Shown here: in pieces, positions 1 through 64,000 of the stretch
Numbering within the stretch: the first letter of the stretch is position 1
How the letters are laid out: each line of letters begins with the position of its first letter
From: Fibrobacteria bacterium
GTDB lineage: Bacteria; Fibrobacterota; Fibrobacteria; UBA11236
DNA: 64,000 nt
Assembly (NCBI GenBank): GCA_043745805.1
Contig: JAYTSD010000014.1
Location: 32,001 to 96,000 of the forward strand
Direction of reading: 5' to 3'
Made by a program: the position numbers and the translations under genes
The notes under the pieces: generated by a model
Seen by the model: the letters and a program-made list of their open reading frames with translations, nothing else
Databases searched by the model: none
What the model was told of the DNA's origin: nothing

Positions 1-152
1 GTCAGCCTTGTCGTCTATGCAAAACCATTTTGAAGAAGATTGTAGTGGCGCAACGCGGCACGGTATTTTGCCCTAAATGCCAAGGACTTGGGCCTAAGTT
101 AAAGTCGAATTTAAAAGCGAGTTTAAAAAAAGCCGCGAAAAAAATGTTATAA
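1..152 (+). CDS. mutM: 3' end of formamidopyrimidine-DNA glycosylase (Fpg/MutM), C-terminal zinc finger; partial, runs off the left edge
   Basis: Not in the ORF track. The frame starting at nt 3 reads QPCRLCKTILKKIVVAQRGTVFCPKCQ...KKML* (TAA 150-152), the Fpg-type CxxC-x16-CxxC finger with the RGTxFCPxCQ motif. Confidence 0.85.
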   Translation, partial: QPCRLCKTILKKIVVAQRGTVFCPKCQGLGPKLKSNLKASLKKAAKKML

Positions 153-167
153 AGTTTCGGCTAATTT

Positions 168-794
168 CTAGCCGAAGTGAGGTAACACCCATAATACTAT
201 TATAGCTTGTACTAAGCCGATAATAAAACCTAAAACACCGCCTAACAATTCAATATCGCGAAATTCTTTTTTGGCAATATTTTCAATGATGGCTTGTAAG
301 CGTTCAATTTCAAAAGCCGCTATATTACGCGCTAAAGTTTTTTGTAAGTCGATTTTTCCCGTTAAAGATTGCGAAAGAAATTGCACAAATTCTTCATCAT
401 CATCGCTGAAGGCTTCAATTATTTTATCGCGAATACTATCCAACTTATCTTTGGAAAGAAACATTTTAATCATAGGAATCACGCTGAGAATATCATCGAT
501 TTTTAAATCCCATTTACTTCGTATCAATTGCTTAATCGCTTCCGAAGCATCCACTTTCTGTAAAAATCCGATGATATCGGCTTCGGTTAGAAATTCTTTG
601 GCAATTGCTTCTGCAATTTGCTCGGCTAGCTCGGCTTGGCGTTTAGGCAATAGCCCTTGCCAATTATAGCCCAATATTTTGATAGGATGAATAGGATGTA
701 AAAGCATTTTTACTGCTACCCAATTGGTAAACCAACCAATGGCTGCGGAAATAAAGGAAAGTGTGGCTAAAGTCCAGAGTATATGATTTGACAT
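168..794 (-). CDS. DUF445 family membrane protein
   Basis: IGWFTNWVAVKMLLHP...QGLLPKRQ near the N-terminus and IELLGGVLGFIIGLVQ at the C-terminus. ATG at 794 preferred over the upstream alternative start at 815. Confidence 0.8.
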   Translation of the reverse strand: MSNHILWTLATLSFISAAIGWFTNWVAVKMLLHPIHPIKILGYNWQGLLPKRQAELAEQIAEAIAKEFLTEADIIGFLQKVDASEAIKQLIRSKWDLKIDDILSVIPMIKMFLSKDKLDSIRDKIIEAFSDDDEEFVQFLSQSLTGKIDLQKTLARNIAAFEIERLQAIIENIAKKEFRDIELLGGVLGFIIGLVQAIIVLWVLPHFG

Positions 795-967
795 AGCCCG
801 AAACCTTACACCCAAAAGGAATTGGCGTCAAGGGAAAAAACTTTTTTACTTATAAACTTAAGGGTCGCAACCCAAATTTTGTCACAATGATAGAGAATAT
901 TGCTGGAAGTTTTTAATCCCCTAGGTATATTCTTTAAAGAGATTGTCTAAAATAGGATTTGCATAAA

Positions 968-1297
968 ATGAGCAGTGGTGTAGAAAAAGCCATATTAGCG
1001 AATTTAAACAAAGAACAAAGCCCTTTGATTCAAAGAGTGACGCTTAATAATCAAATCATTTTACATAACTATGTGGCCACCGTATCCCGTTCTTATGAAT
1101 GCAAACTGCTAGGTTGCTGTCAAAAATTTGATCTGGAATTAGTGCCAAATCAAGTATTGTATCCCAAGTATTGTGAAGATCATCGAAATTCTTTTCGACG
1201 CGAAAATTTCCTCCACCGATTTGCTATGCAAACACAAAATCAAAGCATAGAGGCTCTATCTTCATTTTCCCAATCAAACACTTCTGAACTAGAATAA
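968..1297 (+). CDS. hypothetical protein, possible small Cys/His metal site (CKLLGC...YCEDH)
   Basis: ORF fills the gap between neighbours. ATG at 968; the ORF track starts at TTG 959. No family recognised. Confidence 0.55.
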   Translation: MSSGVEKAILANLNKEQSPLIQRVTLNNQIILHNYVATVSRSYECKLLGCCQKFDLELVPNQVLYPKYCEDHRNSFRRENFLHRFAMQTQNQSIEALSSFSQSNTSELE

Positions 1298-1389
1298 TTC
1301 TCGATCCATAATTTTAAGCCATTTTTACGCCTTTTAAAACACCTTCACTTTGCTTTTAAAAGAGGGCCTAGATCTCCTATCTTTTTCCT

Positions 1390-1968
1390 GTGAAAAGTTT
1401 TTCTCGTTCGCTTATTTTATTTTTCTTGTGCCTTTGGCTTAGATCCTTGCGAATAAAATGGCATGGGGAAACGTTTCCGTTACAGGGCATTTTTTTATTA
1501 TGGCATGAGCATTTGCCGATTTGCATAAGAGCTTTTGACCACAAAAATATTGCCGTACTTATTTCGCAAAGTAAAGATGGAGATTGGGCTACGGAATTAT
1601 GCCAGAAGCTTGGTTATTCCGTACATCGTGGTTCAAATAGTCGAGGAGCCATTAGCGGCATGAAATCCTTGGCGAGAGATGCACAAAAACTTGGTTTTGC
1701 CGGCATGGCTTTAGATGGACCACGTGGGCCATATCATATCCCCCAACCGGGAACATTATGGTTATCGCAAAAGCTAGCCTTGCCCGTGTACCCTATTGCC
1801 GTCCGAGCGCAGTTTACCAAGCGATTAAAATCTTGGGATAAAGGTTTAATTCCTTTGCCATTCGCAACTATTCACATCCATTTAGGCCAAGGTTTTTTTC
1901 CACAAACTGTGGAAGATTTAAAAACTACCTTACTGCGAAATCAAGAGGCTGTAAATCAACTGGCGTAA
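1390..1968 (+). CDS. DUF374 / lysophospholipid acyltransferase family protein
   Basis: WH, LISQSKDG, RGSNSRG, DGPRGP and SWDK...PLPF motifs. Confidence 0.85.
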   Translation: MKSFSRSLILFFLCLWLRSLRIKWHGETFPLQGIFLLWHEHLPICIRAFDHKNIAVLISQSKDGDWATELCQKLGYSVHRGSNSRGAISGMKSLARDAQKLGFAGMALDGPRGPYHIPQPGTLWLSQKLALPVYPIAVRAQFTKRLKSWDKGLIPLPFATIHIHLGQGFFPQTVEDLKTTLLRNQEAVNQLA

Positions 1969-2133
1969 ATTTACCTGCAAATAAATGCAATAAAAAATGA
2001 CAAAAAATCACAATTTTCTCGTACACTCTTCTATTGAATTACAATAAATAACAATTACCTTTTCTCGCGAACAAAATGCCTGCTTGCTTCCTTTAGGTTG
2101 ACACTTGCGGCCATTATTTTCAGGAAGAGGAAT

Positions 2134-2469
2134 ATGAAAAAAATCGAAGCCATCATCCGCCCCCATAAATTGGAAGATGTAAGAGCGGCCTTGGATAGTA
2201 AAGTCACAGGGATGTCCATTACCGAAATGAAAGGGTTCGGACGGCAACGTGGCCATTCCGAAGTGTATCGTGGATCAGAATATAAAATCGATTTCGTTCC
2301 CAAAATTAAATTAGAGATCATCTGCAAAGATGAAGATGCTGAAGAAATTCTTGAAATCATTTGCATATCGGCTAGAACCGAAAAAATTGGAGATGGTAAA
2401 ATATTCATTTCCGATATCCAAGACATTATCCGTATCCGTACCGGCGAACGTGGGGAGGCTGTCATCTAA
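2134..2469 (+). CDS. glnK: P-II nitrogen regulatory protein
   Basis: MKKIEAIIRP, GFGRQRG..E.YRGSEY T-loop, GDGKIF, RIRTGE. ATG 2134 follows AGAGGA. Stop overlaps the amtB start. Confidence 0.95.
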   Translation: MKKIEAIIRPHKLEDVRAALDSKVTGMSITEMKGFGRQRGHSEVYRGSEYKIDFVPKIKLEIICKDEDAEEILEIICISARTEKIGDGKIFISDIQDIIRIRTGERGEAVI

Positions 2470-3704
2470 TGGATACTAATGTGACTCATGTTCTTGATAC
2501 TGGTGACACTGCATGGATGATGGTTTCCACCGCCATGGTATTGTTTATGATACCTGGGCTGGCTTTGTTTTACGGAGGCTTGGCGCGTGCTAAAAATATG
2601 CTCGGCACCATGATGCACTCCTTCATTACCATGGGCGTGATTACCTTGCAATGGGTAGTGATAGGATACTCATTGGCTTTCGGCGATGGTAACGCTTTCC
2701 TAGGTGGCACTGGTTACACTTTTTTGCACGGCATCGGGCCAGAGAGCCTACATGGAAGCATTCCCACTTATTTGTTTATTGCCTTTCAAGGTGCCTTTGC
2801 TTGCATAACGCCAGCGCTCATTTCTGGAGCTATTGCGGAGCGTATCAAATTCGGATCTTATATCATTTTTATTCTGCTTTGGTCCACCTTGGTCTATGAT
2901 CCAGTATGCCATTGGGTTTGGCATCCCAACGGATTCTTGGCGCAAGACGGAGTCATCGACTTCGCCGGTGGCATCGTGGTCCATCTTACCTCAGGCTTAG
3001 CCGGCTTGGTAGCTTGTATTATCTTGGGCAAACGCCATGGCTTGGACCGAGGCATACTACCCCACAACCTGGTGCATGTGGTTCTGGGCGCGGGCATACT
3101 TTGGTTCGGTTGGTTCGGCTTCAATGCAGGTTCAGCCTTAGGCTCGAACGGCCTAGCTACCTTGGCGTTCTTAAATACCTTGGTCGGCCCTGCAGCAGGC
3201 ATCTGCACCTGGCTTCTCATCGAAAAAATACACTTGGGAAAAAGCAGCGCCCTCGGTGGCGCTACGGGAGCAATCGCCGGTCTCGCCGCGGTTACCCCTG
3301 CTGCTGGCTCGACCTTGCCCTTCGCAGCCACGGGTTTGGCCGCGGTTACGTCCTGCGTATGTTACCTTTTCGTAGCGCGCAAGCATAATATGGGTTATGA
3401 CGATGCGCTTGATGCTTTTGGCGTCCATGGTATCGCGGGAATTTTAGGCCCATTGGCTTGTGGTATTGTTGCTTCGCAAGGTTTCAATTCCTTACTGTTC
3501 AATAATCCGGCAATTGTCCGCAGCGGGGGAAATCAATTACTAGTGCAACTTAAAGCCTTAGGAATAGTCGGTGCCTATTCGTTGGTGATGACCGCATTGT
3601 TGGTTTTTCTTATCGAGAAAACCTTGGGATTCCGGGTAGGTAAAGATGTGGAAGAGCAGGGTCTCGACTTATCCTTGCATGGTGAAAGAGCATACAATCA
3701 CTAG
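2469..3704 (+). CDS. amtB: ammonium transporter
   Basis: GDTAW, PGLALFYGG, DFAGG.VVH, WFGWFGFNAGS, DDALDAFGVHG; both conserved His residues present. Confidence 0.97.
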   Translation: MDTNVTHVLDTGDTAWMMVSTAMVLFMIPGLALFYGGLARAKNMLGTMMHSFITMGVITLQWVVIGYSLAFGDGNAFLGGTGYTFLHGIGPESLHGSIPTYLFIAFQGAFACITPALISGAIAERIKFGSYIIFILLWSTLVYDPVCHWVWHPNGFLAQDGVIDFAGGIVVHLTSGLAGLVACIILGKRHGLDRGILPHNLVHVVLGAGILWFGWFGFNAGSALGSNGLATLAFLNTLVGPAAGICTWLLIEKIHLGKSSALGGATGAIAGLAAVTPAAGSTLPFAATGLAAVTSCVCYLFVARKHNMGYDDALDAFGVHGIAGILGPLACGIVASQGFNSLLFNNPAIVRSGGNQLLVQLKALGIVGAYSLVMTALLVFLIEKTLGFRVGKDVEEQGLDLSLHGERAYNH

Positions 3705-3737
3705 AATCATCCTAGTGTGATTCGCTGAATCCTAAAA

Positions 3738-3775
3738 CAAAATCGCCTCTTCCGAACACGGAAAAGGCGATTTTG
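3738..3775. terminator. hairpin between the converging amtB and tRNA-Ala, probable bidirectional terminator
   Basis: CAAAATCGCCT-C-TTCC-gaacac-GGAA-A-AGGCGATTTTG inverted repeat. Confidence 0.75.
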
Positions 3776-3780
3776 AAAAA

Positions 3781-3856
3781 TGGTGGAGACTAGGAGATTC
3801 GAACTCCTGACCCCCGCACTGCCAGCGCGATGCTCTACCAACTGAGCTAAGTCCCC
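3781..3856 (-). tRNA. tRNA-Ala (anticodon GGC)
   Basis: Reverse complement GGGGACTTAGCTCAGTTGGTAGAGCATCGCGCTGGCAGTGCGGGGGTCAGGAGTTCGAATCTCCTAGTCTCCACCA forms a cloverleaf with a G3.U70 pair, TTCGAAT T-loop and encoded CCA. Confidence 0.97.
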
Positions 3857-3940
3857 ACTTTGGGGCGTAAAGGTAATATCAATGCCGTGAATTTTAAACC
3901 CTTGGGGCTAATTCCACCCGAAATACCACCGAGCTTTAGT

Positions 3941-6034
3941 TTATAAAGGCCAGACTAGATTTTGTTCTAATAAATGCAGATTCAATTTTCCAAAATTTTG
4001 GATGATGGGTAACAAGGAATCGTATTCCGCTTGATGCTGGGGAAGAAGATTGTGATACTCAATTTTATCCTGTAAAATATTAAAAAGTTCGGCCCCTTGC
4101 TCCCTTTTTAAACCCACTATTCCTCCATGCGCTCTATATGGACCGGACTCAATCACACCTTGTCCATCTCGCAAACAATAGCTGATATTTTTCTCCACAA
4201 CATTGGTGCGAAACATACTATGTCCCATAAAATGATTGGTGGTTTTAATACCCACCATATCCAGTAAAGTGGGTCCGATATCTAATTGGCTAGCTGGATA
4301 ATGATGCCAAGCTTCTCCTTTAAAAAAAGGATGTGAGCCCGACATGATAAAAGGAATCCAAGTGGATTCCGTATACAAGCCAAAGCCAATATCACTTTTG
4401 CTATGCTCCGCTAAAGCGAATCCATGATCCGCCATAAACACAAAAATAGTATTGGCATACCAAGGTTCATTTTCCACGCTGTGCATAAATTGTTTTATGC
4501 AATTATCGGTATAGGTCATTGTCGCAGCCATACGATCTTGCAAGGTCGCTGTGCTAGGCAAATCTTTTACCCCTTCAACGGCATTAAAAGGATAATGATT
4601 TGATTTGGTCATGGCGGTTAAAAAGAAAGGCTTATTTACGGTTAAACTATCCTTCATCCACTTAGCCATATGGCTTAACATCAATGCATCCGTTTCGCGA
4701 TGCCTATCATAAGTAAAATCTTGATACCATTGTCGCAACCAAGTTATTTGACTGTCCCATGCCGGATCCGCGGTGGAAAAGAAATGCGTTTTATAACCAT
4801 ACTCACCAAAAATAGCTGTAAATGCATGTTGCTTTAAGGTAGCGAAGTCACTCGCAACAATGCGTGAGGGATGCGGCAAAATACTTTCATGTATGGTAAT
4901 TAATGCCGTAACCGTGGGCAGTCCAGCCACATTAAAGCGTGTCCAAACTTGTACATTTTTTGCAAGGCTATCGAAATAGGGCGTGGCATCGGTATGCGCA
5001 CCATAAGGTTTTAAAAATCCACAATTCACCGCTCTATGCGATTCCATCACTATCATCACAATATTTTTTGGCTGCGCATCCAGTCCGTCACAATTTTGAT
5101 CAATGCCATCGCTGGGGTAGTCGATGGCTCCATTATGAATTGTAGAATCCCTATCATTACAATCTTTGCTTACGGAATAACCATCCTGATCTTTATCGAG
5201 CATACAAAAATTCTGCGGAAAGCCTGTAACAGGTAAAATCAAATGCGCCTCTAGACTTTGACAATATTCCATTAGGGGCATGCGCACATAGGGATGCGCG
5301 GAATCCGTGAAAACCCAATCACTATCACCTTCAATTTGTTGCCAATGATTTTGATAAAATGCTGACAGATTTGAAAATTCCTGGGTATTCAATGCGGAAA
5401 AATCTTTTCGTGATAAATCATCTAAGAGAATTTGCACTACCGGTTTTAATTTTCTTTCCCGAAATCCTCCTGGCCAAATCCAATTTATATAGGCGTAACA
5501 TACAGCATAAATCAAGGCTACCCAAATTGCGGTTCGTTTAGGTTTTATTCCTTTAGCCCAGGAAAATCTTTCCATGATTCGAAAGGCAAAGATTGAAAAA
5601 GGAATACAAAGTAATATCAGTGCATAGGGCAAAAATTTAAGCGATAAATCGGAAGCCACAAATTTTAAAACTTCTTTCATGGCTGAGGTGTTTCCATAAG
5701 TACTCAGAAAAGACCAATCTAAATGCATCCCCATAAAACGCTGCGTTTCATGATCGCCTACAGTAAAAAGTAAAAGTATTGAATGGAAAGCTCCCAGCAA
5801 AAACCAAATAAAACGGTGAATGTTTTTGTTATTCCTAAAAAGAAAAATCAATATTAAAAAAGGCAATGAGTAATTTAGAATCCAAATAAAATCCATAGCA
5901 AAAGCATGGAATATGTACCAATCGGGTTTATTCACATAAGCAAATCCAAAGGCATCATTGCGGAAAATCAAAACCATGCGGAGCAATGCGTGAGTTACCC
6001 AAATCGCTAATAAATACGCTAATGCCAAGCCCAA
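3941..6034 (-). CDS. LTA synthase-like membrane sulfatase / phosphotransferase with an inserted DxDxDG...DCND...DGIDQNCDG motif
   Basis: About 5 N-terminal TM helices, then NIVMIVMES, TPYFDSLA, SNHYPF, YTD, VFMADHG, SQLDIGPTLLD. TTG start preceded by GAAAGGTG. Confidence 0.85.
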   Translation of the reverse strand: MGLALAYLLAIWVTHALLRMVLIFRNDAFGFAYVNKPDWYIFHAFAMDFIWILNYSLPFLILIFLFRNNKNIHRFIWFLLGAFHSILLLFTVGDHETQRFMGMHLDWSFLSTYGNTSAMKEVLKFVASDLSLKFLPYALILLCIPFSIFAFRIMERFSWAKGIKPKRTAIWVALIYAVCYAYINWIWPGGFRERKLKPVVQILLDDLSRKDFSALNTQEFSNLSAFYQNHWQQIEGDSDWVFTDSAHPYVRMPLMEYCQSLEAHLILPVTGFPQNFCMLDKDQDGYSVSKDCNDRDSTIHNGAIDYPSDGIDQNCDGLDAQPKNIVMIVMESHRAVNCGFLKPYGAHTDATPYFDSLAKNVQVWTRFNVAGLPTVTALITIHESILPHPSRIVASDFATLKQHAFTAIFGEYGYKTHFFSTADPAWDSQITWLRQWYQDFTYDRHRETDALMLSHMAKWMKDSLTVNKPFFLTAMTKSNHYPFNAVEGVKDLPSTATLQDRMAATMTYTDNCIKQFMHSVENEPWYANTIFVFMADHGFALAEHSKSDIGFGLYTESTWIPFIMSGSHPFFKGEAWHHYPASQLDIGPTLLDMVGIKTTNHFMGHSMFRTNVVEKNISYCLRDGQGVIESGPYRAHGGIVGLKREQGAELFNILQDKIEYHNLLPQHQAEYDSLLPIIQNFGKLNLHLLEQNLVWPL

Positions 6035-6191
6035 ATCACACCTTTCTAAAACTTAATTGTTTTTTAACCCTAAACTTAAGTATAAAGCCTATCTCAACAA
6101 CTCTTTATCGATCGATTACTATTAAGTTGCAGAGTGAGCATCACACACACTCGAAAACCAGTGATGTTTACATACTACAGAAAGAGATTCT

Positions 6192-6872
6192 ATGGGCGAC
6201 GAATTTAATGAAGCACTTATTCGCGGAAAAATGCGTCGCTCCGAAAAAGGAATTTTAGCAGGGGGAAAAGAACCGAATCAAACTGTACAGGGTAGCGGCT
6301 TACCCAATCACCATGGGATGCCCAAGCTTCCTCCCGGACAACATGTGGTAAAAAAATGGCCCGTTCTTGATTTAGGTGTGCAACCCGAAATCCCTAGAGA
6401 TTTATGGACGCTATCGGTACAAGGAGAAGTGGAAAATGCCTATGCGTTAAACTGGGATGAGTTTTTGGCTCTGCCGCAAGTAGAAGATGTGTCCGATTTT
6501 CATTGCGTAACCTCTTGGAGCCGCATGGATAATCGTTGGAAAGGCGTGCAATTTAAAACCCTCGCCGAAAAAGCTAAATTAAAACCCACGGCGACGCATG
6601 TGTATGTTACCGGTTACGATGGCTATTCCACGAATATGCGTTTAGAAGAAGCCATGGATGAGGATGTACTCATTGTACATATGTGGGAAGGCATTGATTT
6701 GCCTCGTGAACACGGCGGCCCAGCGCGCATGATCACTCCGCGAAAATGGGCGTGGAAGGGTAGTAAATGGATCAAAGGAATTTTCTTTTTATCCGAAGAT
6801 CAAAAAGGTTTTTGGGAGGTTCGCGGTTACTCTAATACCGCCGAACCTTGGTATGATGACCGTTATGCTTAA
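6192..6872 (+). CDS. sulfite oxidase-like molybdopterin-binding oxidoreductase
   Basis: LPPGQ, WPVLDLG, DFHCVTSWS, LPREHGGPAR, WKGSKW, GFWEVRGY. Confidence 0.9.
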   Translation: MGDEFNEALIRGKMRRSEKGILAGGKEPNQTVQGSGLPNHHGMPKLPPGQHVVKKWPVLDLGVQPEIPRDLWTLSVQGEVENAYALNWDEFLALPQVEDVSDFHCVTSWSRMDNRWKGVQFKTLAEKAKLKPTATHVYVTGYDGYSTNMRLEEAMDEDVLIVHMWEGIDLPREHGGPARMITPRKWAWKGSKWIKGIFFLSEDQKGFWEVRGYSNTAEPWYDDRYA

Positions 6873-6899
6873 TGGCAATAACCATAAATGCAAATTACT

Positions 6900-7976
6900 T
6901 TAAATTAAAGCGTAATGAGAGTCTCGCTCTTTAGCGACTCGCCCTTTACCGACAATTAAACTTTGTAATTCCAAGGACGTCATCGTAGGATGCGCCATTC
7001 CACCGGCCATAGAATAAATTTTAGTACTATCATCCACCGTACCATCTAAATCATCCACGCCATAGTCCAATGCTTGGACAGCCAAATCAATTCCTAACAT
7101 AACCCAATAAGCTTTTAAATGAGGTATATTGTCTAAAAATAAACGCGACACTGCATAAGTACGTAAATCTTCTTCTGGAGAGACTTCGGGCAATTCACTC
7201 AAAGCATTACTTTCGTTACGGTAACGTAAAGGGATAAACGCTTTAAAACCACCAGTTCTATCTTGCACTTCGCGCAATTGGGCCATATGATTTATGCGTT
7301 GCGCACGGTTTTCCACATGACCATATAGCATAGTCGCATTTGAAAACAAACCCAGCTTATGCGCAGTTTCATGCACCTCTAGCCATGTATGCGCGGGCGC
7401 TTTGCCTCCCGCAATACGCCGACGTACTGCAGAATCAAATATTTCCGCGCCACCTCCTGGCAAGGAATCCAAACCTGCATGCTTTAAACGAGTTAAAGCA
7501 TCTTGCACCGTAACACCGCTTTTCTTTGCGAAATACGAAATCTCTACCGCTGTAAATGCTTTAATATGAATTTCTGGGCGATGTGATTTTACCCATGCAC
7601 ATAAAGCTTCGCCATATTCCACGCCTCTATCCGGATGTACTCCACCGGTAATATGAATTTCCGTTAAGGCGCCGATAGGGTAACTGGCAAGTTTCTTCGC
7701 TAAATCGTCAAAGGTATAATCCCAAGCCCCATCGACTTCCGTTGCCTTAGGCGAACGATAAAAAGCACAAAACTTACAAGCATAAATGCATTTGTTGGTT
7801 GGTTCAAAATGCAAGTTGCGATTATAATAAGCTTCCTCACCATGTAATACGCATCGACGTGCATTAGCTTCCTTTTGCAACCATTCCAGTGGGGCTTCTG
7901 CAAACAAAAAAACACCGTCTTCTTCCGAAAGCCTTTCCTGCCGCTTTAATTTCTCAGATATCTCCAATAAATTCAT
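6900..7976 (-). CDS. mqnE: aminofutalosine synthase (radical SAM, futalosine menaquinone pathway)
   Basis: TNKCIYACKFCAF (CxxxCxxC), HIKAFTAVE, LPGGGAEIF, NATMLYGH, HLKAYWVM, DLDGTV...KIYSMAG. Confidence 0.88.
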   Translation of the reverse strand: MNLLEISEKLKRQERLSEEDGVFLFAEAPLEWLQKEANARRCVLHGEEAYYNRNLHFEPTNKCIYACKFCAFYRSPKATEVDGAWDYTFDDLAKKLASYPIGALTEIHITGGVHPDRGVEYGEALCAWVKSHRPEIHIKAFTAVEISYFAKKSGVTVQDALTRLKHAGLDSLPGGGAEIFDSAVRRRIAGGKAPAHTWLEVHETAHKLGLFSNATMLYGHVENRAQRINHMAQLREVQDRTGGFKAFIPLRYRNESNALSELPEVSPEEDLRTYAVSRLFLDNIPHLKAYWVMLGIDLAVQALDYGVDDLDGTVDDSTKIYSMAGGMAHPTMTSLELQSLIVGKGRVAKERDSHYALI

Positions 7977-8085
7977 GTTTATTTCCTTCTTCGATAAATT
8001 TAACAGGTTGTATCCGCTTTTAGAAAAGACATGTATTATCTTTTCCCAGAAAAATTGCGGAACTTAGAGGAGCATAAAGAAATAT

Positions 8086-8409
8086 ATGGCCAGTACTGTT
8101 GAAGAAATCACCATCAATTTTTCCGAAGAAGATGGCACCTTAGTATGTAAAGAGGTGGAAAAAGAGGTTTTGACTAAAGGTGCTTGGGCCACTATTATGT
8201 TCAAATACCAAGATTTAGACAAAGCATCCGGCACTTTCAAAGCGCCTAAAATGTCCATTCGTCGTTATCAAAAACGCAATGGCGAATACAAAACCAAAAG
8301 CAAATTCAATTTTTCCTCCGTCGCTCAAGCCCAAAAGGTTGCTGAGGTGCTGTTAAAGTGGAGTTCCGGTTTATCGGATGAAGGTGGAAAAGACGACACC
8401 GATGATTAG
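8086..8409 (+). CDS. small hypothetical protein
   Basis: ORF co-oriented with ybeY, GAGGAG about 14 nt upstream. Motif KGAWATIMF...SIRRYQK.NG....KSKFN. Confidence 0.7.
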   Translation: MASTVEEITINFSEEDGTLVCKEVEKEVLTKGAWATIMFKYQDLDKASGTFKAPKMSIRRYQKRNGEYKTKSKFNFSSVAQAQKVAEVLLKWSSGLSDEGGKDDTDD

Positions 8410-8438
8410 CCTTGCTTAAAAATTAGGGTTAAATAATT

Positions 8439-8849
8439 ATGGCCGTTCAAATTTTCACCTCCGAATGCTCGGAGACTATACCGGAAAAACGCCAATTGGC
8501 TCAACTGGTGCAAAAAGTTCTTCGGGCAGAAAAACAAAAAGGGGATGTTAATTTGGTTTTTTGCGAAAATAAGCAAGTTCGCATCCTTAATCGAAAATAC
8601 CGTAAACTCGATAAAGTTACCGATGTATTATCCTTTAATTATGATGAAGAGGATATTTTAGGTGAGATTTACATCGCGGGAACCCAAGCTTTGACTCAAT
8701 CTAAGCGCTATAAGCACTCTTTTTTAAATGAATTACGCCGTTTAGTGGTACATGGAGCCTTGCATTTGTCGGGTTATGACCATATAATCTCAAAGGAACG
8801 GAAGATTATGCGCGCTAAGGAAGAACATTATTTAACATCGGGAAAATGA
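8439..8849 (+). CDS. ybeY: rRNA maturation endoribonuclease
   Basis: LNRKYR...TDVLSF, GEIYI, HGALHLSGYDH zinc motif. Confidence 0.95.
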   Translation: MAVQIFTSECSETIPEKRQLAQLVQKVLRAEKQKGDVNLVFCENKQVRILNRKYRKLDKVTDVLSFNYDEEDILGEIYIAGTQALTQSKRYKHSFLNELRRLVVHGALHLSGYDHIISKERKIMRAKEEHYLTSGK

Positions 8850-8948
8850 ATTATCTTTTCACTATGAGTTTTTCTGACATTGGCCAAAGGCATTACCCTA
8901 GGCAATGCACCGCCTACATAGTGGCTATAGAAACTTAAAGAAAAATCC

Positions 8949-10241
8949 GTGGGCCCAGAATCTAATTTCTCTATTTTACTCTTAAGCTTTGCAGCGCTAT
9001 TTTTTAGTGGAGTATTGAGCGGTATCAAAACCGTTTTAGGTTTTTTGCAAAAACAAAATAGTGAGCATGGATTAAATGCCAACAATGATAGAATCGCTTT
9101 ATTAATTGATGATGCTAAAAAAATATGGACTAAGCCCGGTTTTTTTGAATCGCTTAGTCTTGGTCGCTTTGTTTTAGATACCTTAGCTGTTTTATGCGCC
9201 AATCATTTTATTCATCAACTATTTCCAATTACACCGTTTTGGCTGATTACCTTATTCACTATTCTCTTTTGTTATGCCACCTCACATTGGTTTTTTCCTT
9301 TACTTGCACAAGCTTATGCCCTACGTTTAGCCGAGGGAAGCATACAAGCTTATCGCGTATACAGCTTTTTATTAATGGGTCGAATTGGCGAAATTCTTTT
9401 TTCGGCACATGATTATTGCCTTAATAAAATGGGTTATGATCATCGCCTTAGCTTTTTGGTAGAAACAAAACTCAATTCAACAGCTGAAGACGAACATCCT
9501 GACCGCAGTGGCTTGCAAGAAGATGAAAAAGAAATGATCCGCAGTATATTTGATTTACGCGAAACCCAAGCAAAAGAAATCATGACACCGCGTGTAGATG
9601 TAGTGGGCTTAGAAATGGGTGTTTCCTACGCTACGGTGATTGAATTAATTACCCGAGAAAAGTTTAGTCGTATTCCGGTTTATAAAGATACCATGGATTC
9701 CGTGCAGGGTATCTTGCATGTTATGGATATGATGGGGCTCAAAGAAAATGAAAAACAAGAGAGCTTCGATTTAGGTCATTATTTACGCGAAGCCTACTTT
9801 GTCCCACGTACCAAAAAAATTGGTGACTTAATGAGTGAGTTCCGCAAAAAACATATTCATATGGCCATTGTAGTCGATGAATACGGGGGAACCGCTGGTA
9901 TTGTTACCTTGGAAGATGTGCTGGAAGAAATCGTGGGGGAAATTCATGATGAAGATGAAGTAGAAACTACGCGTATTAAAAAATTAGAAGAAGGCATTTT
10001 TTTAGTCGATCCTATTATCTCCTTATCTGATTTACATGAAGAATTGGAAATTGAGTTAAAGCCTGAAGACGACGATATTCAAATTGATACTCTGGGTGGA
10101 TTTATTTTATTCTTGCATGGTAAAGTACCCGAAAAGGGTGACGTGGTGCGTTATAAAGAAATTACCTTCGAAATTATTGAGATGGACGGTCAAAAGATGG
10201 AAAAGATCCGTATGACCGTTAACACCTTGGTAAACAGCTAA
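8949..10241 (+). CDS. hemolysin / CNNM family CBS-domain membrane protein (HlyC/CorC)
   Basis: N-terminal TMs, EIMTPR, FSRIPVY, VVDEYGGTAGIVTLEDVLEEIVGEIHDE, CorC-type DTLGG. Usual position after ybeY. Confidence 0.9.
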   Translation: MGPESNFSILLLSFAALFFSGVLSGIKTVLGFLQKQNSEHGLNANNDRIALLIDDAKKIWTKPGFFESLSLGRFVLDTLAVLCANHFIHQLFPITPFWLITLFTILFCYATSHWFFPLLAQAYALRLAEGSIQAYRVYSFLLMGRIGEILFSAHDYCLNKMGYDHRLSFLVETKLNSTAEDEHPDRSGLQEDEKEMIRSIFDLRETQAKEIMTPRVDVVGLEMGVSYATVIELITREKFSRIPVYKDTMDSVQGILHVMDMMGLKENEKQESFDLGHYLREAYFVPRTKKIGDLMSEFRKKHIHMAIVVDEYGGTAGIVTLEDVLEEIVGEIHDEDEVETTRIKKLEEGIFLVDPIISLSDLHEELEIELKPEDDDIQIDTLGGFILFLHGKVPEKGDVVRYKEITFEIIEMDGQKMEKIRMTVNTLVNS

Positions 10242-10303
10242 ACCAAAGTCCTAAGCTATTTTAAACACATCCATTTGAATTCGTGTAACCAACATGATCC
10301 AAT

Positions 10304-10534
10304 TTATTCTGCTTGAGGATTTTCCGTATCAGGATGGATTTTTTTTTGCAAAGTCTTAATATTGCTTAAGAGATCATCATTGTAAAAATCCAATAAAGGA
10401 AGCTTGTTCAAAACCTCTTCGGAACGCGATAGCGTAGTAGAATTTTCTTTGATCAGCTTAATTAATTTATCAACTGAACCATGCAAATCCAGTAAGGATG
10501 TTTCCAACTCTACGATTTGCTTCGACTTTTCCAA
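10304..10534 (-). CDS. small helical hypothetical protein
   Basis: TTG start preceded by a strong SD (GAGGAGGT); amphipathic helical sequence. Confidence 0.55.
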   Translation of the reverse strand: MEKSKQIVELETSLLDLHGSVDKLIKLIKENSTTLSRSEEVLNKLPLLDFYNDDLLSNIKTLQKKIHPDTENPQAE

Positions 10535-10768
10535 AATACCTCCTCAAGCGCCTTTAGCTCAACTCTTGGGCGAGATAAACCAGGCCCCAAAAGTAATATA
10601 CAGAGATCGGAAAACAATTCAAATGGGTGCAGAAGCCTTATCTTATGGGCTTTGTGGGGAAAGTCCCACAATTTGAAATTATTGAAAAATCCAAATTTTG
10701 AAGAAAGCCTAAATCGTATTTTCTCAAATGTGAAGAACTTCAATTTTTAAAAAGGTAGGAGAAGCTTA

Positions 10769-11887
10769 TTAAAGGTTTCCCGAGGTACTTGGCAATAGAA
10801 TTTTAAAGAGGGTCGCGGATATTTCAGACTCACACTCCATTGTTCCACCGTGTTCTGAAATTATTTTTTTACTAATAGCCAATCCCAATCCGGTACCATC
10901 CTTTTCGGATTTGGTAGTGAAAAAAGGTTCAAATATATGTTCCAAATTATCCTTAGTAATACCACCAGCATTATCTTGAAAAATAATTTCCACCACGTCC
11001 ATTTTGGGTTTCATCGCTTGAATATGAATCACCTTAGGAAAACTAATTGAAGACTCAAAAGCATCGCGTGAATTGGTTAATAAATTATGAAATACACTTT
11101 CCAATTGTGTGCTGTTGCCTTGCAAAGTTAAATCTTTGTCAATATCAATTTGCACATCAATACCACGATTGCGCAATTGCCTATCCATAAATAACAGGCT
11201 ATCATCAATTAAATCGCGCAAGATTATGGTTGACTGAGAACGAATATCCTCTTTGCGCGAATATAGCAGAAGATGCTCCACCACTTTTTTCATTCTCTCC
11301 GCACATTTAATTACGGATTGTGCAGCGGAGAGTAACATGTTTTTATTTAGCTGGAGCTCCTCATCCGCAAAATGATCTCTTAAGTATTCTGCATCTAGTA
11401 ATATACTTGCTAATGGATTATTCAGTTCATGTGCCAAACTGGCACCTAAAGTGCCTAGAACAACTAATTTATTTGCATGAAATAATTGTTTCTCCAAAAG
11501 TACTTGCTGTCCCCGATCTAAAGAAAAACCCATGTAACCAATAATTTCCCCATTATTTTTTATAGGCGTAATAGTAAGATGCACAAATACTTCGGAACCA
11601 TCCGTAGCCAAATTAGTTATTTCACCTCCCCATGATTCTCCACGCGCTATAGTTTCCCACATGCTTTTATAAAAAAAGTTACTAGTAATGGGAGAGCGTA
11701 TAATCGCTTGCGATTTCCCCACCACCTCTTTATCATTTTTAAATTTATAGAGATTTAAATAGGCCTGATTAACCCTAAGCAAACGACCGCCCTTATTTGT
11801 GATATTGATAGCGTTTTCTGATTGTGTGAAAGCCATATCCACAATTGCGGCTGAGTTTAGATCTAGAGGAGAAATTGGACTACTCAT
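10769..11887 (-). CDS. cytoplasmic PAS-domain sensor histidine kinase
   Basis: PAS/PAC (MWETI..GESW.GE), H-box AHELNNPL, N-box NLLTNSRDA, DNAGG, FEPFFTTK, GTGLGL. No TM segment. Confidence 0.93.
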   Translation of the reverse strand: MSSPISPLDLNSAAIVDMAFTQSENAINITNKGGRLLRVNQAYLNLYKFKNDKEVVGKSQAIIRSPITSNFFYKSMWETIARGESWGGEITNLATDGSEVFVHLTITPIKNNGEIIGYMGFSLDRGQQVLLEKQLFHANKLVVLGTLGASLAHELNNPLASILLDAEYLRDHFADEELQLNKNMLLSAAQSVIKCAERMKKVVEHLLLYSRKEDIRSQSTIILRDLIDDSLLFMDRQLRNRGIDVQIDIDKDLTLQGNSTQLESVFHNLLTNSRDAFESSISFPKVIHIQAMKPKMDVVEIIFQDNAGGITKDNLEHIFEPFFTTKSEKDGTGLGLAISKKIISEHGGTMECESEISATLFKILLPSTSGNL

Positions 11888-11923
11888 AGGGAAACCTCTT
11901 TTTTAAAGATAAATCGACACTTC

Positions 11924-11948
11924 GTTTATTGTCATTTTGACAATAAAC
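11924..11948. promoter_or_regulatory. perfect palindrome, candidate enhancer (UAS) for the adjacent sigma-54 activator
   Basis: GTTTATTGTCA-TTT-TGACAATAAAC (11-bp arms), about 140 bp upstream of a -24/-12 element. Confidence 0.6.
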
Positions 11949-12088
11949 TGCTGTTTTGGCAAATTCTCGGAAATTAAATATTCTTTATCGATGCCAAAAA
12001 ATTTTGATGGCCATCATAACTTAGCTTAAATGCCCTTATTTAAATGAAAAACCTGCGAATTCATCAATCACTTTTATAGGGTAAAATA

Positions 12089-12104
12089 TGGCCTATGAAT
12101 TGCT
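12089..12104 (+). promoter_or_regulatory. sigma-54 (-24/-12) promoter
   Basis: TGGCCTATGAATTGCT: GG-N10-GC spacing, 57 nt before the ATG at 12162. Confidence 0.6.
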
Positions 12105-12161
12105 CAATTTCGAGTTGGCTTAAGCCGTTTACCAATTTGGGAAACAAGGAAAGTTAGTAGA

Positions 12162-13526
12162 ATGAAATTTAAACTTTTAATTGTAGACGATGAACAAAAT
12201 ATACTCGATTCGTTAACGCGAACCCTGCATGGCCTTGATATAGAATTATCAACTAATAATGATCCACGTAAAGCCTTAGAGATTATCAAAGAAAATACTC
12301 CTCACGTAGTTATCTCTGATTTAAAAATGCCGCATCTAGACGGTATTGGCTTACTGCAAAAAATCAAAGAGTTCGATAACAATATTCAAGTCATCATGAT
12401 CACTGGACATGGTACCATTGACGATGCTGTATCAGCCATGAAAAAAGGCGCCTATGATTTTATTGCTAAACCATTTAATAAACAAGAAATTCTAGCTATC
12501 ATCAATCGCGCTTTCGAAAAAGTTTCGCTGCTACAAGAAAATCTTTTACTAAAAGAAAAACTTAAAAAAAATCAAACCCCACATTTTGAATGGGGAAAAA
12601 GTCGTACCTTCAAAGAATTACTCAATCGCTCGGCACAAGCTGCCGCTAGCGAAGCGACGATTTTAATTCAAGGCGAAAGTGGTACCGGAAAAGAGGTTTT
12701 AGCGAATTATATATTTGCAAACTCTCCTCGTGTGCATCAACATTATATCACCGTGAATTGTGCCGCCATTCCCAAAAATCTTTTAGAAGCAGAGCTTTTT
12801 GGCTATAAAAAAGGATCCTTCACAGGAGCGCATCAGGATAAAAAGGGGAAGTTTTTAGAAGCAGATGGAGGCACTATTTTCTTAGATGAAATTGGAGAAA
12901 TGCCTTTAAGCACGCAACCCAAAATATTGCGCATATTGCAAGAAGGAGAAATTAGTCCGGTAGGTGGAAGTACCCAAAAGGTAAATGTACGTATCATTGC
13001 TGCTACCAACAAAAACTTACGCAAGCAAGTTGAAGCCAAGCTTTTTCGCGAAGATCTTTTTTACCGTTTAAATGTCATCCCATTACTTATTCCTCCTTTA
13101 CGCCAACGCCATGAAGATCTGCATTCTTTAATTTCCTTTTTTATCAATAAATATTGCAAAAAAAACAAAAGGGAAAATCTTTCTATTCATGCGGATGCTT
13201 TACGCTTAATGGAAAAATATCCATGGCCAGGAAATGTGCGTGAACTAGAAAATGCCATTGAGCGTTCGGTTATCTTATGCCTAGGTCATCAAATCTCTAT
13301 AGCCGATTTACCAGATGAATTAAGTCAGAGTTGTGAATCACAAGTTCAAATTGATATTGATCGCGGTATGACTATGGAAGAAATTGAATTATACGTTATC
13401 CAAAACACTCTTAAACGCAATCATGGGGACAAAGCAAAAACCGCAGAAGAATTAGGGATTAGCCTACGCACTATTTATCGAAAATTAGATGCAGTTATTT
13501 CGCAAGAAAATGGTGTGGCAAAATAA
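12162..13526 (+). CDS. NtrC/AtoC-family sigma-54-dependent response regulator
   Basis: REC domain (VDDE, D.KMP), GESGTGKE, ELFGYKKGSFTGA, FLDEIGE, FREDLFYRLNV, WPGNVRELEN, Fis-type HTH. Confidence 0.95.
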   Translation: MKFKLLIVDDEQNILDSLTRTLHGLDIELSTNNDPRKALEIIKENTPHVVISDLKMPHLDGIGLLQKIKEFDNNIQVIMITGHGTIDDAVSAMKKGAYDFIAKPFNKQEILAIINRAFEKVSLLQENLLLKEKLKKNQTPHFEWGKSRTFKELLNRSAQAAASEATILIQGESGTGKEVLANYIFANSPRVHQHYITVNCAAIPKNLLEAELFGYKKGSFTGAHQDKKGKFLEADGGTIFLDEIGEMPLSTQPKILRILQEGEISPVGGSTQKVNVRIIAATNKNLRKQVEAKLFREDLFYRLNVIPLLIPPLRQRHEDLHSLISFFINKYCKKNKRENLSIHADALRLMEKYPWPGNVRELENAIERSVILCLGHQISIADLPDELSQSCESQVQIDIDRGMTMEEIELYVIQNTLKRNHGDKAKTAEELGISLRTIYRKLDAVISQENGVAK

Positions 13527-13543
13527 TCTGAATGTTACCCCAT

Positions 13544-13573
13544 AAAAAAACCCGCTTGCAAGCGGGTTTTTTT
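13544..13573. terminator. bidirectional intrinsic terminator
   Basis: A7-CCCGCTTGCAAGCGGG-T7 between converging genes. Confidence 0.9.
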
Positions 13574-13591
13574 ATTTCGCGAGGAAAAAAG

Positions 13592-13972
13592 CTATTTGCT
13601 TTTTTTGGCACTGAAAGTAAGTACGTAGGCCAAGACATCATCGATTTGTTTAGGTGTTAAAGTTCCGCCCCAAGCTGCCATAAACGGAGAAAATCCATTT
13701 GCTGCCCCACCTTCGGTAATCACTTTTTTCAAAGCCTCAATTGGCCGCTTTTGCATATAAGCTGCATCCGTAAAATTTCTAGGTTTGGGATCTAAGGTTG
13801 CTGCCGTAGGGCCATCCCCTTGCCCTGTTTTTCCATGGCAAGTTGCACAATTCGTTTCAAAGATTTTTTTGCCTTCGATAATATTGGCTTTTGCTCCGGC
13901 TTTAGGTTTGCTTGCACCCATTGCGGTTATAGCTAAAGTCAGAACGGCTAAACTCAAAATTTTTATTCTCAT
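13592..13972 (-). CDS. monoheme c-type cytochrome
   Basis: Signal peptide, CATCHG, GDGP.A..L.PKPRNFT, distal Met in MAAW. Confidence 0.92.
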   Translation of the reverse strand: MRIKILSLAVLTLAITAMGASKPKAGAKANIIEGKKIFETNCATCHGKTGQGDGPTAATLDPKPRNFTDAAYMQKRPIEALKKVITEGGAANGFSPFMAAWGGTLTPKQIDDVLAYVLTFSAKKSK

Positions 13973-14236
13973 CTTTTGTTCCTCATTTGAATTCTAAATG
14001 CTCAAGTATTGGAGCTTTGGGGTATTATTTTTATTCCCCTTTTAATTTTAACAAATCCTCATTGTGATTCACAGTAAACACTATCCTAACAGCAAATAAT
14101 ATGGGTTTGAGGCCTACTTTAACAAAAGGGCGGGCCACAGATATTATGCCGTCAGAATCCTCGTTTCGAAGTACCTTAGAAAAACAAATATTCTAGCACC
14201 TTCAGTAGGTAATAATCCTTCAGAAAGGAGACTCTT

Positions 14237-15556
14237 ATGAAAAGATCACTTTATCGTATAATAAAATCGACTTTTGTGTTCGGCGCAATCGTTATGACTT
14301 TTATGACTGCTATGTTCTTTATCGCCTGTAACAAGAATGATACACATGAAAATAATATACCTAGGGTAACTCCCGATTTCTCTATAAACACCCCAGCTCC
14401 CGATCCACAACCGACGACCTCGGATAATATTCAACAAAGTCTAGACCTAACCTCAAATGGAGGATCCATTCTTTTTCAAAATATCGGCGCGCCAGGCTGG
14501 TATCCCAGTCCTCGTGACCCCAATACCGTAACCTGTGACGCTTATCGCAAAGGAACCTGTTGCATGGCCAAACATGTCATCACTACTGATAGCCTCGCGC
14601 CCTGGAATGAAGATTTAACCATGACTTTGCGCGGTCCTATGCTCGTTAAACAATTCGCTGTATATCAACCTAATCCGGATAAATTGAATTGGAGTTTAGC
14701 TTCTTTATGGCACGATAAAACACCCGCCATATTACAGGGCATAGCTTTTAAAGGAAATGGAACGGAAACCACCGGATTTAATGGCATTGTGGGAAATAAA
14801 TGTTTAGTAGATGTTTCTACTAATAAAAAATTTCCTTGCGGCCCCAATAGCGTGCCTTATTGCAATACTAATGATGGCAATCAATATTATGGTTGGGAAG
14901 GATCGAAGCTCATTATTTTGCAAGCTTCTATGCCACATATGACCGACCCCTTATTCAGTAATGCCAAACACTGTTCCGTAGATAAAGCGGATAATTGGTA
15001 TGATGCGCCTTGGATTGGTTTAAGTCATGGTGAATTGATTCGCATTGGAAAATTTAGTGGATGCAATTGTTATGGCAAAGATCCTGTGAATTGGGCGGTA
15101 GCCGATGGCTGCGGTCAGTTTAATGTTTTTGAAACTGTGAATGACAATAATACTTATCAAAATTTTGATCTTTTTAGCACCAATTTTTTCGCCTATCATG
15201 GCTATATCGGAGAAGGTCCATGTGGGAAAAATTGCAATGTCACTAATTTGAATATCAAAGTTGATTTAATCAATAAGGCTAATAGTTTAGAAGCGTCTAC
15301 GGGATCGGTAGCCTCACCTCAAAAAGGCCCTGGCACGGCTTTTCGTAGACCTCTGAATGGTTATCGTTATTTCATCATCTTAATGGATATGCAAAGTCGC
15401 AGCATTCAATTAGCTGAAATTCATCCTGCGAGTATACCCACAGTATTACAAACATTACTGCCTAGTTTGCCTGCACAAATTTCCCGCAATACTATTAATG
15501 ATATTTTAACTCTTCGCTTACCAGGATCGGCTGCAACCGGCATTTTTAAAAAATGA
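14237..15556 (+). CDS. Cys-rich lipoprotein resembling fungal Tos1/YJL171C (DUF2403 + DUF2401) glycoside-hydrolase-like proteins
   Basis: Lipobox-like FFIAC; LAPWNEDLTMTLRGPMLVKQFAVYQP, SMP, DAPWI, CNCY...GCGQFNVFE and FRRP motifs. Confidence 0.65.
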   Translation: MKRSLYRIIKSTFVFGAIVMTFMTAMFFIACNKNDTHENNIPRVTPDFSINTPAPDPQPTTSDNIQQSLDLTSNGGSILFQNIGAPGWYPSPRDPNTVTCDAYRKGTCCMAKHVITTDSLAPWNEDLTMTLRGPMLVKQFAVYQPNPDKLNWSLASLWHDKTPAILQGIAFKGNGTETTGFNGIVGNKCLVDVSTNKKFPCGPNSVPYCNTNDGNQYYGWEGSKLIILQASMPHMTDPLFSNAKHCSVDKADNWYDAPWIGLSHGELIRIGKFSGCNCYGKDPVNWAVADGCGQFNVFETVNDNNTYQNFDLFSTNFFAYHGYIGEGPCGKNCNVTNLNIKVDLINKANSLEASTGSVASPQKGPGTAFRRPLNGYRYFIILMDMQSRSIQLAEIHPASIPTVLQTLLPSLPAQISRNTINDILTLRLPGSAATGIFKK

Positions 15557-15562
15557 GTTTCA

Positions 15563-16954
15563 ATGCCTAATTTATCACCGCGCATAGCTATCATTGGTGC
15601 CGGTGCCAATGGCTTAACCACAGCGCTTTGGTTAAAAGAATTTCTGCCTAATTCTCAACTCACAATATTCGAAAATGCTCCGCAAGTGGGTGGTAAAATT
15701 CATTCGACTCGAGAAGATGGTTTTCTTATTGAATGGGGCGCACATTTACTGATGATACAGCGATCTGCTACATTGGAGCTTTGCCAAAAATTAGACTTGA
15801 TGGAAAAACTGGTTTACGGCTCTGCTACGTCCTCTAAACGTTACCTATTTTTAAATGGAAAAATACAGCCCATTGCCGAAACACCATGGCAATTCTTACG
15901 GCAAAATCCATTAACCATCTCAGGCTGGCTGCGCTTATTACAAGAACCTTTTATCTCTGTCAAAAAAGATTTTCTAGATGAAAGTCTACAATCGCATGCC
16001 TATAGACGATTAGGGAAAGAATTTAGCGAAAAATTTATCAATCCCTTAGCGCGTGGCATATTAGCTGGAGACCCTGCTAATATTAGCGTGCAAGCCTCTT
16101 TTGGGCATTTGCCAAAAATGGAAAAAACTTATGGAAGCTTAGCCCGTGCTTATGCAAAAACTTATTTTACTTCCAAAAATATTTCCTCCTCCAGTCTATT
16201 CGCTTCTTTTGCAAATGGACATCAAACATTAATCGATGCCTTAACCACAAAATTAATTCATCAAGGCATTGAAATTATTTGCGAAGCCTCCGTGAAATCG
16301 TTAATGCAAGAAAAGGATTATTTGCTCGCATACGAGCGCCATGGCGAAAAACATAAGGCCCAGTTTGACTCCGTAGTCCTGAGCTTACCTGCACCGGACT
16401 GCGCCAATATTTGCAAAAATCTTTTGCCACAATTACAAGGTTTTATGGAAGGCATTCCCTATTCCTCTCTCGTCTCAGTGAGCATTGGGCTAAATGAAAA
16501 GCAATCGGCATTCATTCCCGAAGGGTTTGGGTTTTTGGTGCCACGTCAAGAAAAATCGCCTATTTTAAGCTGTGTTTTTTCTTCGCAAATATTCCCTAAT
16601 CGAGCCCCAAAGGATTTTTCCCTATTAAATTTATCCTTAGGAGGATCAGAATATCCTGAACTTCCATTAATTAGCGAAACAGATATTGGCAAACTCGCTT
16701 GGACAAATTTACAAAATATTTTTAATCTCTCGGGGGAACCTCGTATGTTACGTGTTCATAAGCACTTAAAGGCCATGCCCCAATATCCAATACACCATTT
16801 ACAAAACTTGAAACTCATAGAGGATAAGGCTCTTAAGGCCTTGCCAGGACTCTATTTAGCAGGTAGCGCCTATTATGGAACAGGTTTAGAAAATGCTTTC
16901 GCAAATGCAAAAATTATTGCTAAAAATATTTCTACTTATTTCTCATCGAAATAA
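15563..16954 (+). CDS. hemG: FAD-dependent protoporphyrinogen / coproporphyrinogen oxidase (HemY-type)
   Basis: IIGAGANGL dinucleotide fold, VGGKIHS, GFGFLVP, FPNRAP, AMPQY, LAGSAYYG.G. Confidence 0.9.
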   Translation: MPNLSPRIAIIGAGANGLTTALWLKEFLPNSQLTIFENAPQVGGKIHSTREDGFLIEWGAHLLMIQRSATLELCQKLDLMEKLVYGSATSSKRYLFLNGKIQPIAETPWQFLRQNPLTISGWLRLLQEPFISVKKDFLDESLQSHAYRRLGKEFSEKFINPLARGILAGDPANISVQASFGHLPKMEKTYGSLARAYAKTYFTSKNISSSSLFASFANGHQTLIDALTTKLIHQGIEIICEASVKSLMQEKDYLLAYERHGEKHKAQFDSVVLSLPAPDCANICKNLLPQLQGFMEGIPYSSLVSVSIGLNEKQSAFIPEGFGFLVPRQEKSPILSCVFSSQIFPNRAPKDFSLLNLSLGGSEYPELPLISETDIGKLAWTNLQNIFNLSGEPRMLRVHKHLKAMPQYPIHHLQNLKLIEDKALKALPGLYLAGSAYYGTGLENAFANAKIIAKNISTYFSSK

Positions 16955-16988
16955 ATACTAGAATCGAAGAAAAATTTTTGGAGGAAAA

Positions 16989-19900
16989 ATGAAATTTACA
17001 CGCGCCTTTACGCAAGCTGGTATTAGCCCTTATTCTCTTTTCCAATATGAAATTCGTAAATCAGGGCAGCGTAACAATTCTGATTCCGCTAAAAATGTGG
17101 GTACCGAAGTACCCATCGGCTGGTCACAAACCGCCTCCGATATTCTTTCCCAAAAATATTTACGCCGCAAAGAAGTTCCTCAGCTGGATGCTACCGGGAA
17201 ACCATTGCTGGATGAAAAAGGCAAAACCGTCTTGGGCGGTGAAACCAGTGTACGTCAGGCTGTGGATAGACTTGCAGGATGCTGGCGTCATTGGGGCGAG
17301 CAATTAGGTTACTTCGATACACCAGAAGATGGATCCGCTTTTTATGACGATATAGCTTATATGCTTTTGGATCAAAGTTGTGCCCCCAATTCGCCGCAAT
17401 GGTTTAATACAGGGTTACATTGGAAATACGGTATCACGGGAAATGCGCAAGGACATTATTATGTCGACCCTAAAGATGAAGCATTAAAAACTTCACCTGA
17501 TGCTTTTTCTCGACCCCAACCCCATGCCTGCTTTATTCAATCGGTAGATGATGAACTCTTAGGGGAAAATGGCATTTATAGTTTAATGCAAAGAGAAGGC
17601 CGTATTTTTAAATATGGCTCGGGCACCGGAACAAATTTTAGTGCTATCCGTTCTTCCGGCGAAAATTTACAAGGCGGTGGTTCATCTTCAGGACTCATGT
17701 CGTTTTTACAAGTTTATGATCGCGCCGCGGGAGCTATAAAATCGGGAGGCACCACGCGACGTGCCGCAAAAATGGTTTGCCTCGATCTCGATCATCCGGA
17801 AATCGAAGAATTTATTCGTTGGAAAAGTCGTGAAGAAAGTAAAGTGGCGGCCTTAGTTGCAGGCAGCCATGCTTTGCATGAGGTGATTCAATCTATTTTT
17901 AAATTAGGTGATCCTAATAAGCACGAAGAAAAAGAAAAAAATCAACTCTTAGATATTTTACGCAAAGGCTTGGCAAATAATATCCCCGAAGGCTTAATGC
18001 GCAAAGCTTTAGAGCTAGCGGCCCAAGGCATTACAAATTATGATACTGAAATTTTAGATATTCATTTTGAAGGCGCCGCTTATACTACCGTAAGCGGACA
18101 AAATTCTAATAACTCTGTGCGCGTCCCTCATCGCTTTATGCTCGCCTTACAAGAAGATAATGACTGGAATTTAATAAATCGCACCGATGGCAAAGTGCAA
18201 AAAAAATTAAAGGCCCGTTACTTATGGGATACTATAGCCGAAGCCGCTTGGGATTGCGCCGATCCGGGTGTGCAATTTGAAGATACCATCAATGAATGGA
18301 ATACCTGTCCTAATGATGGTCGCATTCGCGCTTCCAATCCTTGTTCGGAATATATGTTCCTCGATGATACCGCCTGCAATTTAGCCAGTTTCAATTTGGT
18401 AAAGTTTCAAGATGAAAATGGTAATCTTAAAATTAAGGAATTTGAACATGCCGTACGTCTATGGACTACCGTATTAGAAATTTCTGTCGCCATGGCACAA
18501 TTTCCCTCGCCAGCCATTGCCCAAAAGTCATATGACTATCGTACCCTAGGTTTAGGATACGCCAACTTAGGATCCTTCCTTATGCGCGCAGGCATTGCCT
18601 ATGAAAGTGATAAAGCGCAGGCCATTACCGCCGGTATTACCGCCATACTTTGCGGAATTTCTTATGCCACTTCCGCAGAAATGGCCTCGCAATTGGGCGC
18701 ATTCAATCGCTATGCGGCTAACCGTGAGGCCATGTTAAAAGTCATGCGCAATCATCGTCGTGCAGCCTATAGCGAAGAATTTCATGCTTATGAAAATTTA
18801 ACTGTGGCACCCAAAGGAATTGATAAACAGTTATGTCCCAAAGATCTTTTACTGGCCGCGCGGCAAGCTTGGGATAAAGCCTTAGATTTAGGGACACAAT
18901 ACGGTTACCGTAATGCACAGGTAACTGTACTTGCTCCCACGGGGACTATTGGATTATTAATGGATTGCGACACCACAGGTATTGAACCCGATTATGCGCT
19001 GGTAAAATTTAAAAAATTAGTAGGCGGCGGCTATTTCAAAATTGTAAATCGCTCAGTGCCGATGGCTTTAAAACAACTCGGTTATCCCGACGATAAAATT
19101 CGACAAATCAAAAATTATTGCTTAGGGTCGGGTAAACTGGAAAATGCACCTGTGATAAATTCCAAAGCACTGCGTCAAAAAGGTTTTAATGAAGATAAAA
19201 TTCGCGCTATTGAAAATCATTTACCCCATTGCCTCACACTCCCCGATGCTTTTCAAGCTTATACTTTAGGCGCAGAATTTTTAACCTCTTTAGGCTTATC
19301 ACTGCAAACCCAAGAGGCAGGAGGCGAAGCTATTTTACATTCCTTAGGATTTACTTCCGAAGAAATTGAAGCCGCTGATATCGCCGTATGCGGCGCACAA
19401 ACTTTAGAAGGGGCACCCTATCTCAAACTTGAACATTATGCCGTATTCGATTGTGCTAATCCCGTGGGAGCGGGTCGTGGCAGTCGTTGTATTTCGGCTT
19501 TGGGTCATTTACAAATGATGGCCTCCGCACAAGCATTTTTAAGTGGAGCCATTTCCAAAACGGTAAACTTGCCGCGCGAAGCAACCATTATGGAAATTCA
19601 AAACATTTATACTTCCGCTTGGAAAATGATGATTAAAGCCGTGGCGCTTTATCGTGATGCATGCAAATTATCGCAACCTTTAAATTCCAAAATGCCGGAA
19701 ACCGATTTAATTTCGCAAGCAAAAAAATCTTTGCCTTCTCCAGCACGGGAATTTTCTTTAGCGATGTCACCCGAAGATTTAACCCGTCAAATTCAAACCC
19801 TGTCACGCCGTCGCTTGCCTACCAAGCGTGGAGGCTTTGTACAAGAAGTTACCGTTAGCGGGCATAAATTATTTCTGCGCACGGGCGAATATCCAGATGG

Positions 19901-20405
19901 AACATTGGGCGAAATATTTATTGATATGTATAAAGAAGGAGCAGCCTATCGTGGAATATTAAATTGCTTTGCGGTACTGACATCCAAAGCTTTGCAATAT
20001 GGCGTGCCTTTAGAAGAATTAGTCGAAACCTTTACCTTCACTCGCTTCGAACCCGCAGGGCCAGTTGAGGGACATGATAATATTAAGAATTGCACTTCTT
20101 TACTGGATTTGATATTCCGCGTATTAGGTTTGAATTACTTAGGCAAAACCGATTTCGTGCATATTAAACCTACGATAACCGCACCAACTCCCACATCGCC
20201 AACTTCTCCTGTGACATCTATTCCTTCATCCCAATATTCGTCCGTTCCGTCGGGAGGCTCTGGAGCCTTAGCATTAGGGGCTGCACAAGCCAAAAGCGCA
20301 GGCTATACGGGTGAAAGCTGCTCCTCATGCGGTTCTATAAGAGTGAAACGCAATGGAACCTGTATAGTTTGTGAAGACTGCGGCACAACCAGTGGCTGTT
20401 CTTAA
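16989..20405 (+). CDS. nrdJ: class II (adenosylcobalamin-dependent) ribonucleotide reductase
   Basis: PNSPQWFN, HACFI, GSGTGTN, SNPCSEY, APTGTIG, GAISKTVNLP, TSCPD-like domain and terminal CSSC...CEDCGTTSGCS. Confidence 0.96.
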   Translation: MKFTRAFTQAGISPYSLFQYEIRKSGQRNNSDSAKNVGTEVPIGWSQTASDILSQKYLRRKEVPQLDATGKPLLDEKGKTVLGGETSVRQAVDRLAGCWRHWGEQLGYFDTPEDGSAFYDDIAYMLLDQSCAPNSPQWFNTGLHWKYGITGNAQGHYYVDPKDEALKTSPDAFSRPQPHACFIQSVDDELLGENGIYSLMQREGRIFKYGSGTGTNFSAIRSSGENLQGGGSSSGLMSFLQVYDRAAGAIKSGGTTRRAAKMVCLDLDHPEIEEFIRWKSREESKVAALVAGSHALHEVIQSIFKLGDPNKHEEKEKNQLLDILRKGLANNIPEGLMRKALELAAQGITNYDTEILDIHFEGAAYTTVSGQNSNNSVRVPHRFMLALQEDNDWNLINRTDGKVQKKLKARYLWDTIAEAAWDCADPGVQFEDTINEWNTCPNDGRIRASNPCSEYMFLDDTACNLASFNLVKFQDENGNLKIKEFEHAVRLWTTVLEISVAMAQFPSPAIAQKSYDYRTLGLGYANLGSFLMRAGIAYESDKAQAITAGITAILCGISYATSAEMASQLGAFNRYAANREAMLKVMRNHRRAAYSEEFHAYENLTVAPKGIDKQLCPKDLLLAARQAWDKALDLGTQYGYRNAQVTVLAPTGTIGLLMDCDTTGIEPDYALVKFKKLVGGGYFKIVNRSVPMALKQLGYPDDKIRQIKNYCLGSGKLENAPVINSKALRQKGFNEDKIRAIENHLPHCLTLPDAFQAYTLGAEFLTSLGLSLQTQEAGGEAILHSLGFTSEEIEAADIAVCGAQTLEGAPYLKLEHYAVFDCANPVGAGRGSRCISALGHLQMMASAQAFLSGAISKTVNLPREATIMEIQNIYTSAWKMMIKAVALYRDACKLSQPLNSKMPETDLISQAKKSLPSPAREFSLAMSPEDLTRQIQTLSRRRLPTKRGGFVQEVTVSGHKLFLRTGEYPDGTLGEIFIDMYKEGAAYRGILNCFAVLTSKALQYGVPLEELVETFTFTRFEPAGPVEGHDNIKNCTSLLDLIFRVLGLNYLGKTDFVHIKPTITAPTPTSPTSPVTSIPSSQYSSVPSGGSGALALGAAQAKSAGYTGESCSSCGSIRVKRNGTCIVCEDCGTTSGCS

Positions 20406-20436
20406 AAATTAAAATTTAGTAGCATAGGAAATTAAT

Positions 20437-20904
20437 ATGTTTATCACTCATTTACATTTGCTTTTAAATCATGTTCCGGTAATCAGTTTGTTTTTTGCTC
20501 TAGCATTTTTTGTTTTTGGAAAGTTATTGCAAAATAAATCTTGGCTTGCCTTAGGCTCGGGATTTATTTTATTCGCAGGCTTTTCCATTATTTTGGTATT
20601 TCTCACTGGACATGGCGCGGAAGATTTTATTGAAAAATCCACATTCTTTAATCACTCCCACTTTGAAACACATGAAGAAGCGGGCAACTTAGCCTTTATC
20701 GCCACTTTAATCGCAGCTGCTACGGTTTTATTACAATTGGTGCTTAATTTTTTCGATAGAAAACCAAGAACCCTGCCTTTAATTATATTTCTTCTTGCTC
20801 TTCTGTCTTTTGGACTCAATGCAAGAGCGGGTTATTATGGAGGGAAAATTCGTCATAATGAACTATTTCCACAAGACAGTTTACTTCCTACTAGTTTAGA
20901 GTAA
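20437..20904 (+). CDS. 4-TM membrane protein (DUF2231-like, His-rich)
   Basis: HLHLLLNHVP, TG..AE, HEEAG and GGKIRHNE motifs. Confidence 0.65.
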   Translation: MFITHLHLLLNHVPVISLFFALAFFVFGKLLQNKSWLALGSGFILFAGFSIILVFLTGHGAEDFIEKSTFFNHSHFETHEEAGNLAFIATLIAAATVLLQLVLNFFDRKPRTLPLIIFLLALLSFGLNARAGYYGGKIRHNELFPQDSLLPTSLE

Positions 20905-20925
20905 AATTAACACCATAAGAAATAT

Positions 20926-21837
20926 TTGAAATTCACAATTCCTAATTCTTCTTGCATCAAATTCCATAGCCTACTAATCCTATGCACTTTAATTCTAAGC
21001 TCATCATTTTTAGTGCATTGTTCTCAAGAAATACACCGACTTGGCACTGATACAAATACATCTAGGATTTCTCCCGCCGAAGAAACTCCCGAAAAAAAAA
21101 TTGCCGATAGTTTGTGGCTTTTAAGAATCGATCCTTTGCAGGCCAAAAAAGCTTTATTCGCCTATGTAAAAGCCAATAAAAAACAAAAACATCAGCCTTT
21201 ATTATTAGCGCGTTTATCTCATGCTTATTATTTCGTTGCGAATTATATAGAAACCAATCCTCAAAAAAAAGACGCGCTGTTTCGTTCCGGCTGGGAAGCT
21301 GCACAAAAAGCTTTAGAAAAAAGCCCTGGCTACCGTAGGATTTTTAAAATAAGTCAAGACGAATTGGAAGCGGGACTGGGCGTAGAAAAAGAATATATAG
21401 ATGCCATTTTTTGGTTCACCGCCAATTTAGGAAAGAGTATTGTGAATAAACCAATTAGTGTTCGTCGCGGTAATCAGGAAATGCTTGAAGCCTATAATAA
21501 AAAAATATTATCCTTTGATGAAAACTTTTTTTATGCTGCGCCCCATCGTTTCTTAGGTGTTTTCAATATTAAAGCCTATGGTGGTGATTTACTTACTGCC
21601 AAAAATCAATTCGAAATCGCTGTAAAAATTGCTCCTCATTATTTGGGAAATAGAACTCTATATGCTGAGTACTATGCTGTAAAAGCAAATGATAAGGATT
21701 TATTTTTGAAACAACTCAATTTGGTCATCAATACACCTATTGATTCCAGTTTGGAAATAGCGCCCGAAAATCATTATGAACTTTTGCTGGCTAAAGCATT
21801 ATTACAAAACACGGATCGTTTATTTGAGAAACCGTAG
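20926..21837 (+). CDS. TatT-like TPR lipoprotein (TRAP transporter T component family)
   Basis: Lipobox-like LVHC, DENFFYAAPHRFLG, YAEYYAV...D..LF...L, PEN...A..LL...LF. Confidence 0.7.
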   Translation: MKFTIPNSSCIKFHSLLILCTLILSSSFLVHCSQEIHRLGTDTNTSRISPAEETPEKKIADSLWLLRIDPLQAKKALFAYVKANKKQKHQPLLLARLSHAYYFVANYIETNPQKKDALFRSGWEAAQKALEKSPGYRRIFKISQDELEAGLGVEKEYIDAIFWFTANLGKSIVNKPISVRRGNQEMLEAYNKKILSFDENFFYAAPHRFLGVFNIKAYGGDLLTAKNQFEIAVKIAPHYLGNRTLYAEYYAVKANDKDLFLKQLNLVINTPIDSSLEIAPENHYELLLAKALLQNTDRLFEKP

Positions 21838-21853
21838 TACCGATGCGCTGAGT

Positions 21854-22762
21854 TTATTTTGCTTTTACTTCAGTGGTTGCCGCTGATTTGCGTGCCTTAA
21901 ACTCTACCCATGATTTTACCACTAAAGTTAAGAGCGCTAAAAAGCATAATAGTGAAGCGACGCTGAAAGCTTCTGCGAAATTATATTCATTGTAAAGAAT
22001 TTCTACTTGTAAAGGCATGGTATTGGTAAATCCACGAATATGTCCGGATACCACAGATACAGCTCCAAACTCACCCATGGCTCTCGCATTAGTGAGAATC
22101 ACTCCATATAACAACCCCCATTTTATATTGGGTAAGGTCACTCGATAAAATGTTTGCCAACCACCCGCGCCCAAAACTCTTGCAGCCTCCTCTTCTTGTG
22201 TACCCTGCTCTTGCATAAGTGGAATTAATTCCCGTGCTATCATGGGGAAGGTCACAAATACGGTAGCGAGCACAATACCTGGTAGTGCAAAAATAATTTT
22301 TATATCATGTTCCTGAAGCAACGATCCAAACCAACCTTGTTTTCCAAATAGCAATACATAAATGAGTCCAGCGACCACAGGCGAAACCGCAAAGGGCAAA
22401 TCAATTAAACTGATTAAAAAACTTTTTCCTTTAAATTGAAATTTTGTGATTGCCCATGCCGCCGAAACACCGAATACCAAATTTAAGGGCACAGCAATGG
22501 CTGCTGCTTTTAAAGTCAAGGCAATGGAAGCAAGTGTGTCTTCATTCGTAAAAGTATGGAAATAAGCAGCAAACCCTTTTTCAAAAGCGCCTGCAAATAC
22601 CGCCGCTAAGGGTACAAAAAGCAATACGATTAAATACACAACCCCTATAGTAATTAATATCCATCGCACCCAACGCGTCTCAGAAGTAGTCGCTTTAATT
22701 GTTGTTATTTTTAGTCCAGTGTTCAGTTCCGCAGAGGTAACAGGGTTGCTAACGGTATTCAT
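21854..22762 (-). CDS. cysW: sulfate ABC transporter permease
   Basis: [50 protein letters not shown]. Confidence 0.96.
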
Positions 22763-22819
22763 TTATTTTTCACTCCTATTTTTATCTCGAAGCAATCGGA
22801 TTATTCATCCTTGCATTTT

Positions 22820-23680
22820 CTAGCGTATGGATTTAGCTGCACCAGACCATCTTTGTAATAGATTGATGCCGAATAAAAGCGAAAATGAAATCACCAATAA
22901 AAGCGTGGCAATGGTGGTCGCACCCACATAATCATATTGTTCCAGCTTACTCACAATGACCAAGGGAGCGATTTCAGTTTTAAATGGCATATTACCAGAA
23001 ATAAAAATCACTGAGCCATATTCCCCTAACCCACGCGCAAAAGCCAATGAGGCACCGGTTAATAAAGATGGAACAAGTGATGGCAATATTACTTTAATAA
23101 AAATTTGTCCTCGATTGGCGCCTAAACTAGCCGCAGCCTCTTCTACATCTTTTTCCAACTCTTCCAAAACAGGTTGAATAGTACGCACGACAAATGGCAA
23201 GCCAATAAAAAGCAAAGCCACAAAAATACCCAAGGGCGTATAAGCTACTTTAATTCCTAAAGACTCTAAATAATGTCCTATCCATCCATTGCTGGAATAG
23301 ACGGCAGTCAAAGCAATGCCTGCTACTGCTGTAGGTAAAGCAAATGGCAAATCCACCATGGAATCAAATATTTTTTTTCCAGGAAATTCATAACGAACCA
23401 AAATCCACGCCACGAGTAAACCAAATCCCGCATTTACTAATGCTGCCGCAATAGAAGCACCAAAGCTTAAGCGAAAAGCTGCCAATACCTGTCTATCGGT
23501 AACTATTTCCAAAAATTGCTCCCAAGTAAGATGGGAGGCTTTTACAAAAATAGCAGACAGAGGAATTAATACTATTAGACTCAAATAAAAAAGCGAATAA
23601 CCCAAAGTCAAACGAAATCCTGGAAGCACCCTTGGATGCTTCCGTGACTTATAGGTTACGGTAAGTCCTAAGGAAAACAT
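22820..23680 (-). CDS. cysT: sulfate ABC transporter permease (start uncertain)
   Basis: [44 protein letters not shown]. Confidence 0.96.
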
Positions 23681-24693
23681 TATTTGCCTTCCTTAAAAAT
23701 TTGATCGAATACTCCGCCGTCAGCAAAATGTATCTTTTGCGCTTTTTGCCATCCGCCAAATACTTCGTCAATTGTAAAAGTTTTAACGGCAGGGTATTGC
23801 GCTGCATATTTAGCGGATGCTGTTGCAGATCGAGGGCGATAATAATTACGCGCCACAATATCTTGCCCTTCCTCGGAATACAAATACTCCAAATAAGCTT
23901 TAGCCACTTTTAAATTTCCATGTTTGGAGGCAACGCGCTCTACAACAGCCACAGGAGGTTCGGCTAAAATGGTCTCAGAAGGGACAACTAATTCGACTTT
24001 GTCCTTGCCTAATTCTTTTAAAGCCAATAAAGCTTCATTCTCCCAAGAAATAGCCACATCACCAATACCACGTTGCACAAAAGTAGTCGTAGACCCGCGG
24101 GCACCTGCGTCTAATACCGGCACATTATGAAAAAGTTTAGCGACAAAATTTTTGGCTTTAGTAGAGTCCCCATATTTTCTTTGCGCAAATCCCCAGGCTG
24201 CTAAATAATTCCAACGTGCGCCACCTGATGTTTTGGGATTGGGAGTGATAATTGAAATACCGGGTTTAATTAAATCATCCCAATTTTTAATGCCTTTGGG
24301 ATTTCCCTTGCGCACCAAAAACACAATAGCAGAAGTATACGGTGTACTATTATTAGGAAATATTTTTTGCCAAGCCTTGGGAAGTAATTGTGATTTCTCC
24401 GCAATAGCATCAATATCATATGCTAATGCTAAGGTAACAATATCCGCATCCAGTCCATCGATCACTGCGCGCGCTTGTTTTCCCGATCCACCATGACTTT
24501 GAGAAATAGAAACATCGTCTCCGGTTTTTGCTTTCCAATATTTGGTGAAAACTTTATTGTAATCTTCATAAAGTTCTCGCGTAGGATCATAAGAGACATT
24601 AAGCAACTTTATATTTCCGGCGGAAATAAATACTGCACTTAAAAGCAAGCTTGAAATAATTTTTTGCAAAGATTTAAATAAAAGTGAGAACAT
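23680..24693 (-). CDS. sbp: sulfate-binding periplasmic protein
   Basis: [52 protein letters not shown]. Confidence 0.97.
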
Positions 24694-24750
24694 GTTTTTT
24701 CCTTTTTTAATGATTCATATTATTTGTGATTTTTTTGTGCTGAATTATTT

Positions 24751-24945
24751 TTATTTCTTTTCTTTTTCCAAACGGAATTTTTCGTTACGTTCGATTTGTA
24801 CGATTTTTCCATTTTGAAGAAAGATCTCAACTGAACCAAATTGCAGATTTTGTAAAGCTTCAAATATTGGAATCAGCTCTTTGGATTGCCAATGCTTAGG
24901 AATCACTGGATTGATTAAAGATGCATTTATATTATTATTTTCCAT
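24751..24945 (-). CDS. YezD / DUF2292 (OscA-like) small protein
   Basis: LQFGSVEIFLQNGKIVQIERNEKFRL signature; lies upstream of sbp, the usual context for the family. Confidence 0.85.
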   Translation of the reverse strand: MENNNINASLINPVIPKHWQSKELIPIFEALQNLQFGSVEIFLQNGKIVQIERNEKFRLEKEKK

Positions 24946-24946
24946 G

Positions 24947-24971
24947 TATACCTATAGATTTTATATGTTTA
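24947..24971. promoter_or_regulatory. 25-bp quasi-palindromic operator, copy 1
   Basis: TATACCTAT-AGATTTT-ATATGTTTA; 21/25 identical to the reverse complement of copy 2. Confidence 0.55.
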
Positions 24972-25060
24972 AATAGCTTAGTTTCATTTTTTTGCCATTT
25001 TATCAGTGCAAAATTTTGTTTTTAACAAAACCCTTTACATTTTATCTTTTGTTTAATAAT

Positions 25061-25085
25061 TATACATATTAATTCTATATGTATA
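25061..25085. promoter_or_regulatory. 25-bp palindromic operator, copy 2
   Basis: TATACATAT-TAATTCT-ATATGTATA, perfect 9-bp arms. Confidence 0.55.
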
Positions 25086-25256
25086 ATATAGTATAAAAAA
25101 TGATTTTGGCAAAGATTTTTTTCTAGTAAAGCAGAAAAAGCCTTCCGATCTCAATAACCCGACCGGATCCCCCGGAGGACTGTCAATTCCGGCAAAAACA
25201 AAATTTGCAAAGAAGCAATCGGAACACCGCAAGCAAAGGCATAATAGGGAGTCTCA

Positions 25257-26744
25257 ATGAAGACCTTTGATTTAAATTCAATACATAATTCAATAATTCG
25301 AAAATCCGTGATTGTCGCGGTTTTTTTTACCAGTACCTTAACATCATTTGCGCAAGATTCGACGAAAATAGAAATGCCGCGTTTGGATGATATGGAGCAA
25401 CGCCTTCGCATTATCGAACGCAAAGCGGAACTCGATCAAGATGCCCAAGAAGCAAAAGCGAAAGAGATTCCTATTGTCGGTGCCAATGGCGATGGATTTT
25501 CCATAACATCCCTCGATAAAAAATTTGTCCTGAAATGGAGAACCGGTATTCAAATCGATGGCCGTAGTTATTTAGGAGATGAAGAAAAAACTATTTCCCC
25601 TAATTTGGTACCCAACGATAATTTCATCTTAAGAAGATTAAGAACGAGCTTGGACGCTACGGTATATAAATATTATTCCTTTCGCTTTAATCCGGATTTT
25701 GGATCGGGAACAACGGCCATTATCGATGCTTATGTGGATGTTACCTACGTTCCTTGGTTGAAATTCCGCGCAGGTAAATTCATCCCTCCATTCGGACTGG
25801 AAAGGCAACAATCCTATGTAGATGTGCCATTAGTCGAACAAGCCTATACCACCCAACTCACCCCAAATCGTGATGTCGGCGCGCAAGTTTTCGGAGACTT
25901 TTCTGATGGAGCGTATAGCTATCAAATAGCCGTATATAATGGTGCCGCCGATAATGTGAATGGCGATAACGATAATAACTCTGAAAAAGATATAGCCGCG
26001 CGTATTTTCGCTTTACCGTTTAAAAATGGAGAATCCGATTGGGCACGTAATTTAGGTTTAGGTTTTGCTGTAACTGCAGGTGATCATATTGGAGATACGG
26101 CAAGTGCTACAAATTTATCTGCGGTGAAAACTCCAGGTCAACAAAGTTTATTTGCTTATGCTGCTAAAACCCGTGCTTTCGGAAAAGAAACTCACCTGTC
26201 ACCTCAAGGTTACTGGTATGCTGGCTCTTTTGGAATACTAGGCGAATATGTTTGGACTAGCCAAGAAGTTAAACGGGTTACCGATCCTATAGTCACTTTT
26301 GAACATAATGCTTGGCAAACTACTGTAAGTTACGTAGTGACCGGAGAAACTCCTGGGTATAAAAGCTTAAAGCCTCGTCATGACTTTTTGGATAATGGTG
26401 GAATTGGGGCAATTGAATTAGTGGCGAATATCAGTCAAATCAAATTCGACAATAAGGCTTTTGAAAAAACCACCGCCGTAGCCGCTATCGCTGCCGTACC
26501 GGCCACTCCGACTACTCCTGCAAAAGCAGCGGTAGCCGCAAAATCAGCCGCCGCTATTTATGCAGATGATACGAAATCCGCCACTGAAGCACTCACTTTT
26601 GGAGCAGGCATTAGCTGGTATTTAAATCGTAATTTAAAACTCGCTTCCAATTATTATCGTACCCAATTCAAAAAAGGTTCCGCTGGAAGTACTGATCGCA
26701 AAGAAGAAAATTTTTGGGCTGGTCGCGTACAATTTATTTTTTAA
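25257..26744 (+). CDS. OprO/OprP-family anion-selective porin
   Basis: Signal peptide, coiled N-terminus, QIDGR, RRLR, DAYV, GKF.PPFGLE, NRDVG, C-terminal Phe. Divergent from the sulfate operon. Confidence 0.88.
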   Translation: MKTFDLNSIHNSIIRKSVIVAVFFTSTLTSFAQDSTKIEMPRLDDMEQRLRIIERKAELDQDAQEAKAKEIPIVGANGDGFSITSLDKKFVLKWRTGIQIDGRSYLGDEEKTISPNLVPNDNFILRRLRTSLDATVYKYYSFRFNPDFGSGTTAIIDAYVDVTYVPWLKFRAGKFIPPFGLERQQSYVDVPLVEQAYTTQLTPNRDVGAQVFGDFSDGAYSYQIAVYNGAADNVNGDNDNNSEKDIAARIFALPFKNGESDWARNLGLGFAVTAGDHIGDTASATNLSAVKTPGQQSLFAYAAKTRAFGKETHLSPQGYWYAGSFGILGEYVWTSQEVKRVTDPIVTFEHNAWQTTVSYVVTGETPGYKSLKPRHDFLDNGGIGAIELVANISQIKFDNKAFEKTTAVAAIAAVPATPTTPAKAAVAAKSAAAIYADDTKSATEALTFGAGISWYLNRNLKLASNYYRTQFKKGSAGSTDRKEENFWAGRVQFIF

Positions 26745-26846
26745 TGACTTTTTTGTCCGCTTTTATAAAGAAGCGGACTACCGATAGATCCAAGAAAGCG
26801 TACTTGAATCAAAATGTATTTCTTAGAAAGAAGTTTTTAAGATTAC

Positions 26847-27308
26847 TTAAATATCAAACATCAAATTACGTTTGGGATCAGTGGCGCATGCGACCTCATT
26901 TTCTAATAACGAAGCCAAACTCGTTCCATCCAAAATTTTGGCCGTCGCATCGCGCACCTCTTTCATCACCCATCGGATGGAACAAGCATCTTCTTCTTGG
27001 CAATCTTGACAACGTTGATAGGCGGTAATACTTGCACAGGGAATCATCGCTAAAGGCCCGTGAAATGCTCGAACGATAGACCCAACAAAAATATTTTGCG
27101 GATCATCATTCAAAAAATAACCGCCATTTTTTCCAGCACGGCTGCGCAAAATTTCACGATTTTTTAGTTCTAATAAAATTTGTTCTAAAAATTTTTTAGG
27201 AATTTTTTCTTTTTTCGCAATATCACCCGTGAGCAAAGCTTTGCCTTTTTCCTCACGTGCCATATAAAGCAAGGCTTTAATGGCATATTTAGCTTTCATC
27301 GATAACAT
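26847..27308 (-). CDS. Rrf2-family transcriptional regulator
   Basis: KAKYAIKAL, IPKKFLEQILLEL, S.AGKNGGYFL, CAS...CQDC....C, VRDA...ILD. Confidence 0.93.
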   Translation of the reverse strand: MLSMKAKYAIKALLYMAREEKGKALLTGDIAKKEKIPKKFLEQILLELKNREILRSRAGKNGGYFLNDDPQNIFVGSIVRAFHGPLAMIPCASITAYQRCQDCQEEDACSIRWVMKEVRDATAKILDGTSLASLLENEVACATDPKRNLMFDI

Positions 27309-27528
27309 ATTTCATCCGTTTTGTTTGCAAAGTAGCCGTTTATTAGTCAAAAAATGCGGTTTATTTCCTAATAAAGCATGAATTTTATATTTGCCCTCAA
27401 ATTCAAGTATTAGTTGACAGCGATATTTGAATTTTCACCTTATATTGCCAAAGTAAAAACATTTTCAAATAGCCCTTATTATTCATTTTGAATCCATGTG
27501 GGCAGTTGGAAATTTCTGGAGGAATCTA

Positions 27529-29157
27529 ATGAATACAAAAATTGGTTCAAAGATTAAAATATTAGCTTTTTTGCTAGCTGCTGCAACCACTCAGCAATCG
27601 GCATGGGCAGTATTTAAATATACTGGATGCGATGACTTAACCGATTCAGTATTTCAAAATGTAAACCTTGTCACGCAATCTAATAGTGGCATAAATGAGC
27701 CGATAAAAATGGCCTTAGATGCAGATGCTGCTGGCAATGTCGATATATACTGGGTGGAAAGACATGGTGGAGTGAAACGCTATAATGGAGCTGCAAAAAC
27801 GGTTGATTCCTTGGCTACAATTTTCGTTGCTGATGAGTTTGAATCTGGACTTACAGGTATAGCTCTTGATCCTAATTTTAAAAACAATCACTGGATTTAT
27901 CTTTATTATACATACGGCGGCGCTAGTGGAGCAAAAAAACCTGGGTCAACGGGTTATTGGTTTCGACTTTCTCGCTTTACTTTAGGAGCAAACAATAAGC
28001 TAAATACTTCATCGGAAATAGTGTTATTAAGCATTCCAGCCTATTATCGTGAAAGTCATACCGGTGGGGCCATGCGTTTTGATGAGAGTGGTAACCTATA
28101 TATTACTACGGGTGAAAATGGTGCGAGCGTTGAGGGCACCGCTAATACCAATGATTTACGTGGAAAAGTTTTGCGAATTAAACCGAAAGCAATTCCCGAA
28201 GGCACGGCATTGACCAGTTCGGGGCTGGGGGTTACCTATGATATCCCAACTGGAAACCTCTATCCTGAAGGGACAGCAAAAACACGTCCTGAAGTTTATG
28301 TAATGGGAGCTCGGAATCCTTACTCCATTAGCTTAGACCCCATCCGCAAAGCTGTGATGTGGGGGGATGTAGGTCCCGATGGTACCGGCGTGACTGAAGA
28401 ACATAATATCACTTCTGTTCCGGGTTATTTCGGTTATCCCTATTTTGCGGGAGTAAATAAAAATATTAGTGGAACACAAACCGCAGCAACGCCAATAGTA
28501 GATACCAATGTGAATTTAGGATTACCTAAACATACCGGTTTGCGCGAACTGAAACCCGCCATTCCAGCGGTAAATGCTTACAATCAAGCCGCAGCCATCA
28601 CGGGTCCATTATATCGCTATCATGGCCAATTAAAATCCACGATGAAAATGCCCCCTCATTTCGAGGGTATTTGGTTTGTTTCCGATTTTAGTGATTCATG
28701 GGTAGAAGCGTTAACCCTTGATGCTGCTGGCCTCAATGTTGTGGCAAGAGAAAAAGTTTTTACTAAACTGCATTTTTATAAACCTATTGATATTCAAACT
28801 GGCCCTGATGGAGCAATGTATTTTATCAATTATGGGGGATACTTTAGTGCAAATGCGAATACGTCCATCTCACGCGTGGAATACAAGGGCAAATGTTTAC
28901 CTGCTTTAGCAGAAGGCATTTCACAATCGACGAATTTGCAACATGAATTTATGCATATAAATGGTTTAAATGTTACCGTAACGGGTTCAGGCTCCCATCA
29001 GATAGTAGTGATGAATCTTCAAGGTCAAACCTTAAAAGAATTTAAAGGAAAAGGAGCTGCTAATTACAACTTAGCCACCCTTGCTAAAAGCGGCATTTAC
29101 TTTATAAAAATTATTTCGGAACATGGATCGTTCACCGAAAAAATATTTAAACCCTAA
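27529..29157 (+). CDS. secreted glucose/sorbosone (PQQ-dependent sugar) dehydrogenase-like beta-propeller, paralogue 1
   Basis: Signal peptide ending AWA, GIALDPNF, HTGGAMRF, NTNDLRGKVLRI, RPEVYVMGARNPY, GPDGA.Y, C-terminal NLQG...GIYFIKI tail. ATG 27529 follows GGAGGA; the ORF track starts at 27496. Confidence 0.85.
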   Translation: MNTKIGSKIKILAFLLAAATTQQSAWAVFKYTGCDDLTDSVFQNVNLVTQSNSGINEPIKMALDADAAGNVDIYWVERHGGVKRYNGAAKTVDSLATIFVADEFESGLTGIALDPNFKNNHWIYLYYTYGGASGAKKPGSTGYWFRLSRFTLGANNKLNTSSEIVLLSIPAYYRESHTGGAMRFDESGNLYITTGENGASVEGTANTNDLRGKVLRIKPKAIPEGTALTSSGLGVTYDIPTGNLYPEGTAKTRPEVYVMGARNPYSISLDPIRKAVMWGDVGPDGTGVTEEHNITSVPGYFGYPYFAGVNKNISGTQTAATPIVDTNVNLGLPKHTGLRELKPAIPAVNAYNQAAAITGPLYRYHGQLKSTMKMPPHFEGIWFVSDFSDSWVEALTLDAAGLNVVAREKVFTKLHFYKPIDIQTGPDGAMYFINYGGYFSANANTSISRVEYKGKCLPALAEGISQSTNLQHEFMHINGLNVTVTGSGSHQIVVMNLQGQTLKEFKGKGAANYNLATLAKSGIYFIKIISEHGSFTEKIFKP

Positions 29158-29201
29158 ACAGCTAAATCTTTACTTCACCCTCAATATCGAGTAACCTAAA
29201 C

Positions 29202-30785
29202 ATGAAAAAAAAATTAAACCCCTTAATAAAGAAACTAGCCTTCTGCGCTTTGGCCATAGCTAGTCATGAAACTCCATGGGCCGCTTTTACTTATGGTACT
29301 TGTAGTCCCATAGCCGAAAGTGATTTTACCGCTGTAAAATTGGTCCCAGCTAGTACAGGTATTAAAGAACCCATTAAAATGGCAACTCATGCAGATGCCG
29401 CAGGTAATGTGGATGTTTACTGGGCAGAAAGAGGCGGGGATGTAAAAAAATATTCTGGCGGTGCCAAAACAGTCAAAACCATGGGTACGGTATTAACCGA
29501 ATTGGAATATGAATCAGGGCTTACAGGTATTGCTCTTGATCCAAAATTTGATACCAATCATTGGATGTATCTCTATTACACTACCGGCGGCGCGGATCCG
29601 AAAGATTTTTTTCGAATCAGTCGATTTACTGTGGGATCAAACGATATGCTCGATATGGCTTCTGAAAAAATTGTTTTAACTTTTCAGGCTAAGCATGGCG
29701 GAATGCATTCCGGCGGTGCAATGCGCTTTGATGGAAATAATGATTTGTGGATTACGGTTGGTGAAAATCAAGCCGGTGAAAATGGTACAGCAAATACCAA
29801 TGATTTACGCGGAAAAATTCTTCGCATACATCCAACCGATGACGGTAAATACACAATTCCTGCCGGTAATCTTTTTGCTGAAGGCACTGCAAAAACCCGT
29901 CCGGAAATTTATGTAATGGGTGGACGCAACCCCTATACATTGGCACTCGATCCCGTGCGGAAAGCAGTAGTATGGGGCGATGTCGGTCCTGACCAAGGAC
30001 TAATTACCGAAGAATTTAACTTCACCAAAGTTCCTGGCAATTTTGGATACCCCTATTTTGCTGGCGCAAATGAAATTTTACCTGGATTTACCGGAAAATC
30101 GCCTGCCGCACCAACAAATAATGCTACGGGAAATACTGGCTTAGTTAGTTTGCCTGCTGCCATCCCTGCCATATATGCCTATAAACAATCCTCAGCCGCA
30201 ACAGGACCGATTTATTATTATCAAAACAGTATAAATACAAAAATCAAATTTCCGCCTCATTTCGACGGAACATGGTTTGTTTCGAATATGCGTCCTAATT
30301 GGTTTGAGGGGGTAACATTAAATGCTGCCGGCACCGTAAAAGAAACTACGGAAAGATTATTTCCTAGTATGTTTGGTCCCATTATTGGTGAAGCACTTGA
30401 TTTTGAATTTGGACCCGATGGAGCATTATACGTACTTTCTTACGGTGAAAGCTGGCGTGCAGCAGATTCTAAAACGGGTATAGTACGCATTGAATACAAG
30501 GGAAGCTGTTTACCCACCGACTTTGTCAGTAAAATTGGAACCGTATCGATTAACAAAACACAATTGGATCAAAATACTTTTAAAATGGAAAATCAAAGTT
30601 TTTCCATTTTAAGTGAAGGTCCGCATATCTTAGAAATACATGATATAGCAGGAAGGTTGGTCTTCGCTAAAACCGGAATAGGTCCTGCCCGCTATTCCAT
30701 GCTAGAAATTCCCAAAAATGGAATTTATCTACTTCGTTTACAAAATGCAGCCGGAGTATTTTCCAAGAAATTAATTCGTGAATAA
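29202..30785 (+). CDS. secreted PQQ-dependent sugar dehydrogenase-like beta-propeller, paralogue 2
   Basis: Same motifs (HSGGAMRF, NTNDLRGKILRI, GGRNPY, FGPDGALY), with a DIAGR...GIYLLRL tail. Confidence 0.85.
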   Translation: MKKKLNPLIKKLAFCALAIASHETPWAAFTYGTCSPIAESDFTAVKLVPASTGIKEPIKMATHADAAGNVDVYWAERGGDVKKYSGGAKTVKTMGTVLTELEYESGLTGIALDPKFDTNHWMYLYYTTGGADPKDFFRISRFTVGSNDMLDMASEKIVLTFQAKHGGMHSGGAMRFDGNNDLWITVGENQAGENGTANTNDLRGKILRIHPTDDGKYTIPAGNLFAEGTAKTRPEIYVMGGRNPYTLALDPVRKAVVWGDVGPDQGLITEEFNFTKVPGNFGYPYFAGANEILPGFTGKSPAAPTNNATGNTGLVSLPAAIPAIYAYKQSSAATGPIYYYQNSINTKIKFPPHFDGTWFVSNMRPNWFEGVTLNAAGTVKETTERLFPSMFGPIIGEALDFEFGPDGALYVLSYGESWRAADSKTGIVRIEYKGSCLPTDFVSKIGTVSINKTQLDQNTFKMENQSFSILSEGPHILEIHDIAGRLVFAKTGIGPARYSMLEIPKNGIYLLRLQNAAGVFSKKLIRE

Positions 30786-30951
30786 TTCCTTGCTATTGTG
30801 ACTGCTTGCAGTACAAAAGCAAAAAAACCATTATTTTATTGTTCCCAGCGGAAAATTAGTTTTCCGCTTATATTCCCCATATCACTTGTATTTGCGAATG
30901 GCTTGAGTTTTCTCAACTTTTCGTTTTATGGCAGAAAATTATGGGGGACAA

Positions 30952-32547
30952 ATGATACTTACAAAAAAAGCCAATTTAAAAGCCATGGGGCTACTAACCC
31001 TAGCGATAGCATCTCAATATGCAGCTTGGGCCGCGTTTACCGTTCCAAGTTGCCCAACCGTGACCGATGCCGAATTCACTGCTGTAACCCTAGTTAATGG
31101 CGATAGTATTAATGAACCCATAAAAATGGCAACGCATGCTGATGGCGCAGGTAACGTAGATATTTACTGGGTGCAACGTCATGGAGATATAAAAAAATAT
31201 ACGGGCGCTACCAAAAAATTCGCCACTATCGGTCATATCGACGGCCCATCAGAGTTTGAAGACGGAGTAACCGGTATCGCCTTAGATCCTTCTTTCGATA
31301 CCAACCACAATATTTTTCTCTATTATGCTTTTGGAGATGTTACGAAATTTTCATTTCGTATTTCACGATTCACTCTAGGTAATGGGGATGCCCTCATAAT
31401 GTCTTCGGAAAAAATCATTTTGGAAAACCCAGCAAAATACCATACCTTACATACCGGTGGCGCAATGCGCTTTGACCGATTTGGAGATTTATGGATAACC
31501 ACCGGCGAAAATAATTCAGGGGAAAAAAGTACCTCCAATACCAACGATTTAAGAGGAAAAATTTTGCGTATCCATCCCACTTCTGATGGAAAATACACTA
31601 TTCCCGCAGGAAATTTATATCCCGAAGGCACCGCTAATACGCGCCCAGAAATTTATGTAATGGGTGCTCGAAACCCCTACTCCATTGCTCTCGATCCCGT
31701 TCGTAATGCAATAGCATGGGGCGATGTAGGTCCCGATGAAGGCGGTATAACTGAGGAGTTTAACTATACCAAAATACCCGGTTTTTTTGGTTACCCTTAC
31801 TTTGCGGGAAACAATCTTTCACGTCCTGATTATCCCGGACAAAATGCTAGCACCCCAATTTGGAAAAATACCATCGCCGCAAATGAGCCCTACAAACCGG
31901 GCTTGCCAAATCTGAAACCAGTTATCCCTGCTATCTATCCTTATCAAAAATCCGCAGCGATTACCGGACCCATCTATTACTATAACCCTAGCCTCAAATC
32001 CCCTATAAAATTTCCGCCGCATTTCGATGGTATTTGGTTCGTGTCGGATTTTCAAAATACTTGGATAGAAGGGGTCACCTTAGACATACCTGGATTAAAA
32101 AAAGAAAATTCCGAAAGAGTTTTTGTGGACATTTTTAAAAATGTGATCAAAGAACCGATTGATTATGAATTTGGGCCAGATGGTGCGTTATATGTACTTA
32201 GCTATGGAGGAAAATGGCGCGACCACGATGCAAAAACAGCCCTTGTGAGAATCGAATACAAAGGCACTTGCAATCTTCCCACCTTCGTTTCCAAGGTAGG
32301 AACCGTTTCTTTAACTAAAAATGAATTGGCTCATAAGGTTTTTAAAATTCAAGGGCAAAATATTTCAATATTAACCGAAGACACGTACAGCTATGCGGTA
32401 TGTGATATTACGGGTAAAATTATAATTTCCCATCGTGGCGAGGGTAACGCCCAATTCTCTTTACGAGAACTACCTCAAAACGGCTTGTACTTGATAAGTA
32501 TTAAAACTAAGCAAGGTTCCTTTTCGCAAATTATTGCCTCTCACTAA
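30952..32547 (+). CDS. secreted PQQ-dependent sugar dehydrogenase-like beta-propeller, paralogue 3
   Basis: Same motifs, with a DITGK...GLYLISI tail. ATG 30952 follows GGGGGA; the ORF track starts at 30928. Confidence 0.85.
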   Translation: MILTKKANLKAMGLLTLAIASQYAAWAAFTVPSCPTVTDAEFTAVTLVNGDSINEPIKMATHADGAGNVDIYWVQRHGDIKKYTGATKKFATIGHIDGPSEFEDGVTGIALDPSFDTNHNIFLYYAFGDVTKFSFRISRFTLGNGDALIMSSEKIILENPAKYHTLHTGGAMRFDRFGDLWITTGENNSGEKSTSNTNDLRGKILRIHPTSDGKYTIPAGNLYPEGTANTRPEIYVMGARNPYSIALDPVRNAIAWGDVGPDEGGITEEFNYTKIPGFFGYPYFAGNNLSRPDYPGQNASTPIWKNTIAANEPYKPGLPNLKPVIPAIYPYQKSAAITGPIYYYNPSLKSPIKFPPHFDGIWFVSDFQNTWIEGVTLDIPGLKKENSERVFVDIFKNVIKEPIDYEFGPDGALYVLSYGGKWRDHDAKTALVRIEYKGTCNLPTFVSKVGTVSLTKNELAHKVFKIQGQNISILTEDTYSYAVCDITGKIIISHRGEGNAQFSLRELPQNGLYLISIKTKQGSFSQIIASH

Positions 32548-32557
32548 TATTCCCTAC

Positions 32558-32586
32558 ATCACTCGCTGCTTCAAGCCGTGAGTGAT
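32558..32586 (+). terminator. hairpin after the dehydrogenase cluster
   Basis: ATCACTCGC...GTGAGTGAT imperfect inverted repeat; the U-tract is weak. Confidence 0.45.
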
Positions 32587-32826
32587 ATTCTTCTCCACAA
32601 AACCCGTTTTTTGAACTCCTCCAAAATTTCCCAAGGCAATTAAGCCTTATTTTTTGGGCTTTTAGGCTTTTATAACCCCATATTTGACTTAATAAAAATT
32701 GCATTACGCCAATTAATTTCTCGACAATTATTTATGCCATCCCTTATGATTGTTAGAGTATAAGGGGAAGTAAAACTTAAACTAACTGGACCCCAAAGGG
32801 AATTTTTTGAAATTGTTTACATCCAG

Positions 32827-33369
32827 ATGATCAATATTATGTTTAAAATGAGTCCTAAATTAAAACGCTCACAAGGGTTCACCTTAAAAGAAATCATGGT
32901 GGTTGTAGCTATCATTGGCATATTAACGGCTGCAGCAAAGCCGTCCGTAAAAAATTTATATCTCTCGTATAAATATCAAAATGCAGAGAATGCTGTAAAA
33001 CATTTAGTGCAAACCGCTCGCAGCAGAGCCATTGCAAATCCTAGCGTGCATTATGGCGTGCATTTAGATCTAAACTCCGTCCCACAAAAAGTGTTTCTTT
33101 TTGCCGATACCGATTCGCCTTCTTCGAATCAGTGGAGCGCCAATGACAAGGCCTATTTACAACCTTATTCATTACCAATAAATATTTCCATATCCATCCC
33201 TACAAATAAAGGAAGCCTTTCCAGTGACCTTATTTTCAGAGGCGATGGCTCGGCATTTTTGCCCTTTGAGGTAGTGATTGTTGCCAGTTTAAGTTCTACA
33301 AAATCTTTAGAAGATACTTTGGATGTTTTACCCAGCACGGGAAGGATTAAGGTTATCAAATGCAAATAA
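32827..33369 (+). CDS. FimT/FimU (GspH)-like type IV minor pilin, cassette 1
   Basis: Class III signal G|FTLKEIMVVVAIIGIL, ARSRAI, IFRGDG, TGRIK at the C-terminus. Confidence 0.85.
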   Translation: MINIMFKMSPKLKRSQGFTLKEIMVVVAIIGILTAAAKPSVKNLYLSYKYQNAENAVKHLVQTARSRAIANPSVHYGVHLDLNSVPQKVFLFADTDSPSSNQWSANDKAYLQPYSLPINISISIPTNKGSLSSDLIFRGDGSAFLPFEVVIVASLSSTKSLEDTLDVLPSTGRIKVIKCK

Positions 33370-33806
33370 TTTGCAAGCCCATGAAAGTAAACTCCAAAGG
33401 GTTAACGCTGTTAGAAATACTTATAGCAATTATAGTAGTGGGTATAGGTAGCACTGTTTATCTACGCGTGCAGCATATGTCGGGAGGTGTTAACAGAACC
33501 AATTCTGCTTTATTCCGTGCTGGCCAAATGGTAGAAAAACACATTGAGGCCATTCGCGTACAAATTGCCAAAGATACCAATGGCTTAAGATGGGTACCTC
33601 AAAATAATTTTATTGAAAGTGATTCTTCGGGTAGTCCCAAACTAAATTTAACGCGCAAGGTAAGTACCGTAACTGCTCCCAAACCCGATGCAGGAGGAAC
33701 TTATGCCAATATCCCTTCGGTGCGCAAAATTGATATCGTGGTCAAATGGGGTACTGGGGCAATGGATTCCTTGAATGTGACAACTTATGTTTCCAAAAAA
33801 TTTTAA
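33360..33806 (+). CDS. PilV-like minor pilin, cassette 1
   Basis: G|LTLLEILIAIIVVGIG, ...IEAIR..., RKIDIVVKWG. Confidence 0.82.
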   Translation: MQIICKPMKVNSKGLTLLEILIAIIVVGIGSTVYLRVQHMSGGVNRTNSALFRAGQMVEKHIEAIRVQIAKDTNGLRWVPQNNFIESDSSGSPKLNLTRKVSTVTAPKPDAGGTYANIPSVRKIDIVVKWGTGAMDSLNVTTYVSKKF

Positions 33807-34554
33807 TTGTAAAAAAGGATTTTCCTTAATTGAGATTTTAATTGTAATCGCTGTGGCCGGAATTTTACTTGTCATTATTACTCGCTTTTTAAAAGATTCG
33901 AAACGTATTTATAATCTGCAAGAAGAATTAACTGAGCGTGATCAAAATGCGCAGTATGCTCTAAAGCGCTTAGCCGAAAGATTAATGGAAGCGGGAGCAG
34001 GGTTACCCACAACCGGCTACGCCATAATTAATACTAGTGGAAATCCAGTTAATTCTTTCACCGTAGCCACCAATCCAAGGGGTGGGCAACAAATTATTAC
34101 TAATACTATAGTTGCCGATTCGGTTATTCCTGCGGATGACACTTTAAGCTTTGAAAAAACAGACAGTGTGTTAATAGTTCCTAAAAACCCAATTACGCCA
34201 TTAACAACTTGCCCGTTCAAGCGCGCCGGATTAAAATCGGGAAACTTCGTTATCGTGACTACGATTATAAACACTTTGCAAATCGGTGATATGGTATATG
34301 GTTTAAAAAAGGAAAACTATAACCTAACTGCAAATAATTTATGCTTAGAGAATTCGGTTTTAGCAGAAAACATTGATTCGCTTGCTATTCTCTTTAATGA
34401 TATTGCCGGAAATCCCACTAGCACGTGGACGAATATGCGGTCTGCAAAAATTACCGTGCGGGCACGCACACAACATTCTTTTCCAAATATGCCAGGTGAT
34501 GGATATCTGCGTAGACAGTTATCTATAGAAGTTGGTTTTAGAAATAAAAACTAA
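33787..34554 (+). CDS. PilW-like minor pilin, cassette 1
   Basis: G|FSLIEILIVIAVAGIL, LMEAG, LAENIDSL, ITVRART, C-terminal FRN. Confidence 0.85.
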   Translation: MFPKNFNCKKGFSLIEILIVIAVAGILLVIITRFLKDSKRIYNLQEELTERDQNAQYALKRLAERLMEAGAGLPTTGYAIINTSGNPVNSFTVATNPRGGQQIITNTIVADSVIPADDTLSFEKTDSVLIVPKNPITPLTTCPFKRAGLKSGNFVIVTTIINTLQIGDMVYGLKKENYNLTANNLCLENSVLAENIDSLAILFNDIAGNPTSTWTNMRSAKITVRARTQHSFPNMPGDGYLRRQLSIEVGFRNKN

Positions 34555-34564
34555 AGGAGGCATT

Positions 34565-36442
34565 ATGCCTAAGTCCATTGAAAAGCTAAAATCTCAAAAA
34601 GGTTTTATCCTAATTTTCTCCGTACTCATGATACTAGGTATATCCGCATTGGCCGTAGGCATGATTTACAATTCACGCATGAATAATGCTACTGCCCAAA
34701 ATTACAAAAACAAAATCCAATCGTTTTATGCTGCCGATGGTATGATGTCACTTTTGGCTGATGAGGTCTTAAGCGGAAGAGATACCCTTTATACCAATGC
34801 CGCCCAAAGAGATACCATAACCGGTAGCGTTTACAATAAAATCAACTCTGTGGATGTGCAAAACTTTAGGTCTCAAACCCAAGGCAGTAATGGTAACCAA
34901 ACGGTTACCGCACTTTATTTGGGATCGGCATGGTTAGGAACTGTAAAACCCACATGGAGTAGTTTTGGAATTTTATGGAAAGGATATATTTACCCACCCA
35001 TCACGGGATCCTATCGTTTTTTTGTTAGAGGGGATGACAATACGGCCTTTTATTTAAGTACATCCGAATTTCTTATTGATCTTCCAAGAAGTCCCACGGC
35101 TTATAACTATTCCTCTGTATCTTATTCCAAAGGATGGCCCACTGTAGAAAACCCACAAATGAGTGGAGACTGCTCAAACTGTGATCCAGTATCCGATCCT
35201 ATCTCATTAAAAGGTGGGAAAAAATATTATTTCGAATATTATCATACGCATGTGAATGGTAACGATTTTGGACAAGTTGGGTGGGCTGGCCCTGAATGGA
35301 TTGATGAAAAACCAATTCCGGGATCAAGGCTTTCGAAATATATTGTTTCGAACCCTACCGTAACACAAGACGACTCCATAAAAATAGGTAATGTGATGGT
35401 GCAATATCGCGTCACTCCATTGGGTGATAATGAATACACTCTTTTTACTCAAGGTTCGAAACGAAGAACGGGTACCGATACCATTTATAAAATTCCATTA
35501 AATCAAAAAATTTCTTTCCGAGGACAAAGCTCCGCACCTCCGGATACCCTGTGGTCGAAAGTGATTTTTCATGATTTTCATGCTCGAAATTGGCCACTCC
35601 TTTCCAACAATCCCGAATTTCAGAATGATAATGTGATTTATGGTTGGGGTGGAGCATCAGCACATACGGGAATGGTTGAGTCAAATTTTCTTAAGCAAAC
35701 AGCAACCGATGCAAATTACTTTAATATGGCAAGAATAGGAAAACCCATTAATATTATTGATAGTACCTTAAGAACCGTTACAGCTGCCGATAAGAAAAAT
35801 GTTTGGCGCAGTTGTAAAATGGAAAAATGGTTTGTGGATTGGACTCCAGGTGATTTTAAAATTCCGCGCTATCAAGAACTTCCAGCAGGTGGTGACCAAA
35901 ATAATGCCACCTATGCAGCCAATGTATTATCCGACTGCGTTTTACAAACAGTGACCTATGACACGGCCTTTAAAAATGCAAAAATCTATGACTCTCTTCC
36001 TTTAGTTAGAACTATGGTAAATGGTACTTATTCCTATTTGTACGAACGAACTTATCAAAACAATAAAGATTTTTTTCCTATCGACAATCGAGGTTTTGGT
36101 AATGAAGGACGTCCGCATAATTTTTCATTTTGTATGGAAATGCACTCTACCTTTGAATTTAAGCCTGGCCTAACCTTTGATTTTGAAGGGGATGACGATA
36201 TATGGATTTTTATAAATGGTAAGCTCGAAATGGATTTAGGAGGGCATCATGTGCAAACAGGCGGAAGCATAAATATGGACGCTTTGAACTTGGTTTACGG
36301 GAAAAACTATCCCTTTGAACTATTCTATTGTGAAATGATGTGCTGCGGGTCTGACATTAAAATCACTACCAATCTCCCGATTGGATCGGGACGCGGCACC
36401 TTAAAGAAGAGCTGGCAGCGCGATTACGGCTCCATGGATTAA
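34565..36442 (+). CDS. PilX-like pilin fused to PA14 and fibro-slime domains, cassette 1
   Basis: G|FILIFSVLMILG (no Glu5), QSFYAADG; PA14 WKGYIYPPITGSYRFFVRGDD; fibro-slime FFPIDN.GFGNEG..HNFSFCMEMH...FEGDDDIWIFINGKLEMDLGG.H. ATG 34565 follows AAAGGAGG. Confidence 0.85.
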   Translation: MPKSIEKLKSQKGFILIFSVLMILGISALAVGMIYNSRMNNATAQNYKNKIQSFYAADGMMSLLADEVLSGRDTLYTNAAQRDTITGSVYNKINSVDVQNFRSQTQGSNGNQTVTALYLGSAWLGTVKPTWSSFGILWKGYIYPPITGSYRFFVRGDDNTAFYLSTSEFLIDLPRSPTAYNYSSVSYSKGWPTVENPQMSGDCSNCDPVSDPISLKGGKKYYFEYYHTHVNGNDFGQVGWAGPEWIDEKPIPGSRLSKYIVSNPTVTQDDSIKIGNVMVQYRVTPLGDNEYTLFTQGSKRRTGTDTIYKIPLNQKISFRGQSSAPPDTLWSKVIFHDFHARNWPLLSNNPEFQNDNVIYGWGGASAHTGMVESNFLKQTATDANYFNMARIGKPINIIDSTLRTVTAADKKNVWRSCKMEKWFVDWTPGDFKIPRYQELPAGGDQNNATYAANVLSDCVLQTVTYDTAFKNAKIYDSLPLVRTMVNGTYSYLYERTYQNNKDFFPIDNRGFGNEGRPHNFSFCMEMHSTFEFKPGLTFDFEGDDDIWIFINGKLEMDLGGHHVQTGGSINMDALNLVYGKNYPFELFYCEMMCCGSDIKITTNLPIGSGRGTLKKSWQRDYGSMD

Positions 36443-36464
36443 TTTTACTCTAAAATCCCTCAAA

Positions 36465-36491
36465 AAAAAGCCGCTTATCTAGCGGCTTTTT
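36465..36491 (+). terminator. intrinsic terminator ending pilin cassette 1
   Basis: AAAAAGCCGCT-TATCT-AGCGGCTTTTT. Confidence 0.85.
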
Positions 36492-36544
36492 GTTACAATC
36501 TTTTAAAGTCTTCGATATTTAAGGTAACTTTACTTCATAGTTAT

Positions 36545-37051
36545 ATGCTTAATATAAATCCTAAATTACATCTGTCCCGAGGCTTCACTTTAAAAGAGCT
36601 CATGGTGGTCGTTGCTGTGATTGGGATTATGTCGGCTGTGGCTGTTCCATCGATTTCCGGCTTGTATCGTTGGTATCAATATTCTAATGCGCAGAATGCC
36701 ATTAAACATTTATTACAAACCGCAAAAGGTCGCGCTATGACTAATCCCAATATTCACTGCGGCGTGCATTTTTCTGCGATAGGAGATACCATTTTATTGT
36801 TTAATGATTCCGACCCACTTACTCCGAATACCTATGCTGTCGCAGATCAAAAATATTTACAACCTTATATTGTGCCTAAAAAAATTTCCATATCATTTGT
36901 TTCCGCCAATAAGGACATAATTTTTCGCGGGGATGGTTCAACCTTTGCAAGTTTTAATGCAAAAATTTCAATTCACTGGAAAGGCAGCGATAGCCTGACA
37001 AGTGTCCTAAGTGTTCTACCTAGTACTGGAAGGATAAAGCTTACAAAATGA
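36545..37051 (+). CDS. FimT/FimU (GspH)-like minor pilin, cassette 2
   Basis: G|FTLKELMVVVAVIGIM, AKGRAM, IFRGDG, VLPSTGRIK; paralogue of 32827-33369. Confidence 0.85.
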   Translation: MLNINPKLHLSRGFTLKELMVVVAVIGIMSAVAVPSISGLYRWYQYSNAQNAIKHLLQTAKGRAMTNPNIHCGVHFSAIGDTILLFNDSDPLTPNTYAVADQKYLQPYIVPKKISISFVSANKDIIFRGDGSTFASFNAKISIHWKGSDSLTSVLSVLPSTGRIKLTK

Positions 37052-37449
37052 AATATCCACTTATTAAAAAATCGGGATGGACGCTCTTAGAAACTCTGAT
37101 AGCTATTGTCGTTATAGGAATTGGCACCGGAGTTTATATGCGCATGCAAGGTATGACCGGCGGAGTCACTAAAAGCAATTCCAATTTGTTTAAAGCGGGA
37201 CAGATGATTGAAAAGCATATAGAAGGCATTCGTGTCCAAGTAGCTATGGACCAAACCAACTGGATCCCAGGCGATATAACGGTATTAGATCCACCCCTAA
37301 AGCTTGTTAGAACAGTTTCAAATGCATACTCTCCGAAAGCACCCACAGTTGTGGTAGCCGATGTTAGAAAAGTGGATTTAGTAGTGAGTTGGGGAAATAA
37401 ACCTATGGATACCCTTAAGGTGACTACCTATGTATCAAAAAAATTCTAA
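37048..37449 (+). CDS. PilV-like minor pilin, cassette 2
   Basis: G|WTLLETLIAIVVIGIG; shares AGQM.EKHIE.IRVQ and VTTYVSKKF with the cassette 1 copy. Confidence 0.82.
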   Translation: MKYPLIKKSGWTLLETLIAIVVIGIGTGVYMRMQGMTGGVTKSNSNLFKAGQMIEKHIEGIRVQVAMDQTNWIPGDITVLDPPLKLVRTVSNAYSPKAPTVVVADVRKVDLVVSWGNKPMDTLKVTTYVSKKF

Positions 37450-38215
37450 ATCCCCAAAAGGGGTCACATTTATTGAACTCCTAATTGTAATGGCAGTAGC
37501 TGGAATATTGTTAGTTATTGTTACTCGTTTCATAAAATCTTCCCGGAAAGTTTACAACCTTCAAGAAGATATAGCCGAGCGCGATCAAAATGCTTATTAC
37601 TCTATAAAAATGCTCTCAGAACGACTAATGGAAGCTGGTGCCAATTTACCCGATACTAACACCAACTATAATGCTGTCGTTATCAACACAAACCCAGCGA
37701 ATTCTTTTAAATTAATGGTAAATCCACGTGGGGGATTTTATACGGTGGTTGCAAATTTTAACTCGAATCGAATACTCGTAGACGATGGCGGCAGCTTTAA
37801 AAATGCAGATAGTATCTTGGTAGTTCATCCTAATAATTCAACGCCCACGCGTTATGACTTATTAAGTGTTGCCATAGCGCCTACTAATTTTGATACTCTG
37901 AAATTGTTGAGTGCGCAACCGTTTTCTACCGGAGATCAAATCTACGCTTTTACCACAGAAAGCTATTTGTTAATTAACAATAATTTATGTGTAAAGACCA
38001 AATCCACAGTGCCGGATACTCTAGCTGAAAATATAGATAGCTTGACCATTCTATTTAAAGATGTGGCGGGATTCACAACAACCGATTGGAAATTAATGCG
38101 TTATGCAAATCTTTCCATAACAACTCGAATTCAACGTGCAAATCCTGCTTTAGGAGCAGATAGCTGTAAACGCCGCACCCTGTCAATGGAATTAGGTTTT
38201 AGGAACAAAATTTAA
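37430..38215 (+). CDS. PilW-like minor pilin, cassette 2
   Basis: G|VTFIELLIVMAVAGIL, ERDQNA, ERLMEAGA, LAENIDSL, GFRNK. Confidence 0.85.
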   Translation: MYQKNSKSPKGVTFIELLIVMAVAGILLVIVTRFIKSSRKVYNLQEDIAERDQNAYYSIKMLSERLMEAGANLPDTNTNYNAVVINTNPANSFKLMVNPRGGFYTVVANFNSNRILVDDGGSFKNADSILVVHPNNSTPTRYDLLSVAIAPTNFDTLKLLSAQPFSTGDQIYAFTTESYLLINNNLCVKTKSTVPDTLAENIDSLTILFKDVAGFTTTDWKLMRYANLSITTRIQRANPALGADSCKRRTLSMELGFRNKI

Positions 38216-38224
38216 GGAGGAAAT

Positions 38225-40075
38225 ATGTCCAATTTAAAACATTCTCAAAAAAAAGGTTTTATCCTTATTTTTGCCATTTTGATGATATTAGGGATATCTG
38301 CCATGGCGGTTGGCATGGTTTACAATTCCAGAATGACTAATATCACAGCTGCAAATTACAAAAACAAAATTCAATCCTTTTATGCCTCTGATGGCCTCAT
38401 GACCTTACTTGCACAAGAGCTATTAAATGGAAATGATAATATTTATACCAACAGTGGCAAAAAAGATTCGATTGCTGGAAAACTATGGAAACAAGATTTT
38501 GATCATATCAGTGACCTAATGACTAAAGGTAACATAGGTTATACCCCCATAACATCCTATTCCCTTGGGTCGTATTGGCTAAATCAGGGTCCAGATGGAA
38601 CATGGCCCATTACGCAAAAGTATGGAGTACTTTGGGAGGGATATTTATATCCTCCGGTTACGGGTTCCTATATTTTTTATGAACGCTCCAATGCCGAAGG
38701 TAAGTTTTTTCTGAGCACGGATGATGATCCTGTTAACCTTTCGCCAAATGCCTTGGTGTTTAATACAAATTGGATGGATGAAAAAGATCCATGGCCAACA
38801 CCTGCTAATTCAATTAAACCTATTACTATATATGATAAAACGGTTTCCAGTGCTCAAAACTTAATAGCAGGGAAACGTTATTACTTCAAATATTATCACA
38901 TAAAAGGTGGTGATGATGATTTTGGTCAAGTAGGCTGGTCAGGACCGAATCAATTAGTAGAAAAACCCATTCCAGGTAACCGTATGTCTCCCTATGATGG
39001 GACAATCCTAACCAATGGAGCTTTTGATTCCACAACTGTTGGATCAATTAAAGTGCGCTACAGTGTCACACAAATTAACAACTCACAATACTCCCTTTTT
39101 ACGGAAGGATTCAAACGCAAAAGTGGCAGTGATTCAACTTATAGAGTACCTCTTAACCAAATGCTTTCGCTTAGTGGAGATGCCGGCATTCCTTCCGATC
39201 AAATAAAAGTACCGGTTATTTATTATGATTTTAGTAGTGGCTGGATGACTACTACGGGAAATGGAGAATTTGAAAACCAGGAAAATGGTGGTGCTAGCGC
39301 TCATAAAGGTATGGTACGAAACAATCAAATGATTTATGATTTCAATAATGCAAACTACTTTGGACTAGATACCCTTTGGAAACCAATGTTAACTACCGAT
39401 GCAACCAAAATTTGGCATAGTTGTAATGTGGAAAAGTGGTTTGTGCCTTGGTCGAATGCAGACCCTAAAAATCTATATCCTCCAAAAACTGTCACTAGCA
39501 ATGCCGATGGAGATTATAATAACTGTACGAAACCAAATTGGCCGGGACTGCAAAATAATAAAGCAAACAGAGAGCGATTCAAAAATTATGCTATACGAGA
39601 TTCATTAACTTTTGATAGACAACCTGAAATTGGTACTTCCACTTATATGTTTTCCAAAACTGGAGGTGCAAATACAGATTCTTCTTTTTTTCCGCTTGAT
39701 AAATTTACTGGCACGGCAGATAGTGGATGGGGGAAAGAAGGTAAATCGCATAATTATTCTTTTTGTATGGAAATGCATATAAAATTTGAGTTTACCCCAG
39801 GACTAGTTTTTGAGTTCGAAGGTGATGATGATGTCTGGGCATTCATTAATCACAAACTTGCTATGGATTTAGGAGGAAATCACGTATCCGTTACAGGTAC
39901 AGCAAATTTTGACATGCTAGGATTGAAAATTGGGACGACTTATCCCTTTGATTTTTTCTTTTGCGAAAGGCATACCACAGAGTCGCATATGAAAGTGGTG
40001 TCCAATTTGCCTCTTGGCAAAGGCGATGGAATCCCACATAGGAACTGGAAACGCGACTACGGCTCTATGGACTAA
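38225..40075 (+). CDS. PilX-like pilin fused to PA14 and fibro-slime domains, cassette 2
   Basis: G|FILIFAILMILG, NYKNKIQSFYASDG; WEGYLYPPVTGSY; FFPLD...HNYSFCMEMH...FEGDDDVWAFINHKLAMDLGG.H...FFCERHT. SD AAGGAGG. Confidence 0.85.
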   Translation: MSNLKHSQKKGFILIFAILMILGISAMAVGMVYNSRMTNITAANYKNKIQSFYASDGLMTLLAQELLNGNDNIYTNSGKKDSIAGKLWKQDFDHISDLMTKGNIGYTPITSYSLGSYWLNQGPDGTWPITQKYGVLWEGYLYPPVTGSYIFYERSNAEGKFFLSTDDDPVNLSPNALVFNTNWMDEKDPWPTPANSIKPITIYDKTVSSAQNLIAGKRYYFKYYHIKGGDDDFGQVGWSGPNQLVEKPIPGNRMSPYDGTILTNGAFDSTTVGSIKVRYSVTQINNSQYSLFTEGFKRKSGSDSTYRVPLNQMLSLSGDAGIPSDQIKVPVIYYDFSSGWMTTTGNGEFENQENGGASAHKGMVRNNQMIYDFNNANYFGLDTLWKPMLTTDATKIWHSCNVEKWFVPWSNADPKNLYPPKTVTSNADGDYNNCTKPNWPGLQNNKANRERFKNYAIRDSLTFDRQPEIGTSTYMFSKTGGANTDSSFFPLDKFTGTADSGWGKEGKSHNYSFCMEMHIKFEFTPGLVFEFEGDDDVWAFINHKLAMDLGGNHVSVTGTANFDMLGLKIGTTYPFDFFFCERHTTESHMKVVSNLPLGKGDGIPHRNWKRDYGSMD

Positions 40076-40092
40076 ACTCCATTTTACCCTCT

Positions 40093-40125
40093 AAAAAAAA
40101 GCCCGCTAATAAGCGGGCTTTTTTT
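40093..40125. terminator. bidirectional intrinsic terminator
   Basis: A8-GCCCGCT-AATA-AGCGGGC-T7 between converging genes. Confidence 0.9.
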
Positions 40126-40148
40126 GTTTTGCTCATAAAGCAAAAAAA

Positions 40149-40742
40149 TCAATGTGTTTGTGAAGCGGTTTGCGTTTTCGTTTGCACGCCCACAGTATCC
40201 GCTACCACATGCAGTGATATGGTTAAGGTATCCTCCGTAGGAATTAACATTAAAGTAGGTTTTTGAATTTTGTAATCAGTTAGCAGAATTTTTAATTCTC
40301 CGTCCACTTCAATCTGACCAGCTTTTTTTTGTGTCATAATTGGAAAAACAATACTTTTTTTAACATTATGAAATGTTAACGTTCCCGTTACGTTATAATG
40401 ATCAAGAGATGTTTTTTTAAAAGAGTCGCTAGCGAATTCCACCTTAGGATATAGATAGACATCAAGCATTTCCATGGCATGCGAATCGCGATTAGAGTTT
40501 CCAGAATCAAAGTTTTTGATTTCGGCGTCCACTGTAATACGGCCTTGAGATGAATCTGGATTCAATTCTACATGGCAATTCATTTGATGACTGACACCCT
40601 TTATTTTGTGCATAGGATGGATTAATAAATAAGCAATTGAGGATTCGGGGAGTTTAGCGGTATAGATTTTATTGGCATATACATGCATGCCACCCAATAA
40701 AAATAAGGGAATGGCAAAAATATTTTTTTTGTACGGGAACAA
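40149..40742 (-). CDS. YceI family lipid/polyisoprenoid-binding protein
   Basis: Signal peptide, HPMH...G, FDSGNSNRDSH, YPKVEF, GTLTFHNV, DYKI..P. Confidence 0.85.
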   Translation of the reverse strand: MFPYKKNIFAIPLFLLGGMHVYANKIYTAKLPESSIAYLLIHPMHKIKGVSHQMNCHVELNPDSSQGRITVDAEIKNFDSGNSNRDSHAMEMLDVYLYPKVEFASDSFKKTSLDHYNVTGTLTFHNVKKSIVFPIMTQKKAGQIEVDGELKILLTDYKIQKPTLMLIPTEDTLTISLHVVADTVGVQTKTQTASQTH

Positions 40743-40772
40743 AGTTTTGTCTCCTAACCTAAAACCTTAAAA

Positions 40773-41435
40773 TTAATTTTGGCTACCATATTGTGAAAAA
40801 TACATTTCCATACTTTTAATCAACTCAAGTTGATCAGTATTTTTTTTAAGATATTCCAACAAATCAAAAAAATTCACAATGGCGGTGGTTTCAATTCCAA
40901 ACTCTTGTTGAATTTCTCGCAAGGCCGAAAGCTTTCCTTGGCCACGTTCCATGCGATCCACAGAAACCGCTAGGCCAATAACCTCAGCTCCTCGTGCTTG
41001 AATCAACGGTAAACATTCACGCACCGATGTCCCTGCCGTTGTCACATCTTCAATCAATACCACTTTGCAATTTTCTTCTTTCGGATAAGGATAGCCCACC
41101 AATAGGCCCCCTTCCCCATGATCCTTTGCTTCTTTGCGATTGAAAGTATAAGAGACATCCAAATTAAATTTTGTGGAAAGAGCCATACTCGCAGCCACAG
41201 CAAGCGGAATACCTTTATAAGCAGGTCCAAATAAATTCTGAACCCGGGACCCAAACTGCAAATGAATAGTCTCCGCATAAAACTCCCCTAATTTTTGCAT
41301 TTGCGAACCCCGCATATAATTGCCAGTATTAATAAAATAGGGAGTTTGTCGTCCACTCTTGGTAGTGAACTTTCCGAAACGCAAGACCTGACAGGCCAAC
41401 ATAAATTCGATGAAGTTTTGCTTAAAGTTTTCCAT
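40773..41435 (-). CDS. pyrE: orotate phosphoribosyltransferase
   Basis: FGKFTTKSGR.TPYF, FGPAYKGIPL, NRKEAKDHGEGG, LIEDVTTAGTS. Confidence 0.97.
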   Translation of the reverse strand: MENFKQNFIEFMLACQVLRFGKFTTKSGRQTPYFINTGNYMRGSQMQKLGEFYAETIHLQFGSRVQNLFGPAYKGIPLAVAASMALSTKFNLDVSYTFNRKEAKDHGEGGLLVGYPYPKEENCKVVLIEDVTTAGTSVRECLPLIQARGAEVIGLAVSVDRMERGQGKLSALREIQQEFGIETTAIVNFFDLLEYLKKNTDQLELIKSMEMYFSQYGSQN

Positions 41436-41569
41436 TCCACTTTACCTTTTTTTGACTCTAGCAAGATAGCAATTTGAATATTGCATTGGAACGAAAACTC
41501 CCGAGCACCCACGAAAGAAAGGATCATAATGTTATCGTCGCCACCCTAGAACCGCAGTAGAATAAAGTT

Positions 41570-41947
41570 ATGGCCGTGATGAATGTTATTCTTGGAGACC
41601 TCAATTATCAAATCGGCATTGGCCGCGATAATTCCTTATTGTATATAGCTGGAAATTGGTGTGGGAATAATGCCATAAAATTAGGTGTAAATTTTGTGAA
41701 AGTTATTCAACATGTGCATGGAAAATTGTTTTTGGATTTAGAAGGTTGTAAATCCATGGATAGTATTGCGCTGAATTGGTTAATCCAATTACAAAAAATC
41801 TTAGGGGATAAATGCTTAGGCATGGTACTCGTGAATGTGCCGACGCCCATGTTAGAAATACTCAAAGGCAGTCATATTCATTCGCTCTATGAAATCCTTC
41901 CTACACTTGGCGAAGCGGAAAAAAAATATGGTTCTTTTTTAACCTAG
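41570..41947 (+). CDS. STAS-domain protein (anti-sigma factor antagonist-like)
   Basis: LDLEGCKSMDSIAL..L with the phosphorylatable-type Ser; STAS-like length and pattern. Confidence 0.75.
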   Translation: MAVMNVILGDLNYQIGIGRDNSLLYIAGNWCGNNAIKLGVNFVKVIQHVHGKLFLDLEGCKSMDSIALNWLIQLQKILGDKCLGMVLVNVPTPMLEILKGSHIHSLYEILPTLGEAEKKYGSFLT

Positions 41948-42039
41948 TTAATCGCTTAGTTTAAAAACCATTTTCGCCTTCATTTCAAATTCATTCTTAT
42001 TATTTTTCTCTCCATCTTAGGAAATAATTTGGAGCCAAT

Positions 42040-43908
42040 ATGATTAATGGAAATCAAGCCAAAGCCTTACTCAAGCAATTAAATAAAGCTTATTTACAAG
42101 TTCATGAAAATAAAGAAGATGCTTTTTGGCGCGAAAAAATGGGGTTAAAAAATTGTGTCTCCGGTGAATTTGAAAAATATGAAATTGCCTATCAAAGCTT
42201 AATTTCCGATCCTCGATTTTTACCCGATATTCGACAAAGCCTTGCGAATACTGCTTTAGACAGTGATTTGCGCCTGGGGTTAGAAGGCTGGCAAAGGTTT
42301 TTTGAGACGCATGCCATAGAAAATCCCGAAGCCTTAAGCTTACAAAAAAAAATCATTGCTCTCGAAGGGCAATTGGGTAAAATCCGCCAAAGTATGAATT
42401 TAGGCTATATCGCTCCAGGTAACACCGAGATGACTCTCGCCAGTTCCGTAAAATTAGGTCTCTTATTACGCACCTCTCCCGACGAAGGCTTGCGCCGCGC
42501 GGCTTATAATGGTCTTTTGTCTATTGAACAAGAAGTTTTGGCCAAAGGTTTTTTGGAAATTGTCCGGGAACGTAATCGCTTAGGTCGATTACTAGGCTAT
42601 GAAGACTATTATGATTATAAAGTGTCGCGCAATGAAGGTTTTTCCAAGCGCAAACTTTTTGCCATACTCGATGATTTAGTCCAAAAAACGCGCGCCTCGG
42701 CACAAGCCTCCGTAACGGACATGATACGTGAACGTGGAGTCTCCGCACGCGAGGGTTATAATTTTCCCTATTTTATTGCAGGAGATTTAACTACCCAACT
42801 CGATCCTTATTTCCCTTTTGAAAAAGCCTTAACCCTGTGGGGTAAAAGCTTTCAAGCCCTAGGAATTCAATACCATGGCGCTACTTTGCAACTGGATTTA
42901 TTGGACCGCAAAGGCAAATATGAAAATGGTTTTATGCATGGCCCAGGACCAAGCTTTATCCAGCATGGTGTGTATCAACCGGCGCGCATTAACTTCACTG
43001 CCAATGCCATTCCCGGTCAAGTGGGTAGCGGACAAAGAGCCTTGGAAACCCTATTTCATGAAGGAGGACATGCCGCGCATTTCAGTAATATTTTTATGCC
43101 TGCGCCTTGCTTCTCACAGGAATATGCGCCGACCTCAGTGGCCTTTGCCGAAACCCAAAGTATGTTTCTCGATAGCTTTATTGAAACCCCCGAATGGTTG
43201 GCGCTGTATGCAAAAAATCGTCAAGGAGAAAGTTTGCCTTGGAATTTGATGCGCCAAAATATTGAGAAAAAACATCCCTATAAAGCCTTTGCCGTACGCT
43301 CAATGCTAACTATTTGTTATGCCGAAAAGGCGCTTTATGAAATGTCGGATGCACAGCTTACGCCGGAAAATGTCACGCGTACCTTGCGGGAAATTGAACA
43401 GGAATTGCAATTTTTAAATTCGGGAGCACGCCCTGCTTTAAGCGTACCCCATTTATTATCCGGAGAGAGTTCGGCTTATTATCATGGTTATGTTTTGGCC
43501 GAAATGGCAGTACAACAAACGCGTCAATTCTTTCAACAACGCGATGGGCATTTGGTTGACAATTCAGCAATTGGACGAGATTTAGCAAATTTTTATTGGA
43601 AACCTGGAAACTCTAAAACATTTTTGGACCTTGTACAGGGCCTCACCACGAAGCCTTTTTCAGCAGATGCCATTGTTCAAGAGGTAACTGCTTCGTTACC
43701 AGAAGTACTTGCCGCAGCGGAAAAAAGTGTGGGAAAAGCAAAAAAACTTCCTCACTATTCTGAATCCGTACAACTCAAAGCGAATATTCGCATTGTACAT
43801 GGGGATGAAATTATTACTGAATGCCAAGCGGGACAAGGCTTTGAAACAATGTCACAGCACTTTGACGATTGGCTGGTGAAGCGAAGTGATGCTATGCCTA
43901 AAATTTAA
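42040..43908 (+). CDS. M3-family (gluzincin) metallopeptidase
   Basis: DRKGKYENGF, LFHEGGHAAHF (HExxH), AETQSMF, YYHGYVLA. Confidence 0.88.
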   Translation: MINGNQAKALLKQLNKAYLQVHENKEDAFWREKMGLKNCVSGEFEKYEIAYQSLISDPRFLPDIRQSLANTALDSDLRLGLEGWQRFFETHAIENPEALSLQKKIIALEGQLGKIRQSMNLGYIAPGNTEMTLASSVKLGLLLRTSPDEGLRRAAYNGLLSIEQEVLAKGFLEIVRERNRLGRLLGYEDYYDYKVSRNEGFSKRKLFAILDDLVQKTRASAQASVTDMIRERGVSAREGYNFPYFIAGDLTTQLDPYFPFEKALTLWGKSFQALGIQYHGATLQLDLLDRKGKYENGFMHGPGPSFIQHGVYQPARINFTANAIPGQVGSGQRALETLFHEGGHAAHFSNIFMPAPCFSQEYAPTSVAFAETQSMFLDSFIETPEWLALYAKNRQGESLPWNLMRQNIEKKHPYKAFAVRSMLTICYAEKALYEMSDAQLTPENVTRTLREIEQELQFLNSGARPALSVPHLLSGESSAYYHGYVLAEMAVQQTRQFFQQRDGHLVDNSAIGRDLANFYWKPGNSKTFLDLVQGLTTKPFSADAIVQEVTASLPEVLAAAEKSVGKAKKLPHYSESVQLKANIRIVHGDEIITECQAGQGFETMSQHFDDWLVKRSDAMPKI

Positions 43909-44029
43909 GTCATAAACATTCTCAGCATGCACAGCATTCTCACCAAAATCTGCGCATTTTTTTAAGTTTATTCTCACACTGAGAGTTTACACTCCCCCAT
44001 CTGTTTGGGGGCAATTTTATGGAGTGATT

Positions 44030-46270
44030 ATGTCCGATATTGATGTTAAAGGAATTTATTCTGGCTTAGAAACCAAACATGCTTATGCGCGTAAAACCTT
44101 GGGCAAGGCCCTCACTTTAGCCGAAAAAATTATTTGGTCACATTTAGCGGATGCGCAACAAGGTCCCTTGGAACGCGGTAAGTCCTTTGTTTTATTAAAT
44201 CCCGATCGGGTGGCTATGCAAGATGCCACCGCACAAATGGCCATATTACAATTCATGCAAGCACAAAAAGCCAAAGTTGCCGTTCCTACTACCGTGCATT
44301 GTGATCATTTAATTATCGCACATGATGGAGCCAATTCGGATATTCAAGCCGCTGGCCATGACAATAAAGAAGTTTTTGATTTCCTCTCTTCGGCAGCACA
44401 AAAATATGGCATGGGTTTTTGGAAACCTGGATCCGGAATTATTCATCAAGTGGTTTTGGAAAATTATGCCTTCCCAGGCGGTATGATGATTGGTACAGAC
44501 TCTCATACGCCTAATGCCGGTGGCTTGGGAATGATGGCTGTGGGCGTAGGTGGTTCCGATGCCGTAGATGTTATGGTTGGTATGCCTTGGGAAGTTTTAT
44601 ACCCCAAGGTTACGGGTGTAAAACTAACTGGAAAGCTCAATGGCTGGACTTCCGGCAAAGATATTATCCTTAAGCTTTTAGAAATACTCACCGTTAAAGG
44701 CGGCACCAACAAAGTTATTGAATATTTTGGTCCGGGCGTACAAAGCTTATCCTGTACCGCGCAAGCTACCGTAACCAATATGGGTGCGGAACTAGGTGCA
44801 ACGTGTTCCCTATTCCCTTTTCATGCGGCCATGGGCGCTTATTTACGCGCCACACGCCGTGCCGGCATCGCCGATTTAGCGGAACAATATCAAGCTTATT
44901 TACAACCGGATGCCGAAGTACTCGCCGATCCCAAAGCGTATTATGACGATGTTATTGAAATTGATTTAAATACTCTGGAACCTTATGTGGTTGGCCCGCA
45001 TTCACCAGACAAAGCACGGCCTATTTCAAAATTCGCTGCCGAAATTGATAAAGAAAAATATCCCGAAGTATTATCCGCCGCGCTTATTGGTTCTTGCACT
45101 AATTCCTCCTATGAAGATGTGGGTCGTTCCGCCTTTGTGGCCGCGCAAGGCTTGAAACATGGCATCAAAGCCGCTTCGCAGTTTTATGTTAGCCCTGGCT
45201 CAGAACAAGTATTTGATACCACGCAACGCGACGGTTACCTCGATACTTTAAATGAATTAGGCGCCGTAGTCATGGCTAATGCTTGCGGACCTTGTATCGG
45301 TCAATGGAAACGTAAAGAAATGCCAGCCGGATCCAATTCTATTATCACATCTTTCAACCGTAATTTTCGTGCCCGTAATGATGGCAATACCGAAACCTTA
45401 GCCTTTATCGCTTCACCAGAAATCGTAACCGCTATGGCCTTAGCCGGAAGTATAAAGTTCAATCCGCTTACCGATGAAATTAAAGCCGCCGATGGTAAAA
45501 GCTTTAAACTAGAAGCCCCGATTGCGAATGCATTGCCACCTAAAGGATTTGCCTTTAATGATGGAGGCTTTATACCACCGGCCCAAGATGGCTCACAAGT
45601 CGAAGTCAAAGTAAGCCCAACAAGTCCTCGTTTACAAATTTTAGCCCCTTTTGGAAAATGGGATGGCCAAGATATTCAGGACGCGCTCGTACTCGTAAAA
45701 GCGCATGGCAAATGCACCACGGATCATATTTCCCCTGCCGGTAAATGGTTAGCCTTTCGTGGTCACTTAGATAAAATCTCAGACAATATGTTTTTAGGGG
45801 CCACCAATGCTTTCAATCAAGAAATTGGTAAAGCCAAAAATGTCTTAACTGGCGAAGTCGGAACTTATGCCTTAATTGCTCGTGCTTATAAAGCCGCCAA
45901 TAAAGGTTGGGTGGCCTTTGGCGATGAAAATTATGGCGAAGGTTCTTCGCGTGAACATGCCGCGATGTGCCCGCGCTTTTTAGGAGCCAAAGCCGTTATC
46001 ACCAAAAGCATGGCGCGTATTCATGAAACCAATTTAAAGAAGCAAGGATTATTGCCACTTAAATTTGTGAATCCTGAGGACTATGATAAAGTTCAAGAAG
46101 ACGATCGCGTGGGTATTGAAGGCTTAAAAAGCTTTGCTCCAGGTGTTAACTTGCAAGTTACGCTAAAACATAAAAATGGTACAATTGACTCATTTGCAGT
46201 GAGTCATACTTTTAATCAAGAGCAAATCGAATGGTTTAAAGCGGGCAGTGCCTTGAATTTAATGGCTTAG
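44030..46270 (+). CDS. aconitate hydratase (mitochondrial-type, about 750 aa)
   Basis: DRVAMQDATAQMA, HCDH, GTDSHT, IGSCTNSSYED, NACGPCIGQW, TSFNRNF, CTTDHIS, NYGEGSSREHAA. Confidence 0.96.
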   Translation: MSDIDVKGIYSGLETKHAYARKTLGKALTLAEKIIWSHLADAQQGPLERGKSFVLLNPDRVAMQDATAQMAILQFMQAQKAKVAVPTTVHCDHLIIAHDGANSDIQAAGHDNKEVFDFLSSAAQKYGMGFWKPGSGIIHQVVLENYAFPGGMMIGTDSHTPNAGGLGMMAVGVGGSDAVDVMVGMPWEVLYPKVTGVKLTGKLNGWTSGKDIILKLLEILTVKGGTNKVIEYFGPGVQSLSCTAQATVTNMGAELGATCSLFPFHAAMGAYLRATRRAGIADLAEQYQAYLQPDAEVLADPKAYYDDVIEIDLNTLEPYVVGPHSPDKARPISKFAAEIDKEKYPEVLSAALIGSCTNSSYEDVGRSAFVAAQGLKHGIKAASQFYVSPGSEQVFDTTQRDGYLDTLNELGAVVMANACGPCIGQWKRKEMPAGSNSIITSFNRNFRARNDGNTETLAFIASPEIVTAMALAGSIKFNPLTDEIKAADGKSFKLEAPIANALPPKGFAFNDGGFIPPAQDGSQVEVKVSPTSPRLQILAPFGKWDGQDIQDALVLVKAHGKCTTDHISPAGKWLAFRGHLDKISDNMFLGATNAFNQEIGKAKNVLTGEVGTYALIARAYKAANKGWVAFGDENYGEGSSREHAAMCPRFLGAKAVITKSMARIHETNLKKQGLLPLKFVNPEDYDKVQEDDRVGIEGLKSFAPGVNLQVTLKHKNGTIDSFAVSHTFNQEQIEWFKAGSALNLMA

Positions 46271-46342
46271 GTCTTACTTAGGCCATTAAATTCCAACTTC
46301 ACTACTGAGCAATTAAAAATTTCTCAAACCTTAGGGGTTATT

Positions 46343-46801
46343 ATGACATTTATCGCTGTATTGCTTATTCGCTTACTCGATCTCTTAAAGGCCCTTAATT
46401 GGCTTCCCCCATTGCTTGCGAGAATTACAGTAGGCTGGGTTTTTATTGAATCAGGTTGGGGTAAACTACACCATTTAGATAAAGTCACAGGCTTCTTTAC
46501 CGAATTAGGACTTCCTGCTCCAGCATTTCAAGCTTGCTTAGTTTCGAATACCGAATTTATCGGAGGAGTACTTTTGCTCATTGGATTATTTGCTCGCTTC
46601 GCATCCATCCCATTGCAAATTATTATGGTGGTGGCCATAATGACTGCAAAGCGCGCAGAGTTAAATGGGTTCTCGGATTTAATCGGTTTCTCTGAGTTCC
46701 TCTACATACTTTTATTGTTTTGGATAACTCTTACTGGCGCAGGTTTAATCTCTTTCGATACCCTGCTAGCCAAAAAACTACGCAAACTAGACGGACAATA
46801 A
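46343..46801 (+). CDS. DoxX family membrane protein
   Basis: RITVGWVFIESGWGKL, FFTELGLP.P, EFIGG.LLL.GL..R, GAG..S.D. Confidence 0.9.
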   Translation: MTFIAVLLIRLLDLLKALNWLPPLLARITVGWVFIESGWGKLHHLDKVTGFFTELGLPAPAFQACLVSNTEFIGGVLLLIGLFARFASIPLQIIMVVAIMTAKRAELNGFSDLIGFSEFLYILLLFWITLTGAGLISFDTLLAKKLRKLDGQ

Positions 46802-46830
46802 GGATTTTGGATCGTAACATACATGTTACA

Positions 46831-46850
46831 TAGGCCCTTCTAAGGGCCTA
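46831..46850. terminator. hairpin between the converging doxX and nfu genes
   Basis: TAGGCCCTT-CT-AAGGGCCTA, followed by AAA. Confidence 0.55.
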
Positions 46851-46859
46851 AAACGTCAG

Positions 46860-47450
46860 CTATTCGCTAACTACCATGATTTCAGGATGTGCCTTGCGTT
46901 GCAGGGCTCCTTCTATATACATCAACGTTCCGGATGTTGAGCTAGGGCAAGATCCGCAAGCACCTTCATAATGCACCTTCACCGTACTACCATCAATCCC
47001 TAATAGCATTAAGCCGCCGCCATCACCCGCCAAACCTGGTCGAACCATTTCATCGAGAATGGTTTCAATATGGCCAATTTGTTCCTCTAAACTCAAAGCG
47101 AAAAAGTTTTCGGGCCGATGGATATTGGCTCCTGGAGCAAAAGGATCACTTTCCTCCACTTTTGGCTTATCGTCAATAGGCGAAAGGCTTTCTTCAAGAA
47201 TATCCGCAATAGGCGTGATTAAATCTTCCCAAAAACCTTCTTCATCTTTATTCACAGTCACGGTACTCCCGACATAAAAAACGGAAGTCACATGAGGAAG
47301 CTCAAATAAGCGTGCTGCGGTGCGGTCAGCTTGTGCAGATTCCACGTCGGGAAAGGAACGTGAACCCGAGGCTAAAACTTTTCCATCGATATGAAACCGC
47401 GTGGCCAAGGGATTCGGGGTTTCGGAGGTTTTCAATACTTTTGCTGTCAT
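46860..47450 (-). CDS. Nfu/NifU-family Fe-S cluster carrier (Nfu_N + NifU_C)
   Basis: ETPNP, VRPGLAGDGG, YEGACGSCPSS..TL. Confidence 0.92.
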   Translation of the reverse strand: MTAKVLKTSETPNPLATRFHIDGKVLASGSRSFPDVESAQADRTAARLFELPHVTSVFYVGSTVTVNKDEEGFWEDLITPIADILEESLSPIDDKPKVEESDPFAPGANIHRPENFFALSLEEQIGHIETILDEMVRPGLAGDGGGLMLLGIDGSTVKVHYEGACGSCPSSTSGTLMYIEGALQRKAHPEIMVVSE

Positions 47451-47533
47451 AACAAAAAGTTAACAAAATCACTTGCATTAAGCATTGAGCCTAAAACACA
47501 ATGAGATAAATAACTATTTTAATTGTGAACGGG

Positions 47534-48748
47534 ATGAATCAGACTACTTCAGAAACAGCAAAATTTGAAATCCAAAGCCGCAATGTGGTCTATCACGACT
47601 ATGAGTCGGATTTAGGCGATATTTTTCTTAATATCGGTAAAAAAATCATTTCCGATGCCGAGGATCGTCATCATTATCTAACTAAATGGGCTTGGTGGCG
47701 CGATCATTTGCCTTTTACGCCTAAACCTATCCCTGCTTTGGAAAAAACTATTCATTTCCATGACCGTAGCCTGCCAATTACCTTAGCCAGCCCCATTATA
47801 CTTGCCGCCGGTGGAAACAAGTATGCCGATAATTTGCCCCATTTTGCAAGTTTAGGATTTGGAGGAGTTACTGTAGGTTCTGCTACTCGCGAATCACGTG
47901 ATGGCAATACTTTCAGGCCGCGTGTGCATTTATTGCCTTTAGACCGAGCCATGAATAATTCAATGGGTTTAAATAATCCCGGTGTTGAAAAAATCACCCG
48001 TGCCGTAGATGTTACCTTAGGTAAATGTCATCGCCGAAAATTAGCCATTGGAATTAGCGTGGCCGATACGCCCGGCATGGAAGAAAGCAATGCTAAAATT
48101 GCGGATATTATTTACACTTTTCGCAAAGCCTATGGCGCTGCTGATTATATTGAATTAAATGTGAGTTGCCCGAATACGGGCACGGGTCGCATGGATAATC
48201 ATATTGGTTTCTTACAAGATCTATTGCAAGAAATAATGCAGGTGCGTAAAAACCTCGCACCCAAAAAAGCGGTGCTCGTCAAACTTTCTCCCGATTTAGG
48301 GAGCCAAAATTTAGATGCCATCTTACGTATCATAGCGGATACTGAGGTAACAGGAGTGGTTCTCTTCAACACTTTTCTCTCGGACAAGGCACGCTATTTA
48401 AAAATGCAAACAGCATCTGAACAAATACCCATTGTGGCCGCAAGCGGACATAAAGGCGGCGTATCGGGACGCATTCTTTATAAAAATACTTATCCCGCGG
48501 TAAAGTATATTCGCAGTCAACTTCCTAAAGCAGCCATCTTTGCCTGTGGTGGCATTGATCAGGGTGCAAAAATTTGGGATCTCATAGAAGCTGGTGCGGA
48601 TGCCGTTCAATGTTATACCGTACTGGCTTATCGTTGGAATGCCATTCACAAAATGAATCGTGAACTTTTTGATACTATGAAACTTAAAGGCATTAAATCT
48701 TTAGATGATTATAATTCCTCTCCAATTGCGCATCTCTCCGAAGATTAA
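47534..48748 (+). CDS. pyrD: dihydroorotate dehydrogenase
   Basis: PIILAAG..K, GN..PR, NNSMGLNNPG, ELNVSCPNT, VKLSPD, FNT, GGVSG, CGGI, AGADAVQ.YT. Start is ATG 47534 or GTG 47525. Confidence 0.85.
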   Translation: MNQTTSETAKFEIQSRNVVYHDYESDLGDIFLNIGKKIISDAEDRHHYLTKWAWWRDHLPFTPKPIPALEKTIHFHDRSLPITLASPIILAAGGNKYADNLPHFASLGFGGVTVGSATRESRDGNTFRPRVHLLPLDRAMNNSMGLNNPGVEKITRAVDVTLGKCHRRKLAIGISVADTPGMEESNAKIADIIYTFRKAYGAADYIELNVSCPNTGTGRMDNHIGFLQDLLQEIMQVRKNLAPKKAVLVKLSPDLGSQNLDAILRIIADTEVTGVVLFNTFLSDKARYLKMQTASEQIPIVAASGHKGGVSGRILYKNTYPAVKYIRSQLPKAAIFACGGIDQGAKIWDLIEAGADAVQCYTVLAYRWNAIHKMNRELFDTMKLKGIKSLDDYNSSPIAHLSED

Positions 48749-48795
48749 TCTGCAAAAATAATCCCGCATTTAAATTCCCACTCTAGCAGGCAGAA

Positions 48796-49431
48796 GTGCA
48801 AAACCAAGGTATACTAATGCTTATGCTTTGGTTATTTAGCCTATTATTTTTTCTACTTCCAGTGTTTTCTCAAACCTTTGATGATCCTGCCTTATCTCTT
48901 GAAAATATGAATCCTAAAAAAGTCCCCTTAACGCTTCACCCCACTTTAATGGAAGCGGGAATCGATTGGCAAAGAGAATTATTATTAGGATTTGCTTGGC
49001 AGGTACAGCCCAATTGGCAAGCAGGCCTGCGCATTACTTCCGATGCTCTATTAACGAATATTGGTTTTGAACAAATACCTCAATTGGTTTTGTGGGGAAA
49101 AGTCTTATTGAAAGGGGAAAATGAAGCGTCCTCAAATGCAGAATATTTTGTGATGGGATTTGGATGGTATAATGGTTACCCTTCTGTTTCTCGATTCGAC
49201 ATTTTAGGTAATCCTCAAAATGAACATCTTTGGTGGCAACCCTTATTCTTTTTGGGTGCGGGAAAATATTGGAAGCCTTTTGATAATATCCCTTGGGGAT
49301 TGGATTTGAGCTTAGAATATACTCGCACCATGTCTTATACTCCATCCTTATATGGAATAGCTCCCTTGCGCAAGGGGCCGGATCAATTCACCTTAGTCTT
49401 TCAAATTTTTCATACTTGGAAAACGGACTAA
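48796..49431 (+). CDS. hypothetical exported protein, possibly a small outer-membrane beta-barrel
   Basis: Hydrophobic signal-like N-terminus; alternating aromatic/polar strands. Start uncertain. Confidence 0.55.
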   Translation: MQNQGILMLMLWLFSLLFFLLPVFSQTFDDPALSLENMNPKKVPLTLHPTLMEAGIDWQRELLLGFAWQVQPNWQAGLRITSDALLTNIGFEQIPQLVLWGKVLLKGENEASSNAEYFVMGFGWYNGYPSVSRFDILGNPQNEHLWWQPLFFLGAGKYWKPFDNIPWGLDLSLEYTRTMSYTPSLYGIAPLRKGPDQFTLVFQIFHTWKTD

Positions 49432-49442
49432 ATCATTATCTA

Positions 49443-50693
49443 TTAATGACCTCGGGCCAATGCTGCCTGATAAACTCTTTCCACCCCCACCACAAAAGCC
49501 GCGTCTCGGTAACTGATATGATACTTCCTAGCCGTTTGCGATAAGTGGGTAAAAGCCGCCGTCATAAATCTATCGAGTTCTAATTTACTCGCCGATTTTT
49601 CCCAATGATGCATTTGAATATTTTGTGTCCATTCGAAATAAGAACCTAATACACCCCCCGCATTCGCTAAAATATCGGGCGCAATAATCACGCCTTGATT
49701 TTGCAAGTAAGCATCGGCTTCCGGAGTAAGTGGTCCATTGGCTCCTTCAATAAGGTAACGCGTTTTGACGAAAGCCATATTGTCCTGATGTAGCACATGC
49801 CCCAAAGCAGCGGGAATAAGAATGTCACATTGAATAGAAAGTATATCACTTGCACTATTAAGTGTTTTATCTCCCAAGGCATAGTCTTTTAAACTTCCTC
49901 CATTTTCTGCGTGGCGTATTAAGTCTTCTACATCAATACCTTTTTCATTTTGTAATAATGTGGTGACATCATTCACCGCTATTATTTTTGCCCCCATGCG
50001 ATACAAATGCAAAGCCGAATAACTGCCCACATTTCCAAATCCTTGTATCACCACCGTTTGGTTTTTTAAATCTTCTCCATGCTCCTGCAAAACACTACGC
50101 GTAATCATTGCAACCCCTAAACCCGTTGCATCCACACGTTCGGGAATGCCTTCTAAATTTACCGGCTTACCCGTAACAATGCCCGGAGTATAACCATGCA
50201 ATAAACCATAAGCATCCATCATCCATCCCATGACCTTGGCATTCGTACCCATATCCGGCGCCATAATATCTTTATACACACCTATCATATTTTTTAAACT
50301 ATGCACAAAACGTCGCGTTAAGGCTTGAAATTCTCTTTCGGAAAGTGTTTGCGGATTCACGGCTACTCCACCTTTGGCTCCGCCAAAAGGAATATTTACA
50401 ATCGCACATTTCCAAGTCATCAATGAAGCCAAAGCTTTTACTTCTTCTAAATCCACTTGCGGATGAAAGCGCACACCACCCTTATAAGGGCCGCGCACGC
50501 CATTATGTTGCACACGATAACCTTCATATACTCTTAATTCGCCTCTATCATCTAACAAGGGCAATGAAACCTTGGTTTCTCTCCAGCAAGAAGTTAATAG
50601 CTTACGATAGCTTTCTTTAATATTAAGTATGTCGGAAGCTTTGTTAACACGTAAGTTAACCGCATCAAAAGGACTAAGAGTAGATTGAGACAT
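49443..50693 (-). CDS. Glu/Leu/Phe/Val dehydrogenase (probable glutamate dehydrogenase)
   Basis: GYRVQHN..RGPYKGG.RF, MTWKCA, GGAKGG, APDMGT, QGFGNVG, EGANGP, NAGGV..SYFEW.QN. Confidence 0.95.
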   Translation of the reverse strand: MSQSTLSPFDAVNLRVNKASDILNIKESYRKLLTSCWRETKVSLPLLDDRGELRVYEGYRVQHNGVRGPYKGGVRFHPQVDLEEVKALASLMTWKCAIVNIPFGGAKGGVAVNPQTLSEREFQALTRRFVHSLKNMIGVYKDIMAPDMGTNAKVMGWMMDAYGLLHGYTPGIVTGKPVNLEGIPERVDATGLGVAMITRSVLQEHGEDLKNQTVVIQGFGNVGSYSALHLYRMGAKIIAVNDVTTLLQNEKGIDVEDLIRHAENGGSLKDYALGDKTLNSASDILSIQCDILIPAALGHVLHQDNMAFVKTRYLIEGANGPLTPEADAYLQNQGVIIAPDILANAGGVLGSYFEWTQNIQMHHWEKSASKLELDRFMTAAFTHLSQTARKYHISYRDAAFVVGVERVYQAALARGH

Positions 50694-50813
50694 GAAAGTG
50701 AACTCCTTTTAAGCGTTTTTTGCTAAGCCATAGACAATATTCATACTTATTCGCGCCCCGATCAACCCTACAACAAAAAAATATTTTAACACAAAATCAA
50801 CTATATTCAAAAT

Positions 50814-53579
50814 ATGTCAGAAAAAATCGCTTTAGCAAAAAAGACCATTCCCCCATTTCATTGGACGCTTACCAAGGCGGATGATATTATTTATCAATTA
50901 CAAAGCGATTTACAAAAAGGTTTAAGTACACCTGAAGCGGTCCAAAGGCTTCTAGAATATGGGCCCAATACTTTACGCGAAGGTCAAAAAATAAATCCCC
51001 TGCTGATTTTCCTAAATCAATTTAAGGGCATCATCATTTGGCTATTAATTTTTGCCGCCGTTTTATCGGGATGGATGGGAGAAATTAAGGATACTATCGC
51101 CATAGGTGCCATTCTGATTCTTAATGCCTGCATCGGATTTTATCAAGAATATGATGCCGAAAAAGCCATCGCAGCTCTGAAAAAAATGACGGCTCCCAAA
51201 GCTAAGATACGCCGTGACGGCATTACTTGCATCATTCCCGCTTTAGAAATTGTACCCGGTGATATTATCGAATTAGAAGCGGGTGATTTAGTTTCTGCGG
51301 ATGGACGATTATTAGAAGCTACTGATTTACGCTGCATAGAATCCATTTTAACGGGAGAATCCAAACCCAGTAATAAAAATACTACTGCTATAAATGGTGA
51401 GAGTATTCCCCTCGGCGATCAACATAATATGGTTTTTATGGGCACTAGTGTAGCCACCGGAAATGGCTTAGCCATTGCTGTCACAACGGGTATGCAAACA
51501 CAAATGGGCCATATTGCTCAATTATTAGATTCGGCAAATAAAGATAATGCCAGCCCCCTGCAAAAGAAAATGGAAAGCTTAGGGAATTTGTTTGTATGGG
51601 TATCCTTAGGCATAATTACTTTATTGGGCTGCATAGCCTTGCTTCGCCATCAACCGCCACTAGAAATGTTATTAACCTCCATTAGCCTAGCCGTAGCCGC
51701 CGTTCCCGAGGGCTTGCCGGCGGTAGTTACGATTGCGCTCGCCTTAGGTGTACAGCGTATGGCCAAGCGAAAAGCTTTAATTCGAAAATTATCCGCCGTA
51801 GAAACTTTAGGTTCGGCTAGCGTGATTTGTACCGATAAAACCGGTACCTTAACCCAAGGTGAAATGACCGTGCGCCAAATTTATCTGTTGGGAGAAAATG
51901 CAGGTAAAATCATAGGAGAATTTTTTTCGGTTATGGGTTTAGGCTATGCCCCTGAAGGGAAAATTCTCTGCACCGAAAAAACCTTAAATTCTTCGCAAGT
52001 TAAACAATTATTAATCTTAGCCGAAAACCAAACTGAACCACTCACCGCTAAATTATTTCAAGAAAAAGACCTTTGGAAAGTAATCGGTGATCCCACAGAA
52101 GGTGCCTTATTAGCCTTTGCAGCCAAAACTGGTTTTTCCAGATCCCCTGAAACCACTAAATTATTTTCCTTTCCTTTTAACTCCGACAGCAAACGTGCCT
52201 CTACCATTTATAGTCAATCGTCTAATTCGTCAAATGCAATTAAAGTCGCCGTGAACGGCGCTCCCGAAATTTTACTGCGACTATGTGACAAAGTCTTAAC
52301 GCCAAATGGAATTATACCCTTAACTTCTGAGTTACGCGAAGAAATTAATCAAGCCAATTCCTTAATGGCCGAAAAGGCTTTGCGGGTTATTGGCACTGCT
52401 TATCGTGAATATCCTCAATTCACATCACTCAAGCTCGCCGCCGAAGATAGAGATAAAGTGGAAAGCGAATTGGTTTTTATAGGCTTAACCGGATTACAAG
52501 ATCCGCCTCGCCTTGAGGCCCAAAAGGCTATTGCTTTATGTCAACAAGCCGGCATTCGCGTGGTGATGATTACCGGCGATCATCCTGCCACCGGCCTTGC
52601 TATTGCCCAAGAATTAGGTTTGGCCAAAGACAAAAAAGCATTTGCCACCGGCGCTGATTTAGACACTTGGAATGAGAAAACGTGGAAGTTACGGTTATCC
52701 CAAATTTCGGTATTCGCGCGAGTAACCGCCGAGCATAAATTGCGTATTGTTAAAACCCTGCGCGACCAAGGAGAAATCGTGGCGATGACGGGTGATGGCG
52801 TAAATGATGCTCCCGCTCTTAAGGGCGCACATATTGGCATTGCCATGGGGAAATCGGGGACGGAAGTGACGCAACAGGCCTCCGATATCGTAATTGTGGA
52901 TGATAACTTTGCTTCAATTGTTTCCGCAATCGAAGAAGGGCGCGGTAGTTATGATAATATTCGCAAAACGCTTTTGTATTTACTCGCCGGCAATACGGGA
53001 GAGCTTTTACTCATGATTGTCGCGGTACTTATGGGTTGGCCCGCTCCGCTATTACCCATTCATTTATTATGGATAAATTTAGTAACTGATGGGTTACCCG
53101 CTCTTTGTTTAGCTGCCGATCCCGTGGATAATAATGTCATGCAAAGAAAACCCCGTTCCCCAAAAGAAAAATTAACGAATTTTGTTTTTTTGCAAAGCAT
53201 GCTTTTAATTGGGGCGCTTACCGCCACGGTTTCTTTAATTGCTTTTTATTGGGGTTGGAAAGCCAATGACATTGCTACGGGCCGCTCTTATGCCTTTGCC
53301 ACTTTAGTATTCGCGGAACTTTTCCGTGCATTAGGATCTCGAAGTGAAACTAAATTTTTATGGCATATGAATCCATTGGGAAATCCCAAATTATTTTTTG
53401 TTGTGACTTTATCGATTACTATTCAGCTCCTAGGGTATCAATTTGGTTTTATGGAAAGATTTTTGAAAACCGTTCCTTTGAGTTGGGAATTATGTTTTAC
53501 GCTTTTGGCTTTGGGATTAATTCCCTCCTTGGTGATGGAAGGGGTAAAAGTTTTTAGGAAGAAATCACTTACGTATTAA
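50814..53579 (+). CDS. cation-transporting P-type ATPase (type IIA, Ca2+-like)
   Basis: [48 protein letters not shown]. Confidence 0.96.
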
Positions 53580-54568
53580 TTCAATTGCAAATATTTTTCA
53601 GCTTCGCGAATAGTAAATTCAACATTCTGTAATTTTTTCAATACGGCACGCAAACGATGCTTACCCATATCATGTTGCGCGGCTAGATGTGGACTTTCGT
53701 CACCTAAAGCGGGTAATGACTTTTGCGCCCATTTTACTAATGCTGGATTTGGCTGGTTAATTCCTACCGAGTATGGTTTTTCCACAGTGGCTTTTTCTTG
53801 GCTCTTAGATTTCGCATTCACTTTGGGTTTGCTTTTTTTCTTCTGCGCATTAAGCCAAAGATTGAGCAATAAATGCCCATGGGCTTTCCATTCTTCCCCA
53901 TGCACATCCGGACGCAAACGGATAGTTGATTTTATTTTTAAGGCTTGGCAAAAAGCTGCAAACAAATCGGACAAAAGTTCTTCTGGTAAAGCCAATATTG
54001 TGATTCCAAAATATTCTTTTCCGCGAAAAGGCAATAGCCGAACGATTAAGCCATTGCCTTTTTCGAATTTAAATTCTGGGCTAAAAACCCGATGGATTTT
54101 TTCGTTTCCAAAATGACGTAACACTAATACATCGTCTTTTTCTTCGTCCATGACTTGATATAAACTCAGCGGGCAAAAAGCCCATTCTAAATATGTATGC
54201 GCTAAACGAATTTCTTTGGGATCAAGTTCTCGCGATAAACGCAAAATGGGACGTGCATCGGAATATTGCACAAAATAATCCCACAAAAAATTTTCTACCA
54301 AAGCCTTATTTTGCATGCCATCGGATTTTGCTTTATAAACATTAAAGCCACTCGCCTTTAAGGCATTTTCATAATTCATTTGAATTTGACTCAGGGCTCT
54401 ACGCTCTTTGTGTATATCATGTAAAATATGGCGAAAATCCCAATATTGTTGAACTGCCTCACTCCAGCTAGAGTACTGTACGTTTTTATTCGCATAAACG
54501 GCGCAGCATTTATGATAGGATTGAGTATTCCCGCAAAGGCAGGAAGTTTTTAAATTATCTATTTCCAT
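53576..54568 (-). CDS. SEC-C motif protein with a C-terminal MbcA/ParS-antitoxin-like segment
   Basis: CLCGNTQSYHKCC near the N-terminus; W...SLPALGDESP..AA....G...L..VL near the C-terminus. Confidence 0.6.
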   Translation of the reverse strand: MEIDNLKTSCLCGNTQSYHKCCAVYANKNVQYSSWSEAVQQYWDFRHILHDIHKERRALSQIQMNYENALKASGFNVYKAKSDGMQNKALVENFLWDYFVQYSDARPILRLSRELDPKEIRLAHTYLEWAFCPLSLYQVMDEEKDDVLVLRHFGNEKIHRVFSPEFKFEKGNGLIVRLLPFRGKEYFGITILALPEELLSDLFAAFCQALKIKSTIRLRPDVHGEEWKAHGHLLLNLWLNAQKKKSKPKVNAKSKSQEKATVEKPYSVGINQPNPALVKWAQKSLPALGDESPHLAAQHDMGKHRLRAVLKKLQNVEFTIREAEKYLQLN

Positions 54569-54595
54569 GACCGAAATGATAGTAACCTAATATCT

Positions 54596-55414
54596 ATGAA
54601 AATAGGGATATTCGATTCAGGATTTGGCGGGCTAAGCATTTTCAAAAGCATAGCCCAAAAACTCCCTACTTATGATTATTTATATCTAGGCGATAATGCA
54701 CGTACACCTTATGGCAATCGCTCCTTTGAGGCTATTTTTGATTTTACCACAGAAGGCATAGATTATCTTTTCGCCCAAGATTGCCAGCTAATTATTATCG
54801 CTTGCAATACCGCTTCGGCAAAGGCTTTGCGCAGTATACAACAAAAAGTTTTACCTCACCACTATCCTCACAAAAGAGTGCTCGGCATTATTCGCCCATC
54901 GGTAGAAGCCGTTAAAGATTATGCACCACAAAGTGTGATAGCCTTATGGGCCACCGAAGGTACGGTGAAATCCGATAGCTATGCCTTGGAATTACAAAAG
55001 CTGGCACCGCATTTACAACTCGTGCAACAAGCTTGTCCTTTATTAGTTCCTTTGGTGGAAGCCGGAGAATGGGATAGTGCAGGCTTAGATTTTTTTATTG
55101 AAAAATATTGGCAAGCCACACAAAAACAAAATGCGAATATTGATGCTTTACTTTTAGGTTGTACGCATTACCCTTTGATACAAGAACGTATTGTGAAAAT
55201 TATTCCAGCTTCCGTGCGCATTTTAACCCAAGGCAATATTGTCGCAACTAGTTTGATGGATTATTTGCAACGTCATTCAGAAATAGAAAAAGTTTTAAGC
55301 CAAAATGGAACTAAGCATTTTTTAACTACTGATCAAACCGAAGGCTTCGATAAATTAGCGGAAGCTTTTTTAGGTTACCCTGTTATTTCCGAAAGAGTTG
55401 AGATCGCGAAATAA
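54596..55414 (+). CDS. murI: glutamate racemase
   Basis: IGIFDSGFGGL, GDNARTPYG, IACNTAS, LGCTHYP. Confidence 0.97.
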   Translation: MKIGIFDSGFGGLSIFKSIAQKLPTYDYLYLGDNARTPYGNRSFEAIFDFTTEGIDYLFAQDCQLIIIACNTASAKALRSIQQKVLPHHYPHKRVLGIIRPSVEAVKDYAPQSVIALWATEGTVKSDSYALELQKLAPHLQLVQQACPLLVPLVEAGEWDSAGLDFFIEKYWQATQKQNANIDALLLGCTHYPLIQERIVKIIPASVRILTQGNIVATSLMDYLQRHSEIEKVLSQNGTKHFLTTDQTEGFDKLAEAFLGYPVISERVEIAK

Positions 55415-55436
55415 TTTTGGGGGTAGCGCAGGATCG

Positions 55437-55485
55437 CCTGTTTAAATAAATCATTGAGCTTGTCGAAATGAACTATTTAAACAGG
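55437..55485. repeat. long stem-loop, REP/MITE-like element
   Basis: CCTGTTTAAATA...TATTTAAACAGG 12-bp perfect arms enclosing CATT-GAGCTTGTCGA-AATG; single copy in this window. Confidence 0.45.
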
Positions 55486-55584
55486 AAGCCGAAGCCTAGG
55501 GGGCGTCCCCCTTTATGTGCACTTTTTTGGGTAAAAAGCAACTATTTTTTAAGTAATAAATCATTCCTAAAGCGAGAAATATCA

Positions 55585-55613
55585 TTGACTTCGGTAGTCA
55601 AGTTCCTTATATT
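55585..55613 (+). promoter_or_regulatory. sigma-70 promoter with an overlapping palindrome
   Basis: TTGACT-17 nt-TATATT; TTGACT-N5-AGTCAA inverted repeat (55585-55601) covers the -35 element. Confidence 0.65.
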
Positions 55614-55795
55614 CATAAGCTAGAGATGAGCATGAATAATTATTTTCATATGAAACAAAAAACGTCATATACACCAATTTTTATGGTGCGTTCACTCATT
55701 TCCCCTCCCCAGAAAAAATTTTTTCGAGTTTAAACGGTTTAATCGGCCCTATTCCTTATTAACGAGGAAGGGTTTTTTATTCAAAGGTGGTATTT

Positions 55796-56449
55796 ATGTT
55801 GAGCAAAGACAATTGGCAAGATTATCGCGGCAAAAACGAAGGCGTATTAATTCATTTGGACACGGTTAAAGAACATGCTTTACCATTACGACTTTTGGAA
55901 GATGAGCATGGTCATACGCTCGCTGAACCCGGATACGAGGGAAAAGGAACGCTAGGCTTTTTAAATTGCATTCATGCTAAAACCCGTTTAGCTACTTTCA
56001 AAAACCGTCGCCGTTATTTTCTTTTTGGAACTCGCTATCAAGGTTTATTAGAAGATTTTAAAGGTCAATTTTTAGTCATTGGTTATATGCGCCTCGATAA
56101 AGAAATTGACGTTCGTAAACGCCATGTGCATAAATGGATGGAAGGCCAAAGTGCTGGAGCCGGCCCTGAATGCACCGAAATGGATCAATGCTATGCCTTT
56201 GCTTCGGATGAAATTAATTTTTATGCTCCCGAAGACTGTTTTGAACTTAGTGAAAAATTGATGAAGGACTGGGGCTATAAAGGCAAAATTACTAAACAAA
56301 TGAAATTGACTTTTACGGAAGAGAAAATCAAAATCATTTTGGAACATTTCAAAGCTAAAAAACCCGCTACCGCAACCTATGCCAAAGCTTTTAAAGCCTT
56401 AGCCGAATCCGTTCCGGCGCATGAAAATGAAAAAGAAAGCGCTTGGTAA
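55796..56449 (+). CDS. hypothetical protein
   Basis: ATG 55796 follows AAAGGTGG; 217 aa, soluble, EPGYE.KGTLGFLNC...RRYFLFGTRY...IGY. No family recognised with confidence. Confidence 0.75.
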   Translation: MLSKDNWQDYRGKNEGVLIHLDTVKEHALPLRLLEDEHGHTLAEPGYEGKGTLGFLNCIHAKTRLATFKNRRRYFLFGTRYQGLLEDFKGQFLVIGYMRLDKEIDVRKRHVHKWMEGQSAGAGPECTEMDQCYAFASDEINFYAPEDCFELSEKLMKDWGYKGKITKQMKLTFTEEKIKIILEHFKAKKPATATYAKAFKALAESVPAHENEKESAW

Positions 56450-56455
56450 AAGCGC

Positions 56456-56833
56456 TTAGCTCTGATGCTTTTGCAACAGGGCATTTACGCGATCGAGTAA
56501 ATCTTGTTTACCAAAGGGTTTGGTAAAGTAATCTTCGGCTTTCATCACATGCAATCCAACCATTAAATCTACGTTCTTATTATTACTCGTTAAAAAAGCG
56601 ATAGGTATTTTGGCTAAGGCTTCTTGCTCGCGAATTTCATGAAAGAGATCATAACCATCGACATTAGGCATCACCACATCGAGCAAAATTAAATCCGGTG
56701 CAAAACTCAAAGCCGTGGACACCGCAAGGTCGGGCTCATTCACCGTCATCACTTGATGTTGGCCTAATTCTAAAACCAATTTGACTAAATCGGCTATGTC
56801 TTTTTGATCATCGACCACTAAGATCTTTGCCAT
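56456..56833 (-). CDS. single-domain response regulator (receiver only)
   Basis: ILVVDD, LLDVVMP..DG, FLTS, YFTKPF. Confidence 0.93.
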   Translation of the reverse strand: MAKILVVDDQKDIADLVKLVLELGQHQVMTVNEPDLAVSTALSFAPDLILLDVVMPNVDGYDLFHEIREQEALAKIPIAFLTSNNKNVDLMVGLHVMKAEDYFTKPFGKQDLLDRVNALLQKHQS

Positions 56834-56834
56834 A

Positions 56835-57149
56835 TTAACCCCTCGCCGCTTCTTTGGGCAACCATTCCCAATAAAAATAAGTTATGCTGCAACCCAATAG
56901 CAAGCCGATTAAATCTAATCCCAATGCAATCCATGAGAGAACCTTATTATCCAAACCTAATAAATGCGCTATCATTGCCACAGCAAGCAATAGCGAAGCG
57001 ACATAAAACCATTTATAGCGAGGTTTTTTACGGCGTGCGGCGCCAAAAACCTTACTGAAAGAAGCGAGCGTCAAAAAAGCCGTAATGAAAGTACCATGAG
57101 CAATCACTAAAGAAATAGCGGTAAGTGAAAGGTGAAATGAATTCATCAA
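56835..57149 (-). CDS. small 3-TM membrane protein
   Basis: Three hydrophobic segments, YKWFYVA, YFYWEWLPKE. Translationally coupled to both neighbours. Confidence 0.75.
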   Translation of the reverse strand: MMNSFHLSLTAISLVIAHGTFITAFLTLASFSKVFGAARRKKPRYKWFYVASLLLAVAMIAHLLGLDNKVLSWIALGLDLIGLLLGCSITYFYWEWLPKEAARG

Positions 57150-57433
57150 TTAGCACTCATCATGGTGCGATATAACGCAAAAGCCAATGCGGAAAAACCA
57201 ATACCGCCTGCTGCGACCAGGGCAATACTGATAAATAAAGGAATATGTAATACAAAAAGTGGGGCTTGAAAAACCAATCCCAAAAGCAAAAATGCTAAGC
57301 TGGCAAACATCCATTCATGTTTTGGCCCTTGCTTAAATTTTAAACGATAAAATTTTGCAATCAGTGACAGATAATAACCTATCACTCCAAATAAAACTGC
57401 TATGAGGACAAAACCCGCCGTTTGTACAGCCAT
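57146..57433 (-). CDS. small 3-TM membrane protein
   Basis: Three hydrophobic segments, IAKFYRLKF, LYRTMM. 4-nt overlap with the next gene. Confidence 0.75.
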   Translation of the reverse strand: MAVQTAGFVLIAVLFGVIGYYLSLIAKFYRLKFKQGPKHEWMFASLAFLLLGLVFQAPLFVLHIPLFISIALVAAGGIGFSALAFALYRTMMSAN

Positions 57434-57444
57434 GCGCCAGTATC

Positions 57445-58227
57445 CTATTTTTCGCGACGCTTAGCAAGTGCCGAAAACGCTTCGACAAAAGCATCCGCTT
57501 CGGTTTTTATCGGTGAACCACTCATCACACCTTGGCGACCAATAAATTTATCCAGAATCACAATGCCTTGTGGTCCAATATAAAATTGACGAATATCCTT
57601 GGCATGTTGGCTCCCGCGCATTTTCAATACCAAAATAGCTTTGGAAATAGCACTATCAATTTCCACATATCGCAAAATGAAATAATTATCAGCAATAAAT
57701 GGTGCTTGCGAAAGACTGCTCGTGTCGCCCAAGAGATTATTGTTTTCGCGTAGTAACAAAGCGGTTACGCCTTCGCGTTTCAAGCTACTGATGAAATTAA
57801 ATTCCATTTCGCGCAATTCATCTTTTTCTTCGGCCGCATATTCAAAATGCGTGAGCGAATCCACTAAGCAACGTTTAATACCTAATTCATCGATTAAGTT
57901 TTCGATGGATCCGCCAATTTCTTCTATCTCTTGCAAAATCAATTCTGGTTCTGAAAAAATAATTTTCAGCAAACCTTGCTCTTCATATTTTTTAAGATCC
58001 CAACCAAAATTTAACGCATCATGATAATACTGCGCAGGAAATTCTTCGAAGGTAATCACTAAACCCGGTTCATTGAATTGTTCAATGCCGTTCACAATAA
58101 ACTGCAAACCCAAAGTGGTTTTGCCAGTGCCTGGCGCACCTTCTATGACTGTAGCGCTGCCTTTAACTACGCCTCCGTCGATCATTTTGTCTAAGGCTTC
58201 TATTCCGAAAGGGCTTCTTTCAAGCAT
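57445..58227 (-). CDS. single-domain KaiC/RAD55-like ATPase
   Basis: GIEALDKMIDGG, Walker A GAPGTGKT, ITFEE, Walker B LVDSL, LKMRGSQH. Confidence 0.9.
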   Translation of the reverse strand: MLERSPFGIEALDKMIDGGVVKGSATVIEGAPGTGKTTLGLQFIVNGIEQFNEPGLVITFEEFPAQYYHDALNFGWDLKKYEEQGLLKIIFSEPELILQEIEEIGGSIENLIDELGIKRCLVDSLTHFEYAAEEKDELREMEFNFISSLKREGVTALLLRENNNLLGDTSSLSQAPFIADNYFILRYVEIDSAISKAILVLKMRGSQHAKDIRQFYIGPQGIVILDKFIGRQGVMSGSPIKTEADAFVEAFSALAKRREK

Positions 58228-58284
58228 ATGTCCTCATGGGGATAAAGAGTGTTGTCAATTTTGGATTTAAAATTTTTATTCCTG

Positions 58285-59244
58285 TTATTCTTTCCAGTGC
58301 TGACTTACCGCTGCAGGATTTAATAAAGCTAAGAGTACAGCCTTTTGCGCATGTAACCGATTTTCCGCTTCATCAAAGCAAAGGCTAGCAGGTGAACTCA
58401 TGACATCCGCAGTAATTTCTTCTCCCCGATGTGCCGGCAAACAATGCGAGACCAAACAATCCGCAGGAGCATGGCTTAAAAGCTGTGCATTAATTTGAAA
58501 GCCTTGAAAATGTTTTTTCTTTTCTGCTTCCTGGCTTTCCTCACCCATGCTTACCCATACATCAGTATACAATACATCGGCATCTTTCACCGCGCTCATC
58601 ACATCCTGCGTCGTTACAAAGGAGGTTCCACGCTCGATAAACAAAGGCTTTAATTTCGCTTGGATTTTTTCCGGTTGTTCATAACCCACTGGGCAAGCCA
58701 AAGTAAAATGCATGCCCATTTTTCCCGCGAGCACCGCCAAGGAGTTGGCCACATTATTTCCATCGCCAATAAAAACAAGCTTACGTCCTGTTAAAGATGT
58801 TTTCTTTTCAATAAGGGTTTGCGCAAAAGCCAAAGCTTGACAAGGATGAAATAAATCCGTCAAAGCATTCACTACTGGCACCGTCGCATGCTTGGCCAAA
58901 TCAAGCACTAGATCATGACTAAAAGTACGCGCCACAATCACATCTACCCACCGCGAAAGGCTAGACGCTGCATCTTCGACACTTTCTCTTTTGCCTAAAG
59001 AAATTTGTTCGGGATTTAAATTCACTGCCGCACCACCCAATTGCACCATGCCCACTTCAAATGTAACGCGTGTACGCAAGCTAGGTTTTTCGAATATCAT
59101 CGCCGCGGTGCGACCTTTGAGTAAATCACAGCTTCCATGGGCTTTGTGATCCGCTTTTATCCATTGCGCCAAATCCAATAGAGACTGGATATGGCGGGGC
59201 TCTAAGTCGAGCAAGGTGATGAAATCATTAAACTTTTTATTCAT
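58285..59244 (-). CDS. argF: ornithine carbamoyltransferase
   Basis: FEKPSLRTR, NALTD..HPCQ, GDGNNVA, YTDVWVSMG, HCLPAHRGEE, AENRLHAQKA. Confidence 0.92.
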   Translation of the reverse strand: MNKKFNDFITLLDLEPRHIQSLLDLAQWIKADHKAHGSCDLLKGRTAAMIFEKPSLRTRVTFEVGMVQLGGAAVNLNPEQISLGKRESVEDAASSLSRWVDVIVARTFSHDLVLDLAKHATVPVVNALTDLFHPCQALAFAQTLIEKKTSLTGRKLVFIGDGNNVANSLAVLAGKMGMHFTLACPVGYEQPEKIQAKLKPLFIERGTSFVTTQDVMSAVKDADVLYTDVWVSMGEESQEAEKKKHFQGFQINAQLLSHAPADCLVSHCLPAHRGEEITADVMSSPASLCFDEAENRLHAQKAVLLALLNPAAVSQHWKE

Positions 59245-59446
59245 AAAACTTTATCCGGTTAGTATAAACCTTCACTTGAATCTAAACAAGTGAATTCAAA
59301 TGAAAACAAAGGAAATAAAGGAAATAAAGGCTGTCGCCCTTTTTTCTCCTAGTAATAGAAAGTAAAAATTAATCCCCTGAGTTGAAATGCGCTGTATGTT
59401 CCCAGCCTATTCGATATTACATTTTGATTTCTCTGAAGGGAATACC

Positions 59447-60289
59447 ATGCTTTGTTATGCCAAAATAAATTTATTCTTGGAAATACAAGATAAAAGGCCC
59501 GATGGTTATCATAATTTAGGAACGCTTTTTCAAACCCTAGAATGCTCCGATAGCCTAGAAGCAGAGCCTTTCCCCATTATTGATTTAATTTGTCCGGAGG
59601 GAATTACCGCTGCTCCCGAACAAAATTTGATTTTGCGTGCTGCACAACTTTTGCATAAAACTTATGCAAATCGCCTATGCCCCGAAATGGGAATAAAATT
59701 TCATTTACAAAAAAACCTCCCTATGGGCGCAGGCTTAGGTGGTGGCAGCTCAAATGCCGCAGCGGCTTTATTATTATGTAATGATTTATGGAATCTCCAA
59801 CTCAAGCCTGAGGATTTAATCCCCTTGGCAGCGACTTTGGGGGCCGATGTGCCGTTTTTTTTAATGGGCGGAACTTTTTTTGGCGAAGGTAAAGGGGACC
59901 TTTTAAAACCCGCACCGGAACCGTTTCCTTTTCATGTGGTCATTGCCACACCTCATTGTCATGTGCCTACAGCTTGGGCCTATGCGCAGTTAAAACCTAA
60001 AACCAAATACGAATGGGGGAAATTTAAAGCCCTGTATAATGTGTATTGCGAGGATCCTGGATTTTATAATGTTTTAAAAAATGACTTTGAAGCCCCCATG
60101 CGTGCGCATTTCCCTGTAATGGAAAATCTATTTCAAAATATCGCCAATTTTGCACCGACCAAAGCCATGCTTTCGGGAAGTGGCGCCAGTGTATTTGCCT
60201 TATTTAAAAATCTTCCTGATGCCGAAGCCTGTTTGCAAGGCGTATCTTCGCAATGTCGTTATTCAATCTTAACAAAGTTTACTTTTTAA
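59447..60289 (+). CDS. ispE: 4-diphosphocytidyl-2-C-methyl-D-erythritol kinase
   Basis: AKINLFL, RPDGYH, KNLPMGAGLGGGSSNAA, LGADVPFF, NDFE, LSGSGA. ATG 59447 follows GAAGGG. Confidence 0.95.
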   Translation: MLCYAKINLFLEIQDKRPDGYHNLGTLFQTLECSDSLEAEPFPIIDLICPEGITAAPEQNLILRAAQLLHKTYANRLCPEMGIKFHLQKNLPMGAGLGGGSSNAAAALLLCNDLWNLQLKPEDLIPLAATLGADVPFFLMGGTFFGEGKGDLLKPAPEPFPFHVVIATPHCHVPTAWAYAQLKPKTKYEWGKFKALYNVYCEDPGFYNVLKNDFEAPMRAHFPVMENLFQNIANFAPTKAMLSGSGASVFALFKNLPDAEACLQGVSSQCRYSILTKFTF

Positions 60290-60359
60290 CTTTTTTTGCA
60301 ACGAAACAATTGCCTAAATCGAGCTTTTGATTTAACTTTCCGACCCTTTCAAGCTGTGC

Positions 60360-60446
60360 GCCTGGGTGGCGGAATTGGTAGACGCTGAGGACTTAAAATC
60401 CTTTGATCGTAAGGTCGTACGAGTTCAATTCTCGTCCCGGGCACCA
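60360..60446 (+). tRNA. tRNA-Leu (anticodon TAA)
   Basis: GCCTGGG acceptor pairs with CCCGGGC-A-CCA; GGAATTGGTAGAC D-arm; GAGGA-CTTAAAA-TCCTT anticodon arm; long variable arm; TTCAATT T-loop. Confidence 0.97.
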
Positions 60447-60471
60447 GCTTGAATAATAATGCGAGATTATA

Positions 60472-61026
60472 GTGGACAATACTAAAAGCAAGGCTGTTTT
60501 TTTAGACCGCGATGGGACTTTAAATACCGAAGTCAACTATCTCTCACGCTTTGAAGATTTTATCGTTATTCCCGAAGCCATTGCCGGCTTACAAGCCTTG
60601 CAGCAATTAGGCTATCGTCTTTTTGTCATTACCAATCAAAGTGGTGTGGCACGCAAATATTTTACTTATCAAGCCGTAATTGATTTGAATGCTCAAATTC
60701 AAGATTATTTTAAACATCAGAATGTTTTTATCGAAGAGTTTGCCTTTTGCCCGCATCATCCCTACGGTATCGATCCGGAATACACTAAAGAATGTGATTG
60801 CAGAAAACCTATGCCGGGCATGATTTTTCAATTGCAAAGAAAGTATAATCTAGATCTAAGTCAAAGTTATATGGTCGGTGATAAACTGGTCGATGCTGAG
60901 GCTGGATTTAATGCGGGAACAAAAAGTGCCTTAGTTAAAACGGGACATCCTTATAAACTTGACAAGGGTTCCAATATAAAGGAATTTAACACACTACTAG
61001 ATTTTGCAAAAAGTCTTAGTGTTTGA
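60472..61026 (+). CDS. gmhB: D-glycero-D-manno-heptose-1,7-bisphosphate phosphatase (HAD IIIA)
   Basis: FLDRDGTL, ITNQSGVAR, CPHHP...CDCRKP.PGM, MVGDK..D. Confidence 0.92.
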   Translation: MDNTKSKAVFLDRDGTLNTEVNYLSRFEDFIVIPEAIAGLQALQQLGYRLFVITNQSGVARKYFTYQAVIDLNAQIQDYFKHQNVFIEEFAFCPHHPYGIDPEYTKECDCRKPMPGMIFQLQRKYNLDLSQSYMVGDKLVDAEAGFNAGTKSALVKTGHPYKLDKGSNIKEFNTLLDFAKSLSV

Positions 61027-61069
61027 CTTCAAGGACAATGAACCATATTTTAAGACAAATCGAGGAAAC

Positions 61070-61459
61070 ATGGACGATCTCGAAATCATAGCCAACCTTT
61101 ACAATACTCATCAACTTGATGGCATTTGCCAACATTTATTGGAGTTTGTAAAAAGGCATCGCACGGAAATTTTAGCTATGGCGCATAAATCCAAAGCCAA
61201 AAATATTTTAATCGATGCCACCAAACAGCTTGTGCAACATCGTGGATCCATTCATCTCCCTTCGGAAATGGCAGATCAAATTCGCGAAATCAATAATGAA
61301 ATTTGGTATCGCGGAGAACATGCGGATTATGATCGATCCAAAATTCAGGAAGAGTGGGCGATGAAATATGCTTCCATGTGGCGCAGCTTTCGCATTAAAG
61401 AAATTCTTTATGTAGCCGATCAAAAGGCCAATGAAATCGAAACGATATTACGCGCTTGA
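61070..61459 (+). CDS. hypothetical protein (weak DUF4032-like C-terminal motif)
   Basis: ATG 61070 follows GAGGA; EIWYRGE...EEWAMKYASMWR. Confidence 0.65.
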   Translation: MDDLEIIANLYNTHQLDGICQHLLEFVKRHRTEILAMAHKSKAKNILIDATKQLVQHRGSIHLPSEMADQIREINNEIWYRGEHADYDRSKIQEEWAMKYASMWRSFRIKEILYVADQKANEIETILRA

Positions 61460-62121
61460 ACTCTTTGCCGGAAGATAAACTCCCCACCCAGCCTGATGAA
61501 GAAGGCGGACGTATGTTTGCTTTTTTTGAACGCCTCAAAACGATGAGCTCCATTAAACGCTTTGGCACTTTGCCGATGCTAGAAAATGAAAGTGTGGCTG
61601 CACATTCCTATAATGTGGCGATACTCGCACTCATGATTGCGGATTATGAAAATGATCCTGCTATAAATCGTGAAGCGGTTTTGCGCAAAGCGCTCTTTCA
61701 TGATTTTGAAGAAACTATTTTAAGTGATATTCCGCATCCAATTAAGCATCGTTTTAAAGGCGGCATGCTCGGCAAACTGCTAAAAGAAATTGTTCCCGAA
61801 CTCATTGAACAAGAAATTTTTAAAGAATTGCCGGAAGTATTACGGAAAATTTATGTGGCCTCTGCCCTTACCGCTAAAGAAGATTTAGAGGGTCAAGTGG
61901 TGGGCGCTGCGGATGCAATGGATATTTTGGTCACCGCCTTGCGGGAATTAAAATTAGGCAATCGTTACTTTGAAAATATTTTTGATGTGGGCGTAAAAAT
62001 GCTCGAAAAGTACACGTATTTTAAATTTGCTAAAATCTTTTTGGACAATGCCATAGAATATCGCTACAAAGGGGAAAAGCCCCATTCCAACCCTACCTTT
62101 TCCGACGAATTTGTAGGGTAA
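61456..62121 (+). CDS. YfbR-like HD-domain 5'-deoxynucleotidase
   Basis: R..., ESVAAHS, ALFHDFEE...SDIP.PIK, AAD. Confidence 0.85.
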   Translation: MNSLPEDKLPTQPDEEGGRMFAFFERLKTMSSIKRFGTLPMLENESVAAHSYNVAILALMIADYENDPAINREAVLRKALFHDFEETILSDIPHPIKHRFKGGMLGKLLKEIVPELIEQEIFKELPEVLRKIYVASALTAKEDLEGQVVGAADAMDILVTALRELKLGNRYFENIFDVGVKMLEKYTYFKFAKIFLDNAIEYRYKGEKPHSNPTFSDEFVG

Positions 62122-62154
62122 CTTAAAGGTTAACTCACTAAATAAATTTGCTGC

Positions 62155-62568
62155 CTAGCCTAAATATAAAAGGCCATACACTATAGCCACAGCCATCCCT
62201 AAATTCAAAACATTATCCACTTGATTAAAGACATGTTTTTTTCGTGTATAACCTGAAGCCTCAAAAACACTTCTTTCCGTCCACCAGCCCATAGCGGCGG
62301 TCATAACAAACTTCACCGCACATAATACTAGTAAGCTTATTTTAAGTTGAGTAATGTAAAGTAAAATCAAATATCCTAAGGGCAAGATCACATAAAATAT
62401 CCAGCCTAAGTTTTTCATTTGGCCTTCGGCTTCTTTGGATAAAGTTAAAGCTTTAAACTCAGCAATTTTTTCCAGCAAATAGGCATAAGAATTAGTGATT
62501 TGATAAGTATTCAATCCTGCATAAATAACAGTGAGTACAATGGAAATTTTGGTATACAATAATATCAT
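62155..62568 (-). CDS. hypothetical 4-TM membrane protein
   Basis: Hydrophobic segments; co-oriented with rsgA, 12-nt gap. Confidence 0.65.
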   Translation of the reverse strand: MILLYTKISIVLTVIYAGLNTYQITNSYAYLLEKIAEFKALTLSKEAEGQMKNLGWIFYVILPLGYLILLYITQLKISLLVLCAVKFVMTAAMGWWTERSVFEASGYTRKKHVFNQVDNVLNLGMAVAIVYGLLYLG

Positions 62569-62580
62569 GATCTTTGAATT

Positions 62581-63486
62581 TTATGGTTTAGCTAAGGAAT
62601 CTAAAATTCGCCAATAACTTTGATAGCGATCCCACATCATGGGATGCGACTGCGCCGCAGCCAACAAAGCACAGCCAGGTTCATGATGATGATGGCAATT
62701 GCGAAATTTACACTTACCCAAATAAGGCACGAAGTCACGAAAACACGAAGCGAGATTTTCCGGCGCCATTCCCCAAATACCTAATTCACGAATACCTGGC
62801 GTATCAATAAGGTAACTTTGAGAGGATAAGGTATATACATGCGAAGATGTTGTGGTATGTCGTCCTTTCCCTTCGCCTTTACGCACTTCATTAATAAGCG
62901 GATCGGCATCAGGACAAAGCACTTTAATCATAGACGATTTTCCTGCTCCCGAAGGACCACTTAAAACTGCGATTTGACCCGCTAAAATTTCTTTTAACTG
63001 CTCCAAGCCTTCTCCAGTTTTTGCTGAGCAAACTACAACCGGATAACCTAATTCTTGTAGATAAGGAATTTCTTCGGGAAGGCCTTCATATAAATCACAT
63101 TTGTTCAAACAAATTAAAGCATTCAATCCACACTGTTCCGCTATCACTAAATAGCGATCTAAAAGACGGGGATTAAAATCGGGATTTTTTAAAGCCATCA
63201 CAATAAGTAGTCGATCAATATTCGCGGCTAAAACCAATTCTTCATGCGCCCTATCTTTGGGACCTGGGCGCGATATTTTATTGATGCGCGGCAAAATCTC
63301 CAGAATCATCGGCTCTTGTTGCGTGTTACCTTCGGTGAAAAGTACGTTATCGCCCACCGAAAAATTGGAAAAGGGCTTCAGATTAAAAGTGGGATTGTAT
63401 TGGCAAGTAAACTCCAAGCCTTCGCGATCACGTACCAAAGCGGTACGTCGATTCACTTCCACAATTAATCCTTCGCGACTATTCAT
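62581..63486 (-). CDS. rsgA: ribosome small subunit-dependent GTPase A
   Basis: VGD.V, AANID, NKCDL, GPSGAGKSS, GRHTTT, DTPGIR, CKFRNC.H..EPGC. Confidence 0.96.
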   Translation of the reverse strand: MNSREGLIVEVNRRTALVRDREGLEFTCQYNPTFNLKPFSNFSVGDNVLFTEGNTQQEPMILEILPRINKISRPGPKDRAHEELVLAANIDRLLIVMALKNPDFNPRLLDRYLVIAEQCGLNALICLNKCDLYEGLPEEIPYLQELGYPVVVCSAKTGEGLEQLKEILAGQIAVLSGPSGAGKSSMIKVLCPDADPLINEVRKGEGKGRHTTTSSHVYTLSSQSYLIDTPGIRELGIWGMAPENLASCFRDFVPYLGKCKFRNCHHHHEPGCALLAAAQSHPMMWDRYQSYWRILDSLAKP

Positions 63487-64000
63487 GCACTTAAATACGC
63501 ATATTCCGAATAAAGATCATTTACTTGTTTTTCAGCATTCGTTTTGGCTTCGGCTTTTTCTCGCGTCTTTTCCCCATTGGAAAAAACTTCTGGCAAACAC
63601 AATTCATCATTGAGTTTCACAATCGAAGCTTCTAATACTTCAATTTCTTTTTCAATTTCCGTTAAGCGCTTTTCGGCCTTGCGTTTTTGCTTATCTAATT
63701 CTTTTTTATCGCCGCGCGAGTCCCCACTGGATTTGGTTTCCTCCGCTTGACCTTTATTTTTGCCACCCGATTTTGAAGGAGAATCATTTCCTTCTTCATC
63801 CCCTTGATCGGTGGCAATACGGTAACAATAATAAGCATAGTCTCCTGGATACTCCGTCACACGGCCACCTTTAACGAGTACCACGCGCGTCGCTAAGCGT
63901 TCCACAAAATAGCGATCATGCGATACAAAAATCACCGTGCCGGTAAAATCTTGTACCGCTTGCAAAAGCAATTTCTTAGAATCCATATCTAAATGATTAG
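63483..64000 (-). CDS. 3' part of an ABC-F family ATPase; partial, runs off the right edge
   Basis: The frame continues upstream of the listed Met as NHLDMDS (PTNHLD motif); VSHDRYF, YPGDY, C-terminal coiled coil. Confidence 0.9.
   Translation of the reverse strand, partial: NHLDMDSKKLLLQAVQDFTGTVIFVSHDRYFVERLATRVVLVKGGRVTEYPGDYAYYCYRIATDQGDEEGNDSPSKSGGKNKGQAEETKSSGDSRGDKKELDKQKRKAEKRLTEIEKEIEVLEASIVKLNDELCLPEVFSNGEKTREKAEAKTNAEKQVNDLYSEYAYLSA

Follow-up and report, generated by a model that had tools for sequence, protein, structure and literature searches.

Eight open reading frames on the plus strand of the analysed window (the whole stretch of 64,000 nucleotides), between positions 32827 and 40075, form two paralogous four-gene operons, A and B, which probably (about 0.6) encode the tip or priming complex of a type IVa pilus, with a lectin adhesin as its cap subunit and lectin parts diversified by repeated duplication. 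Each operon encodes three prepilins with Glu5 followed by a protein of ∼620 residues (X), in which a prepilin-like N-terminus lacking Glu5 is joined to a PA14 domain and, at the C-terminus, to a fibro-slime module of PA14 fold. The window lies on contig C14 of a 99%-complete genome of a Fibrobacterota member obtained from sediment metagenomes. The features are listed in Table 1.

Table 1. Genes, terminators and X_A modules of the two cassettes (positions in the window; an arrow marks the predicted prepilin cleavage site).
Feature	Position	Strand	Properties
H_A, GspH/FimT-FimU-like minor pilin, cassette A	32827..33369	+	180 aa; G↓FTLKE; N_methyl 27.2 bits; TIGR02532 26.6 bits
V_A, PilV/GspI-position minor pilin, cassette A	33360..33806	+	148 aa; G↓LTLLE; N_methyl 24.3 bits
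W_A, PilW/GspJ-like minor pilin, cassette A	33787..34554	+	255 aa; G↓FSLIE; N_methyl 29.8 bits
X_A, Glu5-less PilX/GspK-position putative cap pilin with PA14 and fibro-slime module	34565..36442	+	625 aa; KG↓FILIF
X_A residues 14–69, long N-terminal helix (pilin alpha1)	34604..34771	+	helix 12–69 in AF2 model
X_A residues 85–262, PA14/GLEYA lectin-type domain, between helix and sheet	34817..35350	+	Pfam PA14 and GLEYA
X_A residues 268–318, four-stranded sheet	35366..35518	+	modelled strands 270–274, 277–287, 290–300, 307–317
X_A residues 325–625, fibro-slime module	35537..36439	+	TIGR02148 core residues 518–604, nt 36116–36376
Intrinsic terminator, cassette A	36465..36491	+	hairpin −16.1 kcal/mol, z −7.2, then TTTTT
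H_B	36545..37051	+	168 aa; G↓FTLKE; 52% identity to H_A
V_B	37048..37449	+	133 aa; G↓WTLLE; 56% identity to V_A; TIGR02532 18.1 bits (cut-off 16.3)
W_B	37430..38215	+	261 aa; G↓VTFIE; 46% identity to W_A
X_B	38225..40075	+	616 aa; KG↓FILIF; 46% identity to X_A; PA14 52.4 bits; TIGR02148 117 bits
Intrinsic terminator, cassette B	40094..40125	+	hairpin −20.9 kcal/mol, z −5.6, then T run

Genes within a cassette either overlap by 4–20 nt or are separated by 9–10 nt; H_A, the first gene in the conserved H-V-W-X order, overlaps V_A by 10 nt. The X_A reading frame also opens at a TTG (34532–36442, 636 aa), and the ATG at 34565 is the more likely start because the resulting 13-residue leader resembles those of the paralogues. 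Both cassettes end in a hairpin and T run of their own, for which equal folding was obtained in 0 of 200 shuffles, confirming the two separately terminated units proposed in the initial annotation.

TIGR02532 (the NCBIfam prepilin domain) was passed by all six small proteins (18.1–30 bits) and Pfam N_methyl by five, V_B (ORF6) falling short at 19.3 bits (cut-off 21.2); all six carry the predicted cleavage-site motif G↓(F/L/W/V)xxxE. X_A and X_B retain Gly-1 and lack Glu5, and in 26 aligned X proteins Gly-1 was present in every sequence and position +5 was occupied by Phe (15), Leu (5), Val (2), Met (2) or Ile (2), never by Glu. Aligned relatives of the small proteins have Glu5 in 22/22 (W), 20/21 (V) and 20/23 (H) cases. 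These motifs and models bear out the assignment of prepilin-type N-termini with a fourth protein devoid of Glu5. A motif scan of contig C14 gave no prepilin besides these eight, in keeping with the earlier statement that the window contains no pilY1, pilE or major-pilin gene.

Family assignment is the weaker point. The names FimT/U, PilV, PilW and PilX derive from gene order, size and sub-threshold matches alone; no family-level model (PilX_N, PilV, GspH) passed its cut-off on any of the eight genes. H_A scored 31 bits against GspH TIGR01708 (cut-off 80), V_A and V_B 22.5 and 26.7 bits against PilV TIGR02523 (cut-off 52.2), and X_A and X_B 17.8 and 14.4 bits against PilX_N (cut-off 25.5), which reached E ≤ 0.1 in just seven of 26 relatives. 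Profile searches against PDB sequences gave matches confined to the N-terminal helix. The AF2 model of W_A (pLDDT 88.8) most resembles GspJ-type pseudopilins: its best PDB fold match was the XcpGHIJK model 9a1f_S (E 9e-3, prob 1.0, TMt 0.54), followed by EpsJ and XcpW at prob 0.80–0.87, and no Foldseek match was better than E 1e-3. To our knowledge the PDB contains GspJ structures and no PilW structure, so this match is unable to discriminate between T2SS and type IV pili.

X_A scored 61.0 bits against Pfam PA14 (cut-off 24) and 112.1 bits against TIGR02148 (cut-off 45), and both domains were above cut-off in X_B as well, as had been claimed for fourth proteins of more than 600 residues. In the AF2 model of X_A (pLDDT 76.7) the PA14 domain is followed by a sheet which, judged by secondary structure only, may represent the pilin head sheet; homologues with ordinary (non-pilin) signal peptides align to X from about residue 317–327 onward. 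The X model had its best PDB matches in the PA14 tandem 6qe7/6qdi (E 2e-10) and in sugar-binding PA14 domains of adhesins; for its PA14 domain, Foldseek gave matches to PA14 lectins (Epa, Flo and MpAFP) with E values from 1e-5 to 4e-4. The GDDDxW motif of the fibro-slime module is invariant. Public records of X proteins are annotated with PA14 and GLEYA only.

A survey of synteny across the Fibrobacterota covered 21 related loci in 16 genomes. In 20 of them H-V-W immediately precedes X, and the last one is truncated by the end of its contig; the PilX–PA14–fibro-slime architecture is real and conserved. Among 39 genomes of the order, X occurred in 20 of the 26 with a PilC orthologue (at least 58% identity; 19 of 25 if the unpublished genome G254 is omitted) and in none of the 13 without, counts which were drawn from related genomes, the PilC-less ones belonging mostly to one genus of small genomes. 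Both genomes tested from that genus lack any T4F ATPase, so that this part of the pattern cannot separate pilus systems. Five genomes (G251, G264, G265, G241 and G244) have a PilC orthologue and no X detectable with this query; X is thus not required for the PilC machine.

The source genome encodes a type IVa set (PilB, PilT, PilC, PilMNO, secretin and prepilin peptidase) and not T2SS machinery only. The PilB equivalog model was passed at 681.8 bits (cut-off 675.65), a PilT-family ATPase scored 479.6 bits and PilM_2, PilN, PilO and a secretin passed their Pfam cut-offs; the platform protein matched PilC best, yet below the cut-offs of the PilC models, and the PilQ model fell 1 bit short. There is one Peptidase_A24 (prepilin peptidase) in the genome and a PilA-like gene on contig C20. 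PilY1 (PF05567) gave no match at E ≤ 1 in the 99%-complete genome. The same search gave a match in one of 296 genomes of the phylum and in 0 of 14 control genomes, and so had no positive control. The absence of PilY1, reported initially for the window, extends to the genome in this search and characterizes the phylum rather than this locus.

Neither in the source genome nor at the 21 related loci does a pilus-machinery gene adjoin a cassette, so the assignment to the type IVa machine is an indirect one. The cassettes could instead serve another type IV filament, with X capping a short pseudopilus or a different pilus. The genome has ten T2SSE-family ATPases and four secretins, with a T2SS-like GspF-plus-five-pilin cluster on contig C8 and two ATPase–secretin clusters without a platform protein on C31 and C33, and the cassettes adjoin none of its filament systems; T2SS and type IVa pili have the H-I-J-K order in common, H has its best sub-threshold match in GspH and T2SS pseudopilins are the best fold matches of W. 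The W match is, however, not discriminating, and the C8, C31 and C33 clusters each carry pilins of their own, including a non-Glu5 K-like protein. Moreover, two cassette-bearing genomes have a PilC-type platform protein only: G274 (one contig, 99% complete; H-V-W-X-X), in which the sole T2SSF protein is located behind pilB-pilT, and G269. A third genome, G271, has a different, non-orthologous ATPase–PilT–platform cluster and no X. It is also hard to see what purpose a cap with about 550 residues of lectin modules would serve on a pseudopilus in the periplasm, and service to another filament is considered unlikely.

Less probable still is that X does not enter a filament, its prepilin-like N-terminus merely anchoring it in the inner membrane or routing its release, with the lectins periplasmic or free as fibro-slime-type surface proteins. 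Assembly of X is a prediction from sequence, its PilX_N match is sub-threshold and fibro-slime modules are also carried by proteins whose signal peptide is of the ordinary kind (two in the source genome, many elsewhere). Against this, in 20 of 21 loci X shares an operon with three Glu5 pilins; it also shows the cap-pilin pattern of invariant Gly-1 with Glu5 consistently missing and, among 39 genomes, was found solely alongside a PilC orthologue.

The least probable alternative, differing from the preferred reading in the ligand only, is that the tip lectins recognize exopolysaccharide made by the cell itself and serve secretion, gliding or cell–cell cohesion, as has been proposed for Hps-type pilus-like systems, rather than the capture of an outside substrate: the ligand of the PA14/fibro-slime modules is putative, a 581-residue X-position protein in another minor-pilin set (contig C32) has a short HpsA match (E 1.4e-9, far below cut-off) and a PilX subfamily is tied to polysaccharide secretion in PMC13759059, but genes for making or exporting polysaccharide are absent from the flanks of the cassettes in the window, the 21 loci, searched for pilus genes, held no pilus-machinery homologue, and fibro-slime proteins of F. 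succinogenes are linked to cellulose binding (PMC4668043).

With the type IVa tip complex as the preferred reading, each cassette would supply a core minor-pilin set of the GspH-I-J-K/FimU-PilV-PilW-PilX kind, all four proteins being cleaved after the invariant Gly by the sole prepilin peptidase. V, W and the Glu5-less X would form a cap priming filament assembly on the PilC platform and H would connect this cap to the major pilin, for which the PilA-like gene is the candidate. PilB would then power the filament out through the PilMNO–secretin machine, with X remaining at the distal end as a three-module pilin: PA14 between helix and head sheet, and the ∼300-residue fibro-slime module after the sheet. 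The two lectin-type modules at the tip would probably bind insoluble or surface polysaccharide and PilT retraction would draw the cell onto it, X filling the adhesin/cap role held by PilY1/PilC in Proteobacteria. An adhesin built into the tip pilin, as first proposed, is the best reading of the conserved architecture, and the initial interpretation as a whole is partly supported.

The proposal of alternative pilus tips gained a further candidate, since an orphan third X on contig C1 adds to the cap subunits of the two cassettes. Among these three paralogues the N-terminal helix is the best-conserved part (66–73% identity, against 37–50% for PA14 and 59–62% for the fibro-slime core), so that the tips would have a common assembly helix, with their greatest differences in the lectin parts. 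All three fibro-slime cores have a paired-Asp motif, as do the PA14 domains of X_A and of the orphan X, while X_B has NAE at that position of PA14. The phylogeny of X indicates repeated duplication, with three supported clades occurring together within single genomes. Because the paralogous sets are close kin (46–56% identity), the difference between cassettes A and B more likely concerns the ligand than the kind of filament.

The genome of M. xanthus contains several minor-pilin sets, a likeness to cassettes A and B. Like FimU-PilV-PilW-PilX with PilY1 in P. aeruginosa and M. xanthus (PMC7541494), the cassettes keep a gene order in which a Glu5-less cap pilin comes after three pilins with Glu5, and would likewise prime assembly and display an adhesin at the tip; they differ in the absence of PilY1 from the genome, in the adhesin modules carried by X itself, in having no PilE-like fifth pilin and no passed family model, and in being unlinked to other pil genes. 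The T2SS tip (XcpGHIJK, 9a1f; EpsI-EpsJ, 2ret and 3cfi) shares the gene order and the fold nearest to W, and GspK is also a Glu5-less cap with a domain inserted in the pilin fold (the alpha-domain; PMC8179133), whereas the cassettes lie outside a gsp operon, the inserted module and the appended one both have a lectin fold and X co-occurs with PilC rather than a GspF-like platform.

The C-terminal ∼300 residues of X, including the GDDDxW core, are homologous to the F. succinogenes fibro-slime proteins (TIGR02148; PMC3079729, PMC4668043, PMC4704652), for which adhesion to polysaccharide is likewise presumed. Those proteins are free and have ordinary signal peptides, whereas X is a pilin fusion, and in PMC4668043 and PMC4704652 the fibro-slime and pilin adhesion factors are separate proteins. 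None of the 151 genomes of the large Fibrobacter-like family, inferred to be the Fibrobacteraceae because named Fibrobacter records match the C-terminal module only, yielded the pilin–PA14 half, and the suggestion that the fusion physically links the two F. succinogenes factors is not supported. PA14 lectins (Candida Epa, yeast Flo, the Marinomonas MpAFP region and the clostridial RsgI tandem) share the fold (E 2e-10 to 4e-4) and, except for the X_B PA14 domain, the paired-Asp motif; the X domains are carried on a pilin and their glycan binding is predicted.

No paper joining fibro-slime with PilX was found in the literature searched. The initial view of an uncharacterized architecture is nevertheless overstated: reports from other phyla already describe modular pilins, a bulky PilX proposed to stand in for PilY1 and more than one minor-pilin set in a cell. 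Cyanobacteria, a phylum also without PilY1, have enlarged beta-solenoid PilX proteins proposed as the cap in its place, with several FimU-PilVWX sets priming different pili on one shared machine (PMC13759059); the cassettes, known from sequence, carry two PA14-fold lectin modules instead. In a survey of modular pilins, one of the 15 commonest architectures includes PA14 (PMC8179133); the survey required the InterPro motif IPR012902, which X proteins do not match because they lack Glu5, and so they were probably missed. The S. sanguinis modular pilins PilB (vWA) and PilC (lectin) likewise display a binding module at the tip, and the module of PilC, to which X is alike in having a lectin-type module, binds glycans (PMC8179133, PMC9934059). 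In X the carrier would be the cap (K/X-type) pilin, with one module lying within the pilin fold and the other following it: a new version of a published idea, in which the capping subunit of the pilus is itself fused to two putative sugar-binding modules.

Two successive runs of four open reading frames were found on the forward strand of the window and are referred to as cassettes A and B (see the table for coordinates). Neighbouring genes within a cassette overlap by 4–20 nt or are separated by a gap of 9–10 nt, and at the end of both cassettes a hairpin precedes a T tract; 0/200 shuffles were as stable as the native hairpin in either case. The frame of X_A, the fourth gene of cassette A, is opened by TTG 34532; the alternative start ATG 34565 (625 aa) was adopted because the leader then has 13 residues, as in its paralogues. 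A scan for sigma-70 promoters returned 20 sites against a shuffle mean of 25.2, i.e. below chance, and no promoter was named; the sequencing runs listed for the source are four DNA samples from one sediment study, with no RNA among them. Identity between the A and B paralogues is 52% for the first gene (H), 56% for the second (V), 46% for the third (W) and 46% for the fourth (X), and the cassette duplication is therefore taken to be old. The flanks are unrelated: three tandem glucose/sorbosone-dehydrogenase-like genes lie upstream, the first carrying a type IX secretion C-terminal sorting domain that stays below threshold (24.8 bits; cut-off 27), and YceI, a phosphoribosyltransferase, a STAS protein, an M3 peptidase and aconitase lie downstream.

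Features of the window and of related loci (positions without a contig handle refer to the window; C, L and G denote contigs, loci and Fibrobacterota genomes)
Feature	Position	Strand	Details
Cassettes A and B	32827-40075	+	eight ORFs
Cassette A ORFs		+	180, 148, 255, 636 aa
Cassette A terminator	36465-36491		hairpin -16.1 kcal/mol, z -7.2, then T tract
Cassette B ORFs		+	168, 133, 261, 616 aa
X_B	38225-40075	+	fourth gene of cassette B
Cassette B terminator	40094-40125		hairpin -20.9 kcal/mol, z -5.6, then T tract
Dehydrogenase-like paralogues	27496-32547		553, 527, 539 aa
Orphan X	C1:219635-221497 (L091:636-2498)	-	620 aa, KG↓FILIF, PA14 56.9 bits
ATPase–secretin cluster	C31:121601-132088 (L085)		458- or 490-aa non-Glu5 K-like protein
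ATPase–secretin cluster	C33:33580-43321 (L087)		458- or 490-aa non-Glu5 K-like protein
PilB-like ATPase	C38:39550-41478		MshE-type motif, 117.3 bits
PilB-like ATPase	C31:22488-24629		MshE-type motif, 51 bits
Free minor-pilin set, X first	C32:63036-66589 (L088)		581, 172, 153, 293 aa
PilY1 match	G265:C158:1446-2204		45.7 bits, 1145-aa frame

All eight proteins begin with a short basic leader ending in Gly, followed by a hydrophobic helix of ~20 residues. The six small proteins carry G↓(F/L/W/V)xxxE plus a hydrophobic stretch, with Glu5 in each of them (H, V and W of A and B); 6/6 pass the NCBIfam prepilin domain TIGR02532 and 5/6 pass Pfam N_methyl (ORF6 scored 19.3 bits against 21.2). The N-terminus of X_A and X_B reads KG↓FILIF, in which Gly-1 is kept and Phe stands at +5. 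Among aligned relatives Glu5 was present in 22/22 W, 20/21 V and 20/23 H proteins (the remaining three H having Gln) and in 0/26 X proteins; it was also found in 0/47 X-type N-termini among 67 database matches. By their leader motif the cassette proteins are predicted type IV prepilins, with cleavage and N-methylation likewise predicted. HMM and ORF checks agree with the initial annotation that there are two four-gene sets with prepilin N-termini and PA14/fibro-slime fusions. The gene names FimT/U, PilV, PilW and PilX that it assigned were confirmed by no family model, and the genes are therefore named by position: PilX_N (PF14341) scored 17.8 bits on X_A and 14.4 bits on X_B (gathering cut-off 25.5) and reached E ≤ 0.1 in 7/26 relatives (best 6.9e-4), PilV (TIGR02523) scored 22.5 and 26.7 bits on the V proteins (cut-off 52.2) and GspH / FimT-FimU (TIGR01708) 31 and 34 bits on the H proteins (cut-off 80). 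Membership of the Verru_Chthon four-gene cassette was considered and rejected (TIGR02596 at most 25.4 bits against 70, TIGR02599 at most 20.5 against 256.5).

PDB-sequence profile searches based on alignments of H, V and W gave matches confined to the N-terminal helix, so that pilins and pseudopilins were not separated. The top PDB fold match of the W model (pLDDT 88.8) was the XcpGHIJK model 9a1f_S (E 9e-3, prob 1.0, TMt 0.54), and EpsJ and XcpW were matched at prob 0.80–0.87. The predicted W fold is thus closest to GspJ-type pseudopilins, which agrees with a GspJ/PilW reading and does not prove it, because no match reached E 1e-3.

PA14 (PF07691, cut-off 24 bits) was matched by X_A (61.0 bits), X_B (52.4 bits) and 26/26 relatives, and the fibro-slime model TIGR02148 (cut-off 45 bits) by X_A (112.1 bits) and X_B (117 bits), with five TIGR02148 frames in the whole genome. 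An AlphaFold2 model of X built on 26 relatives (pLDDT 76.7, pTM 0.65) consists of a helix (12–69), a beta domain (~85–262, the Pfam PA14/GLEYA region), four strands (270–317) and a second beta module reaching to the C-terminus. Proteins with an ordinary signal peptide align to X solely from about residue 317–327 onward, and the start of the fibro-slime module was placed there for that reason. In Foldseek searches of the PDB the clostridial PA14 tandem 6qe7/6qdi was the top match (E 2e-10), followed by sugar-binding PA14 domains from the adhesins Epa, Flo and MpAFP (E 1e-5 to 4e-4); a search of the ESM Atlas returned PA14 clusters, none of which covers the pilin part. The four strands at 270–317 are read, from secondary structure alone, as the pilin head sheet, and the modelled X as a three-module pilin in which PA14 lies between helix and head sheet and the fibro-slime module is appended. 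The idea that PA14 and fibro-slime are one same domain was dropped, as the domain searches and the model give two separate PA14-fold modules.

A large protein search with X returned the 67 matches. X_A is covered to 91% or more by 55 of them, counting this genome's three copies; identities were 25–50%. All are metagenome- or MAG-derived, their source names, among those listed, are fibro-slime domain-containing, psiC or hypothetical and never pilin, and their precomputed Pfam lists contain neither N_methyl nor PilX_N. In a genome-collection search X was full-length in 6 among the 80 loci listed, all six in Fibrobacterota MAGs (one labelled Chitinispirillaceae); the fibro-slime core lacking the pilin part was found across many phyla. 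Synteny was analysed in 20 further stretches around X genes together with locus L033 (21 loci, 16 genomes; ORFs classed by phmmer). H-V-W stands directly upstream of X in 20/21 loci, the 21st ending at a contig edge, so the gene order first described in the window is conserved across these genomes. The 27 X genes comprise 20 behind W, five behind another X (an X-X pair sharing one H-V-W set) and two with the upstream side cut off. L099, L101, L102, L104 and L108 each have one H-V-W set followed by two X genes; the layout of L097 (G263:C93) is X - H V W - H V W X, the middle H V W set having no X of its own.

A total of 296 genomes of the phylum were searched with the first 330 residues of X_A, which span the pilin part and PA14, and matches were obtained in 58/296, including 19/31 in the window's family. 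In more distant families X_A residues 4–113 were matched within frames of 630–760 aa, and in at least one case, a 751-aa frame on G065:C4, the N-terminal match and the fibro-slime part share one frame; the fusion therefore spans classes. The largest family, f6, gave 0/151; it is presumed to be Fibrobacter's own family, since records named Fibrobacter have matches confined to the C-terminal module, and with this query Fibrobacter proper gave no pilin fusion. The interpretation put forward in the initial annotation is supported in part: the fusion within a minor-pilin set is real and type IVa machinery is present in the genome; the proposed link between the fibro-slime and pilin cellulose-adhesion factors of F. 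succinogenes, tempting as it is, is unsupported.

The genome (99% complete) encodes ten T2SSE-family ATPases, four secretins, two platform proteins and a single prepilin peptidase (Peptidase_A24). Contig C17 carries pilB-pilT-pilC: the PilB equivalog scored 681.8 bits (cut-off 675.65), PilT 479.6 bits (319.1), and the platform protein was best matched by the PilC model at 456.8 bits, under the cut-off of 700. Contig C12 carries pilM-pilN-pilO, a 760-aa protein and a secretin; PilM_2, PilN, PilO and Secretin pass the Pfam cut-offs, and the PilQ model gave 283.3 bits against 284.35 on the secretin. A PilA-like pilin is found on C20. A type IVa pilus machine (PilB, PilT, PilC, PilMNO, secretin and prepilin peptidase) is thus encoded, with the PilC and PilQ models falling below cut-off. 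The C17 PilB has an MshE-type cyclic-di-GMP-binding motif (42.8 bits; cut-off 38), as do the N-termini of the two further PilB-like ATPases in the table. For PilY1 (PF05567) this genome gave no match at E ≤ 1, 1/296 phylum genomes gave one and 0/14 control genomes did, so that the sensitivity of the search is unproven. The one matched genome, G265, keeps a PilC orthologue and has no X fusion with the X_A query, which is an anecdote only.

No pilus machinery adjoins the cassettes, either in this genome or in the 21 related loci, and their assembly by the type IVa machine is inferred from co-occurrence. PilC orthologues (at least 58% identity, whole or fragment) were present in 26 of the 39 genomes of the order. 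X was found in 20/26 genomes with the orthologue (19/25 leaving out the unpublished G254) and in 0/13 without it, counts drawn from genomes that are kin and in which most PilC-less members are small, 2/2 tested having no type IV filament ATPase at all. One 12-genome genus has the orthologue only in G269 and G274, which are also its only X holders; G274 (single contig, 99% complete) has H-V-W-X-X, and its only T2SSF-family protein sits behind pilB and pilT. G271 has a different ATPase-PilT-platform cluster (platform 38% identical to PilC) and no X. A PilC orthologue and no X were noted in five genomes (G251, G264, G265, G241 and G244).

That the cassettes serve another filament system of the cell is unlikely in the face of these counts, even with several such systems at hand: C8 holds a GspF-like platform protein with five pilins, C31 and C33 each an ATPase–secretin cluster with its own pilins, C31 in addition a PilMNO-secretin-ATPase cluster, and two more free minor-pilin sets lie on C32 and C8. 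The ATPase–secretin clusters of C31 and C33 listed in the table are alike, with a GspE/PilB-like ATPase, a secretin, small membrane proteins, two pilins and no T2SSF platform protein; in the whole genome there are two platform genes and five long ATPases. In the C32 set the protein at the W position is distantly related to W of the window (E 6e-10), and the Glu5-less 581-aa protein resembles cyanobacterial HpsA over a short stretch (E 1.4e-9; 36 bits, cut-off 400). NCBIfam and Pfam gave the genome's other pilin sets and large K-like proteins no family-level name besides this sub-threshold HpsA. That the cassette proteins build no filament is improbable. Gly-1 is retained among aligned relatives (X 26/26, H 23/23, V 20/21, W 21/22). 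A complex prediction for the soluble parts of V, W and X(36–340) scored 0.69 and a control with W replaced scored 0.78, which is taken as evidence on binding in neither direction. Use of the same lectin-tip device on the cell's own polysaccharide is very improbable. The preferred reading, given a probability of roughly 0.6, is that each cassette encodes core minor pilins for the type IVa pilus, that the Glu5-less cap is a double-lectin adhesin filling the place of PilY1, and that alternative caps arose by duplication.

The three X copies of this genome differ unevenly along their length: identity is 66–73% in leader and helix, 59–62% in the fibro-slime core, 37–50% in PA14 and 37–45%, with indels, at the front of the fibro-slime module. 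The third copy, an orphan ~50% identical to X_A and X_B (52% and 51%), has no H, V or W gene alongside and may be an alternative cap subunit. In PA14 lectins an Asp pair has a role in Ca-dependent sugar binding. The corresponding stretch reads RGDDN in X_A, RADDQ in the orphan X and RSNAE in X_B, the PA14 of which therefore lacks the pair; the GDDDxW stretch is invariant in the X family, and the fibro-slime core of X_B keeps it as GDDDVW. In a maximum-likelihood tree built quickly from 30 X proteins (SH-aLRT only, with two joined long branches that are untrustworthy) three supported clades co-occur inside G250 and inside G253, the G252 copies fall into two, this genome's three copies lie in one clade (support 99) and the X-X pairs have several separate origins. 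A tentative extension is that in PilY1-less Fibrobacterota outside the Fibrobacter family the cap pilin is the pilus adhesin, exchangeable and fast-diversifying, with caps swapped on one type IVa machine. Tandem cassettes, X-X pairs and orphan X genes would then supply several lectin caps per cell, and by swapping them the cell would aim a retractile 'grappling hook' at one insoluble polysaccharide or another. Should this hold, a single binding module would be deployed in two ways, as the free fibro-slime proteins of Fibrobacter and as those borne on pilins.

A pilus with a double-lectin tip subunit is a candidate means for the attachment of environmental Fibrobacterota to particulate polysaccharide. 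In the parts of PMC4668043 and PMC4704652 that were consulted fibro-slime proteins and pili figure as separate factors, and the sole fibro-slime fusion noted in the latter is fibro-slime–FlgD. Among the papers searched, none joined 'fibro-slime' with 'PilX' or 'PA14 domain' with 'minor pilin'. The framework has been published, as far as the portions seen of PMC8179133 and PMC13759059 go: it includes modular pilins, a bulky PilX in place of PilY1 and several minor-pilin sets. The former defines modular pilins (>1,200 proteins, 264 architectures), lists an architecture with PA14 among the 15 commonest and points to the parallel with PilY1; its Dataset S1 may already list X-type proteins. Cap pilins lack the Glu5 motif and are for that reason probably missed by motif-based surveys; the X proteins are a worked example. 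In cyanobacteria, according to the sections consulted of PMC13759059, several FimU-PilVWX sets prime distinct pili and a bulky PilX is proposed to replace the PilY1 cap; Fibrobacterota would be a second phylum with an enlarged PilX that appears to do so.
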